Shown: positions 1 through 47,869 of the stretch, piece by piece
Layout of the letters: each line of letters opens with the position of its first letter
How positions within the stretch are numbered: position 1 is the stretch's first letter
NCBI GenBank assembly: GCA_013166835.1
Contig: JABLTI010000011.1
Coordinates: 1 to 47,869, forward strand
Direction: 5' to 3'
Length of the DNA: 47,869 nt
DNA from: Promethearchaeati archaeon
Lineage (GTDB): Archaea > Asgardarchaeota > Heimdallarchaeia > JABLTI01
The notes under the pieces: model-generated
Database searches by the model: none
Seen by the model: only the letters and a program-made list of their open reading frames with translations
What the model was told of the DNA's origin: nothing
Translations under genes and position numbers: made by a program

Positions 1-363
1 GCGGTTATAATTCTAGGACCGATTTTACTATCGATAATTGTAGACAGAATTTGGAGAAAAGTAGCTGTATCCGAAACCTATAGGTTACCAACAAATAAAG
101 ATTTTTTAGGCAGAGAAGCAGTTGTCCTGGCAAAAGTTGATTCTAGAGGTGGTACAATTCGAGTAGAAATCCCTGACCAACTTGAACCACTTAAAGTGCC
201 AGCGAAAACTGCACACACACATGAAGAATTCCTAAAAGATGAACTCGTATTCATAGTAGGTATTGAAGGGAATTTTTACTTAGTTGATAATTCAAGAGAT
301 CTACTCACAGGTAAAAATCAACAAATCGAAGAAAACGATGTTGATATTGATAATGAGGAATAA
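1..363 (+). CDS. Partial (5'-truncated) NfeD/YqiJ-like membrane protein with C-terminal OB-fold
   Basis: Not in the ORF track. Frame +1 is open from base 1 to TAA at 361-363. A hydrophobic helix (AVIILGPILLSIIV) is followed by FLGREAVVLAKVDSRGGTIRV...ELVFIVGIEGNFYLV, the pattern of the NfeD C-terminal OB domain. Confidence 0.7.
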   Translation, partial: AVIILGPILLSIIVDRIWRKVAVSETYRLPTNKDFLGREAVVLAKVDSRGGTIRVEIPDQLEPLKVPAKTAHTHEEFLKDELVFIVGIEGNFYLVDNSRDLLTGKNQQIEENDVDIDNEE

Positions 364-367
364 AACT

Positions 368-1215
368 CTAGAGTTCGATTTTTTTCAAATGCTCTCGAAG
401 CTCTGGTCCAATTTCCTCATCTTTCAAGCAAAAGTCGACAAATGCTTTTGCATATAATGAGAATGAACCGATATCATATCTTCGTTCATTTTCTGCTAAT
501 TGTAACGCAGCTATCTGACCTGTTTCTCGAGATAGACGAATTGCATCTGTTAATTGTTTTTCTCCACCTTTTCCAACAGCGATTTTTTCAATATAATCAA
601 AAATTTTCGGACTGAAAACATAACGACCACATATAGCCAAGTTGCTGGGTGCTTCTTCTTGTGAGGGTTTCTCAACTAAGTCTTTCACGATGTATTTGTC
701 ATTGAATGTTTTAGGGGTGGTTTTTCCTTTGAATTCCTCTATATCCATTATCCCGTATCTATTACAATGTTCTATTAGTATACGTTCTGCTGAAAGTGTA
801 CACAAAGCATTTGCTTCTTTATGGAAATCTATCAAGCGGGAAAGGTGTATTGGTTTATTCAATGAATCAATTATTGTATCACCAAGTGCAACAACGAATT
901 CTTCATCATGCACAAATTCCTTAGCCTTATACACTGCATCAGCTAAACCAGTCGGCACTGCTTGCCTGACATAGAAAATATGTATGTTCAAGTTTTCAAG
1001 AGCTTCCAAATCCCTAATCTGAACTAATGATCTTCGATTGCTCGTTTGTTTTTCCCTGTAATAATTAAGATATCTCGAATTCCAGCTTGTTCTAGTTCTT
1101 CAACTATAAATTGAATTACAGGCTTTTTTGCAACAGGAAGCATTTCTTTAGGTTGGGATTTTGTTGCAGGGAGCATTCTTGTTCCTAGCCCAGCTGCAGT
1201 GATAACTCCTTTCAT
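368..1215 (-). pseudogene. galU: UTP--glucose-1-phosphate uridylyltransferase (GalU-like nucleotidyltransferase), split by a frameshift near 1024-1027
   Basis: The 1024..1215 ORF carries [21 protein letters not shown]...KRAIEDH and ends at TAG. The 368..1009 ORF, in another frame, carries YVRQ..PTGLADAV, VALGD, LVEKP, AICGRY, QLTDAI and RYDIG. Together they make one GalU. This is either a true pseudogene or an assembly error. Confidence 0.8.
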
Positions 1216-1318
1216 CTCGTTGCCACATCCATTTTATGTCTAAGATTATTTTCCTTATAAATAGCTAAAAAGTGAAATATAAAAAAAGTTGTGGAAGAAA
1301 CTAGAAACGTCGGTAGAT

Positions 1319-2800
1319 TTAGACGTCTCTAGAATTAAAATCAACTTTTTCATCGCGATTCTTTGGATGGAAGAATTCGAGAATTTCGTCTGAAATACGT
1401 TTCAATTCACGTTTAGGATTGGGGAACATCTTTAGTAAATCCCAGCCAATATCTAGAGATTCAAAAATCATACGATTTTCATCTCGACCTTGTTTTATGA
1501 ATTGATTCTCAAAATCATCAGCAAATTTCAAAAACCGGTGATCTTCCTCAGTAAGAGATTCTTCACCAACGACTGCAACGAGATTTCGAAGATCTATACC
1601 TCGAGCGTAAGCATAGTATAATTGATCTGCTAATTCTTTATGGTCTCTGCGAGTTAGTCCTTTGCCAATTCCTTCTTTCATAAGTCGACTTAAGGAAGGC
1701 CCAATGTTTATTGGAGGATAAATACCTCGACGATGCAAACCTCGATCTAGAAGAACTTGCCCTTCGGTAATATAACCAGATAAATCTGGGACAGGATGTG
1801 TCATATCATCGTTAGGCATTGAAAGAATAGGCATCTGAGTAATTGTTCCTTTTCTTCCTCTAATACGGCCAGCTCGTTCATAGATTGAAGCTAAATCAGA
1901 ATAAAGATATCCAGGATATCCTCTTCTTCCAGGTACTTCTTCACGTGCTGCACCGATTTCTCGAAGTGATTCTGCATAATTTGTTATGTCTGTAAGAATT
2001 ACTAGTAAGTGCATATCACATTCATATGCAAGATATTCTGCTGCAGTTAAAGCTAGTCTTGGAGTAATGATTCGTTCAATTGCTGGATCATCAGCCAAGT
2101 TCAAGAAAAGAACAACTCTATCTAGAGCACCGCTTTTTTCGAATTCGTTTCTAAAGAACTGTGCTTCTTCTGCTGTAATACCCATTGCAGCAAATACTAC
2201 CGCAAAATCTTCTTCTTGACCTAGAACTGCTGCTTGTCGGGCAATCTGCGCAGCAACTTCATTATGTGGTAACCCACTCGCAGAAAAGATTGGGAGTTTC
2301 TGACCACGAATAAGAGTAAATAAACCATCTAAGGTGGATAATCCAGTTTGAATGAATTCTCTTGGATATTGTCTTGCAAAAGGATTTATTGGTGACCCAG
2401 AAATTGGCCACTCTTCTTTGGCAATAATTGCTGGTTGATTATCGATGGGTTCGCCTCTACCGTCAAAGATCCTACCTAGTAGATCAGCAGACACCGGTAA
2501 TTTCATGGTTTCTCCAAGAAATTGGATTGTGGTTTCTTCTACGTCCATTCCTGAAGTTCCTTCAAATAGCTGGACAATAGCAACATCTCTTGAGACTTCT
2601 AAGATTTGACCAGAGCGAACTTCGCCAGTTGGTAATTTAATCTTCGCAATTTCTCCGTAAGATACCCCACCACGTCCTTGTAAATCAACAAATAACAAAG
2701 GACCGGTGACTTCTGTTGCGGTTTTGAATACTCTTTTTGATAATATTTCGGAAGTAATTTTTTGTGGTGTTTCAGTCATCTTTTTCTTACTCCTACTCAT
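1319..2800 (-). CDS. atpB: A/V-type ATP synthase subunit B
   Basis: [35 protein letters not shown] and [15 protein letters not shown] motifs; overlaps the atpA stop. The real start may be the second Met (MTETPQK). Confidence 0.97.
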
Positions 2801-4604
2801 CTTTCATACTGGGCATCATTCGTCCACTAACCCGATCAACAACATCATCTGATTGCAAGGCATTAATTTCTGCAAGAATTCCATTCATGTCTTTTTCAGC
2901 ATTATCATTTGGGATATATTTCAATCTTGCAATCTTATCTATGATGGGTAAATTCATCATTTCCGGTAGCTTTACTCCTTGATTGTACAATTCCCTCATT
3001 TTGTGATAGAAATCAATGATAATTTTCAGCATTAACCATTGTTTTTGAATGGTTGAGTAACTATCAACATCACTAAATGCGTTTTGCTGTAAGAAATCTT
3101 CCTTCAACATTCTTGCTGATTCTAGAATGATTTTCTCAGATTCAGGTAATGCTTCAGGACCTACTAACTGTACAATGTCTTCTAATTCCTTGTCTTTTTG
3201 TAAGAGACTCATTGCTTCTGAGCGATAAGACATGAAGGCTGGGTTGACATTTTTAATAAACCAGGGAGTCAATTCATTTGTATAAAGAGTGTAAGATATC
3301 AAATAATCAATTGCTGGGAAGTGTCTTCTTGCAGCTAAATCTTTGCTCAGAGCCCAAAAGACTTTGGTGATTCGAAGAGTGTTTTGTGTAACTGGTTCAG
3401 AAAAGTCTCCACCAGGAGGACTAACCGCTCCGGTAATTGTAATTGAACCTTGTCGTTCTTCAGTACTTAGAGTTTTAACTCTGCCAGCTCGTTCATAGAA
3501 TTGAGCAATTTTACTTGCTAGGTAAGCAGGATAACCAGCTTCTCCAGGCATTTCTTCTAATCTTCCGGAGATTTCCCTCATAGCTTCTGCCCATCGAGAA
3601 GTGCTATCAGCCATTAAGGCTACATCATAACCCATGTCACGGTAATACTCTGCGAGAGTCATACCTGTATAGACGCTTGCTTCTCGAGCAGCTACTGGCA
3701 TATTGCTAGTGTTTGCAATAAGAATTGTTCGATTCATAAGAGGCTCGCCAGTATTTGGATCAATTAATTCAGGGAAGTCTTCAAGGACATTTGTCATTTC
3801 ATTTCCTCTTTCACCACAGCCAATATAAACAACGATCTTTGCATCAGACCACTTAGCTAATTGGTGTTGTGAAACTGTTTTCCCTGTACCAAAACCACCA
3901 GGAATTGCACTTGTTCCACCTTTAGCAATGGGGAAGAATGTATCGAAAATTCTTTGACCGGTTAACAAGGGAATGGTTGGTTCTAATCGTTCTTTTATAG
4001 GACGACCAAATCTTACCGGCCATTTCTGTAACATTGGGACATTAATTTGATTACCATTATTCTTCACTTGGCATATAGAATCAAGAACATTATATTCTCC
4101 AGCTTTAACAACACTGGTTAAAGTTCCTTGTACACCAGGTGGAATCATTACTTTGTGAACTACAACAGGACCTTCTTGAACTGTACCAATAAAATCTCCT
4201 GTTGTTACTTTTGTTCCTTTCTCAATGGTTGGTTTGAAAGACCATTTCTTGTCATATTCTAAAGGAAAAGCTACGACACCTCTTCTGATGAAATCATCTT
4301 TAGTTTTTTCAAGAATCAAAGGCAAGGGACGTTGAATTCCATCATAGATTTGTCCAATTAAACCCGGTGCTAATTCTGCACTTAGTCCTGCACCAGTACC
4401 TGTTACAGTTTCATTTGGTAACAAGCCATCTGTTTCCTCATACACTTGGATTGTGCAGACTTCTCCTTGAATTCTGATTATTTCACCGATAAGTCCTTCA
4501 TCACCTACTTTGCAGACCTCATACATTGAGCTCCCAAGCATGCCATCTGCTTCTACTACCGGTCCAGAAATCCGCTTAATTTTCCCGGTTCTTATCTTTG
4601 ACAC
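2793..4604 (-). CDS. atpA: A/V-type ATP synthase catalytic subunit A
   Basis: Walker [35 protein letters not shown] and [12 protein letters not shown]; GTG start after a GAGG-type RBS; the 603 aa length leaves no room for an intein. Confidence 0.97.
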
Positions 4605-4772
4605 AATTTTAACCTCTTAAGTATGCTTTGAATATCCAAACTAAATTCTTATACAGACTTTCTTCAACTATTAGTTACATAAAAAAGCTTCGACTATTGA
4701 ATAATATAAAAATAAGGAAAGAGTTCTGAAAATGAACATTTTTCAATCTCTTTTTTAATACCTATAATCAAA

Positions 4773-5324
4773 TTAGTTGGTTTTGAAGAATTCAGAGAAA
4801 ACATCATCCTCTTCTTCTTTCCCTTCTGAGCCATCTATTGCTTGTTTGTCTTCCATAGTAAGCTCTTCTCCCACTTCCTCTCCAGCGGCACTTTCAATTA
4901 CTTTACAGAAATCAGAATGCAATTTAATTGGAATTGGAATTTGGGAATCTAAAAGCTCAACAGTAACTTCTTCACGTCCAACATCGATTCGATTGATCTT
5001 TGCACGACTACCTTTAAATGGTCCACTGATAATTTCGATTATATCATTAACATGTAATCCTTCGATGGTTGGTTTAGGAACTAGGAAACTTTCTAATTCG
5101 GTAATTTCTACTTCACCAACAACTCTGCTTCTAACGTGTGGTATACCGATAATTGCTTGATCAATACTTTCTATTGAGTTGGATTCAATAAAGATATAAC
5201 CACGCAAAGCTTCTGGGATAAGTAGAGACCAAACACCAATTTTCTTATTCTTGATTTTTTCTCTTATGTGTTTGGCTATAGCTTTTTCCTGACCTATAGT
5301 TGCCCGTAAAGTCCATATAGTCAT
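4773..5324 (-). CDS. spt5: Transcription elongation factor Spt5 (NusG family) with acidic C-terminal tail
   Basis: NGN domain (TIGQE...LRGYIFIE) plus KOW motif (DIIEIISGPFKGSRAKI); lies directly downstream of secE. Confidence 0.95.
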   Translation of the reverse strand: MTIWTLRATIGQEKAIAKHIREKIKNKKIGVWSLLIPEALRGYIFIESNSIESIDQAIIGIPHVRSRVVGEVEITELESFLVPKPTIEGLHVNDIIEIISGPFKGSRAKINRIDVGREEVTVELLDSQIPIPIKLHSDFCKVIESAAGEEVGEELTMEDKQAIDGSEGKEEEDDVFSEFFKTN

Positions 5325-5498
5325 GTTTTATTCTTCCTATCAATTTCAACCGCAGTAGTTTGACCTATTAAACTTTTTCTAGAACTTCCTAAAAACCATT
5401 TTGGCAAAACATCTATTCGACGCTTTGGCAGGGGTATTAATAATATATCAATAAGGAAATTGTAAGCAAATAACTCACAGAATGGTTATTTCTTTGTT

Positions 5499-5681
5499 TT
5501 AGCTACCAGTTGCTTGTGGGAGAAGTACTGTAAACAAAATGTGAATTACGTAACCAACTAAACCTATGACCAATATACCGAGTGCGGTAATACGAACAGT
5601 TAACCATATTTCTTTTCGATCTGGTCTTTTACTGTGAATTAATAATCTTCTACTTCTTGTAAAGAATTCACCAATATTCAT
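5499..5681 (-). CDS. secE: Protein translocase subunit SecE / Sec61 gamma
   Basis: 60 aa; RRLLIHSKRPDRKEI amphipathic segment followed by a TM helix (TALGILVIGLVGYVI); conserved secE-spt5 gene order. Confidence 0.93.
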   Translation of the reverse strand: MNIGEFFTRSRRLLIHSKRPDRKEIWLTVRITALGILVIGLVGYVIHILFTVLLPQATGS

Positions 5682-5928
5682 ATGTTTCTTCTCCAGGTTA
5701 TGCTTACTTGATTCTGATTGAGTTTAATCAAACAGTTAATCTGAAAAGAAGTAATTTACTTTAAAATCTTTTGTCATTATCTGAGATTAGCTCTTCTCGA
5801 TTCACTGGTCATTAAGAACCATTTTTTATATATAGACTGACCATACCACTTACTCTTAATCGCTTAATTCAAGATAATTAATAATAATTAAATATTCAAC
5901 GAGATTTAAATACACGGAGCAAAAGTCT

Positions 5929-7416
5929 TTGTCTGTAACAACCGAAGAGAAAAATGGACTCACAACAGGGGTCGAAAATTTAGAAGAAAAACCATCAATT
6001 GTAGAAGTTTTAAAGAATAAAGCTTTTATGCTTTTGTTTGGTGCACAATTCATTGAAAACATTGGAAGAGCTATCTCAGGTCTTGCACTTGAATTTCTTG
6101 TTTGGGATTTGACCGGAAGTCCTTTCATGATGGGAATTTTATCGATAATTTGGTTGTTACCTTTTGTAATAATTACTCCATTAGCGGGAGTATATACAGA
6201 TAGATTTGATCAACGAAAGATTATGTTTTGGTCTAATATACTCAGTGCTTTGGCTTCGTTTGGTTATCTTTTTGTTTATTTATTCCGTGATTCATTTATG
6301 GTTTTGATTACAACTAGTGGATTTAGCCAATATAGCACAAGATATATGTTAGTCGCTCTTTTCATTTTGTGTTTCCTCAATTCATCCTCTGCAGCATTCT
6401 TCTTTCCAGCAAGAAGTGCATATACGAGATTAATTGTGAAGAAAAAGAATCTACTAATAGCGAATTCAATTGGATCAACAGTATTTCAAATCGCAACTAT
6501 TGTGGGTTTTGTACTAGCAGGAGTACTCGCAGCTATTAGTTATAGATTAAGTTTCATTTTCGATACGACAACATTCGCAGTTTCAGGATTGCTAATACTG
6601 TTTATCTTTAGAATTGGTAAGAAACCGCCTGCGGTAGAACGAGTTAAATCAACCTCAGTTAGACAAGAATTTAGAAGTATATATGATGATATGAAAATCG
6701 GTTTTGGGGCTATTAGAGAACACCCAAAAATTTCCTACATGTTAATTATCTTTACGGGATTAACATTTGCTTTTGGTGCGATTAATGTTCTATTTGTTGT
6801 AATCCTTAGAGGTGAAATGGAATTGAGCGCAACATGGTATGGAGCTTTGCAAGGAGTAATGGGAGCAACAGGAATCATTGCTGCGATTATCATGATGAGT
6901 TTTGGAAAACTTAAGCGGAAAATCTTGCTAATAAACTTAGGATTTTTAGGAGCAACGATAGGTATGTATGTCTTTGCTGTTTCCAGAAATGCTTGGGTAC
7001 TTGCTACTGTATTTGGGACTTATGGAATTCTAAGTGTTATGATAAATATTCCAGCTTCAACGTTAATACAAGAAAGGGTTCCTTATAAGAAACAAGGACG
7101 AGTGTTTGGATTCCAACAGCTCGCACAAGGTATAGCACAACTTGTTGGTATGGGTATTGTCTCTTTAATTGCAGAATACGTTTTACCTATGTATGTTCTA
7201 CTTGCGAGTTCTGGATTACTCTCAATTCTGATTATTAGTGGATTCATTTACTCAGCAAGGAAAGGTTTAATGATTGATGATTATGCTGACACAGAAGCTA
7301 ATGGCAAGAAAGACCAACTTCTAGATGAATTCGATGATCAAAAAGAACTTGATATTTCTGCTGATATCTCTATCGCTGAAATTTCAAAACCCGTTAAAAC
7401 CAAGCAACTAGATTAA
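5929..7416 (+). CDS. MFS transporter (DHA3/MefA-like)
   Basis: About 12 hydrophobic segments, motif A (AGVYTDRFDQRK) and QERVP..KQGRVFG in the C-terminal half. Confidence 0.9.
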   Translation: MSVTTEEKNGLTTGVENLEEKPSIVEVLKNKAFMLLFGAQFIENIGRAISGLALEFLVWDLTGSPFMMGILSIIWLLPFVIITPLAGVYTDRFDQRKIMFWSNILSALASFGYLFVYLFRDSFMVLITTSGFSQYSTRYMLVALFILCFLNSSSAAFFFPARSAYTRLIVKKKNLLIANSIGSTVFQIATIVGFVLAGVLAAISYRLSFIFDTTTFAVSGLLILFIFRIGKKPPAVERVKSTSVRQEFRSIYDDMKIGFGAIREHPKISYMLIIFTGLTFAFGAINVLFVVILRGEMELSATWYGALQGVMGATGIIAAIIMMSFGKLKRKILLINLGFLGATIGMYVFAVSRNAWVLATVFGTYGILSVMINIPASTLIQERVPYKKQGRVFGFQQLAQGIAQLVGMGIVSLIAEYVLPMYVLLASSGLLSILIISGFIYSARKGLMIDDYADTEANGKKDQLLDEFDDQKELDISADISIAEISKPVKTKQLD

Positions 7417-7434
7417 TTAAAAAAAATTAATATT

Positions 7435-7464
7435 AGAAGAGGAGTAAAAAGCAACTCCACTTCT
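7435..7464. terminator. Stem-loop between convergent MFS and ftsZ genes
   Basis: AGAAGAGGAGT-AAAAAGCA-ACTCCACTTCT: an 11-bp stem with one mismatch, flanked by A and T tracts. Confidence 0.5.
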
Positions 7465-7469
7465 TTTAA

Positions 7470-8609
7470 TTATTCAAACGTTTCAAGACCTAGATCAAGA
7501 TCTTCTTCAAGGTCGTAATCTAATCCCAAAGAATTTATGTCTGAGATATTGGACAGGATATATGGACTTCTTACTCCACTAACTATGATTGTTGCGCGAA
7601 TCTTGCCTTGAAGATCAGGATCTATAAGAACACCGAATTTAACTATGATGTCATTGCTTAATTGATCGGTCACAGCACGAATTACTTCTTCTGTTTGTTT
7701 CAAATTGAGATCTTTGCCACCAGTTATGTTTAGTAAGACGCTTTTAGCGGTTCGAATGTCAACCTCTAAGAGAGGATTACTGAGTGCATCTTCGACTGCT
7801 TCTTGTGCACGATTATCGGGACTACTTGATTCTCCGAGACCAATGATAGCTGCACCACCCTCACCGAGTACTCTACGAACGTCTGCGAAATCAACATTGA
7901 CGTCTCCAGGTCTATTAATTAGCTCAGTTAAGCCGGTAACAGCTCTGATGAGTATTTCATCAGCAACTAAGAATGCTTCTTTCAAAGAAAGATCAGGAAC
8001 GATTTCTATTAATTTTTCATTAGGAACAACAATAGTTGTGTCGCTGCTTTCGTATAATCGTCTCAAACCTTCTTTTGCATTTTGTGCTTTTACTCTACCT
8101 TCAACTTCAAAAGGTAATGTGCAAATGGAAACTGTAAGTACTCCTAGATTCTTGGCAAGTCTAGAAATAACCGGTGCTGCTCCTGTTCCGGTTCCTCCAC
8201 CTAATCCGCAAACAATGAAACACATGTCAACTTGTGAGAGAATGCCTTTTAGAGTCTCACTCGATTCTTCTGCAGCTTCAGCCCCAATTTGAGGGTCATT
8301 CCCTGCACCTAATCCTCGGCATAATTCTCGACCAAGAAGCATTTTCTTATGGCTCTTGGAATACAGCAACTGTTGAGCATCAGTATTAGCTGCTAAAGTA
8401 ATTGCACCAACAAGTCCTGTTTGATTTAGACGAGTAATTGCATTATTTCCTGCTCCACCGACTCCGATAACTAAGATTTTTGCTTGAATTTCTTCAATGA
8501 TCTTTCTTAGATCGGCATCTACATCATTAGAATCATGAAGAGCACCATCTTTTGGAAATAAATCCGGTACTTGTTCTTTTTCTGTTATATTCTTGATAAA
8601 AGATTCCAA
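7470..8609 (-). CDS. ftsZ: Cell division GTPase FtsZ (FtsZ1-like)
   Basis: GVGGAGNN, NTDAQQL, GLGAGNDP, tubulin signature GGGTGTG and T7 loop NVDFADV; TTG start preceded by GGTGAGG. Confidence 0.97.
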   Translation of the reverse strand: MESFIKNITEKEQVPDLFPKDGALHDSNDVDADLRKIIEEIQAKILVIGVGGAGNNAITRLNQTGLVGAITLAANTDAQQLLYSKSHKKMLLGRELCRGLGAGNDPQIGAEAAEESSETLKGILSQVDMCFIVCGLGGGTGTGAAPVISRLAKNLGVLTVSICTLPFEVEGRVKAQNAKEGLRRLYESSDTTIVVPNEKLIEIVPDLSLKEAFLVADEILIRAVTGLTELINRPGDVNVDFADVRRVLGEGGAAIIGLGESSSPDNRAQEAVEDALSNPLLEVDIRTAKSVLLNITGGKDLNLKQTEEVIRAVTDQLSNDIIVKFGVLIDPDLQGKIRATIIVSGVRSPYILSNISDINSLGLDYDLEEDLDLGLETFE

Positions 8610-8776
8610 AGTTCCTCACCTATACTTTTTGATAGGTCATTTGTTTTTAAAAACCCGTGTGTGACCAAGAGCATGTTCCCGTATTTATAGAGATATTATC
8701 TGTGGAATACTTTAGGTGTTTTAGCGATAAAATGCCCACTGAATTAAGGTTTTCAAAAGGAAAATTGGAAAAAACA

Positions 8777-9895
8777 TCAAATCGTAATGAAAATAAGACC
8801 CATTGTAATTAGTGCGAGAATAAAGGAAACCAAAGAAACAATGCCCATAGAAGCAACGATTTCTTGTTCTTTCAGCGGTTGTTTTGCTACAAGCCATCTA
8901 GTATAAGTTAAAGGAGCGTCTTCATTAGGGTTTGCAGCAATTTCCACGCCTTCTAATTTCCCATCTTTTTTATGTTTAATTACCATTGTAGGGCGTTCCT
9001 TAATTTCTCTTCTTTCTCTGAGACCTTTTACACTATTTATTATTTGAAATGAATTCATAATGTGAGGCATCATAGCAACAATAATAATAATTTCAATTCG
9101 ACCAAAAATTGCAATGAGAGCTACCACAGCTCCAATAGTCAAGCTACCCGTATCACCACAGAATATTTTTGCAGGATATTTGTTAAACCAGAAGAAAGCT
9201 AAGAGACTACTAAATAGTAGGATTGATATAATTAGACCGGGAAAAGTTACTATACCTTTGAAATAGAAAATGGTGGTTGCTATAATTCCTACAGCTGAAA
9301 CTGGTAAGATTGTAATGGGAGTAGAACCGTTCATAACATCTAACATATTAGTAGCGTTAGATAGCACTGTAATAGCGAAGGGAACAAGAAGCCAATAAAT
9401 AATTGTAATTCTAACTTGACCTATAAATGGCAAATAGGGTTTAGGGTCAAATAATAATAACCCACCATCCGAAAGAGCGGGATTTGCAATGGTTTGCCAA
9501 ATAAGAATAGGGATAGCAGGGATAAGTAGGAGGAAAGGTTTTGAGATGGCACCTAATGCTTTTAGATCATCCCAGATTCCGATTAATCCTACTATGAGAA
9601 TAACTAGAGTAGCAACTGTGAAATGCTGCCAATAATTCTCCCTAAAAATGAATATACAACAAAATGAAACAATAGACATTACAATAACTAAACCTACTCC
9701 TCCCATTTCAGCTACTCTTGGTCTATCTGCTTTGTGAACATCGTGGCCAAAAACTCCTTTTTTCAAGAAAAACTTACTTAGATACCAGGTTATGAAGAAC
9801 GTGGCAAGAAAAGCAAATACTGCTATTATTACTAACCAAATCTTGTCCATTAATTCCATGAAGACCACATTCAGATAATTCTCGAAGTTGAACAT
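8777..9895 (-). CDS. aglH: UDP-GlcNAc:dolichyl-phosphate GlcNAc-1-P transferase (AglH/Alg7, glycosyltransferase family 4)
   Basis: GHDVHKADRPRVAEMGG, GIWDD, NATNMLDVMNG and FNKYPAKIFCGDTGS motifs in a polytopic membrane protein. Confidence 0.85.
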   Translation of the reverse strand: MFNFENYLNVVFMELMDKIWLVIIAVFAFLATFFITWYLSKFFLKKGVFGHDVHKADRPRVAEMGGVGLVIVMSIVSFCCIFIFRENYWQHFTVATLVILIVGLIGIWDDLKALGAISKPFLLLIPAIPILIWQTIANPALSDGGLLLFDPKPYLPFIGQVRITIIYWLLVPFAITVLSNATNMLDVMNGSTPITILPVSAVGIIATTIFYFKGIVTFPGLIISILLFSSLLAFFWFNKYPAKIFCGDTGSLTIGAVVALIAIFGRIEIIIIVAMMPHIMNSFQIINSVKGLRERREIKERPTMVIKHKKDGKLEGVEIAANPNEDAPLTYTRWLVAKQPLKEQEIVASMGIVSLVSFILALITMGLIFITI

Positions 9896-10106
9896 ATTTT
9901 GTGTAATTAAAAAACTTTTGTTGCTAAGCAGCTTTCATCCAAGTTTTCAAAGTAGTTATAAATGGAATTAAGGATAAAACTCTTTGTTAAAAGAAGAGCT
10001 AGAAACTTGAAAAACTATTTAACTATCAAAAGAACAAGTAAAATGCTTATTTTTAGCAAAGAATAGAAATTGAGATTTGTGTTTAAGAAAAAGAAGGTAA
10101 AATAAA

Positions 10107-11969
10107 GTGACCAAACAAGTAACCAAAATGCTACTGAGTGGTAATGAAGCGTTTGCTCGTGGAGTTTTGGAAGCAGGAGTTGACATCGCAGCAGCATATC
10201 CAGGAACACCCTCAACTGAGATTATGGAAACAATAGCTCATTTTGGGAAAGATACCGGAATGCATGCGGAATGGTCAATTAATGAGAAAATAGCTTTTGA
10301 AGTAGCTTTAGGTGCTTCATGGAGTGGGTTACGTTCATTTACTGCAGCAAAACATGTGGGATTAAATGTTGCAGCAGATTCTTTTTTCACTGCCGCCCTC
10401 TTCGGTGGAATGAAAGGAGGATTTGTTATGGTTATTGCAGATGACCCGAGCTTTCACTCGAGCCAAAACGAGCAAGATACCAGAATGTATGCACTAGCTG
10501 CTCATGCAATTTGTATGGAACCATCAACCCCACAAGAAGCATTAGATATGACAAAATACGCTTATGAATTCTCTGAGAAATGGGAATCCATGGTTGTTAT
10601 TCGATCAACCACAAGATTAAGCCATTCAAGAGGACCAGTAATTTTAGGGGAAATCCCAAAAAGAGAAACCAATAAGGGAGAATTCATAAAAGACCCAGCA
10701 AAATTCGTTTGCTTGCCAGGAAACGCAAGAAGAACAAAACCACTTCTCTTGGCAAAAATGGACGAGATTAAAGATTACTCGAGTAAATCACAGTGGAATG
10801 TAGTGGAAAAAGGAAAAGATCCCCTACTTGTAATTACTTCTGGAGTATCATACTTGTATGTGAAAGATTCAGTGCAAGAAATGGGAATTGATCCGACCAT
10901 CTATAAGATTGGTCTAAGCAATCCAATGCCAGAAGCAAAAATAATCGAATTATTAAAAGAACATCCTGAATGTCTAATTGCTGAGGAAGTAGAACCATAC
11001 TTCGAGCTAAAAGTGAAGGCACTAGCAGCTGAGAATGGAATCAAAGTCAAGATCTATGGTCGAAAAGAAAAAGTAATCCCAATTTCAAATGAATTGAATC
11101 CATTAATTCTGAAAGAATCATTATCAAAGGTAATGAAGAAAGAATTTGAAGCAGTTGGGAAAGGACTTCCAACACAAACAGAAATCAATGAACTATTACC
11201 AAATAGACCACCAGAATTGTGTGCAGGATGCCCTCATAGATCAACATTCTATGCAATAAAGAAAGCAACAAGAAAACGACAAATAAAACCAATAATGCCA
11301 GGAGACATAGGTTGTTACACATTAGGATTCATGGCCCCACTAAACGCAGTCGATACAACAGTAGCAATGGGAGCATCAATTGGCATTGCAAATGGACTAG
11401 CACATGCAACAGACCAACAAATAATACCAGTAATAGGAGATTCAACATTCTTCCACACAGGAATACCAGCACTAGTAAATGCAATAGTGAACAAAGCAAA
11501 ATTCGTGCTAGTGGTAATGGATAATCACCTAACAGCCATGACAGGTGGTCAACCCACCCCTGAGCTTGGTTACGGTGCTTTTGGTGAACCTGCTGGGGTT
11601 GTTATGATTGAGCAAGTTTGCAAAGGTATTGGTATTAAGAATTTGTGGATTGTTGATCCTTATGATCATGATAAAACCATTGAAGTCATGGGTGAAGCGC
11701 TTGATTGTAATGATCTCGCGGTTGTTATCTCAAGGAGAGATTGTGCTTTAGAATACAGCAGGAAAATGAGACGTGCCAAGGAAACAATGGATACTTATTA
11801 CACTGATGAGGAAGTTTGCATTGGTTGTCGAACCTGTGTCAGAGATTTTGCTTGTCCAGCAATAACCTTTGATTATGAGAAGAAGAAATCACACGTTGAT
11901 GAATCCGTGTGTGTGGGCTGTAGTGTTTGTCGCTCTATTTGTCCCTATGATGCTTTTACTAAAAGGTGA
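10107..11969 (+). CDS. iorA: Indolepyruvate:ferredoxin oxidoreductase subunit alpha
   Basis: SGNEA, YPGTPSTEI, KHVGLNVAAD, SSQNEQD, RPPELCAGCPHR, GDIGCY, TPP-binding GDSTF and two C-terminal 4Fe-4S motifs (CIGCRTC...CP; CVGCSVC...CP). Confidence 0.96.
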   Translation: MTKQVTKMLLSGNEAFARGVLEAGVDIAAAYPGTPSTEIMETIAHFGKDTGMHAEWSINEKIAFEVALGASWSGLRSFTAAKHVGLNVAADSFFTAALFGGMKGGFVMVIADDPSFHSSQNEQDTRMYALAAHAICMEPSTPQEALDMTKYAYEFSEKWESMVVIRSTTRLSHSRGPVILGEIPKRETNKGEFIKDPAKFVCLPGNARRTKPLLLAKMDEIKDYSSKSQWNVVEKGKDPLLVITSGVSYLYVKDSVQEMGIDPTIYKIGLSNPMPEAKIIELLKEHPECLIAEEVEPYFELKVKALAAENGIKVKIYGRKEKVIPISNELNPLILKESLSKVMKKEFEAVGKGLPTQTEINELLPNRPPELCAGCPHRSTFYAIKKATRKRQIKPIMPGDIGCYTLGFMAPLNAVDTTVAMGASIGIANGLAHATDQQIIPVIGDSTFFHTGIPALVNAIVNKAKFVLVVMDNHLTAMTGGQPTPELGYGAFGEPAGVVMIEQVCKGIGIKNLWIVDPYDHDKTIEVMGEALDCNDLAVVISRRDCALEYSRKMRRAKETMDTYYTDEEVCIGCRTCVRDFACPAITFDYEKKKSHVDESVCVGCSVCRSICPYDAFTKR

Positions 11970-12598
11970 AGAAGATGACTGATTTGAAGAAATCTTATCA
12001 AATTGAAATTGCCGGTGTTGGTGGAACTGGTGTTCTTACCGCTGCTGCTCTTATTGGTAATTCTGCTCTTATCCAGGACATCTATGTTGTTCAGAGTGAA
12101 ATTCACGGTATGGCTCAACGAGGTGGTGTTGTCAACACTGAAATCCGTCTTGGTCCAGTTAGTGGTCCGCTCATTCCGGATGCTGGTGCTGATGTTCTCC
12201 TTAGTTTTGAATTGGGTGAAACTGCTCGGGCTGTTAGGAAAATTAAGCCTAAAGTCGGCTATGTCATTATGAACAGCCACATTATCGTTCCCCCAAGTCT
12301 TGGTATTAAGAAAGGAGCAAAATATCCCGAAGCTGACAGCATTTTAGCTTTGATTAAACCGTATTCCGAGAAGGTTTTCCTAATTGATGCCTTTGAACTT
12401 GCAAAAGAAGCTGGTGATTTACGAACTCAGAACGTTGTATTGTGTGGTGCATTATTCGCTATCCCTGATTTTCCACTCACAATAGAATCCCTTAAGCAAG
12501 CCTTAAACATCCAATTCAGAGGAAAAGAGAAAATTATTGCTACAAATATGAAAGCATTTGAATTAGGCTATAATAAAATGAAAGAATTGATGAAGTAG
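11966..12598 (+). CDS. iorB: Indolepyruvate:ferredoxin oxidoreductase subunit beta
   Basis: AGVGGTGV, SEIHGMAQRGGVV and NVVLCGAL; overlaps the iorA stop. Confidence 0.95.
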   Translation: MKKMTDLKKSYQIEIAGVGGTGVLTAAALIGNSALIQDIYVVQSEIHGMAQRGGVVNTEIRLGPVSGPLIPDAGADVLLSFELGETARAVRKIKPKVGYVIMNSHIIVPPSLGIKKGAKYPEADSILALIKPYSEKVFLIDAFELAKEAGDLRTQNVVLCGALFAIPDFPLTIESLKQALNIQFRGKEKIIATNMKAFELGYNKMKELMK

Positions 12599-12668
12599 GG
12601 CAAAAACCCTATTTCAACATATTTATTTTTGTTAACAACTTGTATTTTGTTAGTGTACATGTTAGGAG

Positions 12669-13355
12669 TTGGAAGTCATTTTAATTTTAGATAAGTATCT
12701 TGATGATTCGAAAGTGGAAATCACCTTTGAAGCAGGAATAACGAATATGCATGTTGATGAGTTACTTTTCTTCAAAGACATGGAAATCCCTGATTATCTA
12801 AAATTGCTGTATCAACAATCCAATGGTTTTCTTCTCGAAAGCGAGTACTTTTTGGACGATTTAGATGACCCATCTCATTTTCGATTGATCTCTTGTGATA
12901 ATTTGTTTTTCACCAGTAAAAGATTGAACCTATTACCGGACAAGCGATTCATTAGATTTGCTGAAAATGAGGAAGATGCTCTCTATCTTCTTGACATGGA
13001 AAATTTGGATCCAGAAGGCAATCCTCTTATTTTACTTAGTATGCCTAGTTACAAATTTAATATTCCATTAACTAATAATATCGAAGTTTTACTCGAGGCC
13101 TCTTGTTTAGGCATCTTAGGATTGATAGAAACCTTCGGATTAAAAGAAGGTAAACGAGTGCCCCAAGTCCCTCAAAGGATGTTGAAAAAGAAGAAGAGAA
13201 TCCTTCCAATTCTCAAAGAATTCTTTCTAACAGCAAAAAGAGAATTCGATTTAATAGACACGTGGCATCTATCACCTAAAGCCAAGAAAAACATTCAGAT
13301 GAGTATTGCTATTTGGTTTAAAGGTTTGAAGAGCCTATTATCAGTTTTTAATTAA
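12669..13355 (+). CDS. SMI1/KNR4 (SUKH)-like domain protein
   Basis: EIPDYLKLLYQQSNGF resembles the SUKH lPxdYxxfl...nG core; followed by FIRFAENEEDALYLLD...GNPLI. Confidence 0.55.
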   Translation: MEVILILDKYLDDSKVEITFEAGITNMHVDELLFFKDMEIPDYLKLLYQQSNGFLLESEYFLDDLDDPSHFRLISCDNLFFTSKRLNLLPDKRFIRFAENEEDALYLLDMENLDPEGNPLILLSMPSYKFNIPLTNNIEVLLEASCLGILGLIETFGLKEGKRVPQVPQRMLKKKKRILPILKEFFLTAKREFDLIDTWHLSPKAKKNIQMSIAIWFKGLKSLLSVFN

Positions 13356-13388
13356 GAAAAAAAATAAAAAAATAGAATATTTTATGGC

Positions 13389-15677
13389 TCATATTTCTTT
13401 TGAGCGAGCCATAAAGGAAGCGTTAATTATTTGTTGAATTGCTCTTACGAGTGCATCTTGTTCTGTGACGAAGCTTGTTAGTTCTCCTTCTCGAGCAACT
13501 GGAGCTAAGAGTACTTCTGCCCCATCTCGAGTGACTGCGTAGAAATCTCTCATAGTGTATTGCCATATTGTAATGTTGCCTTGTTCTTTTAAGGCAGCAA
13601 TGAGAGCTTCATCTCTGAACGGATCAATATCAGCTAATACTCTAATTCTTACTCGTTTTGAGATATTCTTTACTAGAAGGTCCACAAGTGATTGATCTAT
13701 TGTTGGTACCACCACAGTGCATGTGGATTTTGTTCTTAGGAGCATATCATAGATAGATACCATTGAGTTTTGATTTCCATAGATGATTACTGAATGTGGT
13801 CTTGGCACAGGAATGATTTGATCGACTGAATCAGTTATTTCTTGTAGGTAAGTTTTTGTTTCATTTACCTTGTAAATAATTCCTGCTAATCTACTTGAAA
13901 TTTCATTGCTAGATGTTGAAAAAGAATCTTTAATTGTTAAAAGGAAGGTATCTCCAGCCTTACCAATCAAATCTAGTGATGCACTTTGATCTCTGTTTAA
14001 AGTTGTCAGATAGTTATCCAAAGTGGATGTATATTCGGAAATCATTTCCGAAGCAATCACTTTTGGTTTGCTAAGCTCTTCTTGTACTTGTGTTTTGAAA
14101 GCGAATTTCATATCGTCTGAAAGATATCTTATGGTTTCCAAAGCCTTGTTATTGCTTTCATTATGCATTCGTAGTCTTTTAGAGGAATTTAGGAAGAGGT
14201 TTTCCAAAGCATCTTCTAGATCTGTAAAAACAACATCTCTTAATGGTGCGAGAGTAAGCGAAATATCAGACTTTAATTCTTCAATGTGTTTCAAGGTAGT
14301 AGAGAAGGCTTCTTTTGAAGTGCTGGTTATCTTTGGATTGGTTTCCTTTAGAACATCTTTTATTGCATTATTAAGATCTAGCTCAAATTTCTTGGCAATT
14401 TCAGCCCAATTAGAGTTTAGAGTTGTCTTCAACGTCTTTAGGCTAGTTGTTCCATCTTTGAGTTGTTTCGCTAACATTGAATCATTATTTTTGATGAGTT
14501 GAGTCATTCCATCAATGATTTCTTTTTGATAGACTTTCATCACACCATCATATGAAGTTTTGATCTTCTGCGATAAAGTATCAATTCTATCTGCTTGTTC
14601 TTTAGCTTCTTGAACAAGTTTAGGATCTGGTCTTTTTAGCAATCCTGCTTTGGCAATCTCGTCAATATTTACCTTTAGACCTGTTGATTCAACAGACAAT
14701 TTATCAATATTCTTTCCTACTTGTTCAATCATTTTTGCAGTAGCAGCTTCGAGTTTGCCTTTCTCCTGATCAAATAATTCACGAGATGCTTTTTTGTAAT
14801 TACTAATAACGCTAGTATAAATTTGGGTGGTATCTCTTGTGATAGTAGTAATTTTTACTTCAAATTCTTTCAAAGCTTTTTGTAATTCTGTTATACTGAA
14901 TTTGGTAATTGCTTTGACGTTTTTCTGAAGGGAGCTTATTTCACTTCGATTTTCTTCCAGAATAGTTTTTAATCTCTCTGGAGCAGTTCCCTTATACTCT
15001 ATTATTGCATTATCTAACGGAGTTAACATATCCTGAATTGTTTTATTCATCAACTGCTCGAATTTTTGTAATCTTTCTGTTGCTTTATCTGATTCATCTC
15101 GCAATATAACACTAATTTCATTACTAAGATTAGACAATTCATTACTAATTGAAAGGAAGGTTTTCGCAAAACCATCTGTTAACATTAAATCAAAATCTTC
15201 GGCTAAATTTGATACCTTATCAGAATGCCGGTAAATTGAGTTGGTTAATTCCATCTTAAGTTGCTCATTAGATGTTCTCAACTCCTCAGCAATTCTAGCA
15301 AAAATAGGCTCAATCGAAACTTTAAATTCTGACATTTTTTGGGTTAAGGTATCATAACTTGTATCAAAAACACTGATGAGAGAATTTTCAATACCGATTA
15401 TATCATTTTGGAATTCTTTTTCCACAAATAAGAATCCTTTAAGGAAAGGTTCAACAGCAATGTATCTATTGATTTTCCCTTCGATCTTTTTTAAATAACC
15501 ACGGTTTGACAAGTCTTGAACTACTTGTTGTAGGTCATCGAGATCGATTCCTGTTTGTAAATACATTTCACCTAAAGAAGCATTCCCAACACCAAGAATA
15601 GTCAAATACACATTTTGTTCTTGTTCTGAGAAGCCAATTTGACTTAATAATGAACTTTGTACGTTCTTTAACGACAT
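13389..15677 (-). CDS. TrmB-like protein: N-terminal winged HTH, about 550-aa alpha-helical rod, C-terminal PLD-like (TrmB C-terminal) domain
   Basis: LSQIGFSEQEQNVYLTIL...LSNRGYL...RYIAVEP matches the TrmB HTH. SVIIYG...IYDMLLRTKS...RVRIRVL...TRDGAEVLL matches the TrmB C-terminal domain. The middle is Pro/Gly-poor amphipathic helix. Confidence 0.8.
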   Translation of the reverse strand: MSLKNVQSSLLSQIGFSEQEQNVYLTILGVGNASLGEMYLQTGIDLDDLQQVVQDLSNRGYLKKIEGKINRYIAVEPFLKGFLFVEKEFQNDIIGIENSLISVFDTSYDTLTQKMSEFKVSIEPIFARIAEELRTSNEQLKMELTNSIYRHSDKVSNLAEDFDLMLTDGFAKTFLSISNELSNLSNEISVILRDESDKATERLQKFEQLMNKTIQDMLTPLDNAIIEYKGTAPERLKTILEENRSEISSLQKNVKAITKFSITELQKALKEFEVKITTITRDTTQIYTSVISNYKKASRELFDQEKGKLEAATAKMIEQVGKNIDKLSVESTGLKVNIDEIAKAGLLKRPDPKLVQEAKEQADRIDTLSQKIKTSYDGVMKVYQKEIIDGMTQLIKNNDSMLAKQLKDGTTSLKTLKTTLNSNWAEIAKKFELDLNNAIKDVLKETNPKITSTSKEAFSTTLKHIEELKSDISLTLAPLRDVVFTDLEDALENLFLNSSKRLRMHNESNNKALETIRYLSDDMKFAFKTQVQEELSKPKVIASEMISEYTSTLDNYLTTLNRDQSASLDLIGKAGDTFLLTIKDSFSTSSNEISSRLAGIIYKVNETKTYLQEITDSVDQIIPVPRPHSVIIYGNQNSMVSIYDMLLRTKSTCTVVVPTIDQSLVDLLVKNISKRVRIRVLADIDPFRDEALIAALKEQGNITIWQYTMRDFYAVTRDGAEVLLAPVAREGELTSFVTEQDALVRAIQQIINASFMARSKEI

Positions 15678-15795
15678 ATTTAGGCACTATCCGAATTAAC
15701 TCAGTTTAGAATATTCTCTTTGCATAAAATATTTTTTCCCTTTGTAAGGTAATTCAAAACATTATTTCTTTTATTAGCTATTTAATTATTATTCT

Positions 15796-16326
15796 TCATA
15801 CATATTTTACTATAATACCTTCTTTTATGCCAATTATTTGGGCTGAGACTAATAAATCTAAAATATCTTTGATAGTTGTTCGGATTGCTTGTAGACTTAG
15901 ATTGGTTTCTTTAAGTAAAGCGGTTACAAGTCGTTCTTTTGTCAGATTTGATTCCCCTATAAGTAAAGAATTAATTTGATCAACTATTCGAGAATTAATT
16001 AAATAATTGGTTATTGTTGTTTGGATTTCAGCATCAGTCAATCTATCAGCTGACAAATTTTCAAGTAAAGATAGACCATCTTTTGTTAGTTTGTATTTGC
16101 TTTTACTTTTCCTTTTTTGAAAGATAGGAATCCAGATACAATCATTATATCTTTCGCAATGGTCTCCACAAGTGGGTATTTTAGTTTTTATCATTTTTAC
16201 AAAATCTAATACTTCTAGAGGTGATAAAGCAACTTCAAACCGTTCTTTGAAGTCATAGGTGCAACCAATTTCCTTGAGGGATAATAATTCCTTGAGCATT
16301 TTATGTAGATTCATTACTGTAAGCAC
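15796..16326 (-). CDS. Hypothetical winged-helix protein with a Cys cluster
   Basis: YKLTKDGLSLL and ILDLLVSAQIIGIKEGII look like wHTH wing signatures; CGDHCERYNDC cluster; starts 18 bp after the helicase gene. Confidence 0.6.
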   Translation of the reverse strand: MLTVMNLHKMLKELLSLKEIGCTYDFKERFEVALSPLEVLDFVKMIKTKIPTCGDHCERYNDCIWIPIFQKRKSKSKYKLTKDGLSLLENLSADRLTDAEIQTTITNYLINSRIVDQINSLLIGESNLTKERLVTALLKETNLSLQAIRTTIKDILDLLVSAQIIGIKEGIIVKYV

Positions 16327-16344
16327 TTCTCATTACTCCATTAG

Positions 16345-19300
16345 CTAATAAATATCATTGGAGGAGAATTCATCTGCTAAATTCTCTTGTTTTAATTCAT
16401 TTATTGTTCGAAAGACTTCTTTGAAGATTGTTTTAGCTTCATCTTCTTTTTCATCTGAGCTTTTCTGAGTGAATGTTTGCTGATTACCTACTAGGATGAG
16501 TTTAGCTTTTGCTCTACTTATTGAAACATTCATTCTTCGCCAATCACGATGCAATTGACCAATTATATTACTATCATTACTATTTGTCAAACTAAGAATT
16601 ATTATTTCACGCTCATCCCCTTGAAATCTATCGACAGTATCAACTCGTAAGTTTTCTAGAATTTTTTCGGAGATATTATTTGCTCGAAGTTCTCCGTAAA
16701 TGAGATTATTTTGATGCCTATAGGGAGAAATGACCCCAATTTGCTTTGCAATCTCAATACGATCATCCTCATTATACAGAGCTAGAAATTCAGCAATGAT
16801 TCTTCCTATGATTTGTGATTCTCGAATATTAAAACGAGATTCAGTCTGAATATCGATTTCTTCTATTCCTTCAAGAGCTGCTTTGTCTTTTTCTGTGTTA
16901 ATAAAAACAACTGGTTTAGTAGAAAAGAATAGTTTCTCAATTAATTCTGAAAGTGAGTTTTTTGTATTATTTATCGACTCATAGGATTCAAGAAATTCAT
17001 CGATTGTGTGTTTTCCGATTGCATCATTCGCAGGAATATAATTTACTGAGGGATAAAAGGCGTTCTTTATTATTCGAGAGATTGCTTCATTCATTCGATA
17101 ATGTTCAGATAGGATTACAACATTGTCAGTTTTTCCTGCCCACATGGTAAACAAACGTTCGAATAACGATGTCTTTAGTGTGCTTTCTTTCTTCAATCCA
17201 GCATTTAGCAGTACTTTTGGAACAGTTGGAGTATGCTCTATTGTTTCTTCAGAAACTACTGGTGGTAATTGCTTGTGATCACCCACTAAAACTACTCGAG
17301 GATATCCTTCTGTTGATTCTGTTTGAAGGCATCGATGTCTAAATGCCCCTAGACTTGCAGGTTCAGTAGCTTGTCCTGCTTCATCAACAATTACCCAATG
17401 AAAATTCAAACCCTTTAGGAGATTATTTCCTACACTTCCGAGAGTACCTACGATAATTCCAGCTTTTTGATAAAGCTCTATCCCTTTCTTTAATATTGTA
17501 ACTAATATGTCTGCATCTGCTTTTTCGCTGAGAGTTTCATCAAATTTCGTTTTATTAGGGAGAATATATTCTTGAACCTCTTCTGAGTGATCCTTTGAGT
17601 ATGATTCTAAACGAACAATATATGGTTTTAATTCCTTAAACGAGGATAATTTTACGATAACCTCATCTGCAGCTCGATGTGTATTTGCTAAGATAAGAAC
17701 AGGTTTGGATAGATTTGATTCCTCTTCATCTACAAGTTTTGAATTTAATAAATAATATTCCGAATAGATTTCCCTAGCTAATTGAGCGATCATTCTTGTT
17801 TTTCCAGAACCAGGTGGTCCCTGAACAAGTAATATGTCTCCTGGCTGTAAACCTAGAGCTTTTTCAATTGCTTCTACTTTAAATTTGTCAAGGTCTTTTA
17901 TCAAACCGGATCTTGGAATAGGTTTTATTTTATTGGGTTTTGATATACCGAGAATTAATTTTATTAAGTAAGGTAATTCTTTGTCAGTTATTTTTCTGCC
18001 GAGAATGCCAGATCGATTCATTGATTCAAAGAGGAAATCTGTTAAAGAACGTGATTGCCATTGAGAGAAAATTACATTCTCAACTTGATCTACTCTGAAT
18101 TTATCTGCTATTTTCCCTCTTCTTTTCAATGTTGATCTTGCCTTGATTATGATTTCCTTTGAACTAAGAGATGTGATTTTTCCTTCTACACTAAATATTT
18201 CACCTGGAAGTAAGTCTGAGGGTGTTATGAAGACATCATCGCCTTCTCTAATTCTAGTGAAGATTTTCTTATCAGATGATAAAGTAAGGACATATCGATA
18301 TGGATCGAATTTCTCCAATTTTAGATTAGATATTGTTACGCCTTGATTTTCTAGCTTGTCAATCTCTGTTGTTGCTAATTTATGTAGATGTCTTTTCACA
18401 TTATTTAATTCGAATTTTAATTGTCTGAAATACCAAGACCAATATTCATAGAGATCTTGAGGAAAATGTAACCAGATATTTGGATCAAGCAATCTTTTTC
18501 CGTCAGAACAGATTCCTTGTTGGTTTGATGGGCAATAATTACAAATTCTACGCCAATTACTACTCAATAAATTGAAATCAGTCCCAAGGGCTGGCATAAA
18601 TCTTCTCGAGAGGAATCTGTTGATTTTGTACCGATCATATCCCGAAAGCAAACCGGATTCAATAGCAAATGCTATGTTCCTTGTTTGTAAAAGTAAATCC
18701 AAGTATTCGTCACTTTGATCGTCTGCTAAATCGATTTTTCGTCTTTTTATTACTGCATGATCTTGGAGAGGAATAATTTCAGGATTATCATCTTCTAATC
18801 CTGCATCGGCATCAAAGAACTCAATATATGCTTTTGGTGCTTTCCCTGTTACCTTCTTTATAATTTCATGATACGCAAAAGCTTGTACACCACCAGGATG
18901 AGTTACCCCAGTTAATGGATCATAATCGGATTCAATGAAATATCTACTACCCGTTTTTATCTCCCAGAGTTCATCATAATCCTTTTTCAAGATTATTTGA
19001 TCTGCTCTTCCAGATATTCCTCTTTCCGGAGAAAACAATAGAGTTTCATTAAGGAGTTGATTCTCTTTAATATCCTTAAATTGCTCTGCTATTTGATCTA
19101 CGATAATTGAATCAACTTGCAATGGCAATTTCAAATCTTTATTTGGTCCACGAAAGTAGCTTCGTCTTAATAAGACAGAGAAATTATCCCGCCATTCATC
19201 AAGAACTGCTCGATTATATGATTTCATTGCTCTTACTGGGTCTGCACTTCTTACCCACTCATTAGAGGCATATTGTATCCCTTTATGAATAGCATTCCCT

Positions 19301-19818
19301 CTTACAAAACCAATAGAAGTTGGGGCATTTCTAATTGTTCTTTGTAATCCAAGAAATGATTGATAAAAATACTTAGCAGGACAATTAAAAGCTGATTCAA
19401 GTTCAGCTCCTGTAATATTATAATCAGGGGAGATTATGAATTTGAGAATTATTAATTGACCACTTTCAGTTTCTTGTTCGGTAGCATTCTCCTTCTCAGG
19501 TTTCCAGATAGCTTTCATTATTTGTAATAATAACTCCGGGGATCTTCCTTCAGAAGCTAGCCCAGCATAGCAATACCTTAACACGTTATGATAATGAGAG
19601 AATGTTGATTTTTTTGTTCTTCCAGGAAACCATTCCATCGGATAAATAACCGCAGTACATATATGGGCTCTTGTTTTTGGATCCATTAGCTTAAGTACTA
19701 ATTGATATTTCTCTCCTTCCGCTTCTCGAGTCCTTTCAGCTAATACTTGAAAATCTACAAATTTTGGAGCATTTGGATTAGCTTTCAAAATCTCCAAATG
19801 GGTGAATATTTTATCCAC
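16345..19818 (-). CDS. Dna2-like nuclease-helicase (Fe-S PD-(D/E)XK nuclease fused to SF1B Upf1-like helicase)
   Basis: Nuclease: FNCPAKY, GNAIH, ETLLFSPERGISGRAD, WEIKTG, QAFAY, CNYC..C. Helicase: QGPPGSGKT, ANTHRAAD, VDEAGQ, GDHKQLPP, SLFERL, HYRM, SPYRHQ, TVDRFQGDE, RRMNVSISRAK. Confidence 0.9.
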   Translation of the reverse strand: MDKIFTHLEILKANPNAPKFVDFQVLAERTREAEGEKYQLVLKLMDPKTRAHICTAVIYPMEWFPGRTKKSTFSHYHNVLRYCYAGLASEGRSPELLLQIMKAIWKPEKENATEQETESGQLIILKFIISPDYNITGAELESAFNCPAKYFYQSFLGLQRTIRNAPTSIGFVRGNAIHKGIQYASNEWVRSADPVRAMKSYNRAVLDEWRDNFSVLLRRSYFRGPNKDLKLPLQVDSIIVDQIAEQFKDIKENQLLNETLLFSPERGISGRADQIILKKDYDELWEIKTGSRYFIESDYDPLTGVTHPGGVQAFAYHEIIKKVTGKAPKAYIEFFDADAGLEDDNPEIIPLQDHAVIKRRKIDLADDQSDEYLDLLLQTRNIAFAIESGLLSGYDRYKINRFLSRRFMPALGTDFNLLSSNWRRICNYCPSNQQGICSDGKRLLDPNIWLHFPQDLYEYWSWYFRQLKFELNNVKRHLHKLATTEIDKLENQGVTISNLKLEKFDPYRYVLTLSSDKKIFTRIREGDDVFITPSDLLPGEIFSVEGKITSLSSKEIIIKARSTLKRRGKIADKFRVDQVENVIFSQWQSRSLTDFLFESMNRSGILGRKITDKELPYLIKLILGISKPNKIKPIPRSGLIKDLDKFKVEAIEKALGLQPGDILLVQGPPGSGKTRMIAQLAREIYSEYYLLNSKLVDEEESNLSKPVLILANTHRAADEVIVKLSSFKELKPYIVRLESYSKDHSEEVQEYILPNKTKFDETLSEKADADILVTILKKGIELYQKAGIIVGTLGSVGNNLLKGLNFHWVIVDEAGQATEPASLGAFRHRCLQTESTEGYPRVVLVGDHKQLPPVVSEETIEHTPTVPKVLLNAGLKKESTLKTSLFERLFTMWAGKTDNVVILSEHYRMNEAISRIIKNAFYPSVNYIPANDAIGKHTIDEFLESYESINNTKNSLSELIEKLFFSTKPVVFINTEKDKAALEGIEEIDIQTESRFNIRESQIIGRIIAEFLALYNEDDRIEIAKQIGVISPYRHQNNLIYGELRANNISEKILENLRVDTVDRFQGDEREIIILSLTNSNDSNIIGQLHRDWRRMNVSISRAKAKLILVGNQQTFTQKSSDEKEDEAKTIFKEVFRTINELKQENLADEFSSNDIY

Positions 19819-19833
19819 TTATAATTCCCTCAA

Positions 19834-20709
19834 TTACTGATTTTCTCGATAAACTGGAAAACTAAACTTCTCTTTAGTTTCCACCATAAATTCAACATCA
19901 TAGATAGTGCTTAAATGATCTATGAATATTGTTTGTAAATCAAAAGCACTAGCCATAGTTGGTAAATCATCAGTATCCTTTAAACCGGTTTCAACTTCTA
20001 AGTATTGATGGAGCGTTTTAAGCGCTTTCCCCAGTATTTCATCCCCCGATGCTATTGTATCAAACGTCTCTTTATTCAACAAATATATCTTGTATAACCA
20101 AATATATGCAGCGAGATATTCTTGGTTAAATAATGCAATAGTACACTTTGCTAGTAATTGGTGTGTTCTAATCTCCTTTTCATCATCCTTTAATTGGTGA
20201 GCAAGCTCATATAATGAATCAACTCGCTTTCTGTAATAGTTTTGTTCTTCGGGGATTAGTTTATCATATTTTGATATCAATAATACAACTTCTTCAAAGA
20301 AAACGCCTTTACTCTTTACAATTCTATCAGGTGATGTTTGGATTACAGATTTCAACAAATTATGGAGTTGTTTGTAAAGATTAATTCGTTGCTGCAATTG
20401 CAGATCTCGAGCAGTCTTTGCTGCATCATTGAAATATTTATCACTAGTTCTAAACTGCCATGAATTGAGTGTTCTAATACCGTTATTATAGTTATTTTTA
20501 GCCAAGTCCTCCGCGGGATTCAAAGTTTCTTTTCCAAATTTTAGTGGAGCACCAGTTCGTTCTGAGGTAATTAATTTTATCATTATTTGCTCTGGTGAAT
20601 CATCTTTGTTGATTGTTACTATTGGATCCTTCGAATCATATCTTTCTGATTCAATTATCTCAATATTATCTTTTACAGTATCTAGTATTGTTTTTTGTAA
20701 ATCACTCAT
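19834..20709 (-). CDS. Hypothetical alpha-helical (TPR-like) protein, first gene of the Dna2-like operon
   Basis: 291-aa ORF with ATG and a GAGGAGG RBS; helical pattern; ends 15 bp before the Dna2-like gene. Confidence 0.7.
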   Translation of the reverse strand: MSDLQKTILDTVKDNIEIIESERYDSKDPIVTINKDDSPEQIMIKLITSERTGAPLKFGKETLNPAEDLAKNNYNNGIRTLNSWQFRTSDKYFNDAAKTARDLQLQQRINLYKQLHNLLKSVIQTSPDRIVKSKGVFFEEVVLLISKYDKLIPEEQNYYRKRVDSLYELAHQLKDDEKEIRTHQLLAKCTIALFNQEYLAAYIWLYKIYLLNKETFDTIASGDEILGKALKTLHQYLEVETGLKDTDDLPTMASAFDLQTIFIDHLSTIYDVEFMVETKEKFSFPVYRENQ

Positions 20710-20752
20710 TCTTATTTCCTCCTCGGCTATCTAGCATTCAATCTAGATTAGT

Positions 20753-20793
20753 GAGACAAATATTAAATAAAAATCCATTGTCTCGCTGAGACA
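20753..20793. promoter_or_regulatory. Candidate operator: TGTCTC-GCT-GAGACA palindrome plus a second GAGACA half-site flanking a TATA-like tract
   Basis: GAGACA at 20753-20758, TTTTATTTAATA on the minus strand at 20761-20772, and a perfect 6-3-6 inverted repeat at 20779-20793. Confidence 0.5.
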
Positions 20794-20856
20794 TCGTACG
20801 CATAATATAATAGTTCTATGATAAGAGGTCAGCGAAAGTAAAAACTTTTACTTTTT

Positions 20857-21630
20857 TTATTCATTCCTACTAGTAGTTAATGAAGAAAGAATTGTTGCTC
20901 GAGTAAGAAGGAGTTGGATCTTATCGTTATCCGGAAATCTACTAGCGATTTTTTTAATTTCTTCTAAAACTTGGTTTAGCTCTTCGTGTCTGTACTCTCG
21001 GGCAAAAGTACTAAGAACACTAATTAATGCTTGAGCAAATTCGGCTTGAATTTCAGGGTCATCCTTATTCTTATTTGCAAAAATACGAAATTCAAAAAGA
21101 AGCTTGTCACAAGTGAAATTCTGTCTATTAGAACAGAAACGAGTAATTGCATTTGAATAACTTTTGGCAAAAAAGATTAAGACTTTCTTGTTATTCTTTG
21201 TTTCTCTGGTTAAATCACGAAACTCTCTCAGTAATTTTGCGGTTCCTTCTACATCCCAAGAACCTCGTAGATAGTAAATAGCAATTGAATATGCTTCTGC
21301 AAGAAATTCAAAGATTATTTCATTTGGATGACATCTTTTCTTTAGTTTTTTTAGGTCATCTAACAGGTAAAGCAAGTCTGCAAAGGCTTTTCTTTCTCCG
21401 AACATTTTTATTGAATTCTTCAATGCTTTCGCAAAATTTTCTTGTATCTCTTTTGAATTTGGGAAATTCTGATCAAGAATGGTGAATTCTTTAAACCAAA
21501 CATAGAATTCAGAAATTGGTTGCTGTTTTGCAAAATGAGTAATCAAATCTGTTAAATCATGTGATCGTCCAATTGCGAGTTCTTCTGGATCCGAAGAGGA
21601 TCGTCCGCTATATTCCAGAGGAGTTTTCAT
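20857..21630 (-). CDS. Alpha-helical repeat protein, probable paralog of 44353..45606
   Basis: Roughly 45-aa helical units ending FPNSKEIQENFAKAL, HPNEIIFEFLAEAY, KNNKKVLIFFAKSY, KDDPEIQAEFAQAL and FPDNDKIQLL. Confidence 0.7.
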   Translation of the reverse strand: MKTPLEYSGRSSSDPEELAIGRSHDLTDLITHFAKQQPISEFYVWFKEFTILDQNFPNSKEIQENFAKALKNSIKMFGERKAFADLLYLLDDLKKLKKRCHPNEIIFEFLAEAYSIAIYYLRGSWDVEGTAKLLREFRDLTRETKNNKKVLIFFAKSYSNAITRFCSNRQNFTCDKLLFEFRIFANKNKDDPEIQAEFAQALISVLSTFAREYRHEELNQVLEEIKKIASRFPDNDKIQLLLTRATILSSLTTSRNE

Positions 21631-21727
21631 TGACCCAATATCCTATGCGAATAGCACGCCTATTCGATTATTTAAAATTATACTTTTGGTTGCTTACATA
21701 AAAATGAAAAAAAAGAGAATTGAGGGA

Positions 21728-23251
21728 TTATTTCAATTCATAGATTTTGGAGTATTCTTTACGAAGATAATTAAGATAGTACTTTGTAGAAAGCTCTTCT
21801 CCAGTTATTTTCTTCACTAATTCTAAAGGATCATAAAGATTCCCCATTTGGTGTACTTTTGTCTTTAACCAATCTATGACTTTATTCAAGTCACCTATCT
21901 CCATATCTTTTCTCCAATCGGGAATTTCTTGGTTCATTTTCCATAATAATTGACCGTCAATTATATTGCCGATTGCATAGGAAGGAAATGAACTAAAACC
22001 ACCACCAGACCAATGAACATCTTGTAGGAGTCCTTCCGCATTATTCTTAATATCTACCCCAAGATATTCTTTCATCTTACTATTCCAGATTTGTGGGAGA
22101 TCATCAAAAGAAATTTTCCCAGCAAACAAATCTTTCTCGATTTCGTGTCGAATAATCACATGCATTGAATAGGTTACTGGATCAGCTTCTACTCTAATCT
22201 TTGAGGGGATTACTCTGTTAATCGCACGAACAAAAGGATCTAATTCTATATCCTTAAATATCCCTCCAGTAATTTCCTTTAATTTTGGAAGGAAATATTG
22301 CCAAAACTCATAGCTGCGACCTATAAAGTTCTCAATAAACCGTGATTGTGATTCATGAAAACCATCTGAACAACTATAACCAATGGGTTGATATTTATGC
22401 TTTTGTGGCAGGTATTGTTCGTATAAGGCATGACCAATTTCATGTAATACTGAGAAAAATGAACTTGAGAAATCATCCAAGTGGTAATTAGTGGTTACTC
22501 TAACATCATCATAATAGCCTGTTGTGAATGGATGAACAGTCTCATCAATTCGACCGGCATTCAAATCATAATTAGTTACTTTTGCTAGTTCTTCAGAAAG
22601 CTTTTCTTGAATATCCTTTGGACACGCTCTTTCAATAAGAGAATAATCGGGCTGTTTTGGTGAATTAACTATTGCTTTTATTAATGGCTTTAAGCCATCA
22701 CGTAACTCATCAAACAAGTCATCTACAATTTCTCGAGTAAAACCAGGTTCATTCAGATCAAGCAGAACATCGTAAGGATCTTTTGTAGGGTCAAGACAGT
22801 TGGCAAGCTTTTTCATTAGATCAAATATCTTGATTAATTCAGGTTTAAACAACTCATAATCTGATTTAGCAAATGCTTTTTTCCAAATAGCATTCCCAAG
22901 AGCACTTTGTTTAGATATAGCTTCAACTAATTCCTTAGGGATTTTGGTGTTACGATCATAATCTCTTTGAAACAAGTAGATATTTCTTTTTTCAACTGGA
23001 GTCAATTTTTCATAATTTTCATTTGCTTTAATTTCTTCTAGGAGAGCACCAATCTCAGGATCAATGGTTTTCCCATGAATTAATCCGCTGATAATAGCTA
23101 GTTCTTCTGATCGTTGTTCAACACCTTTTTCTGGCATATATGTATCCATATCCCAGTAAATGTTCATTTCTATACTTTTTAATAGAACAATTTCTTTGTA
23201 TTTTTCCAACAATTTTTTGTAAAGATCAATTTCTTGAGTTACTTTTGACAT
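21728..23251 (-). CDS. Carboxypeptidase, family M32
   Basis: HPF, DDVRVT, HEIGH (HEXXH), HESQSR, IRVEAD and GLLQDVHW motifs. Confidence 0.95.
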   Translation of the reverse strand: MSKVTQEIDLYKKLLEKYKEIVLLKSIEMNIYWDMDTYMPEKGVEQRSEELAIISGLIHGKTIDPEIGALLEEIKANENYEKLTPVEKRNIYLFQRDYDRNTKIPKELVEAISKQSALGNAIWKKAFAKSDYELFKPELIKIFDLMKKLANCLDPTKDPYDVLLDLNEPGFTREIVDDLFDELRDGLKPLIKAIVNSPKQPDYSLIERACPKDIQEKLSEELAKVTNYDLNAGRIDETVHPFTTGYYDDVRVTTNYHLDDFSSSFFSVLHEIGHALYEQYLPQKHKYQPIGYSCSDGFHESQSRFIENFIGRSYEFWQYFLPKLKEITGGIFKDIELDPFVRAINRVIPSKIRVEADPVTYSMHVIIRHEIEKDLFAGKISFDDLPQIWNSKMKEYLGVDIKNNAEGLLQDVHWSGGGFSSFPSYAIGNIIDGQLLWKMNQEIPDWRKDMEIGDLNKVIDWLKTKVHQMGNLYDPLELVKKITGEELSTKYYLNYLRKEYSKIYELK

Positions 23252-23272
23252 TTTCCAGCACCACGTTATCCT

Positions 23273-24808
23273 CTAAAAATCATAAATTTGCGAGTATTTC
23301 TCACCAGTGGCTTCTATGAAATACTTGGCAGAGAATTCTTTCCCTGTAACATTCTTAATTAAATCAAGAGGATCGTAGAGGTTTCCTTTATTACGAATAT
23401 TTGTATTTAACCAACCTAGAATATTTGTTAAATTACCATTTTTCATTTGGTCCTTCCACTCAGGAATGTCTTTAGTTAATTGGGTTTGAAATTGCCCATT
23501 GTAATAACTTCCCAAAGCATATGTTGGGAAATAACCAAACAACCCCCAAGCATAATGAGTATCTTGGAGAATTCCTTCAGTATCATTTTCGATGTCAATA
23601 TCTAAGTATTCCTTCATTTTTTCATTCCAGAATGATGGTAATTCAGACACTGAGAGCTTGTCTGCGAATAGTTCCTTCTCCAATTCATATCTTAGTATGA
23701 TGTGTAATGAATAGGTAACTGGATCCGCATGTATTCTAATCTTTGATGGAATTACTTGGTTAACAGCATGAATAAATGGTTGTAATTTTACATCGTCAAA
23801 GAGTCCTTTAGTGAGCTCTTTGAATCTTGGCAAATAGAATTCCCAAAATTCGGAACTTCGACCAATAATATTTTCAATAAATCTTGCTTGACCTTCATGC
23901 ATAGCAGCAGAAGATGAAGAACCAATTGGCTGATATTTGAATTTAGCGGGATAATTTTGCTCATATAGAGCATGACCACATTCATGCATATTTGCGAAAA
24001 ATGAATCAGTAAAATCTTTAGTATTATAACTAACGGTAATTCTTACATCATCGAAATATCCAGTGGAGAATGGGTGAACAGCAACATCTATTCGACCACC
24101 CTTTAAATCATATTGAACTATATCAGCAAGATCATGAGCAACATTCCTCTGAATATCAATTGGACATTCTCTTAGAATCAAAGAGCTATCTGGTTGATTT
24201 GGGGAATCAACACATGCTTTAATGATTGGAATCAAACCTGCTTTGGCTTCTTGAAAGATTTTATCATAGATTTCTTGGGTAAAGCCTCGCTCATAATTAT
24301 CGAGTAAAACATCATAGGGATCCATATCAGGATTAAGATAGGCTGCTTGCTGCTTCTTCAAATCTATCATTTTCTCAAGTTCTTTTACATAAATAGAATA
24401 ATCAGCTTTTGATTTTGCTGCCTTCCATTTTTGTGTGGTAAGAGCACTATGTCTTGTTAATTCTTGAGCAAAGGATGTTGGAATTTTTGTAGCTTTATCA
24501 TAATTCCTCTGGATAAGGACAATATTTCTTTTTTGAACATCTGAAAGTTTGTCGAAATCTTTGTGAAACTGGATTTCTTTCAACAAAGAACCAATTTTTG
24601 GATGAGTATTACGTTCATGAATTAACCCACTCATAAGAGATAATTCTTCGCCACGTTGCTGGGCACCTTTCTTTGGCATCATAACTTCAAAGTCCCATTG
24701 AATTTGCCCACTAACATTTCTAAGAAGAAGAATCTCTTTATATTTAGCAAGGAGCTTCTCATAAAGATTGATTTTTCGTACAACTTTAACCAACTTACAT
24801 TTCTCCAA
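23273..24808 (-). CDS. Carboxypeptidase, family M32 (tandem paralog)
   Basis: HPF, DDVRIT, HECGH, HEGQAR, IRIHAD, GILQDTH and GYFPTY. The start codon is uncertain by a few codons. Confidence 0.95.
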   Translation of the reverse strand: MEKCKLVKVVRKINLYEKLLAKYKEILLLRNVSGQIQWDFEVMMPKKGAQQRGEELSLMSGLIHERNTHPKIGSLLKEIQFHKDFDKLSDVQKRNIVLIQRNYDKATKIPTSFAQELTRHSALTTQKWKAAKSKADYSIYVKELEKMIDLKKQQAAYLNPDMDPYDVLLDNYERGFTQEIYDKIFQEAKAGLIPIIKACVDSPNQPDSSLILRECPIDIQRNVAHDLADIVQYDLKGGRIDVAVHPFSTGYFDDVRITVSYNTKDFTDSFFANMHECGHALYEQNYPAKFKYQPIGSSSSAAMHEGQARFIENIIGRSSEFWEFYLPRFKELTKGLFDDVKLQPFIHAVNQVIPSKIRIHADPVTYSLHIILRYELEKELFADKLSVSELPSFWNEKMKEYLDIDIENDTEGILQDTHYAWGLFGYFPTYALGSYYNGQFQTQLTKDIPEWKDQMKNGNLTNILGWLNTNIRNKGNLYDPLDLIKNVTGKEFSAKYFIEATGEKYSQIYDF

Positions 24809-24924
24809 GCGGATTAGAATAAATGTAATTTTAAGTATTTCATTGAGACTGAATTGTCCATCTTAATGTTCAAATTACCAAAAGGAATTTAATTAAGACA
24901 AAAGTTAATTTCACAAAAAACAGT

Positions 24925-25296
24925 GTGAGAAGCAACTTGACTCCAGAAGTAGATGAAGGACCAACTGATTATATTAAATCAAGTAACGCAAGTAAGAGAG
25001 CGATTCTAGAACAATTACTCGAGAGAAAAGCGTTCGATGAGGAAAGTGCAATAGAGGAAACAGAACTAAAAATATCAAAATATGATATGTACGCATTAAA
25101 TGAACTAGTAGTAGAAGGGAGAATACACTCAGATATAAGAGGAACAGTAGCATACTATTACCTAAATGAGTACTATAAACCGGTCAAGAGCTATCGAAAA
25201 GAAGTGGTAATGGGATTAAGCATACCAATACTGATTTTTCTAGTAACCATAATTCTAGCAGGAATGATAGCAATAATAGTGATGTTCTTCAGATAA
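24925..25296 (+). CDS. Small tail-anchored membrane protein with possible winged-helix N-terminal domain
   Basis: Soluble region (ALNELVVEGRIH...YYYL) followed by one C-terminal TM helix. Confidence 0.6.
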   Translation: MRSNLTPEVDEGPTDYIKSSNASKRAILEQLLERKAFDEESAIEETELKISKYDMYALNELVVEGRIHSDIRGTVAYYYLNEYYKPVKSYRKEVVMGLSIPILIFLVTIILAGMIAIIVMFFR

Positions 25297-25369
25297 GAGA
25301 AAAAACAAAAACTAGCTATTAAACGAAAGATTCAAAAAGAAAAAAGAAGCGAAAAAGAATATAGACCCA

Positions 25370-25446
25370 GGGCGGGTGATTTAGCTCGGTATAATGCCTG
25401 CCTTACTAGCAGGATGTCGCCGGTTCAAATCCGGCCTCGCCCACCA
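25370..25446 (+). tRNA. trnV: tRNA-Val(TAC), CCA encoded, no intron
   Basis: Acceptor stem GGGCGGG/CTCGCCC; anticodon arm CCTGC-CTTACTA-GCAGG; T arm GCCGG-TTCAAAT-CCGGC; discriminator A plus CCA. Confidence 0.93.
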
Positions 25447-25472
25447 TTTTCCTTTCGTTTTTTGTTTTCTTA
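25447..25472 (+). terminator. Archaeal-type oligo(T) terminator tract after tRNA-Val
   Basis: TTTTCCTTTCGTTTTTTGTTTTCTT lies directly 3' of the tRNA. Confidence 0.55.
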
Positions 25473-25522
25473 TAAGAATTTTAATATTGTAACTTCCCTA
25501 TTATATTCTAGGGAAAGGAGTT

Positions 25523-26713
25523 GTGTGTATGGTTTTAGGTAAGAATAAATCAACACGACCAGAATTAGGTGTTTTATTTTTATTCTTCTTAGTTTTGGGT
25601 TTACTTGTTTGTTCGAATTCTCTTCAAACCTATAGCGTTGCCAACCCTGAGAATTCTCCTAGTGAGGAATTTGCTTTCACGGAAATTGGTCAATGGATTG
25701 CTGAAGAGGGTGTGTATGCTCTTGATGTGGCTATTGATGGTGACCTCGCTTATGTTTGCACGGGAGATTATGTTGCTATTTTGGATGTCTCAGATCCAAC
25801 TGAGCCGTCTTTACTTGGGAAATTCAATCAATTTGGTAGTTATCAAGGGGTGATTCCTTGGCCCGAACAAGTTCTTGCTTTTGGTGATTATATTTTTGTT
25901 ATTGCTTACTGGCACGATTATATCTATTGTTGGACGAACAAAATTATGGTTCTCGATGTCTCCGATCCATCCAATCCCTCCCTTGTTCAAGAGTTTAATG
26001 TTCAAAGATTAATCTATGACATAAGCCTTGTAGACAATTTTCTTTATGTTACTAGTAGTGGTGATTTTAGGATTTATAATGTTGAAGATGCAAATTCTCC
26101 TTTTCTTTTGGGTAATTTTTCTGCAAGTGGTTTTTTCCCTTCAGCAATTGGAATTCATGGTTCTTATGCTTTCCTTGGTTCTTATTCTAAAGGTTATTTA
26201 GTGCTGGATATTTCCATTCCAACGAATCCTTTTATTGTTAAAAATTGCACTGATTTCTCTATTACTAGAATTCATTTTGAGGAATCAATTGTTTATGCTC
26301 TTATAAAACCTACTGGTTATAGTTCTTCTGGGAGAGATTTTGCTATTTTCAACCTTACAGATTCATATAATCTTGTTGAGAGAAATCTTTTTCACGTTTC
26401 CGAAGAAAATTGGGATTTCATTTTTTCTGATGGTTACATCTACATGAAGACTTATAGTTTCGATTTTTGTGTTTTAAATGCAACTAATTTTTATCATCTT
26501 GAGTTTGTTTATCAATCTAATGAAGAGAAATTAGATGCGCAAGGTTTTGCGATTGTCGGAAATGATTTTTATCTTGCAGCTGGAGCAGAAGGTCTGATAA
26601 TTTATCAAGTGAATTATCCCCCGATTACAATTACCTTGAATCAATCTGCTTTTCTTATTTTCATTGTTAGTGTTTTTGCATGCGGTATTTTCATTAGAAG
26701 AAAACGAAGATAA
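25523..26713 (+). CDS. Cell-surface LVIVD-repeat (beta-propeller-like) protein with C-terminal membrane anchor
   Basis: Signal peptide; repeats VAILDVSDPTEPSLLG, IMVLDVSDPSNPSLV, FRIYNVEDANSPFLLG and YLVLDISIPTNPFIV; C-terminal TM helix plus RRKRR. Confidence 0.88.
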   Translation: MCMVLGKNKSTRPELGVLFLFFLVLGLLVCSNSLQTYSVANPENSPSEEFAFTEIGQWIAEEGVYALDVAIDGDLAYVCTGDYVAILDVSDPTEPSLLGKFNQFGSYQGVIPWPEQVLAFGDYIFVIAYWHDYIYCWTNKIMVLDVSDPSNPSLVQEFNVQRLIYDISLVDNFLYVTSSGDFRIYNVEDANSPFLLGNFSASGFFPSAIGIHGSYAFLGSYSKGYLVLDISIPTNPFIVKNCTDFSITRIHFEESIVYALIKPTGYSSSGRDFAIFNLTDSYNLVERNLFHVSEENWDFIFSDGYIYMKTYSFDFCVLNATNFYHLEFVYQSNEEKLDAQGFAIVGNDFYLAAGAEGLIIYQVNYPPITITLNQSAFLIFIVSVFACGIFIRRKRR

Positions 26714-26742
26714 GAAAATTCAGCTTTTTCTTTCAATCTCTA

Positions 26743-27435
26743 TTAATCTTCTATATCTAGATAGGGAAAAATCTGTGCTTTGAAGAGATACTTTGTTCCT
26801 TCTTTTAATTTCTCCATGATTTTTTCTGGATCTCCAAATTTCTCATTAAATTCTCCCATAACTTCTCTTATTTTATTCATTAGGAATATTCCTTCTTCTT
26901 CACCTGTTATTAAGGAAGAATGATACGGCATTGGATAGCTTTTTCCCTTTATTGTATAACTCAAATCTCCCGTTCTTTCATCGTGGAAGACATCCTCAAA
27001 AGGTTGTTGTTGTTCTAGCTTCTTTATCTGATCTGTGAGAGTATTTGCGAAAATATGATTAATAATTGCAAAAAATTGTTGAAGTTCTAAAACAAATGAT
27101 GATCGTTCTTCAAGTGGGCTTGCTAATAAGCTTTCTTCATCTAAGGTATATAGATGATCAGCGATATTTTGACTTAGTCTATAGAATTTTATTTTCCCTG
27201 TTGGGTTCATAAAAACATCAACTAGTCCATTTTCCACTAATTTCTTTAAGTGATGAGAAATTGTGCTTCTCGATTTTTTTGTAATCTCAACTAGCTTTTC
27301 TGCGGTTACTTCACCCTTGAAAATTATTTCAAAAACTATCCTTGATCGAATGGGATCAAAGAGAACTTCTAATACGTTTCCTATGCTAGGATCTGCTGTT
27401 TCTGTTTTTGGTTTTATGAATTTCAAGCGCTTCAT
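26743..27435 (-). CDS. ArsR-family winged-HTH transcriptional regulator
   Basis: LFDPIRSRIV...KSRSTISHHLKKLVENGLV...KFYRL. Confidence 0.88.
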   Translation of the reverse strand: MKRLKFIKPKTETADPSIGNVLEVLFDPIRSRIVFEIIFKGEVTAEKLVEITKKSRSTISHHLKKLVENGLVDVFMNPTGKIKFYRLSQNIADHLYTLDEESLLASPLEERSSFVLELQQFFAIINHIFANTLTDQIKKLEQQQPFEDVFHDERTGDLSYTIKGKSYPMPYHSSLITGEEEGIFLMNKIREVMGEFNEKFGDPEKIMEKLKEGTKYLFKAQIFPYLDIED

Positions 27436-27486
27436 AGCTATATCATGTATTTAGAAATATTTAAATATAACGATGAAGTAAATATA

Positions 27487-27503
27487 TTTCGATGATATCG
27501 AAA
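27487..27503. promoter_or_regulatory. Candidate operator TTTCGAT-GAT-ATCGAAA between divergent ArsR and GNAT genes
   Basis: Perfect 7-3-7 inverted repeat in the 91-bp divergent intergenic region, near the TATA-like TTTAAATATA. Confidence 0.6.
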
Positions 27504-27526
27504 CGTTATCATTAAATAGGAAAATA

Positions 27527-28609
27527 GTGATAAACATGTCGAAAAAAAGCATGTCGCCCGAAATATTGGTTGAAAAATTCGATCCACTAAAAGAATCTGA
27601 TGAAGAGTGGAAACGATTCCATGAGTACCGAAGAAAGAAGCATATGGAGGTTAATCCAAATGATCCAGTTTCTAGTGATGCATCTGTTAAAAATTCCGTG
27701 CAACAAAATGTACAGAATCCTGAATTCGGAATTCACTTACTTAGCATCATTGATAAAAAAACCAATAAGCAAGTCGGTGATGCTTTGCAAGGACTTATTC
27801 TTGAAGCGTCTCCTTCTTATGAAGGAACTAAGCATCTCATACAGTTTGATATTTTCTTATTATCATCGTATCGTCGAAAAGGAATTGGCAGTCGATTATT
27901 GAAGCAAGTATATGATTTTGCAATAGAACACAACAAAACATTACTTGTCACAGATTCCTCTGATGAGGATGGTAAAGCATTTTTGAAAGCTATTGGTGCA
28001 CAAGTTGCGTTATCGGGTGTTGATAATCGTTTACAACTAAGCGATGTGGATTGGGATATGATTGAGTCTTGGGCTAAGGAAGGTCCAAAAAGATCCGCTG
28101 GAACAATACTCGATATAGTCCAAAAAATTCCAGATGAAATCCTAGAAGAATATTGCAAGGTTTATACTGAAGTTACTAATCAACAACCATTAGGCGAATT
28201 AGACGTTGGTGCTATAGTTTTCACACCAGATAGCTATAGAACAATGGAAGAAATGTTTGAAAAGATGAACCGTACTTGGATCACTATAATCGCTAAAGAA
28301 CCTAATGGCAAAATTTCTGGTCTAACTGAAATGAGATATAATCCAGAACGTAAAACTATGATTTCCCAAATATTAACTGGGGTGCAACAAGATTATCGAG
28401 GTCGCGGAATTGGCAAGTGGTTAAAAGCTGCTATGCTATTATATGTTCGTGAGAAGTATCCTGAAATTAACATTGTCACAACGGGGAATGCCACTACAAA
28501 TAAACCCATGCTTTCAATTAATGATCGTCTTGGCTTTAAAGTTCATAAAGAAACAGTAAACGCACAAATTACTGTTGATCAATTAACTAATTATTTTAAT
28601 TCCCTGTAA
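27527..28609 (+). CDS. Tandem-domain GNAT family N-acetyltransferase
   Basis: Two acetyl-CoA binding motifs (YRRKGIG and YRGRGIG) and TGNATTNKPMLSINDRLGF. Confidence 0.9.
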   Translation: MINMSKKSMSPEILVEKFDPLKESDEEWKRFHEYRRKKHMEVNPNDPVSSDASVKNSVQQNVQNPEFGIHLLSIIDKKTNKQVGDALQGLILEASPSYEGTKHLIQFDIFLLSSYRRKGIGSRLLKQVYDFAIEHNKTLLVTDSSDEDGKAFLKAIGAQVALSGVDNRLQLSDVDWDMIESWAKEGPKRSAGTILDIVQKIPDEILEEYCKVYTEVTNQQPLGELDVGAIVFTPDSYRTMEEMFEKMNRTWITIIAKEPNGKISGLTEMRYNPERKTMISQILTGVQQDYRGRGIGKWLKAAMLLYVREKYPEINIVTTGNATTNKPMLSINDRLGFKVHKETVNAQITVDQLTNYFNSL

Positions 28610-28772
28610 TTATGTGATGTTACGGAGGAATTTATTTTTCTTTTTATCTTTTCCTCATAAATTTCTTTTGAAATGGTGATTGTATCCAAATCCTTTTTTA
28701 CTTTTGAGTAAACCATTTTACAGCAAAATTTCAGGAGATAGTTAGACGCCATCAGAAGAGATTCAAGAGGAC

Positions 28773-30101
28773 TTGCTAGAATCTTCCACTCAAGAAAAGA
28801 AAGAGAATTTGCATCTCAATGGCAACAGAAGAGGTATTCTCTGGTTAATTTCGATGTTTACTACTGCGAACATTAACATCTTTATGCAGTTCTATCCTGC
28901 TTTTGCTTATCTCTACGGTGTTTCTAAAGCGGCTCTTGGTTTTCTGACTTCTATTAGAAATTTGATTAGCGGTCTTTTCCAGGGATCCATTGGTCGATTG
29001 TCGGATAAAATAGGTCGAAAGAACATTCTTATCATTGGTTTCATTCTTAGTTTTCTGATTCCTCTCCCTTTGATTTTCTATCGAGCTCAGTGGTTTCTTA
29101 TATTGACTTCAGTCATTCAGGCACTTTCTGTGAGTATTATTCTTCCTTCTTGGAATGCGGTGTTAGGAGATGTCACTCAACCTAGTTTCAGAGCAACTTT
29201 TATTGGGAGAATTACATCAGTTGCTCGAATATTTTCTGTTACTTTAACTCTAGGTCTTGCTGGTATTTTTGCAATTATTGAAAGTAAATATAATAATGTC
29301 CTTACAATTTTTGGTAGAGTTCATTACATTGGTTCTAACACCCAATTTGGCATTGTTTGGATCATGGCATCATTTAATGCTTTACTTTGCATTGCCTTCA
29401 TTTTTTTCATGAAAGAAACTCACGTTGTTTCTGAGGAAAAGCGAAAAGAAATCCCTAAAATGTGGGTTTCACTGAAAGACAAGAGTTTTCGAAAATTCTT
29501 GATTATTAATTCTGTTTATGGTATCGCCATGTCTATTATTTGGCCAATTAATCCCATAGTTTTAACGGATGAAAATCTCCTGAATCTTGGCGAAAGTTTT
29601 TCTAAATTAGCTTTACTTACTTCTGCATTTGCAGTTTTTATTGGATTGACTACAATTATTGGTGGTAAAATTTGCGATAAGATTGGTCGCAAACCTACTA
29701 TTATCATTTCTATAGTAATTCTGATTCTCTTCCCTGTAAGTATGATCCCTGCAGTTGCAACTAATAGATGGGCTTTACTCATTGTTTCCCGAATGGTAGG
29801 GGGAGTTGGCACTGGTTTGAATTTTGTCGCGATTAATGCCTATACTTTGGATATGGCGCCCCAGGAATTGATGGGAGCATATAGTGGTATGCGCGAAATG
29901 TTTTATGGTATCACCACTTTTATTGGATCACTTATTTCTGGCTTCATTGTTGAGGCATTGGATGTAAAATTCGCTTCAATAGGCTATACTAATTCTATTC
30001 AAGTTGCAATCATTGCCATGTGTATAGGCACGACTATTCTTCGAATTATGGCTGCTACGGGTTTTCTTTTCATTGATAAGGTCAAAGTTGCAAGTGATTA
30101 G
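28773..30101 (+). CDS. MFS transporter
   Basis: GRLSDKIGRK and GKICDKIGRK motifs; about 12 TM segments. Confidence 0.9.
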   Translation: MLESSTQEKKENLHLNGNRRGILWLISMFTTANINIFMQFYPAFAYLYGVSKAALGFLTSIRNLISGLFQGSIGRLSDKIGRKNILIIGFILSFLIPLPLIFYRAQWFLILTSVIQALSVSIILPSWNAVLGDVTQPSFRATFIGRITSVARIFSVTLTLGLAGIFAIIESKYNNVLTIFGRVHYIGSNTQFGIVWIMASFNALLCIAFIFFMKETHVVSEEKRKEIPKMWVSLKDKSFRKFLIINSVYGIAMSIIWPINPIVLTDENLLNLGESFSKLALLTSAFAVFIGLTTIIGGKICDKIGRKPTIIISIVILILFPVSMIPAVATNRWALLIVSRMVGGVGTGLNFVAINAYTLDMAPQELMGAYSGMREMFYGITTFIGSLISGFIVEALDVKFASIGYTNSIQVAIIAMCIGTTILRIMAATGFLFIDKVKVASD

Positions 30102-30175
30102 CAGAGATTAGAAATTCTTTTTTACCTTCAATACTTTGGATTGTTAAGTTACTATTGGAGAGTTAAAGTGAAAAA

Positions 30176-31537
30176 TTGTCTGATAATCAATCAAAGTTAC
30201 AGAGCAATTCAACTGCTGGGATTGATGAAAATTCAGATGAGATATTAGATAAGAACGAATTAGATGACGTAATCGAAGAAAAAAAACCAAAACAAAAAAA
30301 GCTCTTTTGGTTGATCTCCACAGGCAGCAATAGCTCAGATTTAATCTTATTGAATTTCTTCCAGTATTTTGCAGCCAATATAGTTTCTCTTGGCATTTTA
30401 GGATATTTAACTGCAATCCGCAATTTATTGAAAGCACTTTTTCAAGAGGTTTTTGGTCGGCTCAGTGATCGACGAGGAAGAAAAATATTTCTTATCACAG
30501 GTTTCTTTTTAAGTTTTGTAGCAACCGTACTTCTAGCTTTTTCCTATAGAAGCCAAATTATGTTGATTATTGTTATCACAATTCATGCTTTTTCATTCAG
30601 TATAAGTTTCCCAGTTTGGAATGCGACACTTGGTGATGTGACTGAAATCAAAGGCAGAACAACGTTCATTGGAAAATTAACAGCTATTGGACAAGGAGTT
30701 GGTGTTGCTTTAATGTTAATTTTAACTGGTTTCTTTTATATCCTCGAGAATTCCTATGGTTATGCTTTGGACTGGAAGATCGAGTATGGAATCGTTTTTG
30801 CTATTAGCGCTTTCTGTTTACTTCTTAGTGCTATTGGAGTACTTTTCCTAAAAGAAACGAGGAAATCAGATCTTATTCACAAACCTCCAAGAATGTTGAC
30901 TTCACTCAAAAACAAACCATTTAGGAATTTTATCATTGTAAACAGTGTCTATGGTATTGTTATGGCAGCTCTCTGGCCCATTTACCCAATAATACAAGTT
31001 AAAGCCCTTGGAATGGAATTTTATCAGTTAACATTGGTATCTGCAATTTATGCAATATGCTTTGGCATTTCTGGTTTCTTTGGTGGAAGAATTGGTGATC
31101 GCATCGGTCGTAAACCAGTTCTTATTGTCACACGGTTTGTGCTATTTACGGTTTCTCTTCTTTACATTCCAGCTGTTATTTTCGATGCTTGGGGATACGT
31201 AATCTTAACCAATGTCGTTAGTGGTCTTTGCAATGGAGCGTTTTTCATTGTGATGAATGCATACGCTTTGGATTGTTCTTCAGAAGACACGAAGGGCAGC
31301 TATTCTGGTTTAGCTCAAGTTTCTTGGGGTATTGCTACATCAGTCGGATCTCTTGTTGCAGGTTTTATTGCACTTGCTATAGAAAACAATGCTTCTGGGA
31401 CTCCGGTTGAAGCAACTAAATATATGATAATTATAACAACTATTGCTATAGGAGTCTTGCGGATTCTAGCATCTATTGGTTACTTCTTTGTAAAAGAAAG
31501 TTTACCCAAACATAAGAGAACTAATCATTCAAAGTAA
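30176..31537 (+). CDS. MFS transporter (paralog)
   Basis: GRLSDRRGRK, WNATLGDVT and GRIGDRIGRK. Confidence 0.9.
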   Translation: MSDNQSKLQSNSTAGIDENSDEILDKNELDDVIEEKKPKQKKLFWLISTGSNSSDLILLNFFQYFAANIVSLGILGYLTAIRNLLKALFQEVFGRLSDRRGRKIFLITGFFLSFVATVLLAFSYRSQIMLIIVITIHAFSFSISFPVWNATLGDVTEIKGRTTFIGKLTAIGQGVGVALMLILTGFFYILENSYGYALDWKIEYGIVFAISAFCLLLSAIGVLFLKETRKSDLIHKPPRMLTSLKNKPFRNFIIVNSVYGIVMAALWPIYPIIQVKALGMEFYQLTLVSAIYAICFGISGFFGGRIGDRIGRKPVLIVTRFVLFTVSLLYIPAVIFDAWGYVILTNVVSGLCNGAFFIVMNAYALDCSSEDTKGSYSGLAQVSWGIATSVGSLVAGFIALAIENNASGTPVEATKYMIIITTIAIGVLRILASIGYFFVKESLPKHKRTNHSK

Positions 31538-31558
31538 TGTATTTAAAATTTGAAAAGG

Positions 31559-33016
31559 TTATTTTGATTGTGTTTGACTGTCTTCAGGAGTATATTGGAC
31601 AGGATGAGTCGGAGCTGCTTCCTCTGCTTTCTTTAGTTTTAGAGCTTCGCGAGCTTCTTTTGGAAGGCTTTCTTCTATGAAGAAATAACCAATGGATGCG
31701 ATAAATCTAAGAATTGCTATTATTGAAAACATTACTATCACCATAAATCTAATTCTATCCTCTTCTGCAGCATATGGAGCGTTGTTTGTAATTGCGGTTG
31801 CTATAAAACCAGCGGATAAAGAACCAATAAATGTTAAAACCCCCCAACCGACTTGTTGAAGACCACTATATGCGCCCATTTGATCCTCAGGAGCAATATC
31901 TAGAATATAGGCATTCATTGATACAGTTATAGCACCCATGGCAGATCCACCAACAATATTTGATATCAGCAGCATTTGCCAACTACCCATGTAAACTGCA
32001 CCAATCATAACTAAGGGTATAACAAACATGGCAGCGCGACCATATATTATGAAAGGTTTTCGTCCAAATCTATCACCCAATTTACCTCCAAAAAATTGAC
32101 CCAAACTAGAGAAGACTGAAAACACAGCATTAACTATGGCTATTTGTGGAAAATTCATTCCAAGAACAGAGACTTGTGCTATTGGAAAAATTGGCCACAT
32201 TAAAGACATGATCAAACCGTAAACGGAATTAATTATAAAGAATTTAGTAAAGCGTTTATCCTTTAAAGCAAGCAGCATTTTAGGTTGCTTCTTTTGGTTC
32301 CCATTCTTATTTGTTTCTCTGAGAAGTAAAGCCCCGACGAAACATAAAATGAAATTAAATGCTGCAACACCAAAAGCTATACCATATTGTAATCGCGGTT
32401 CAATAACTGGAACAAAAATAACGAGATCGCGGAATTTAAGATGAACATTAAATCCTCCGTATTCCTCAATGATATAAAACACTCCTGCGAGTGCTAGCAT
32501 TAAGCTTACAGAAACGGCTGTGCCCATTGCAGATAAACGACCCATGAAACTAGCTCGTTTCTCAGTCTTTGTAACATCACCTAGAGTAGCGTTCCATACT
32601 GGAATTATTATGCTAAGTGCAGTTGCTTGAACTATTGAGATTATAATTAGCATCATTGGATTATTCAGAAATATTAGAACAATCATAATTGAAAAGCTTA
32701 GAAAAAAACCTAGTAAGAGGAAATATTTTCGACCATATTTATCGCTTAATCGACCTATAATTCCTTGAAAGAGAGAACCCATTAAATTACGAATGGATGT
32801 TATAAATCCTAAAATTGAGCTTGAAACTCCAACTAGAACAGCAAACGCTGAAAAGAAATTAAAGAGAAACGACTGACCAGTAGCATTCCCAATTGAAATT
32901 AATCGAAATAAATTATTTCTTCTCTTCACTTCTTTCTCATTTTCATCTGATTTCTCTGCAGAAGGATCACATTCCTCATCTGGAATCTCTTCTTCTATTG
33001 TTTCTCCTTCTTTCAT
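31559..33016 (-). CDS. MFS transporter (paralog)
   Basis: GRLSDKYGRK, WNATLGDVT and GKLGDRFGRK. Confidence 0.9.
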   Translation of the reverse strand: MKEGETIEEEIPDEECDPSAEKSDENEKEVKRRNNLFRLISIGNATGQSFLFNFFSAFAVLVGVSSSILGFITSIRNLMGSLFQGIIGRLSDKYGRKYFLLLGFFLSFSIMIVLIFLNNPMMLIIISIVQATALSIIIPVWNATLGDVTKTEKRASFMGRLSAMGTAVSVSLMLALAGVFYIIEEYGGFNVHLKFRDLVIFVPVIEPRLQYGIAFGVAAFNFILCFVGALLLRETNKNGNQKKQPKMLLALKDKRFTKFFIINSVYGLIMSLMWPIFPIAQVSVLGMNFPQIAIVNAVFSVFSSLGQFFGGKLGDRFGRKPFIIYGRAAMFVIPLVMIGAVYMGSWQMLLISNIVGGSAMGAITVSMNAYILDIAPEDQMGAYSGLQQVGWGVLTFIGSLSAGFIATAITNNAPYAAEEDRIRFMVIVMFSIIAILRFIASIGYFFIEESLPKEAREALKLKKAEEAAPTHPVQYTPEDSQTQSK

Positions 33017-33130
33017 AGAAATCAGTCCTAGAACAAATTTGACTCAGTTTATATTTTTCTTTTAAACGTTCAATGAGTTTTAAACATTTGTAAAGAAGTT
33101 AAAAAATATATAGAAAGAAGAAGAAATGAC

Positions 33131-34597
33131 TTACATTTTCACTTCTTCAAAGAAATTTGGATGGTATCTTACTAATCGACTCTTTCCTTGACCATAAACT
33201 TCGTGTTTCAGTTCGCTTACTATTTTAATTTCATCGAACACAAACAAACCATTATCGTATCCTCTTTGGAAGAGATCAAATTCATGTAGGGATTCAAAGA
33301 GTTCTTTTTTGAACTCTTCTTCATTATTCGTGAATTCAGGTTCAATTGTTAAGGTTATTTTTGGTTTGTATTTATCTCGAGAAACGAAGACTTCCCAAAG
33401 ATTTACTTTACCATTCTTGAATTCTTTTCGTAATAATTGATCGAAGATTATTGCTGAAAGTCTTATGATTCCTAGATTAATGACACTATCAGTTCTACCA
33501 ATGATTTTTAGTCTTACACTGTCTTCTCCACAAGCACACTCATCATTTCCAATGACTTTTACTGCATCTCTTACACGATACCTGACCATTGGCATTGCTT
33601 CTTTAAAGTCTGTTACAACTAATTCTCCTGTGAGACCTTTTTCTGCTTCTGATGCAAGAACTGTTCCCGCGAGATAGTCAGGATCACTTTCTTCTTTTTC
33701 TAACTCTTTATCTGGGATAATTTCAACTATAGCATGATGGCTTGGAAAGTGCATACCATTGTGTTCTTTGCATTCATATCCTCCACTGAAACCTTCTGTA
33801 AAGGCATAGACATCAAATGCTTCTAAACCCCACTTATCTTCTATTGCTTTTCTGTAAGGATCTAGTGATTCCCCACCAAAATAACCATATTTCATATCTT
33901 TGAAGATATTTTTTGGATAGATTTTTTTGAGTTTAGTAGCAAAGGCAGCTACTCTTAATTTCATGCTTTTTTCCATATCTGCTCTTGCTTTCAGGATTTT
34001 TGGAGTGTTGATAGCAACTTCATCAGCCATTCTCAATGTAATAGAGGGAGTTCCAACAATTACTGTAGGACTTCGTTTCATTAATAATCCAAAACCATCT
34101 TGAACATACTCTGGAGAAAATGCAAGAACTTCTATAGGAGTTCCTAGTTTTCCTGTGTTTTCCAGCAACTTAAATGGTGAGCTTCCAGAAATAAACGGAG
34201 GGGGTAATACTATTGTTAAAATTCGATCTGTTGGTGAAAGAGTTTTCATAAATGTATGAGCAATTGCCACACCTGCAAGTTGATAATCATTATATGTCCA
34301 AGGTATCCACTTCTTATTTCCCATGGAACCAGAAGTTGTGTACCAAAAGCCAACTGTTTCTGTTAAAATTAGGTCTTCTACTGAATGATTCTCCCAAGCT
34401 ATCCTTAAATCATTAGCACTTGTGAATGGAATTGTTTTCAATCCTTTGTAACCCTTTAATTCTTTCACGTTTAAGTTTCGTTTTTTCCATCTCTCATGAT
34501 AGAGAGCTGATTTGTATGCTTTTTGAAAAAGCTGGGTGTCCTCTAGACGTTTTTCATGTTTTTGGTATAGTTTCTGGAATTCTGACATATCTTTCAA
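33131..34597 (-). CDS. Phenylacetate--CoA ligase / F390 synthetase-like adenylating enzyme
   Basis: IPFTSANDLR, P-loop YTTSGSMGNKK, YAFTE, GELVVT...AMPMVRYRVRD and IIGRTD. The ATG at 34588 is the likelier start. Confidence 0.85.
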   Translation of the reverse strand: MKDMSEFQKLYQKHEKRLEDTQLFQKAYKSALYHERWKKRNLNVKELKGYKGLKTIPFTSANDLRIAWENHSVEDLILTETVGFWYTTSGSMGNKKWIPWTYNDYQLAGVAIAHTFMKTLSPTDRILTIVLPPPFISGSSPFKLLENTGKLGTPIEVLAFSPEYVQDGFGLLMKRSPTVIVGTPSITLRMADEVAINTPKILKARADMEKSMKLRVAAFATKLKKIYPKNIFKDMKYGYFGGESLDPYRKAIEDKWGLEAFDVYAFTEGFSGGYECKEHNGMHFPSHHAIVEIIPDKELEKEESDPDYLAGTVLASEAEKGLTGELVVTDFKEAMPMVRYRVRDAVKVIGNDECACGEDSVRLKIIGRTDSVINLGIIRLSAIIFDQLLRKEFKNGKVNLWEVFVSRDKYKPKITLTIEPEFTNNEEEFKKELFESLHEFDLFQRGYDNGLFVFDEIKIVSELKHEVYGQGKSRLVRYHPNFFEEVKM

Positions 34598-34699
34598 TAT
34601 CCTTAAATTGTTTTACTGCCAATTAAGCAATATTATTATTTGTAATCCTAACAAATTCTAATATCGGTATTTATTCATTATCTTTGCGGTTGATATCAT

Positions 34700-36073
34700 A
34701 TGGCGTTCGACAATTTACTCTCATCCCTCATTAAAAATCGACTGAATAAAATGAACAAATTATTGGAAAATAACGATCTAATTTCTATTCAGAAGGAAAT
34801 TGAAAAATATGACTATAAGAAATTAAAATTAGTGAAGAAATACCATCTTATAACTGGTTTAAAACATGTAGCCAAAAATTCCCCCTATTACAAAGATAAA
34901 ATGCCACCTCAAATAAAAGATATCAAATATAGTAATGCTTTAGCGATTATTCCAAAATTACCTTTTACAACATCTCTAGAGGTTTCAAAAGATTCAGAGC
35001 AATTTCTAGCAATACCAAAAGAAGATGTTGTTAATATTCATTTTACTTATGGGACAACGGGTGGCAAAAAAACAATCTATAACTCGAGAAGAGACATGAG
35101 ACAAATCAATTACAGTTATACTTTAGGATTTATCAACTGTGGAATTGTTGCGTCAGATATTGCACAACTAGTTTATTCCTTTGGTGTTTGGGGATTGGCT
35201 GAGAATATTCAAAGAGCATTATTAAATCAAGGAATTATCACTTTATCCACCGGAAATTATGTTAATTTTCAAGAACAACAGCAATTTATCGAGAAATTTG
35301 GAACTACTGTGATTTTTGGCACCCCATCCTACGTTTACAATCTCGCTCAAGAGTGTGACCTACCACAAAAGAACAAGGATAAAATGAATGCAATTCTTGT
35401 AGGTGGAGAAGGATTACCAGAACATCGAAGAAAAATAATCGAGGAGCGTCTTGGTGGAGAAGTCTACATTAATTACGGACTTAATGAAGTGGGTGGTGGA
35501 ATAGGTTCTGAATGTAGGATTCATAAGGGATATCATATTTTTCCTTCATCACACATCGAAATCATTAATCCAAAAACTGGTGAACCTGTCGATACAGAAG
35601 AATTTGGTGAACTTGTTGTTACACCACTTAATAGAGAAGCAATGCCTTTACTTCGTTACCGCACTGGTGATATAACTCGAATGCTTGATGGTGAATGTGA
35701 TTGTGGATTGAAATTACCTAGAATTGATTATCTAAAGGGTAGAGCTGATGATAAAGTAATAATTGGAGCGGCAGAAAAATATTATCCCATTGATTTCGAT
35801 TTATTATTTGATCCTATGCCTGAAATCAAAGATTATTGGATTGAAATTAGCACCAAAAATGACAAAGATGCTTTACTGATATATGTGTTAGCAGATAAAC
35901 CATCAAAGAAATTAGAGGAGAAAATTATAGAGAAATGTTATTCTTTAGACTCCATAAAAATTGACATAGAGACCACTAAAACACTGAATGAACCGGAAGT
36001 TGTTTTCATAGACAAATTACCAAAAGGTGGAAAAAGAAGAAGACTTGTAGATAAAAGAAAATTTCTAAAATAA
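34700..36073 (+). CDS. Phenylacetate--CoA ligase (PaaK)-like adenylating enzyme
   Basis: LPFTT, FTYGTTGGKK, GTPSY, YGLNE, GELVVTPLNREAMPLLRYRTGD, CDCG and GRADD. Confidence 0.88.
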   Translation: MAFDNLLSSLIKNRLNKMNKLLENNDLISIQKEIEKYDYKKLKLVKKYHLITGLKHVAKNSPYYKDKMPPQIKDIKYSNALAIIPKLPFTTSLEVSKDSEQFLAIPKEDVVNIHFTYGTTGGKKTIYNSRRDMRQINYSYTLGFINCGIVASDIAQLVYSFGVWGLAENIQRALLNQGIITLSTGNYVNFQEQQQFIEKFGTTVIFGTPSYVYNLAQECDLPQKNKDKMNAILVGGEGLPEHRRKIIEERLGGEVYINYGLNEVGGGIGSECRIHKGYHIFPSSHIEIINPKTGEPVDTEEFGELVVTPLNREAMPLLRYRTGDITRMLDGECDCGLKLPRIDYLKGRADDKVIIGAAEKYYPIDFDLLFDPMPEIKDYWIEISTKNDKDALLIYVLADKPSKKLEEKIIEKCYSLDSIKIDIETTKTLNEPEVVFIDKLPKGGKRRRLVDKRKFLK

Positions 36074-36081
36074 GATGATGG

Positions 36082-36708
36082 ATGATCAAAATGAAAAAAA
36101 GATCAAAAATTATTCTTGTCATATTTCTCGTATTAGTTACTTTAACTGGAATTATTGTTCCTCTGATTCCTTTTATGTTGTTTACTCCGGCCTATGGTAC
36201 TCCTTCTTTTGAATTTCCTATGGTTGAACCTCTCAATATTACTAGTTTGTCTGCCTATAACACCCCAGATTGGGGGGAACCGGGAGTATTTCACAATGGT
36301 ATTGATTTAGCGATTAGTGGTCCAACTCAACTCATCTCTCCATGCTATGGGATTGTAAGCAATATTTGGTATAACATTAATCCATATTCTGAGGGAGAAG
36401 TAGCAATGATCCACGTATCCATAATGGTTAATTATGGTTGGTCTCTAAAACTAGTTTTTGAACCATGGGCAAATACAACGGAGATTCGAGAACAACAATT
36501 AGCAGCAATAGTAGTTAAAGTTGGAGATAAAGTCAAACCTGGGGATTTAATTGGAACGTTACTGTATAATTATGACTATCCTCATCTGCATTACATGATT
36601 ATGCATTTTGGAACTGATGTTTGCCCATTTGCTTATTCATCAGCAGAAGCTAAAGCAATCTTCATTGAAATTGCCACTAGAACTAATACCACCATTTGTT
36701 ATCCTTAG
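36082..36708 (+). CDS. Membrane-anchored M23-family (LytM-like) metallopeptidase
   Basis: N-terminal basic patch and TM helix; HxxxD (FHNGIDL), VKVGDKVKPGDLIG and HxH (PHLHY), followed by VCP. Confidence 0.78.
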   Translation: MIKMKKRSKIILVIFLVLVTLTGIIVPLIPFMLFTPAYGTPSFEFPMVEPLNITSLSAYNTPDWGEPGVFHNGIDLAISGPTQLISPCYGIVSNIWYNINPYSEGEVAMIHVSIMVNYGWSLKLVFEPWANTTEIREQQLAAIVVKVGDKVKPGDLIGTLLYNYDYPHLHYMIMHFGTDVCPFAYSSAEAKAIFIEIATRTNTTICYP

Positions 36709-36798
36709 TGTTTTTTTTGATTAAATTAGTGATAAAGTTATGAATCAGAACAGCTAGTAGTTATATTACAAAAACAAACCAGTTATGAGTTGATTCTT

Positions 36799-37533
36799 TT
36801 GTGTGGAAGATTTGCTAGATTCTCACCCGCCCATGTGTTTAGGATGTTGTTTCAATTAAACGAGTTTCTTGAGCTTCCTCCTCAGTACAATATTGCTCCA
36901 GGACAAGACATTTATGCTGTTCGAGGAATCATTGTGAGAGACGAACAAACAAGAGCAGCTGCTATAAACAACTATCAAAAAGAAGTTGTTCCTTTCAAAT
37001 GGGGATTGATTCCTTTCTGGGCTAAAGACCCTACAATTGGGAATCGGATGATTAATTCTCGTTCTGAAACCATTAGTGAAAAACCATCTTTTAAAGCAGC
37101 TTTCAAGAATCATCGCTGTCTAATCCCAGCAGACGGATTTTATGAATGGCAAAAGAAGAGAGATGGACCAAAACAACCCTACTTTATTCATTTAAAGGAG
37201 AACCAACCTTTGGCTCTTGCAGGTATTTGGGATAAATGGAAAAGTCCTGAAGGGAAAGAAGTAGAATCTTGTTCTATACTAACCACTGAACCAAACAAAG
37301 TAGTAGAACCTATACACAAACGAATGCCTGTGATAATTGATCCTAAAGATTTCGATTTGTGGTTAAACCCCGAAAACAAGGAAATAGATCAAGTCAAACC
37401 TCTTTTGAAACCTTATGATGCCGATAAGATGGAAGCTTATCCCGTTCCTCTCTATGTAAATAAACCAGAAAACAAAGGGGAACAATGTATTACAAAACTC
37501 GTAGAGAAGTACAAGCAACAAAAATTATTCTAA
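36799..37533 (+). CDS. SOS response-associated peptidase (SRAP; YedK/HMCES family abasic-site crosslinking protein)
   Basis: (M)CGRF, YNIAPGQ, WGLIPFWAKD, INSRSET, RCLIPADGFYEW, KQPYFI and IHKRMPV. I moved the start from 36790 to the TTG at 36799 so that Cys is residue 2. Confidence 0.95.
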   Translation: MCGRFARFSPAHVFRMLFQLNEFLELPPQYNIAPGQDIYAVRGIIVRDEQTRAAAINNYQKEVVPFKWGLIPFWAKDPTIGNRMINSRSETISEKPSFKAAFKNHRCLIPADGFYEWQKKRDGPKQPYFIHLKENQPLALAGIWDKWKSPEGKEVESCSILTTEPNKVVEPIHKRMPVIIDPKDFDLWLNPENKEIDQVKPLLKPYDADKMEAYPVPLYVNKPENKGEQCITKLVEKYKQQKLF

Positions 37534-37653
37534 GCAAGCAACTTCTCAAGGGAACTTTTTCCCGGAAACGATTTGTTCCGTGCATTTTTTTCGACAAAAA
37601 TACTTACAGTTGACTCTCACTTTCGGTCATCTATTAATTAAGGTCTACTCTAA

Positions 37654-40653
37654 ATGTTCCTCGAAAATGAACTGAGGATTTGCAGCCCTGCTAAGAGGAG
37701 AAGGGTAATCAAGTTGGAGACCACAGTAAATATGAATCGAAAGCAAGAGGTTAGGTTCCTACTAACTGACCTTGATTACAAGATGCCAGAAGAAGAAGGT
37801 CAGCTACCTACTATTAGGTTATTTGGAAAAACGGAGGATACCCAAGTTCTTGTGAAAATTCGTGATTTTGTTCCCTATTTATATGTTAAAAAAAACAAAG
37901 ACATTGAGTTTATTATTCAAAACGATCCAATTATTAGTCGCTGGCAAATTGGGATAGAAGAGGTTACTTTACGACGATATTTCTGGGCAGGTGAGAGAGA
38001 AAAAGTCATCAAGCTTTATGGACTCGACCCTAGAAAGATTTTTGACATTAGCAATGAACTGCAAAAACTGGGTCTCGAGACGTTTGAAACAGATATTCCG
38101 TATCTCAAAAGATTTCTGATAGATAATAGCATCAAGTGTTTGAATGTCCTTGCAGTGAAAGCTACTAAGAGCGAGCGAAAAGGAAATGAGCTGCATCTTG
38201 AGGCTAGTTTTAGGGATATTCAGACTGTCTCTGATTCAGAAATCACCACTCCTGTATTATTTTATCCATTGAAGACCATGGCTATTAACGTGAAAGTCGC
38301 TCGAGAGGACGAGACGATTCAAGAGTTGTTGCAAAAAAAGAATCGTCCAATCCTAGCCATCAGTACGATGTGGGGTGAAGACACTAAACCTGAAAATGGC
38401 AAATTATTCATTTTACAAGAAAATTCGGAAGAAGAAGAGAAAAGAGTGTTAATGGACTTCATCAAGTATTTTCAAAAGATACAACCAGATATCCTCTGCA
38501 CTTTTCAAGGGGATTCGTTTGATCTGCCCTACCTCATCCATCGAATGAGTGTTCTCGGCATCCCTACTCATTTATTATCTATGTTCAGAGATGAACCGAG
38601 TTATTATTCCGGACAATTGCTTTCGTATAGGATGAAGGGAAGGATGGTTTTTGATTTAGCACTAAGAACCTGGGGCATCCACCCTCCTTCTGGTAAGAAA
38701 GGAATATACGATGTTTCGGGAGAAGTTCTTGATAGAGGAAAATTCGGGGTGAAGAGAAAGGAAAACGGCGATAATTTCGTAGAGTATTCAGCGGGATTAG
38801 GAGAAGCTAATGCAGATAGAGTCTTTTGGACTCTCTGGAAAGAGTGGGTTGTCGAAGGAAAGAAAGAAAGCTTAAGCCTTTTAGCAAAGCGTTGTTTTTA
38901 TGATTGTAAACTGATTTTTGACTTGTATTGGAATCTTGGAATGACCGGGTGGATAGAAACCCTACGAGTAACTGGTTTTCCAACAGCAGAAGCCAATAGT
39001 TGCACTGAAAGACTCAACGGAGAATTTGAGTTGATGCGGTACATGCGTCGAAAAGGAATTCTCATCCCGAAACGACCTGACGCAACACAAGTGGAGAAGA
39101 ATAGGCTATTGCGGGAAACCCATCCTCACGAGGGGGGAACAGTGCTCTATCCAAAGGGTTCTCTTCATACGGGAGTTCTCATCGCAGATTTCCGCTCAAT
39201 GTATCCAAGTGTGATGATTGCTCACAATGTTGGAGGAGAAACATTAAGGCAATGGATTGAAGCAAGTGATTATGGCGATCCGAAAAAGCTTTTCGACAAA
39301 CAATCTCGGTCCTGCCTTTCAATCATGGAAGAGACTTTGATTAGTAAGAGAATTAACAAGAAAAGCGAAATAAAACGACTCTCGAAACTGCTGGAAGAAA
39401 CAACTGACCAAGCAGAACGAAGCAACATACAAGGAACAATAATTGTGCTTGAGAGAGAACAGAACTCTATGAAAATAGTAGCCAATTCGATGTACGGAGC
39501 CCATTTCTACATTCGGAGTCGCTTCTATACCCAAACACTGGCATCAGCTATTGCAGACAGTGCGAGGACGTACCTTCTGGGCATTGAAGAAGGTCTTGAA
39601 GAGGTTTCGAGAACGGTCACTCCTTGCGAATTAATTTATGGGGACACAGATTCTACTTTCATCAAAATCTTAGATGAGAGTATCTTCACAGAAATTTATG
39701 CTGAAACTAACCTTGAGAAAAGAGAGAAACTCATCAGCAAATTAATGCGGCAAGTAAATGCGATCCTAAAAGAGATTAATAACAAACTTCCAAATCCTCT
39801 CGAGTTAAAATTTGAGGATATTGCTTACCGAGTTATCTTTAAACCTGATAGAAAGAAAGCCTATAGTTACATTAGTTTACTCACTGAAGATTTCAAAGTG
39901 AAGGGATTCGAGGCAGTTCGTTCTGATTGGTCTCCTCTTGCCAGAACGGCTCAAAGAAAAGTTTTGGATATTCTGCTAAGCCACCCCAAAAATTCGAGAG
40001 AAAACGAAACTGAATTTCAAACTGCAAGACGCTTTCTAATGGCTCTTGGCACTAAAGTCCTGCAAATGTCTACTGAGGAACTACTTCCTAAGGTTGTTAT
40101 TCTCTCGCCAATTCGTCGTCCTCCGAAAGATTACAAAGCGAAAGCACCCGCGGTGCAAGCCTTTGTGAATTATGCCCCTCGAGAGAATTTACAGGTCGAC
40201 AAAGAATGGATGGATTATGATAAATTCCCCTGGGTAATTGTTGCTGGGAAAGGATCAGTGTATGACCGGGCGAGGCATCCAAAATACGTTGATGATATCG
40301 ATAGAGAACACTACGTGACAGAAATGCTTCGTTGCTGTGAGGACCTTGGGGTGAAAGTTTCCTTGAAGGAAGTTAAAGGAGCTCTTCCTGGTCGATTAGA
40401 TCATTTATTTGCCAGTGTAAGTGAAGATGTAATGGTAAAAGAGGAAGAAATTATTCAAATCGAGGATGATGAATTACTTGAGGTTGATGAAAATTCTGAC
40501 ATCATTGAAATCATTAAACCCATTCAAAGTGGAGAGTTAGAATGGAGGAAGAAAAAGAAAGGTATTAAGAGAAATGTAAAAAGGCAAAGAGCAGCTGGGC
40601 AAGCTGCTTTGACGCTATTCGCTAACTCTGATGAAGTAATTACTCCTGAATAA
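37654..40653 (+). CDS. polB: Family B DNA polymerase with intact polymerase motifs and degenerate 3'-5' exonuclease
   Basis: Motif A ADFRSMYPS, motif B KIVANSMYG, motif C YGDTDS, KKAY and KGFEAVRSDW. N-terminal domain PTIRLFGKT...FVPYLYV and FETDIPYLKRFLID. The start may be 20-26 codons downstream. Confidence 0.93.
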   Translation: MFLENELRICSPAKRRRVIKLETTVNMNRKQEVRFLLTDLDYKMPEEEGQLPTIRLFGKTEDTQVLVKIRDFVPYLYVKKNKDIEFIIQNDPIISRWQIGIEEVTLRRYFWAGEREKVIKLYGLDPRKIFDISNELQKLGLETFETDIPYLKRFLIDNSIKCLNVLAVKATKSERKGNELHLEASFRDIQTVSDSEITTPVLFYPLKTMAINVKVAREDETIQELLQKKNRPILAISTMWGEDTKPENGKLFILQENSEEEEKRVLMDFIKYFQKIQPDILCTFQGDSFDLPYLIHRMSVLGIPTHLLSMFRDEPSYYSGQLLSYRMKGRMVFDLALRTWGIHPPSGKKGIYDVSGEVLDRGKFGVKRKENGDNFVEYSAGLGEANADRVFWTLWKEWVVEGKKESLSLLAKRCFYDCKLIFDLYWNLGMTGWIETLRVTGFPTAEANSCTERLNGEFELMRYMRRKGILIPKRPDATQVEKNRLLRETHPHEGGTVLYPKGSLHTGVLIADFRSMYPSVMIAHNVGGETLRQWIEASDYGDPKKLFDKQSRSCLSIMEETLISKRINKKSEIKRLSKLLEETTDQAERSNIQGTIIVLEREQNSMKIVANSMYGAHFYIRSRFYTQTLASAIADSARTYLLGIEEGLEEVSRTVTPCELIYGDTDSTFIKILDESIFTEIYAETNLEKREKLISKLMRQVNAILKEINNKLPNPLELKFEDIAYRVIFKPDRKKAYSYISLLTEDFKVKGFEAVRSDWSPLARTAQRKVLDILLSHPKNSRENETEFQTARRFLMALGTKVLQMSTEELLPKVVILSPIRRPPKDYKAKAPAVQAFVNYAPRENLQVDKEWMDYDKFPWVIVAGKGSVYDRARHPKYVDDIDREHYVTEMLRCCEDLGVKVSLKEVKGALPGRLDHLFASVSEDVMVKEEEIIQIEDDELLEVDENSDIIEIIKPIQSGELEWRKKKKGIKRNVKRQRAAGQAALTLFANSDEVITPE

Positions 40654-41545
40654 GTTCACTAACAAGTTTTGGTCCTGTTCCAGCTAATTCTTGCATGAAT
40701 TTTCCTGTTAATTCTACTAATGGAGTATCGTGTGCTGCCTTGTTTGTGCCCAAATCAATAAAAGAGCAATTTGTAAGTGCTTTTGCTACATTATGTGCAA
40801 AATCACTTTCATGAACTGTATCTAAAGTGGCACCAATTAATATTAACCTGTCTTTTATTTTTGGCAAAATATCCCACCCATTGTAATGAGCGATACTTAG
40901 AATGTTTTTCCGCATTTTTCTAGGATCTGCTTCTTTTAGGGATCGTTTATATTGAGCTGATTGCTCAGGTTCATTTTTTTTATCAACTCGGACATCTCCG
41001 ACAAGCCAACTAATAAGAGGTTTAAGCATTTGTATAACAAATGGAGGGACAATACGTAAAACAAAGAGTACCCATCTCGGGAAATGAAATTCTACTCCAG
41101 GACTAACTAAGATAGAACCAAGTGGAGTCATTGTTTTTTGTGCATGATTCTCAAGAACGGATGCTCCAGCCAACGAACTCGAAATTGTGATGTATTTTTT
41201 CTTATCTAAGCCTAATGCTTTCTCTACATCAGCTAAATCCATAGCATGACGAGGAATATCAAATTTGGCTTTCTTTACAAGCTTACTTGTGATTTTCTCT
41301 CTTGATTCAACATAATATACAGGGTAATTTTCATTTAGTTCTTGAACAACTGGTTCCCATCGAGGGAAAATGCTAAACATCCCTGGGACGAAGAAAACAG
41401 TAATATCCTCTCGAGGGTTTTTAACATCAGTAAAGGATAGAACTCTTATTTCACATCCATCTGACGTTGTGACCATTTGCTCTTTTGCACTTTGTTCAAA
41501 AGGAGATTTCTGAATTTTTTTCTTCTTCGATTTCAATATACTCAC
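40640..41545 (-). CDS. Alpha/beta fold hydrolase
   Basis: VFFVPGM oxyanion region, nucleophile-elbow variant SSSLAG, LIGATLD and a C-terminal His (KAAH). The stop overlaps the polB stop by 14 bp. Confidence 0.8.
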   Translation of the reverse strand: MSILKSKKKKIQKSPFEQSAKEQMVTTSDGCEIRVLSFTDVKNPREDITVFFVPGMFSIFPRWEPVVQELNENYPVYYVESREKITSKLVKKAKFDIPRHAMDLADVEKALGLDKKKYITISSSLAGASVLENHAQKTMTPLGSILVSPGVEFHFPRWVLFVLRIVPPFVIQMLKPLISWLVGDVRVDKKNEPEQSAQYKRSLKEADPRKMRKNILSIAHYNGWDILPKIKDRLILIGATLDTVHESDFAHNVAKALTNCSFIDLGTNKAAHDTPLVELTGKFMQELAGTGPKLVSELIQE

Positions 41546-41617
41546 ATCTTACATTCATTTAATACTCAAACGAGGGATTTTATTATTGTGTTGCCAAATT
41601 TAGAAAGGTTGTATAAA

Positions 41618-42652
41618 TCATTTCCGTCTTCTATTTCGCTTAGCTTGCTTAAGTTGCTCTGCCTGTTTTATCTTCTTTCTTTCTTCTACCAATTTTTCTT
41701 CCTGTTCTTTTTCATGTTTCGCTAACCACATCAAAGTAATGTCTTCAATAGAGATTCCTGATGTTTTGAAATCAATGAATTTTCCCCATTCTATTATTTT
41801 ATTATGGATATCAACCGCTTCAGCACGAGTTCCTGCGAAAAACCTACACATTCCACCAATCATTTCAAATCTCGGCCAGATACTTTCTGCTTCCTTTTCT
41901 GACATTTGATCTTTTGGTATAACCATAATATCGTACATATAATTGAATTCATTTTGTAATTTTGTTACATCGACCATTCCTTGGACAGTCCCACCTAGAG
42001 AAATAAGGAGGATTTTATCACACAGCTGATCCACAACATCAGGTGAGTGATCAACTAAAACCAATGTTCGTTCTTTGCCTTGTTTCTCAAGAAAATCAAG
42101 AACAATCTGTTTTCTCCTAAAATCAATACCACTTGTTGGTTCATCGGCAAAAAGAATTGCGGGATTTTTTTGTAATCCAACACATAATCTGGTTATTGCT
42201 TTTTGCCCTTCACTAAATGTTTCAAGTTTTGTATTCCATAAATGATCAAGTTGCAATTCCTCAATGAAATCCTTAGCTAGTGCCATATCACCTTTTGTTA
42301 CTTTTACAAAGAAATCCAAAGTTTGTTTTAGAGTTAATTTCTTTTGAAAATCCATAGCTGGAGATACAAAACTAATATGCTTTCTTACTTCTTTCATTTC
42401 TGAAACAAGATCATACCCACAAACTTGTGCATCTCCACCATCAGGTGAATAAATCGTTGAAAGCGTTTTTAATAGAGTGGTTTTTCCTGAACCATTAGGA
42501 CCAAGTAAAGCTAGAGATAAGCCCTTGGGTAAGTCAAATGTAATTCCATCGAGTACCCTTTTTTTTGCAAAAGGGTCTTTTTTTCTTGTTAAAAATCCAC
42601 CCATTGGAAATTCCTTAATTAAACCATCGGATTGTATTATTTGATCAACCAT
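41618..42652 (-). CDS. ABC transporter ATP-binding protein (ABC-2 exporter type)
   Basis: Walker A GPNGSGKTT, signature FSEGQ, Walker B ILFADEP and H-loop VDH. Confidence 0.93.
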   Translation of the reverse strand: MVDQIIQSDGLIKEFPMGGFLTRKKDPFAKKRVLDGITFDLPKGLSLALLGPNGSGKTTLLKTLSTIYSPDGGDAQVCGYDLVSEMKEVRKHISFVSPAMDFQKKLTLKQTLDFFVKVTKGDMALAKDFIEELQLDHLWNTKLETFSEGQKAITRLCVGLQKNPAILFADEPTSGIDFRRKQIVLDFLEKQGKERTLVLVDHSPDVVDQLCDKILLISLGGTVQGMVDVTKLQNEFNYMYDIMVIPKDQMSEKEAESIWPRFEMIGGMCRFFAGTRAEAVDIHNKIIEWGKFIDFKTSGISIEDITLMWLAKHEKEQEEKLVEERKKIKQAEQLKQAKRNRRRK

Positions 42653-42663
42653 TCTTGACTCAC

Positions 42664-43602
42664 CTAATAAAATTCTATTGTACCTCTCTTTCTAGCGATT
42701 TTAGTCATCCACTTTACGAAATAATAAGATCCTATGAGAAAGACTACACATACTGCTACATTAATCAGAATTACAATGCCATAAGATAGTCCCGCAAAAG
42801 ACCCACCACCATCAATTAATGACATATCTGGAAATCTTGCAGCAGTATTGTGTTCTATCAAATACTTACGAAAAGCAAATTGTCCTGAAACAACCGGAGA
42901 AGAAATTAAAAATACTGGTATCCACCACGCACCCATACCTGAAAATGTTTCAACCATAAAGAAATATCCACCAGCAATACGAACTAAATACAGCATGATT
43001 CGTACTATTGTTGTGGTTTGTTTAACGAGTAAGGTTATTGAACCCATAAAGAAACTAATGCACATCATAAAAATATAACTCAGTAAAATCAAAGGAACTA
43101 ACATGAAAAATTCAGACGCAGTATGTGGAAGTAAATTCACATCACCATTTTTTACAAGTGCAAAAGTAGGTATGGTAGTAACTAGAAATATAACAAAAAA
43201 CTTCATACTTGAGGAAATATATCTACCTACCATAATACTGAATGTGTTAACATTATTTGTGATAAGGTAACCCATAGTACCCCGTGCACACTCCTCTCTT
43301 AAACAGAAAGAGGTTTCTTCATAATTTCCAGTAAACATTGTCCAGAAAGCAGATGAAGATAACAAGAAAAGTGAAAACGAATAATTAGGAGCAAAATCAC
43401 CTGTTCCTTGTCCGACAGATAAACCAAGAAAACCATAAGCAACTAGATTAGTAATCGTCCATATTAGCTGAATAACAATATCGGATTTATATTGCCAATC
43501 AGTTATCAGACTTCTTTTCACACCAGCTATAGTAACATCAAACATAGATGATAATGTTTTTTCAGCTTTCGTATCTCCTTTGAAAATACTCATGTAAATC
43601 AC
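42664..43602 (-). CDS. ABC-2 type transporter permease
   Basis: About 6 TM helices and LREECARGTMGYL (E..RGT motif); ends 11 bp before the ATPase gene. Confidence 0.85.
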   Translation of the reverse strand: MIYMSIFKGDTKAEKTLSSMFDVTIAGVKRSLITDWQYKSDIVIQLIWTITNLVAYGFLGLSVGQGTGDFAPNYSFSLFLLSSSAFWTMFTGNYEETSFCLREECARGTMGYLITNNVNTFSIMVGRYISSSMKFFVIFLVTTIPTFALVKNGDVNLLPHTASEFFMLVPLILLSYIFMMCISFFMGSITLLVKQTTTIVRIMLYLVRIAGGYFFMVETFSGMGAWWIPVFLISSPVVSGQFAFRKYLIEHNTAARFPDMSLIDGGGSFAGLSYGIVILINVAVCVVFLIGSYYFVKWMTKIARKRGTIEFY

Positions 43603-43709
43603 ATAATACCCTTATTTTTAAAATTCACTTGTCAATGTGAACTACTCTAACAAATAAGGTAATTGAGGAAAAAAGGTTTGTGGAAAAAAAAGATAGAGAT
43701 TAGAGTGAA

Positions 43710-44147
43710 CTACCACTCATCATCATAATCTGAAGAATCCCATTCCCCATCATCAGACGATGTACTAAAAGCTTCTTCTTCATCATCTAACCAAAGCTCT
43801 TCATCAGATACCATTTCAATGGGTTTGGGTCCCTTTTTCTTAGTCTTAGTAGTTTTTGTTTTCGATTCCCCTTTCTCAAGTCTTTCCTTAGTTTTGGCAG
43901 CGGATTCTTTTGCTTTTTGTTTCTTTGCTTCAGGAGTTATCCAACGGACTTTAACTGCGAATTCTCCACCCTTTTTAGTTGAAACATATTCTATAGTGCA
44001 TTTTAGATCCGGTTGTTTAAGATCTACTTCAAATTCAGATCCTTGCCAAATGATATCTGGTATTCCTTCATCTAAGGAATCTGAGAGCATCATAAATAGC
44101 TCAACTAATGCTTCTTTGTCTGCTTGTTTCGTCAGCGAGTACTTCAT
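43710..44147 (-). CDS. Amphi-Trp domain protein with Lys-rich linker and acidic Trp-containing tail
   Basis: Amphipathic helix (KEALVELFMMLSDSLDEG), then beta strands ending FAVKVRW; tail DDGEWDSSDYDDEW. Confidence 0.65.
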   Translation of the reverse strand: MKYSLTKQADKEALVELFMMLSDSLDEGIPDIIWQGSEFEVDLKQPDLKCTIEYVSTKKGGEFAVKVRWITPEAKKQKAKESAAKTKERLEKGESKTKTTKTKKKGPKPIEMVSDEELWLDDEEEAFSTSSDDGEWDSSDYDDEW

Positions 44148-44352
44148 TTTTTACCCACATTTTTTCTGAATAGCTTTTTTTAGAGAGATACTTTATTACA
44201 GAGCTTTTTGATGTTTTCTGTAATTTATACTTTACCATTGACATCTTAATATGGGAATCGTTTAGTTTTAAATGCCTCTTACCTACAGTATAAAAATGAA
44301 GAAAGTCTATATTTAAACAGTCATATTATAGAAGTAAAGAATACTCGAGGTT

Positions 44353-45606
44353 TTGTTTATGGATGATGCTGAAAAGATTTACAGTTCTTTAGAACTAGCA
44401 TGTGATGAAGGAAAGATAACAACTGTAGAGGAATTTATCCAGGAATTGGATGGGTTAACAAAAGATAACAAAGAAGCGAATAAATATTATACTCAAGCTG
44501 TTGTAAAGGCTCTCGAGACTTTCAAAGGAAAGTTTTCATCTCTGAAGTTAAAGAAATATATTGCAAGGGTTGAAGAGCTTGTTAAGAACGATCCTACTGA
44601 TGAATCAGTTGTTAACAATTATGCAAAAGCACTTCGATCATCATTACTAGCTATGAGCTCTAAAGGACAACCAAATGCAATGCGAGAGATAATTACTCAC
44701 CTTGAGGTATTAGCGACTGATAATCCCGAGAACATTATAATTCATGAAGAATTATCTGAGGCTTCTAGTGAAATTGCCAATTACTGGAGAAGCAGGGGTG
44801 ATTTCAAAGCATTAAGGGATCGAACCAAAAAATTCCGAGAACTTGCTGAAAAGTTTCCCGATAATGAAAAAATCAAACTCAATTTATCAAGATCATTAAT
44901 TTTAGAAATTGATAGCTCAAATAAACGAGATATTGCGAAAATCGACACAATCCTATCGGAAATTAAGGAATTATCAGAATCGTTCCCCACAAACGTCGGT
45001 TTACAATTAGAATGGGTTCATGCATACCGAACTGCCATGGATAGAGGATATGAAAAACCAGAAGATGCGAGAAGATGGCTTGAATCTATGAAGGCAATTG
45101 CACTTAATAAGAAGGAAACAGCCTTTAAAATTGAGCTCGCTAAAGGTTACTTGAATGCCATAGCAAATTTAGGACAACAAAATCGGGAAGAATTAGGAAA
45201 ACATCTTGATGAGCTAGAAATGTTGGCAGATACCACAAAGGACAGTCTTGAATTACAAACAATTTATGCTCAAAGTCTAATAACTTCCTTGCAAATCATA
45301 GGAATTAGCGATTTGAAAGAAACAGCGGAAGTAATTGACGAACTGAAAGAACTAATTAAAGCGCATCCAAAAAATAACGCTATAATTAAAATCTATGTTG
45401 ATTCATTAATTGGAGTTATTGGATTACTAGCCCAAGAACAAAGAGCAAAAGAAATTGTCCCATTCTTAAATCAATTCGAAGCGTTAGATGAAAAGTACCC
45501 TGATGATGAGTTTATCCAAAAAGTCTATGACCAACTTATGGATACTTTGAAGATGATTGGTTTCAAAAAAACCAAAAAGAAGAAACGAAGAATTGATTAT
45601 ATGTAA
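44353..45606 (+). CDS. Alpha-solenoid (TPR/HEAT-like) repeat protein
   Basis: About 8 helical-hairpin repeats, e.g. DPTDESVVNNYAKAL, NPENIIIHEELSEA, FPDNEKIKLNLSRSL, FPTNVGLQLEW, HPKNNAIIKIY and YPDDEFIQKVY. Confidence 0.78.
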   Translation: MFMDDAEKIYSSLELACDEGKITTVEEFIQELDGLTKDNKEANKYYTQAVVKALETFKGKFSSLKLKKYIARVEELVKNDPTDESVVNNYAKALRSSLLAMSSKGQPNAMREIITHLEVLATDNPENIIIHEELSEASSEIANYWRSRGDFKALRDRTKKFRELAEKFPDNEKIKLNLSRSLILEIDSSNKRDIAKIDTILSEIKELSESFPTNVGLQLEWVHAYRTAMDRGYEKPEDARRWLESMKAIALNKKETAFKIELAKGYLNAIANLGQQNREELGKHLDELEMLADTTKDSLELQTIYAQSLITSLQIIGISDLKETAEVIDELKELIKAHPKNNAIIKIYVDSLIGVIGLLAQEQRAKEIVPFLNQFEALDEKYPDDEFIQKVYDQLMDTLKMIGFKKTKKKKRRIDYM

Positions 45607-45617
45607 AAGAAAAGTAG

Positions 45618-45830
45618 GTGATTATCCTGACTGAAAAAGATGATAGATTACCTCCCATAGAAAGAGAAAGATTACGAAAAGGATTTGAAGAGAATATTCA
45701 GAAAAATGATGAATTAGATGAACTAGAACAGAAAATACTGGAGAAAGAGAAAGAATTAGATGATGTATATTCTGAATATCTCCATACATTAGCAAAGCTA
45801 GAAGAGAAAGCAAGGGAAGTAAAACGATAA
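45618..45830 (+). CDS. Small charged coiled-coil protein
   Basis: 70 aa, E/K/L-rich heptad pattern; starts 11 bp after the repeat-protein gene. Confidence 0.6.
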   Translation: MIILTEKDDRLPPIERERLRKGFEENIQKNDELDELEQKILEKEKELDDVYSEYLHTLAKLEEKAREVKR

Positions 45831-45874
45831 ACATTCACAGAGTTCTTTCATTAAAAATATTGGACTGTTAAATA

Positions 45875-46438
45875 ATGGATTATAAAGAAGTCGCCGAATA
45901 TATCCTCTATCAACAACTCTTTGCTGAACCAAACCTAATAAGAGACAGAAGAAGTTTGGTTAACATACCCGTTGAGGGAAGCGACGTAATAATCAAGAAA
46001 ATGCTAGATTTAGTGTTATTAAATATTGAATTATGGGAGCAGGGAAAAGAAAAAGAATACATAACTCAACTAGCTGAAAAAATCGGTTTTAATCCGAAAA
46101 GAATCATCCTGGAATTTCACATAAGATTAAAACCAATCCCAAAAGAGCAGGTTTCTAATTCTGGGTTCAAATACATGCTAGCAATTAGCGAAGTTATAAA
46201 GACTATACATGAAGAATCCACAGACAAAGTTGTGAAATTGCTCGAGAAGAAATTTAAGGGAAGAAAGAGAAGGGGTTTAGACACAAAATTACAGATTTTG
46301 TCTGAGCAAAATAATCTTGAGTTTTCATTATTACTAAATTTAGCGATCTTAAAGGAATACGCGGAAATCATACAAGCACCTTATCCAATAGCTATTTTTA
46401 ATGAGTATTTTGAGAAAGTCCTTCAACTTCTAAACTGA
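45875..46438 (+). CDS. Hypothetical alpha-helical protein
   Basis: 187-aa ATG ORF that fills the gap up to the convergent actin gene; no motif recognised. Confidence 0.7.
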   Translation: MDYKEVAEYILYQQLFAEPNLIRDRRSLVNIPVEGSDVIIKKMLDLVLLNIELWEQGKEKEYITQLAEKIGFNPKRIILEFHIRLKPIPKEQVSNSGFKYMLAISEVIKTIHEESTDKVVKLLEKKFKGRKRRGLDTKLQILSEQNNLEFSLLLNLAILKEYAEIIQAPYPIAIFNEYFEKVLQLLN

Positions 46439-46543
46439 AGAATACTCAAAATCAAATTGATTTGAGAAAACAGATAATAGAAAAAAGAGGTTGATACTTC
46501 TTCGCCCATCCGCATTTTTAAAAGAAAAAAAAGGGGATGATGC

Positions 46544-47683
46544 TTAGAAGCATCTCAAAACAGCGCTTGGGCCGAGATCTTTGTATTCTTTCTTGGTGAC
46601 CCACATCTTTTGGAAGGTCTTCAAGCTGGAAAGGATTGAACCTCCAATCCATACAGAATATCTCCTCTCGGGAGGAGCGATGATTTTGACTTCGATTCCC
46701 TCAGGAACCTGTTCGGTTAATTCTTTGTGAAGTCTCTCCTTGAGTCCACTGAACATGGTGGAACCACCAGATAATACGATGTTCTGGTAAAGTTCTCGTC
46801 TCAAGTCAACATCACACTTGTTGATTGCTTGGAAGATTGCGTCATCAAGTGCTTGGGCTTCCCTACCAATTTGTTGTGGTTGGAAGAAGACTTCAGGAGC
46901 GAGGAATCGTTCAGTACCAATGGTTAAAACATTGCCATCTGGCATTTGATATGTTTTCTCCATACCTGAAACTTTCTCAGCTAGTTGTAGTTCCTTTTCG
47001 GGATCTAATGCAACGTAACATAATTTCTCCTTAATATCTCGCACTATTTCGAGTTCAGCACTACTGGTTAGTGAATAGCCTTTCTGTCGTAAAAGTCTTC
47101 GGAAGTAATTTGTGATATCTCTGCCTGCTAAGTCGATTCTGTCAATTGCGTGGGTCAAAGCGAAACCTTCGTAGATAGGGACAATGTGAGTTACACCGTC
47201 ACCAGAGTCAACAACTAAACCAGTTGTTCGACCGCTAGCGTAAAGTGAAAGAACTGCTTGCATAGAAACATACATGGCTGGAACATCAAATGTTTCAAAC
47301 ATAATTTCAGCCATCTTTTCGCGGTTGTGTTCAGGGTTCAAAGGTGCTTCAGTTAAAAGAATAGGGTGTTCATTTGGGTTTTCACGTAAATCATTGTAGA
47401 AAGTAAAGTGCCAGATCCTCTCCATTGCGTCCCAGTCTTCGACTGTTCCGTGCTCAATGGGGTAGAGTAATCTTAAAACACCTCTTAAGTTAAGAGCTTC
47501 CTCTCCGATATAGTATTCACGCACATAGTGTTCAACGTCAGTCATGATTGATTGGTATTTTGGATAGCCAATCAATGTTGGAAAGACACTTCGTGGCTGG
47601 TCTTCTCCGGCATAACCATTCTTAGACAAACCAGTGCCGTTGTCGATTACTAACGCTTTCTCCTGTAATATTTCTTCGGACAT
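46544..47683 (-). CDS. act: Eukaryote-like actin (Asgard Lokiactin type)
   Basis: [115 protein letters not shown] and C-terminal RCF. Confidence 0.98.
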
Positions 47684-47869
47684 TGTGATTTTTCCCCTCG
47701 AGGGACTTGTATATTTACAAGATACTTTGTAATAGAAGGTTATATCTTGGGAATATAAATAAAACGGTTGAGGAATTTAAGAGTTACTTTCAGAACACCG
47801 CTATTTTGTATGTTGTAAGATTTACGACGCATTTCGTATGATATACGATATGCTGATTCTTTTACTAGA

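Follow-up and report, generated by a model that had tools for sequence, protein, structure and literature searches.

Why would a gene exchange one set of synonymous codons for another in the middle of a domain, within the space of a codon or two? The question is raised by an iorA-like gene lying in the window, the whole stretch of 47,869 nt of archaeal DNA that was analysed here. The initial annotation had noticed a change from A-ending to T-ending codons at about position 11544 of this stretch, with no change of strand, and had proposed that it is the footprint of a site-anchored, bidirectional, strand-asymmetric process. We found that the switch is real and extreme, and that it is the sharpest case of a strand-specific bias that recurs at conserved points across the genus.

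An abrupt switch in silent-site composition within iorA

The gene at 10107..11969 (plus strand) encodes a 620-residue protein in which Pfam detects POR_N, TPP_enzyme_C and Fer4 domains, and its product is therefore IorA-like, i.e. the alpha subunit of an indolepyruvate/2-oxoacid:ferredoxin oxidoreductase. The following gene (11966..12598, plus strand, 210 aa) carries a POR domain (E = 3.8e-38), which makes its product IorB-like, a POR gamma-type subunit. Judged by domain content, the predicted succession of POR_N, TPP-binding and 2x[4Fe-4S] ferredoxin domains, then a POR gamma-type gene, is that of the IorA/IorB type, and the names iorA and iorB given by the initial annotation are upheld. The pair is neighboured by genes for a GT4 glycosyltransferase, FtsZ and an ORF of unknown function (Pfam). 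Orthologues of iorA with 74-95% identity are present in nine related genomes, eight of the same genus and one of a second genus, and they retain synteny with ftsZ. The gene content of the genome is of Asgard type and includes Gtr1/RagA and Arf-family GTPases, MCM, topoisomerase VI and a thermosome.

Fourfold-degenerate codons (GCN, ACN, GGN, CCN, CTN, GTN, TCN and CGN) were counted on both sides of the switch. Among the 47 such codons of 11281-11543, 39 end in A, 4 in C, 3 in G and 1 in T, while the next 29 (11544-11726) hold no A, 21 T, 5 C and 3 G, in agreement with the tallies made earlier by hand (about 38 of 46, then none of 29). The last A-ending fourfold codon before the switch is ACA at 11541-11543 and the first T-ending one is GGT at 11544-11546, with the next A-ending codon (TCA) appearing only at 11730; the change is completed within one or two codons, and the strength of the bias is about 8:1. 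The centre can be placed at 11517..11546, on the codons of D472 and N473, T476, M478, T479 and G480 that follow the TPP-binding motif, as defined by codon endings and invariant residues.

On its left lies an A-rich, T-poor block at 10460..11543 (plus strand; HMM block 10604-11543, 103 A and 14 T among 139 sites). The composition is balanced by about 10400, the bias sets in at about 10460-10600 and grows toward the centre, with A/T counts per 30 fourfold sites of 17/6, 18/5, 21/5, 24/4 and 26/0. In this block ATA is preferred for Ile and NNY codons move toward C. To the right, a T-rich, A-poor block at 11544..12265 (plus strand; HMM block 11546-12250, 9 A and 74 T among 110 sites) covers the 3' end of iorA and about the first 100 codons of iorB, the corresponding counts being 5/18, 6/12, 2/24 and 1/20, and then a balanced 10/14 past about 12290. 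The T bias that had been said to recur in iorB is thus a feature of its first 100 or so codons, the remainder being balanced.

To assess significance, a step statistic was computed from 40 fourfold sites on each side of a tested position. Its value at the iorA switch, 58, is the highest of 355,408 positions in the 3.56 Mb genome, in which fourfold sites are balanced overall (149,008 A and 153,104 T). The maximum was 34-40 in 20 genome-wide shuffles, and 40 in 10,000 shuffles of synonymous codons within iorAB, none of which reached 58, so that the switch withstands the shuffled-codon control called for by the initial annotation. Its statement that protein content cannot be the cause also holds, as codon positions 1 and 2 are equal whether or not an orthologue carries the switch.

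The short inverted repeat GGTGG-TCAAC-CCACC, pointed out earlier as marking the centre, is indeed present at the switch but missing from the orthologues of genomes G007, G005 and G009, which carry the same switch. No significant longer repeat, of origin type or otherwise, was found at this position, and no repeat pair between 10400 and 12700. The idea that the two arms form a long hairpin or an inverted duplication was rejected, only short chance matches being found, as was that of a diversity-generating retroelement target, given the lack of a repeat pair and a silent-site change that extends over about 1.8 kb rather than a short variable region. Known RNA families gave nothing near the scoring threshold in 9800-13000.

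The bias goes with the DNA strand

Across the window's genome (G000, 3.56 Mb), 77 HMM blocks of 0.1-2.3 kb were detected in which one strand is A-poor and T-rich; in the closed genome of a relative (G026), 19 blocks were found in the 400 kb sampled. With respect to coding sense, 43 of the 77 are T-rich (pyrimidine-rich; hereafter coding-T), 22 are A-rich (purine-rich; coding-A) and 12 span genes of mixed orientation. When two neighbouring genes on opposite strands were both extreme, the sign on the plus strand was kept in all 19 pairs. Likewise, the coding-sense skew was negatively correlated between opposite-strand neighbours (convergent, r = -0.32, n = 519; divergent, r = -0.23, n = 466) and positively between same-strand neighbours (r = +0.32, n = 1416). 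At 72.7-77.1 kb of contig C77, three adjoining HMM blocks keep the plus strand A-rich over four genes of alternating orientation. The bias is therefore a property of the DNA strand and not of reading direction, as had been supposed; the opposite-strand pairs, the spacers and the uniformity of codon families all bear this out.

All eight fourfold families take part: T makes up 0.57-0.75 of each in coding-T blocks, and coding-A blocks mirror this, with A at 0.55-0.78. On the T-rich strand G is lowered and C raised. The C/T balance of NNY codons in coding-T blocks was unchanged (0.73 vs 0.75), indicating that the shift is chiefly between A and T. Spacers inside A blocks are mostly skewed in the same sense (+0.2 to +1.0), as are three of four spacers inside T blocks (-0.13 to -0.62); among the 23 spacers within blocks, 3 are slightly opposite and 2 near zero. 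Their mean skew is below that of fourfold sites (0.17 vs 0.74), which is not as expected from a purely neutral mutational bias.

Where blocks adjoin, the polarity is fixed. All five adjacent pairs in the window's genome and all four in the sampled stretches of relatives run from A to T on the plus strand, and steps with D of at least 40 are A-to-T rather than the reverse in 6 to 0 cases in G000 and in 3 to 0 cases in the 400 kb of G026. The two-sided structure with fixed polarity that had been described at iorA is thus recovered elsewhere. Single blocks outside such pairs (n = 36) have no sharper edge on the predicted centre side, both edges being alike; many blocks may therefore not be half of a centred structure. 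Block edges fall within 60 nt of a gene boundary about twice as often as random positions (33 of 140 vs 11%), and 76% lie more than 60 nt inside genes.

Genes in blocks include those for MCM, RFC, aIF5B and EF-2, a set that suggested an intein or homing endonuclease as the cause; no inserted element was found. The genes for the thermosome, EF-2, EF-1alpha and aIF5B sit in coding-T blocks or lean to T, translation genes tend toward codons ending in T or C, and blocks hold more than their share of repeat proteins (LVIVD, TSP3), so some coding-T blocks may have separate causes. A general 5'->3' gradient from A to T in genes is absent, the trend being slightly the reverse. Contig-level skews here do not exceed about 0.2, and none of the sampled genomes has a genome-wide bias of the size seen in blocks. 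Blocks are also frequent near contig ends, 23 of the 77 lying within 700 nt of one, a zone that makes up 10% of the genome; their polarity there (16 of 23) is suggestive only. The EF-2 gene is cut at the start of contig C255, and no contig end carries its other half.

A second switch is centred on a tRNA gene

The window holds another switch of the same polarity. An A-rich block at 24491..25369 (plus strand) takes in the 3' end of a gene on the minus strand, an ORF of 123 aa on the plus strand and a spacer; the HMM block, 24491-25561, has 57 A and 9 T among 84 sites and includes genes on both strands. The ORF (24925-25296) has 31 A and 2 T at fourfold sites, and the spacer behind it (25297-25369) has 45 A and 8 T. 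The centre is a tRNA-Val (TAC) gene at 25370..25446 (plus strand, ARAGORN). It is followed by a T-rich block at 25447..26545 (plus strand; HMM block 25570-26545, 15 A and 88 T among 131 sites), made up of a spacer (25447-25522, 18 A and 39 T) and the gene of an LVIVD-repeat protein (Pfam).

The flank statistic D of this tRNA gene, +39, is the highest of 14 scorable tRNA genes. Three of the 14 have D of at least 20, compared with 0.7% of 2442 ordinary gaps, and a tRNA-Pro gene is another centre in genome G005. Ordinary gaps show no general difference by type, with mean D of 0.13 for divergent, 1.02 for convergent and 0.48 for tandem gaps. By eye, further centres fall in what we take to be an MBL-fold gene, at its HxHxDH motif, and in a conserved part of what we take to be an SHMT gene. 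Centres thus lie at conserved sequences, tRNA genes included. No convincing common motif was found, by eye, at five centres.

The switch occupies the same codon in three paralogues

Whether orthologous genes change at the same codon had been set as a test by the initial annotation. In family 1, the switch is at residue ~480 in G000, G004, G005, G007 and G009, and other congeners do not have it. Two paralogous iorAB operons repeat the pattern: family 2 switches at residue ~480 in G000, G002, G003, G004, G005 and G009, and family 3 at the same residue, more weakly. The three paralogues, with 37-39% identity, hence share a switch codon just past the TPP motif. Taken together, G000, G002-G005, G007 and G009 are carriers and G001, G006, G008, G010 and G011 are not. 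Congeners outside this group share the motif but do not have the switch, nor do 79 distant iorA genes, AT-rich ones included; the switch is thus confined to a subclade of one genus.

In an alignment of 14 sequences, the residues D472, N473, T476, M478, T479, G480 and Q482, which follow the GDS..DN TPP motif, are invariant. Carriers have no long branch in protein trees and no excess of amino-acid divergence in the blocks. Together with the retained ftsZ synteny and the unaltered codon positions 1 and 2, the absence of a long branch speaks for a switch that evolved in place.

Recombination and rearrangement events cluster at the switch point

Three events fall within about ten codons of the iorA centre. 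The iorA genes of G004 and G005 are 93-100% identical up to codon ~466-473 (one of 29 windows of 100 nt being at 85%), then only 66-76% identical over about 300 nt, and 85-87% thereafter, the divergence step being at codon 473/474. A truncated iorA copy in G004 (on contig C280) begins at the switch, at codon 478/479. Finally, a TnpB-type IS is inserted in the family-2 iorA of G008 at codon 470/471, some eight codons before the switch. These data show that recombination and rearrangement events cluster at this point. The window's genome has two TnpB matches, neither near a block, and IS605/TnpB elements were dropped as a general cause.

The trees are star-like, and the tree of the C-terminal part groups the truncated copy with G005. 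Differing histories of the two halves, which would point to simple recombination, were seen for one pair; no such discordance was seen between G000 and G007 or between G000 and G004/G005, fourfold divergence being even along the gene. In addition, the divergent tract is more A-poor still than its sister, and both diverged alleles are pyrimidine-rich on the same side, so that the G004/G005 recombination does not explain the composition.

A trivial explanation would be that two populations were joined into a chimera at a conserved k-mer, or that binning went wrong. The window is one contig of a genome assembled from a metagenome, for which contamination is estimated at 6.8%, the Logan contigs of run X5 break at 11505/11547, and blocks are enriched at contig ends. 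However, position 11544 is bridged by contigs of three other runs (X8, 11392-11603, with two differences; X10, 11442-13123; X12, 11450-11645), so that the switch is not a chimera. The switch is also found in the separately assembled G004, G005, G007 and G009 and in two further paralogues. An artefact is therefore scarcely credible.

Origin of the strand-biased blocks

The account that we favour, and hold tentatively, is that tracts of exchange or repair extend outward from anchors of conserved sequence, with a strand-specific bias from purine to pyrimidine. The fixed point in iorA is the meeting place of two kb-scale blocks with opposite purine/pyrimidine strand bias. On each side, the strand running 5'->3' outward has had A (and some G) replaced by T (and some C) at nearly all unconstrained sites, leaving the protein unchanged. 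The conserved codons past the TPP motif could serve as the anchor at which diverged copies present in the population repeatedly begin or finish homologous exchange or repair with one another, and the outward tracts would be synthesised or corrected in a strand-specific manner that favours purine-to-pyrimidine transversions. Long-term purifying selection would then remove amino-acid changes, while silent and spacer sites are pushed to T on the outward strand. We take the G004/G005 divergence step, the truncated G004 copy, the X5 contig breaks and the excess of blocks near contig ends as direct traces of exchange, and infer both the tracts as the cause and the chemistry of the bias. The usual idea is that single-stranded DNA becomes T-rich; if so, simple resection of a double-strand break at the centre, the exposed 3' tails being damaged, should yield the reverse polarity. 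A bias in mismatch cutting of the NucS type would predict enrichment in A+C, unlike the A+G enrichment seen.

Some of the same observations would suit local DNA synthesis moving outward from the centres, the outward strand gaining purine-to-T changes over the first ~1 kb. The synthesis could be a restart primed by recombination or an R-loop, nick-primed strand displacement, or the making of initiator DNA by a low-fidelity primase-polymerase, with the outward strand being displaced, lagging-strand template or newly made. The polarity is origin-like (plus strand A-rich to the left and T-rich to the right) and is the sole one among sharp steps, the bias is strand-bound and extends to spacers, and in iorA it peaks beside the centre. 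It is established chemistry that single-stranded DNA loses purines and that A is then inserted across from the gap, and the purine-to-pyrimidine spectrum fits this. Nevertheless, the bias is gone within about 1 kb, unlike replichore-scale skew, and G and C follow purine versus pyrimidine instead of the G+T versus A+C usual for replication. The centre has no origin-type repeats, both edges of single blocks are symmetric, and initiation at one codon in three paralogues is hard to explain; we regard this reading as rather unlikely. A chromosomal origin does not fit, as the bias is balanced by ~10400 and ~12290 and not after tens to hundreds of kb; the centre lies inside iorA and has no significant repeats, whereas an origin would be intergenic, repeat-bearing and beside orc1/cdc6. 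Transcription is another candidate, since lesions on the non-template strand escape transcription-coupled repair and adenine-adduct signatures are known: strong transcripts leaving a centre both ways, through tRNA read-through with upstream antisense transcription or from an internal two-way iorA promoter, would leave unrepaired lesions that turn A into T. It would account for the enrichment of strongly transcribed tRNA genes among centres, for a single polarity (sharp divergent starts, fuzzy ends), for the highly expressed thermosome, EF-2, EF-1alpha and aIF5B genes in or leaning toward coding-T blocks, and for block edges at gene boundaries. Yet, with genes taken as proxies for transcription units, the sign of the bias does not follow gene orientation, divergent, convergent and tandem gaps behave alike, most edges lie well within genes, and the general 5'->3' trend of genes is slightly opposite. 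No TATA-like element is obvious, by eye, at the iorA centre, and a two-way promoter at one codon of such distant paralogues is unlikely, as is this explanation as a whole.

The halves might instead have been imported from donors of different strand context, crossovers being forced into the most conserved stretch. The discordant halves of G004 and G005 with a break at codon ~473, the position of the truncated G004 copy beside G005, the siting of centres on conserved stretches and tRNA genes, where diverged DNA would naturally cross over, the similar edges of blocks and their enrichment at contig ends would all agree with such a plain mosaic. But no donor with an 8:1 A/T bias is known or was found, contig-level skews here stay at or below ~0.2, and carriers have neither a long branch nor surplus amino-acid divergence in blocks. 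One polarity in 7 independent adjacent pairs has p ~0.008 under random assignment, and coincidence would have to recur for three paralogues of one lineage to share both codon and polarity. Moreover, the diverged alleles on the right side are all pyrimidine-rich, which ties the bias to the locus and not to a donor. Such a mosaic appears quite unlikely. As for selection on the mRNA or on decoding, a stretch of A-ending (U34-read) codons followed by T/C-ending (G34-read) ones could tune, around the TPP motif, the speed of ribosomes, the loading of the cofactor or the stability of the mRNA. The codon shared by three paralogues suggests a tie to protein or message, codon usage in the T part is like that of translation genes, T/C-ending and poor in G, and spacers are less biased than fourfold sites. 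This proposal is improbable in view of a bias that follows the strand through both gene orientations, affects all eight codon families equally, unlike a translational codon-usage domain, and is present in spacers, around tRNA genes and between convergent genes; moreover, neither the 79 iorA genes of distant taxa nor the congeners that share the motif show it.

Of the process proposed by the initial annotation, the strand-bound, two-sided character and the anchoring, which recurs at one codon across three paralogues and in several species, have stood, and the inverted repeat has not. This Asgard-type genus could have an undescribed DNA process, which would begin at conserved points (codons of enzyme motifs, tRNA genes) and write purine-to-pyrimidine changes, mainly A->T, on the outward strand over ~0.3-1 kb on both sides; we consider this possible, though doubtful. 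The process might be likened to biased gene conversion in a strand-antisymmetric form, or the blocks be the footprint of local DNA synthesis that starts inside genes. Strand-composition switches are the main marker, from sequence only, of where DNA transactions start, and to our knowledge they have so far been read at the scale of the replichore or transcription unit. If such a process exists, initiation sites of recombination, repair or replication in uncultivated relatives of eukaryotes would become readable from sequence alone. Were recombination, repair or initiation the cause, the blocks would also provide a handle on the DNA metabolism of slow-growing, mostly uncultivated Asgard-type archaea and a new source of extreme local codon bias. 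In practice, blocks can mimic signals of horizontal transfer or of 'optimal' codons, they coincide with assembly breaks, and their depletion of stop codons on both strands yields spurious long ORFs, e.g. at 11945-12280.

Comparison with known systems

Our literature searches listed no work on strand-biased blocks of kb scale or on AT-skew switches inside genes for Asgard archaea, and none describing an antisymmetric biased-conversion process of this kind in archaea. Several known systems resemble the blocks in part. Skew jumps at replication origins, i.e. the GC/AT skew of bacteria and archaea and the upward jumps of mammalian 'N-domains', share with them an abrupt change of sign in strand composition, T over A on the outward strand and sharp jumps in one direction. 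The blocks differ in their scale of ~1 kb rather than a replichore, in their strength of ~8:1, in following the purine/pyrimidine axis instead of G+T/A+C, and in being intragenic, at the same codon in paralogues and devoid of origin repeats.

Purine loading of mRNA-synonymous strands (Szybalski's rule; Lao and Forsdyke) acts along the same purine/pyrimidine axis and mainly at third codon positions. It follows the transcribed sense, whereas here 43 blocks are pyrimidine-rich, 22 purine-rich and 12 contain both orientations. Strand-coordinated mutation clusters at breaks, as in kataegis and break-induced replication, and the adenine-adduct signature SBS22 of COSMIC, with its transcriptional strand bias, offer changes that switch strand at a break point and strongly strand-biased A->T transversions. 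Those clusters are single somatic events that hit all codon positions; the changes at iorA are saturated, filtered by selection and conserved between species, with a polarity opposite to the one expected of resected 3' tails.

Recombination hotspots with polarity gradients, such as yeast ARG4 and HIS4, and GC-biased gene conversion likewise act over some hundreds of bases on either side of a fixed site, shift the composition of unconstrained sites and have exchange junctions at the site. The known form of biased conversion favours G:C over A:T and is symmetric between the strands, whereas the iorA switch exchanges A:T for T:A, antisymmetrically on its two sides.

The A-to-T switch within iorA

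The window is one complete contig, C176. The genome to which it belongs was assembled from a metagenome into 260 contigs (3.56 Mb, 33.7% G+C), with an estimated completeness of 85% and contamination of 6.8%. It carries Asgard-type archaeal genes (Gtr1/RagA and Arf-family GTPases, MCM, topoisomerase VI, thermosome and aIF5B), and the runs containing the window stretch are sediment metagenomes. The assembly yielded 20 tRNA genes and no L2 match, the large ribosomal-protein cluster being missing. The iorA gene was placed at 10107-11969 by its IorA domain set and iorB at 11966-12598 by its IorB domain. Fourfold-degenerate codons in 11281-11543 end in A in 39 of 47 cases and in T in one, while among the next 29 (11544-11726) 21 end in T and none in A; the counts given around 11544 in the initial annotation were thus right. 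The A bias sets in at about 10460 and grows to a maximum just 5' of the switch, where 26 sites between 11351 and 11507 carry A and none carries T. The T bias, claimed for iorB as well, covers the 3' end of iorA and about 100 codons of iorB, to about 12265, and usage is balanced beyond. Two spurious long ORFs lie inside this T-rich block, one antisense (11945-12280, minus strand) and one in another frame (12003-12272, plus strand); blocks give rise to such ORFs because both strands lose stop codons where A or T is depleted.

Fourfold sites are balanced in the genome at large (A 149,008 versus T 153,104; mean gene-level skew -0.01, SD 0.16). The iorA step score of 58, calculated with 40 fourfold sites per side, is the highest among 355,408 genome positions. 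Genome-wide shuffles reach 34-40 and 10,000 synonymous shuffles within iorAB yield 40 at most, so the switch withstands the shuffled-codon control. Codon positions 1 and 2 are alike in orthologues that show the pattern and in those that lack it, in agreement with the claim that protein content cannot explain it. The observation at iorA is confirmed and highly non-random.

The initial annotation had asked for long reads across 11544; Logan contigs of three metagenome runs span this point, namely X8 (11392-11603, 2 differences), X10 (11442-13123, with some 95% identity) and X12 (11450-11645). Those of another run, X5, end at 11505 and restart at 11547. The same switch is present in congener genomes assembled separately which, together with the three bridging runs, makes an assembly artefact very improbable.

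Conservation of the switch among paralogues and congeners

Three paralogous iorAB operons, whose proteins are 37-39% identical, lie in the genome on the window's contig, C41 and C80. In the alignment, the C41 copy changes over at the same codon (A/T per 40 residues 13/5 and 13/1, then 2/13 and 2/15), as does, weakly, the C80 copy (10/5, then 2/13). Among congeners, the window's family (family 1) switches at this codon in G004, G005, G007 and G009, weakly in G006, and not in G001, G008, G010 or G011. The switch is also found in a second paralogous group (family 2) in G002, G003, G004, G005 and G009, weakly in G010, and not in G008 or G011. The inverted repeat at 11544-11558, to which the initial annotation had pointed, is absent in other carriers and plays no part.

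FtsZ identity to the window's genome is 99% for G003 and G007, 92% for G005 and 91% for G004, all carriers, compared with 90%, 89% and 88% for G008, G001 and G006, classed as non-carriers; G002 matched only through a paralogue (42%) and the draw did not include G009. By FtsZ the carriers are the closer relatives, by a narrow margin, which is compatible with a single origin in one subclade. Synteny of iorA and ftsZ is retained. None of 79 iorA homologues from many phyla comes near this pattern, their maximum left-minus-right skew difference being 0.75 versus 1.57 here; homologues from AT-rich genomes range from -0.08 to 0.34. The only moderate A-to-T change at the same motif among these 79 is on a Candidatus Saliniplasma sp. 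contig (L115), with 28 A and 15 T before the motif and 10 A and 26 T after.

Exchange and rearrangement at the iorA centre

Over 2.9 kb, up to iorA codon 466-473 or so, G004 and G005 share 93-100% identity (85% in one of 29 100-nt windows); identity then falls to 66-76% for about 300 nt and returns to 85-87%. None of the sampled alleles is close to this divergent tract of the full-length G004 gene (identity 0.58-0.73), which is depleted in A even beyond its sister and in which an invariant Thr (T476) is replaced. A second, truncated G004 copy (contig C280, L029, reverse strand, about 1040-2104) begins at T479-G480, where the stop codon of an unrelated gene immediately precedes it (read by eye, that gene encodes an Asp-rich repeat membrane protein), and continues into a full iorB; its sequence almost matches the G005 allele. 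In G008, family-2 iorA is split over contigs C97 (L027) and C99 (L028) by an element inserted at codon 470/471, some 8 codons upstream of where the switch would fall, and ending in a TnpB/Cas12f-type zinc-ribbon ORF; the switch is absent from this G008 gene. The X5 contigs also break at the centre. These traces mark the iorA centre as a hot spot of exchange and rearrangement. Recombination had been named as a possible refutation; identity at the centre is indeed discordant between G004 and G005, and recombination is involved rather than excluded.

A genome-wide class of strand-specific blocks

A three-state HMM on plus-strand fourfold bases called 77 blocks (median 433 bp, maximum 2.3 kb), covering 1.4% of fourfold sites. 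Oriented to the T-rich strand, their A, C, G and T frequencies are 0.105, 0.126, 0.075 and 0.693, against a background of 0.40, 0.10, 0.10 and 0.40. In coding sense, 43 are T-rich, 22 A-rich and 12 mixed, and 76% of block edges lie well inside genes. Coding-sense skew correlates positively between same-strand neighbours (r = 0.32, n = 1416) and negatively between convergent (r = -0.32, n = 519) and divergent ones (r = -0.23, n = 466). All 19 opposite-strand pairs in which both genes are extreme, with strand calls supported by Pfam domains, retain the plus-strand sign. The bias is a property of the DNA strand.

The shift is of the same size in all eight fourfold families, coding-A and coding-T blocks mirror each other, and the C/T balance at NNY codons is almost unmoved in coding-T blocks. 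The evenness and the near-constant C/T balance therefore indicate a transversion-type change that replaces purines by pyrimidines on one strand, for the most part A:T by T:A. Most spacers within blocks are skewed like the block (3 of 23 slightly opposite, 2 near zero), with a pooled skew of 0.17 versus 0.74 at fourfold sites. Contigs with at least 1500 fourfold sites have AT skews of -0.15 to +0.21, which rise together with fourfold GC skew (r = 0.36); the background asymmetry, too, thus sets purines against pyrimidines rather than the usual G+T against A+C. Between 25.5 and 30 kb of the window the plus strand is T-rich across genes in both orientations, including an MFS transporter stretch (28862-29663; e.g. 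3 A/20 T and 6 A/20 T per 30 sites) that falls below the HMM call.

Touching blocks always run A then T on the plus strand, in all five pairs of this genome (iorA, its C41 paralogue, a tRNA-Val locus, an MBL-fold gene on C208 and SHMT on C6) and in 4/4 pairs from sampled stretches of G005 and G010. This bears out the strand symmetry claimed initially: because the A-then-T order is its own reverse complement, the T-rich strand is the one leaving the centre on both sides. Steps with D (positive for A then T) of at least 40 number 6 versus 0 for the reverse here, and 3 versus 0 in 400 kb of the closed genome G026, where one weaker T-then-A adjacency occurs (D = -34).

Sequences found at the centres

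The iorA centre is the gene's most conserved stretch. Read by eye, the MBL centre falls at the codons for HGHGDH, an HxHxDH motif, and the SHMT centre adjoins a conserved stretch. Two centres are tRNA genes, tRNA-Pro (G005, contig C33) and tRNA-Val (25370-25446), the latter at the centre of a second sharp switch of the window (24491-26545; step 50, third largest in the genome; spacers 45 A/8 T on the left, 18 A/39 T on the right). The HMM called no matching second pair in the stretches around iorA of four relatives, including G005. The flank statistic D is at least 20 at 3 of the 14 scorable tRNA genes of the window's genome versus 0.7% of 2442 ordinary intergenic gaps (mean 7.9 versus 0.5; Mann-Whitney p = 0.014). 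It is at conserved stretches and tRNA genes that homologous exchange can find identical sequence in genomes that have diverged.

Of the 77 blocks, 23 have a contig end no more than 700 nt away, versus 10% of the genome, and 16 of these 23 have the polarity expected were the contig end a centre. The start of contig C255 cuts the EF-2 gene within the GTPase domain, at the very point where a T-rich block sets in.

Other causes probably underlie some of the coding-T blocks. Translation genes tend towards T/C endings, and repeat proteins (LVIVD, TSP3) carry long T-rich blocks, especially in G026, whose coding-T stretches are much longer than those here and may owe part of their bias to internal repeats. 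In 400 kb of G026, 19 blocks were called (5.7% of fourfold sites). Within L182-L185 of that genome's contig C1, one coding-T block spans 3.5 kb (3097185-3100725; in an ORF of >1574 aa) and three adjoining ones span 6.4 kb (3138209-3144648) of giant TSP3-repeat and beta-helix surface proteins.

Possible origins of the pattern

A site-anchored, two-sided, strand-asymmetric process, as first proposed, is the best supported class of interpretation, minus the inverted repeat. Within it we tentatively favour exchange or repair tracts that would begin or finish at conserved anchors and extend outward, their synthesis or correction being biased strand-specifically from purine to pyrimidine and the outcome filtered by selection. 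Outward tracts would account for the sharp iorA centre with a bias growing towards it, and for the independence of the two sides seen in the one-sided G004 tract; the position of centres at conserved sequences and the assembly breaks would be explained as well. Against this stand a polarity opposite to that expected of resected break ends, single blocks without edge asymmetry, and spacers weaker than fourfold sites. The main rival, local outward DNA synthesis (restart, strand displacement or primase-polymerase initiator DNA), fits the polarity equally well, and we consider it rather unlikely. A replication origin proper fails on scale and context.

Transcription-linked asymmetry would yield sharp switches of one polarity and suits the tRNA centres, but block signs do not follow gene orientation, most edges lie inside genes, gaps between divergent genes resemble those between convergent ones, and inside genes the overall trend is slightly the reverse. 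We rate it as unlikely, although antisense units may exist. A plain mosaic imported from biased donors is a still more doubtful source: no donor was found among the sampled genomes, normal protein trees and diverged alleles sharing a common bias contradict it, and it leaves the polarity and the coincidence among paralogues unexplained. Less probable again is translational selection, which is at odds with the strand behaviour, with the even shift in every codon family, and with the bias in spacers and around centres outside coding sequence.

No description of an iorA-type switch was found in the searchable part of the literature. It comes closest to the skew jumps known from origins and to the gradients that biased conversion leaves at recombination hotspots, from which it differs in scale, in its A:T to T:A axis, in its antisymmetry and in an intragenic anchoring conserved among paralogues.

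Follow-up and report, generated by a model that had tools for sequence, protein, structure and literature searches.

Do the SRAP/YedK/HMCES-family gene and the family-B DNA polymerase gene lying side by side in the window, the whole stretch of 47,869 nucleotides analysed here, act together on damaged DNA? A first-pass annotation had read them as a two-gene unit in an Asgard archaeon, functionally analogous to HMCES with Pol zeta. The source genome encodes an actin homologue (E=8e-135), which bears out the Asgard host. We find that the locus consists of two genuine DNA-damage genes, and we put the probability that SRAP and the apparently exonuclease-dead PolB act in one pathway at about 0.5.

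Results

The SRAP protein

The upstream protein matches PF02586 over its full length (profile positions 1-214 of 214; E=5.1e-75; score 252.1 bits, cut-off 27.1), and the SRAP identity proposed at first pass, with Cys2, the FYEW Glu and the IHKRMP His, was recovered in full (Table 1). A Cys codon directly follows TTG (TTG TGT at 36799-36804), and TTG is presumably the initiation codon in use; all 10 family orthologues begin with M/start-Cys-Gly-Arg-Phe, five of them from TTG and five from ATG. C2, N86, E116 and H173 are invariant in 10/10 family orthologues (alignment A2). The best PDB sequence matches were 2f20 (8.6e-35), HMCES (8.4e-26) and YedK (~1e-18), and both the FYEW Glu and the IHKRMP His lie inside stretches identical to HMCES in the alignment. 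Judged by its sequence, the SRAP is very likely to be active. A K/R-Q-x-x-L-F tail closes 13 of 14 family SRAPs, the one exception ending in KQQTLE; the window SRAP carries KQQKLF in place of the canonical QxxLxxFF PIP box that forms the C-terminal end of some SRAPs in other Heimdallarchaeia families. Genome G081 of the family also carries another SRAP, which no polymerase follows.

Table 1. Positions of the genes, motifs and spacer elements in the window
Feature	Position	Strand	Remarks
SRAP/YedK/HMCES-family gene	36799..37533	+	244 aa; TTG start, placing Cys at position 2
SRAP FYEW	37138-37149	+	contains E116
SRAP IHKRMP	37312-37329	+	contains H173
SRAP C-terminal tail KQQKLF	37513..37530	+	family-specific, conserved (sequence comparison)
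Intergenic spacer	37534..37731	+	198 bp with ATG 37732; T-rich tract after SRAP
Promoter-like element, invariant	CGACAAAAATACTT 37592-37605; TCTCACTT 37615-37622; TATA-like 37632-37641		
Ribosome-binding site GGAGAC, predicted	37716-37721	+	
Exonuclease-inactivated (predicted) B3-like family-B DNA polymerase paralogue	37732..40653	+	973 aa; longest ORF from ATG 37654
Degenerate ExoI AINVKV	38281..38298	+	DxE to NxK (D to N, E to K)
ExoII FQGDSFD	38503..38523	+	N to Q, Y to F; catalytic Asp kept
ExoIII RCFYD	38890..38904	+	Y to R; catalytic Asp kept
Motif A DFRSMYPS	39187..39210	+	intact
Motif B KIVANSMYG	39472..39498	+	intact
Motif C YGDTDS	39637..39654	+	both Asp present
C-terminal PIP-like motif QAALTLF	40600..40620	+	in disordered tail

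The polymerase and its exonuclease site

The downstream protein matches DNA_pol_B (5.4e-46) and DNA_pol_B_exo1 (2.8e-24). Its start is better supported at ATG 37732 than at ATG 37654, as it is preceded at 10 nt by a conserved GGAGAC and as 11 of 12 aligned orthologous loci have ATG or GTG at the equivalent position. The 120-bp gap given at first pass therefore holds for the longest ORF, and widens to 198 bp from the better-supported start. The three polymerase motifs are all where the first-pass annotation had put them, and motif C is intact throughout the clade alignment of exo-lost members, in agreement with its statement that the enzyme is unlike PolB2.

The closest PDB sequences were Thermococcales PolB (2.9e-41 to 1e-34), with Pol alpha at 9e-18. 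In a Foldseek search with the polymerase model, the top 40 were all archaeal PolB (TM 0.76), Pol delta ranked 41 and no Pol zeta entry appeared among the top 50; Pol alpha was among the fold as well as the sequence matches. We class the enzyme as B3-like by these nearest PDB sequence and fold relatives and by our own homologue tree. The N-terminal and exonuclease domains were modelled at pLDDT ~90, and the fingers as helices 528-556 and 560-589 joined by three residues, T557-T558-D559. As modelled, this loop would be of the short type of accurate polymerases and not of the long Pol zeta type, by the criterion given in PMC4150786. The helices are ~10 residues longer than those of Deep Vent, as they are in the intact paralogue. 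The long tail (888-973) is disordered (pLDDT <50), Cys-free and both acidic and basic; within its PIP-like motif, Q957 is invariant and L960 nearly so in a 22-sequence clade alignment, and the motif may bind PCNA. The source genome further encodes two Y-family polymerases, PolD and two other PolBs.

Removing both ExoI carboxylates is the standard route to an exo-minus archaeal PolB. We mapped the exonuclease substitutions by gapless alignment to the exo-intact B3-like PolB of the same genome (contig C54), with which the polymerase shares 46% identity. All three motifs are changed, as described at first pass, but carboxylate loss is limited to ExoI: the Asp of ExoII and that of ExoIII remain. 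The ExoI Asp is absent in 26/26 clade members, with Lys for Glu in 23 of the 26, whereas D.E is retained in all 43 other homologues of the same alignment. ExoII keeps its Asp in 26/26 and has lost its Asn in 25/26; ExoIII keeps its Asp in 24/27, with Glu in the other three, and has lost the catalytic Tyr in 25/27. The recurrence of the same substitutions across the clade indicates more than chance. Where a functional exonuclease site reads DxE, N..D and Y...D, this one reads NxK, Q..D and R...D, and we have therefore classified the enzyme as B3-derived and kept it apart from the canonical proofreading B3 polymerases. These residues point to a loss of exonuclease activity, and the enzyme is probably, with good confidence, exo-dead but polymerase-active.

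A single clade in one family, and independent losses nearby

In the homologue tree, from which 8 partial rows were left out, the exo-lost members form one clade (23 rows, SH-aLRT 100) and the intact ones its sister (25 rows, 99). The polymerase is a lineage-specific paralogue of the intact B3-like PolB in its genome, neither PolB2 nor Pol zeta, and the clade, as far as the sequences tell, is the product of one duplication and one loss. It is a conserved, monophyletic group restricted to a single Heimdallarchaeia family, in which both paralogues occur together in 10 of 12 genomes. Within-clade identity is 0.52 in the exonuclease domain and 0.63 in the palm-fingers for the exo-lost clade, compared with 0.60 and 0.73 for the intact clade. 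The exonuclease fold is therefore still under purifying selection, which argues for a working non-proofreading polymerase and not for a decaying copy. The clade of exo-dead B3 paralogues is real and apparently undescribed; to this extent the first-pass view that the system had not been described stands.

Loss of the exonuclease site is not peculiar to this clade. On the tree, exo state has to change at least 4 times, and close relatives have lost ExoI on 4 or more occasions. In the sister family f3, an independently exo-dead B3-like PolB was found in 8/8 sampled genomes, and 27/31 f3 genomes match P0091 at E<=1e-150; SRAP was found in only 1 of 31 f3 genomes, on a probably mis-binned contig. 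An exo-dead B3 polymerase therefore needs no SRAP.

Gene neighbourhood and spacer

SRAP lies directly upstream of the polymerase, co-oriented and at ~200 bp, in 10/10 reference-genome loci with upstream DNA (G000, G081, G082, G083, G084, G085, G087, G090, G091 and the G031 contig; in G081 the 3' end of SRAP is at the contig edge). The same arrangement recurs in 7/7 metagenome loci with upstream DNA, so that the adjacency is not unique to one genome. These loci represent 8 distinct lineages from both subclades, and among the 17 assessable ones no polymerase was found apart from SRAP. The linkage thus extends to every assessable family locus but not to other Asgard families, in which 0/40 SRAP loci (from 64 SRAP-bearing genomes, surveyed over ~5 kb on either side where the contig allowed) had a PolB nearby. 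It arose once, in one family, as a single evolutionary event. Around the pair, a block of 8-10 genes is syntenic in the family (GH3-like / PaaK-like / (M23) / SRAP / PolB / (hydrolase) / ABC ATPase / permease), and SRAP and PolB are conserved together no better than unrelated neighbours such as the PaaK-like ligase and the ABC transporter. No LexA or Orc1-type regulator was found near the locus, and neither primase linkage nor a RadA-like Pfam match was found among the flanking ORFs.

The spacer is 191-212 bp long across 12 loci. Its promoter-like motif is invariant while the flanking proteins are only 52-96% identical, and the 14-mer CGACAAAAATACTT occurs 0-3 times per family genome, compared with 0 for the reversed control. 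A promoter-like element and a ribosome-binding site of the polymerase's own, in a conserved spacer, make separate transcription likely and argue against an operon; SRAP and the polymerase are probably transcribed separately. Together with the equal conservation of unrelated neighbours, this weakens the case for the proposed two-gene unit.

Discussion

The reading to which we give even odds is that SRAP and the exo-dead PolB serve one pathway of lesion tolerance, in which we infer that they would cooperate; from sequence alone, a damage-tolerance pair is plausible. At a stalled fork or gap, SRAP would shield an abasic site, and the PCNA-tethered polymerase would take over from one of the two Y-family polymerases, extending the terminus that this leaves mismatched or opposite the lesion, or, alternatively, would fill in across the shielded site. 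It could do so because it would not idle between synthesis and excision. Once the duplex was restored, SRAP self-reversal and ordinary base-excision repair could follow. Since the duplication the genes have been passed on side by side.

Several readings of the polymerase itself compete with this one. It would still proofread if the ExoII and ExoIII Asp, retained almost without exception, rebuilt a metal site with other nearby residues in an exonuclease domain that is well conserved and, in the model, confidently folded; this is highly improbable, since both ExoI carboxylates are absent in nearly all members, Lys usually occupies the Glu position, and the Tyr and the ExoII Asn are almost always lost. 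Hardly credible is a pseudogene, mobile-element polymerase or assembly artefact, for which only the degenerate exonuclease motifs speak, against intact frames of ~940-1010 aa with invariant polymerase motifs in 20+ independent assemblies, chromosomal synteny, a phylogeny nested in the host lineage's own PolB, and presence of the stretch in DNA runs from 9 studies. Replicative specialisation in place of damage tolerance, as a primer-extending enzyme that resembles Pol alpha and does not proofread, with its adjacency to SRAP incidental, would fit the short accurate-type loop of the model, the PCNA-type tail, the Pol alpha matches and a history mirroring the duplication and subsequent proofreading loss proposed for Pol alpha itself (PMC12680538). 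We consider it improbable, as the Cys-free, disordered tail lacks the Cys-rich C-terminal domain to which a B-subunit or primase would bind, the clade occurs in one family only, the genome has PolD and two other PolBs, and the neighbourhood showed no primase linkage.

A real possibility is that the genes are neighbours by descent only: the PolB copy arose or landed beside SRAP in the ancestor of the family, has kept its place owing to the synteny of the whole region, and acts independently of SRAP in the general non-proofreading B3 work of Heimdallarchaeia, that is, repair or gap filling beside PolD. The equally conserved positions of the ligase and transporter genes, the polymerase's own promoter-like element and ribosome-binding site, the f3 enzymes in genomes without SRAP, the repeated ExoI losses and the absence of PolB from other Asgard SRAP loci all favour this. 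On the other hand, the source genome has several thousand genes and a single SRAP, and chance placement of a non-proofreading polymerase directly downstream of it is improbable, because SRAP is known beside mutagenic polymerases in bacteria and beside PolB2 (PMC3765255, PMC11791011); moreover, the pair was never separated in the assessable loci.

A stronger form of the shared-pathway reading, which we regard as unlikely, makes the paralogue a dedicated, PCNA-tethered SRAP partner that synthesises across SRAP-shielded abasic sites, with its disabled exonuclease pocket re-used. If this were true, abasic sites would be turned into duplex, triggering SRAP release, and the pair would be an archaeal convergent counterpart of HMCES and Pol zeta. 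Lys at the metal-binding Glu, with Arg, Gln or His at the Tyr and Asn, would make a binding or lyase-type site, and the re-used pocket would take the damaged strand or the crosslinked protein. The losses of B3 proofreading in Heimdallarchaeia, at least 4 in number, would then amount to a division of labour in the style of Pol alpha and Pol zeta, arising in the closest archaeal relatives of eukaryotes.

Comparison with known systems

Like E. coli YedK and human HMCES, the window SRAP has a full-length SRAP domain, Cys2 after the initiator, and the Asn, Glu and His; it differs in its archaeal (Asgard) host. SRAP genes are reported to adjoin mutagenic polymerases in bacteria (UmuDC, DinB, ImuA-ImuB-DnaE2; PMC3765255) and to be enriched near polB2 in archaea and bacteria (PMC11791011). 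SRAP beside non-proofreading polymerases, PolB2 included, is therefore already in print, and in this respect the locus is not new: here too SRAP adjoins, co-oriented, what appears to be a non-proofreading polymerase. The present polymerase differs in its origin as a B3 paralogue whose motif C is complete, and not as PolB2, Y-family or DnaE2, in being probably a separate transcription unit and in its restriction to one family.

PolB2 is defined by a single-Asp motif C, a D(K/R) motif and a missing ExoIII (PMC7544198), and PPB2 and RadA-like genes are described as its neighbourhood partners (PMC11791011); Dpo2, an exo-less PolB2, is reported as a translesion extender (PMC8764526). The likeness lies in an exo-less B-family polymerase beside proofreading PolBs and Y-family polymerases (PMC8764526; PMC7544198), and PolB2/Dpo2 is likely, by analogy, a functional analogue of our polymerase. 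Identity with PolB2 was rejected, as YGDTDS has both Asp, the ExoIII region and its Asp are present, and the clade is sister to an intact B3-like one.

Synthesis by Pol zeta-Rev1 proceeds across HMCES-DNA crosslinks and sets off their release (PMC10505908), so that the analogy drawn at first pass has a direct experimental precedent. By residues only, our polymerase resembles Rev3 as a putatively exo-inactive, polymerase-active B-family enzyme. It is not Pol zeta, being without the Cys-rich C-terminal domain and the large N-terminal insert and having a three-residue fingers loop, nor does it belong to a Pol zeta/Delta-like clade, its nearest relatives being archaeal B3 enzymes and Pol delta coming up only far down the fold ranking; the resemblance is convergent and not subfamily-level homology.

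The Thermococcales B3 PolBs (Pfu, Tgo, KOD) are the best matches in both sequence and fold, sharing the motifs and the short T-x-D fingers loop; the present enzyme has longer fingers helices and a long disordered tail. The lesion-bypassing variant Z1 is reported to have required an exo-minus Thermococcus PolB background (PMC4150786). In comparison with such laboratory variants, our polymerase amounts to a naturally exo-minus B3 enzyme, whose proofreading would have been lost through substitutions arising in nature, Lys having become fixed in place of the Glu.

Exonuclease motifs and class of the polymerase

The B-family polymerase downstream of the SRAP gene (window PolB) matches Pfam DNA_pol_B (5.4e-46) and DNA_pol_B_exo1 (2.8e-24) and is one of three PolB genes in its genome. 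The 120-bp gap to SRAP reported in the first-pass annotation holds for the longest ORF, which opens at 37654, but not for the ATG at 37732, which is the better-supported start and gives a 198-bp gap and a product of 973 aa. GGAGAC lies 10 nt upstream of this ATG, an ATG or GTG occupies the equivalent position in 11 of 12 orthologous loci, and PolB homologues are 940–1010 aa long.

A paralogue on contig C54 of the same genome, 46% identical to window PolB over 905 residues, carries textbook exonuclease motifs, and the motifs could be mapped unambiguously because the pairwise alignment is gapless around them. At ExoI, D-I-E of the paralogue is replaced by N-V-K in window PolB, with both carboxylates gone; at ExoII, NGDNFD reads QGDSFD, the Asn being gone and the catalytic Asp retained; and at ExoIII, YSLTD reads RCFYD, the Tyr being gone and the Asp retained. 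Motifs A, B and C are intact. The motif strings recorded earlier were all correct when checked against the sequence and this alignment, and all three exonuclease motifs are changed, but carboxylates are missing from ExoI only.

The solved folds nearest to window PolB are those of Thermococcales PolB (KOD, 9N, Tgo, Pfu and Deep Vent; E ~1e-39, TM 0.76), with Pol delta not appearing before rank 41 or Pol alpha before rank 50, and a sequence search concurs (2.9e-41 for Thermococcales PolB versus 9e-18 for Pol alpha). Together with the losses at the exonuclease site, these matches suggest that window PolB is a B3-derived, natural 'exo-minus' enzyme. PolB2 enzymes lack ExoIII and carry only one Asp in motif C (PMC7544198, in excerpt), a definition that rules out PolB2 here; the earlier remark that the enzyme is unlike PolB2 was borne out, motif C being intact. 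Pol zeta was ruled out by a Cys-free disordered tail (residues 888–973) and by the fingers loop, which is elongated in Pol zeta (excerpt of PMC4150786), whereas in the window PolB model it is short, a three-residue T-T-D. Close to the C-terminus, the clade has kept a QxxLxxF motif, with Q957 invariant, and we infer that this tail would bind PCNA. A joint structure prediction of SRAP with PolB residues 1–455 and 880–973 scored 0.00, which speaks neither for nor against binding.

Coordinates of the SRAP–PolB locus and of further genes in the window
Feature	Position	Strand	Remarks
SRAP	36799–37533	+	244 aa; Pfam SRAP E=5.1e-75, whole profile
Spacer 14-mer	37592–37605
Window PolB	37732–40653	+
Dna2-like nuclease-helicase (PD-(D/E)XK + AAA_11/AAA_12), actin homologue, FtsZ, two tandem M32 carboxypeptidases (listed jointly)	16345–19818, 46544–47683, 7470–8609, 21728–24808	all −	actin homologue E=8e-135

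Origin of the exo-lost clade

Our alignment comprised 68 database homologues plus the three PolBs of the window genome; the counts that follow include the window protein. The ExoI Asp is missing in 26 sequences, 23 of which have Lys at the Glu position. In this exo-lost clade, comprising window PolB and its orthologues, the ExoII Asn is replaced in 25/26 and the Asp retained in 26/26, whereas at ExoIII the Tyr is retained in just 2/27 and the Asp in 24/27, with Glu in the remaining three. YGDTDS is retained in all exo-lost sequences, and D.E of ExoI in all 43 remaining sequences of the alignment.

Maximum-likelihood analysis of 63 rows, after removal of 8 partial ones shorter than 800 aa, placed the exo-lost sequences in a single clade (23 rows, SH-aLRT 100), sister to the exo-intact clade from these organisms (25 rows, SH-aLRT 99), and the two together (SH-aLRT 100) stand apart from single-copy, Hodarchaeales-labelled orthologues. 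This topology indicates one duplication followed by one inactivation. Within-clade identity of the exonuclease versus the palm-fingers region is 0.52 versus 0.63 in the exo-lost clade and 0.60 versus 0.73 in the intact clade; because the ratio is equal in both, the exonuclease domain is not decaying. In an AlphaFold2 model (22-sequence alignment), pLDDT is ~90 throughout both the N-terminal and the exonuclease domain.

Recurrent ExoI loss among B3-like polymerases

Searching 1.84 billion representatives without a profile yielded, among the matches listed, 113 relatives of 700–1100 aa; nine of these, beyond the two representatives of the exo-lost clade, are without ExoI D.E, and a finer alignment confirmed four close D.E-less relatives. 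One of these four, P0091 (G033:C15:388450-391068), is the B3-like orthologue of an entire sister family, f3, in which 27 of 31 genomes match it at E≤1e-150. All eight f3 PolB sequences examined (P0091 together with L087–L092 and L094, from G026, G017, G020, G011, G015, G014 and G023) are without D.E and retain the polymerase motifs; their ExoI is S/N/G/K/R-x-V/I/F, and five of the eight have lost the ExoII Asp as well. Window PolB matched just once in 25 of the 28 matching f3 genomes, with other PolB types present in f3 among the matches listed, and a match search of the genomes found no SRAP in f3, a stray contig aside.

A 47-row tree requires the exonuclease state to have changed four times or more. 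Two further close relatives without ExoI D.E, P0087 and P0097, are each sister to an exo-intact sequence, which argues for at least four losses of ExoI among these B3-like polymerases; P0087 had no match at E≤1e-180 in 83 genomes of the class. The f3 enzymes without SRAP and the repeated changes of state suggest that exo-dead B3 polymerases recur in the class, with no dependence on SRAP.

The SRAP gene

SRAP is found in 75 of 400 genomes of the phylum and is single-copy in the window genome. The ORF finder placed its start three codons before TTG 36799, which is directly followed by TGT; with this TTG as the start, the protein obtains the N-terminal Cys that the SRAP family requires, and start-Cys-Gly-Arg-Phe opens all ten aligned family orthologues (TTG in five, ATG in five). 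Asn86, Glu116 (FYEW) and His173 (IHKRMP) are invariant in the alignment of these orthologues, and the residues of the FYEW and IHKRMP stretches are identical to those of HMCES in a PDB sequence alignment. A fusion search, weak evidence by the search tool's own rating, found 14 SRAP proteins longer than 428 aa, none with a polymerase domain.

In a set of SRAPs from other Heimdallarchaeia families, namely f2 and f5 (L035–L040) and f6 (L041–L044), some have a canonical PIP box (QxxLxxFF/WF/YF) at the C-terminus; human HMCES also ends in a PIP box. The f6 homologues start with MPSRF or have no such Cys at all, and are thus without the Cys2 nucleophile.

Linkage of SRAP and PolB

Among 400 genomes of the phylum, matches to window PolB of at least 52% identity occur only in its own family, apart from one stray contig. 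This 5.4-kb contig (L011, G031:C220), which carries the SRAP–PolB pair, was assigned to a genome from a different family; mis-binning is probable, because the polymerase on it shares 98% identity with that of a member of the window's own family (f1). An orthologue is present in 11 of the 12 family genomes, the window's own counted; it is missing from G086, where the absence of both SRAP and PolB is uninformative, the flanking PaaK-like ligase and ABC ATPase orthologues being missing as well. We scored linkage by comparing the coordinates of SRAP matches with those of polymerase matches. SRAP lies directly upstream and co-oriented in G000, G082, G083, G084, G085, G087, G090, G091 and the stray contig. 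G081 was rejected as an exception, 135 bases at the contig end upstream of its PolB encoding the last 43 SRAP residues, and the G088 and G089 loci are cut by contig ends, the SRAP contig of G088 stopping just past the promoter-like motif. SRAP is upstream of the exo-lost PolB in 10/10 loci with upstream DNA. A metagenome scan yielded ten true relatives, seven with upstream DNA, and SRAP was there in 7/7; several of these loci duplicate reference genomes, and reference and metagenome loci together represent eight distinct lineages from both subclades. The adjacency is not unique to the window genome, and no assessable polymerase of the clade was found without SRAP.

G081 also has a second, complete SRAP copy, with 90% nucleotide identity over the last 126 bases and no polymerase downstream. 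Of the two G081 copies (L010, G081:C16, and L078, G081:C45), one has the usual upstream neighbours without the polymerase, and the other is truncated by the contig end and followed by the polymerase; they could stem from a genuine duplication or from a bin that mixes two strains.

Outside the family, SRAP loci were searched on flanks of ~5 kb on each side where the contig allowed. PolB was found at 0 of 40 loci (from 40 of the 64 SRAP-bearing genomes), and none of these loci shares the window's neighbour genes. The SRAP–polB linkage is thus constant inside the family but absent from the outside loci, suggesting one evolutionary event. The family block is syntenic throughout (GH3-like, PaaK-like ligase, M23 peptidase, SRAP, PolB, hydrolase, ABC ATPase and permease, the peptidase and hydrolase being present only sometimes), and PaaK–SRAP adjacency is as constant in the family as SRAP–PolB adjacency.

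The intergenic spacer

The SRAP–PolB spacer measures 191–212 bp in 12 loci and contains CGAC(A/G)AAAATACTT, then TCTC(A/C)C(T/C)T, then a TATA-like box, with GGAGAC before the start; this element is invariant while the proteins are just 52–96% identical. Its 14-mer occurs 0–3 times per family genome, and a reversed control never. In G085:C406, a 658-aa ORF has the 14-mer 12 nt ahead of its ATG, a placement like that of the BRE/TATA promoter of a leaderless mRNA. The conserved element, GGAGAC and this placement indicate that PolB very probably has its own promoter, and the conserved spacer weakens the earlier description of the pair as a two-gene unit.

A 17-mer search of the window genome found one further site at ≤1 mismatch, two-mismatch matches being at control level; downstream of this site lies the gene for a small zinc-ribbon protein that fits no known family (best Pfam E=0.0017, below cut-offs). 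In two genomes the 14-mer, with extended similarity, precedes an 83–88-aa C4 zinc-ribbon protein (L070, G000:C107, ~3063–3076, minus strand; L085, G084:C42). The 14-mer could be a strong BRE/TATA promoter or mark a small regulon. An Rfam scan of 36600–37900 gave nothing beyond a chance-level match (E=0.44). An inverted repeat that immediately precedes the promoter-like motif was rejected as a terminator hairpin or operator, its pairing and covariation not exceeding those of shuffles (observed values reached by 114/500 and 64/500, respectively).

Discussion

The first-pass annotation had proposed that SRAP and a proofreading-deficient PolB form an abasic-site tolerance unit analogous to HMCES and Pol zeta. 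Its observation was confirmed and its interpretation found support in part. The 'module' reading is weaker than it first appears, given the synteny of the whole block, the probable promoter of PolB, the apparently single linkage event, the exo-dead PolBs without SRAP and the lone SRAP of G081. Coupling is nevertheless plausible because SRAP is single-copy, is a known neighbour of non-proofreading polymerases, is missing beside no assessable member of this clade, and has a precedent in Pol zeta and HMCES, and because a niche would be open to the enzyme. SRAP genes adjoin non-proofreading polymerases in bacteria (PMC3765255, in excerpt) and are enriched beside polB2 in archaea and bacteria (excerpt of PMC11791011), and release of HMCES crosslinks, which takes place in duplex DNA, is triggered when Pol zeta-Rev1 synthesises across them (excerpt of PMC10505908). 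The window genome encodes two Y-family polymerases, which could insert opposite lesions, and PolD, the replicase; this would leave window PolB to act in extension or gap filling, a role comparable to the one demonstrated for Dpo2, a PolB2 without exonuclease (PMC8764526, in excerpt). We put the probability that SRAP and window PolB cooperate at about 0.5.

The pairing of SRAP with a mutagenic polymerase in general is already known, so the earlier claim of an undescribed system survives only for the exo-dead B3 clade with its SRAP linkage. For neither this paralogue clade in Heimdallarchaeia nor its linkage was a description found in the literature available in part, and these sequences may appear in supplements of PMC7544198 (S5) and PMC12680538 (Table 1, Extended Data Fig. 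6); the same partial literature yielded no description of at least four ExoI losses among close relatives. Even without SRAP coupling, a conserved exo-dead B3 paralogue clade bears on the role of B3 in PolD-containing archaea, as does the independent loss of ExoI on four or more occasions among close relatives, an entire family with no B3-like PolB other than an exo-dead one being among those affected.

Should SRAP and PolB prove to be coupled, the pair would offer a compact, experimentally tractable archaeal model of how a shielded abasic site passes to a non-proofreading B-family polymerase, how the crosslink is released after duplex restoration, and how duplication followed by proofreading loss yields specialised polymerases. 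Duplication and proofreading loss have been proposed to explain how eukaryotic Pol alpha and Pol zeta arose, and are seen here in the archaeal class nearest to eukaryotes.
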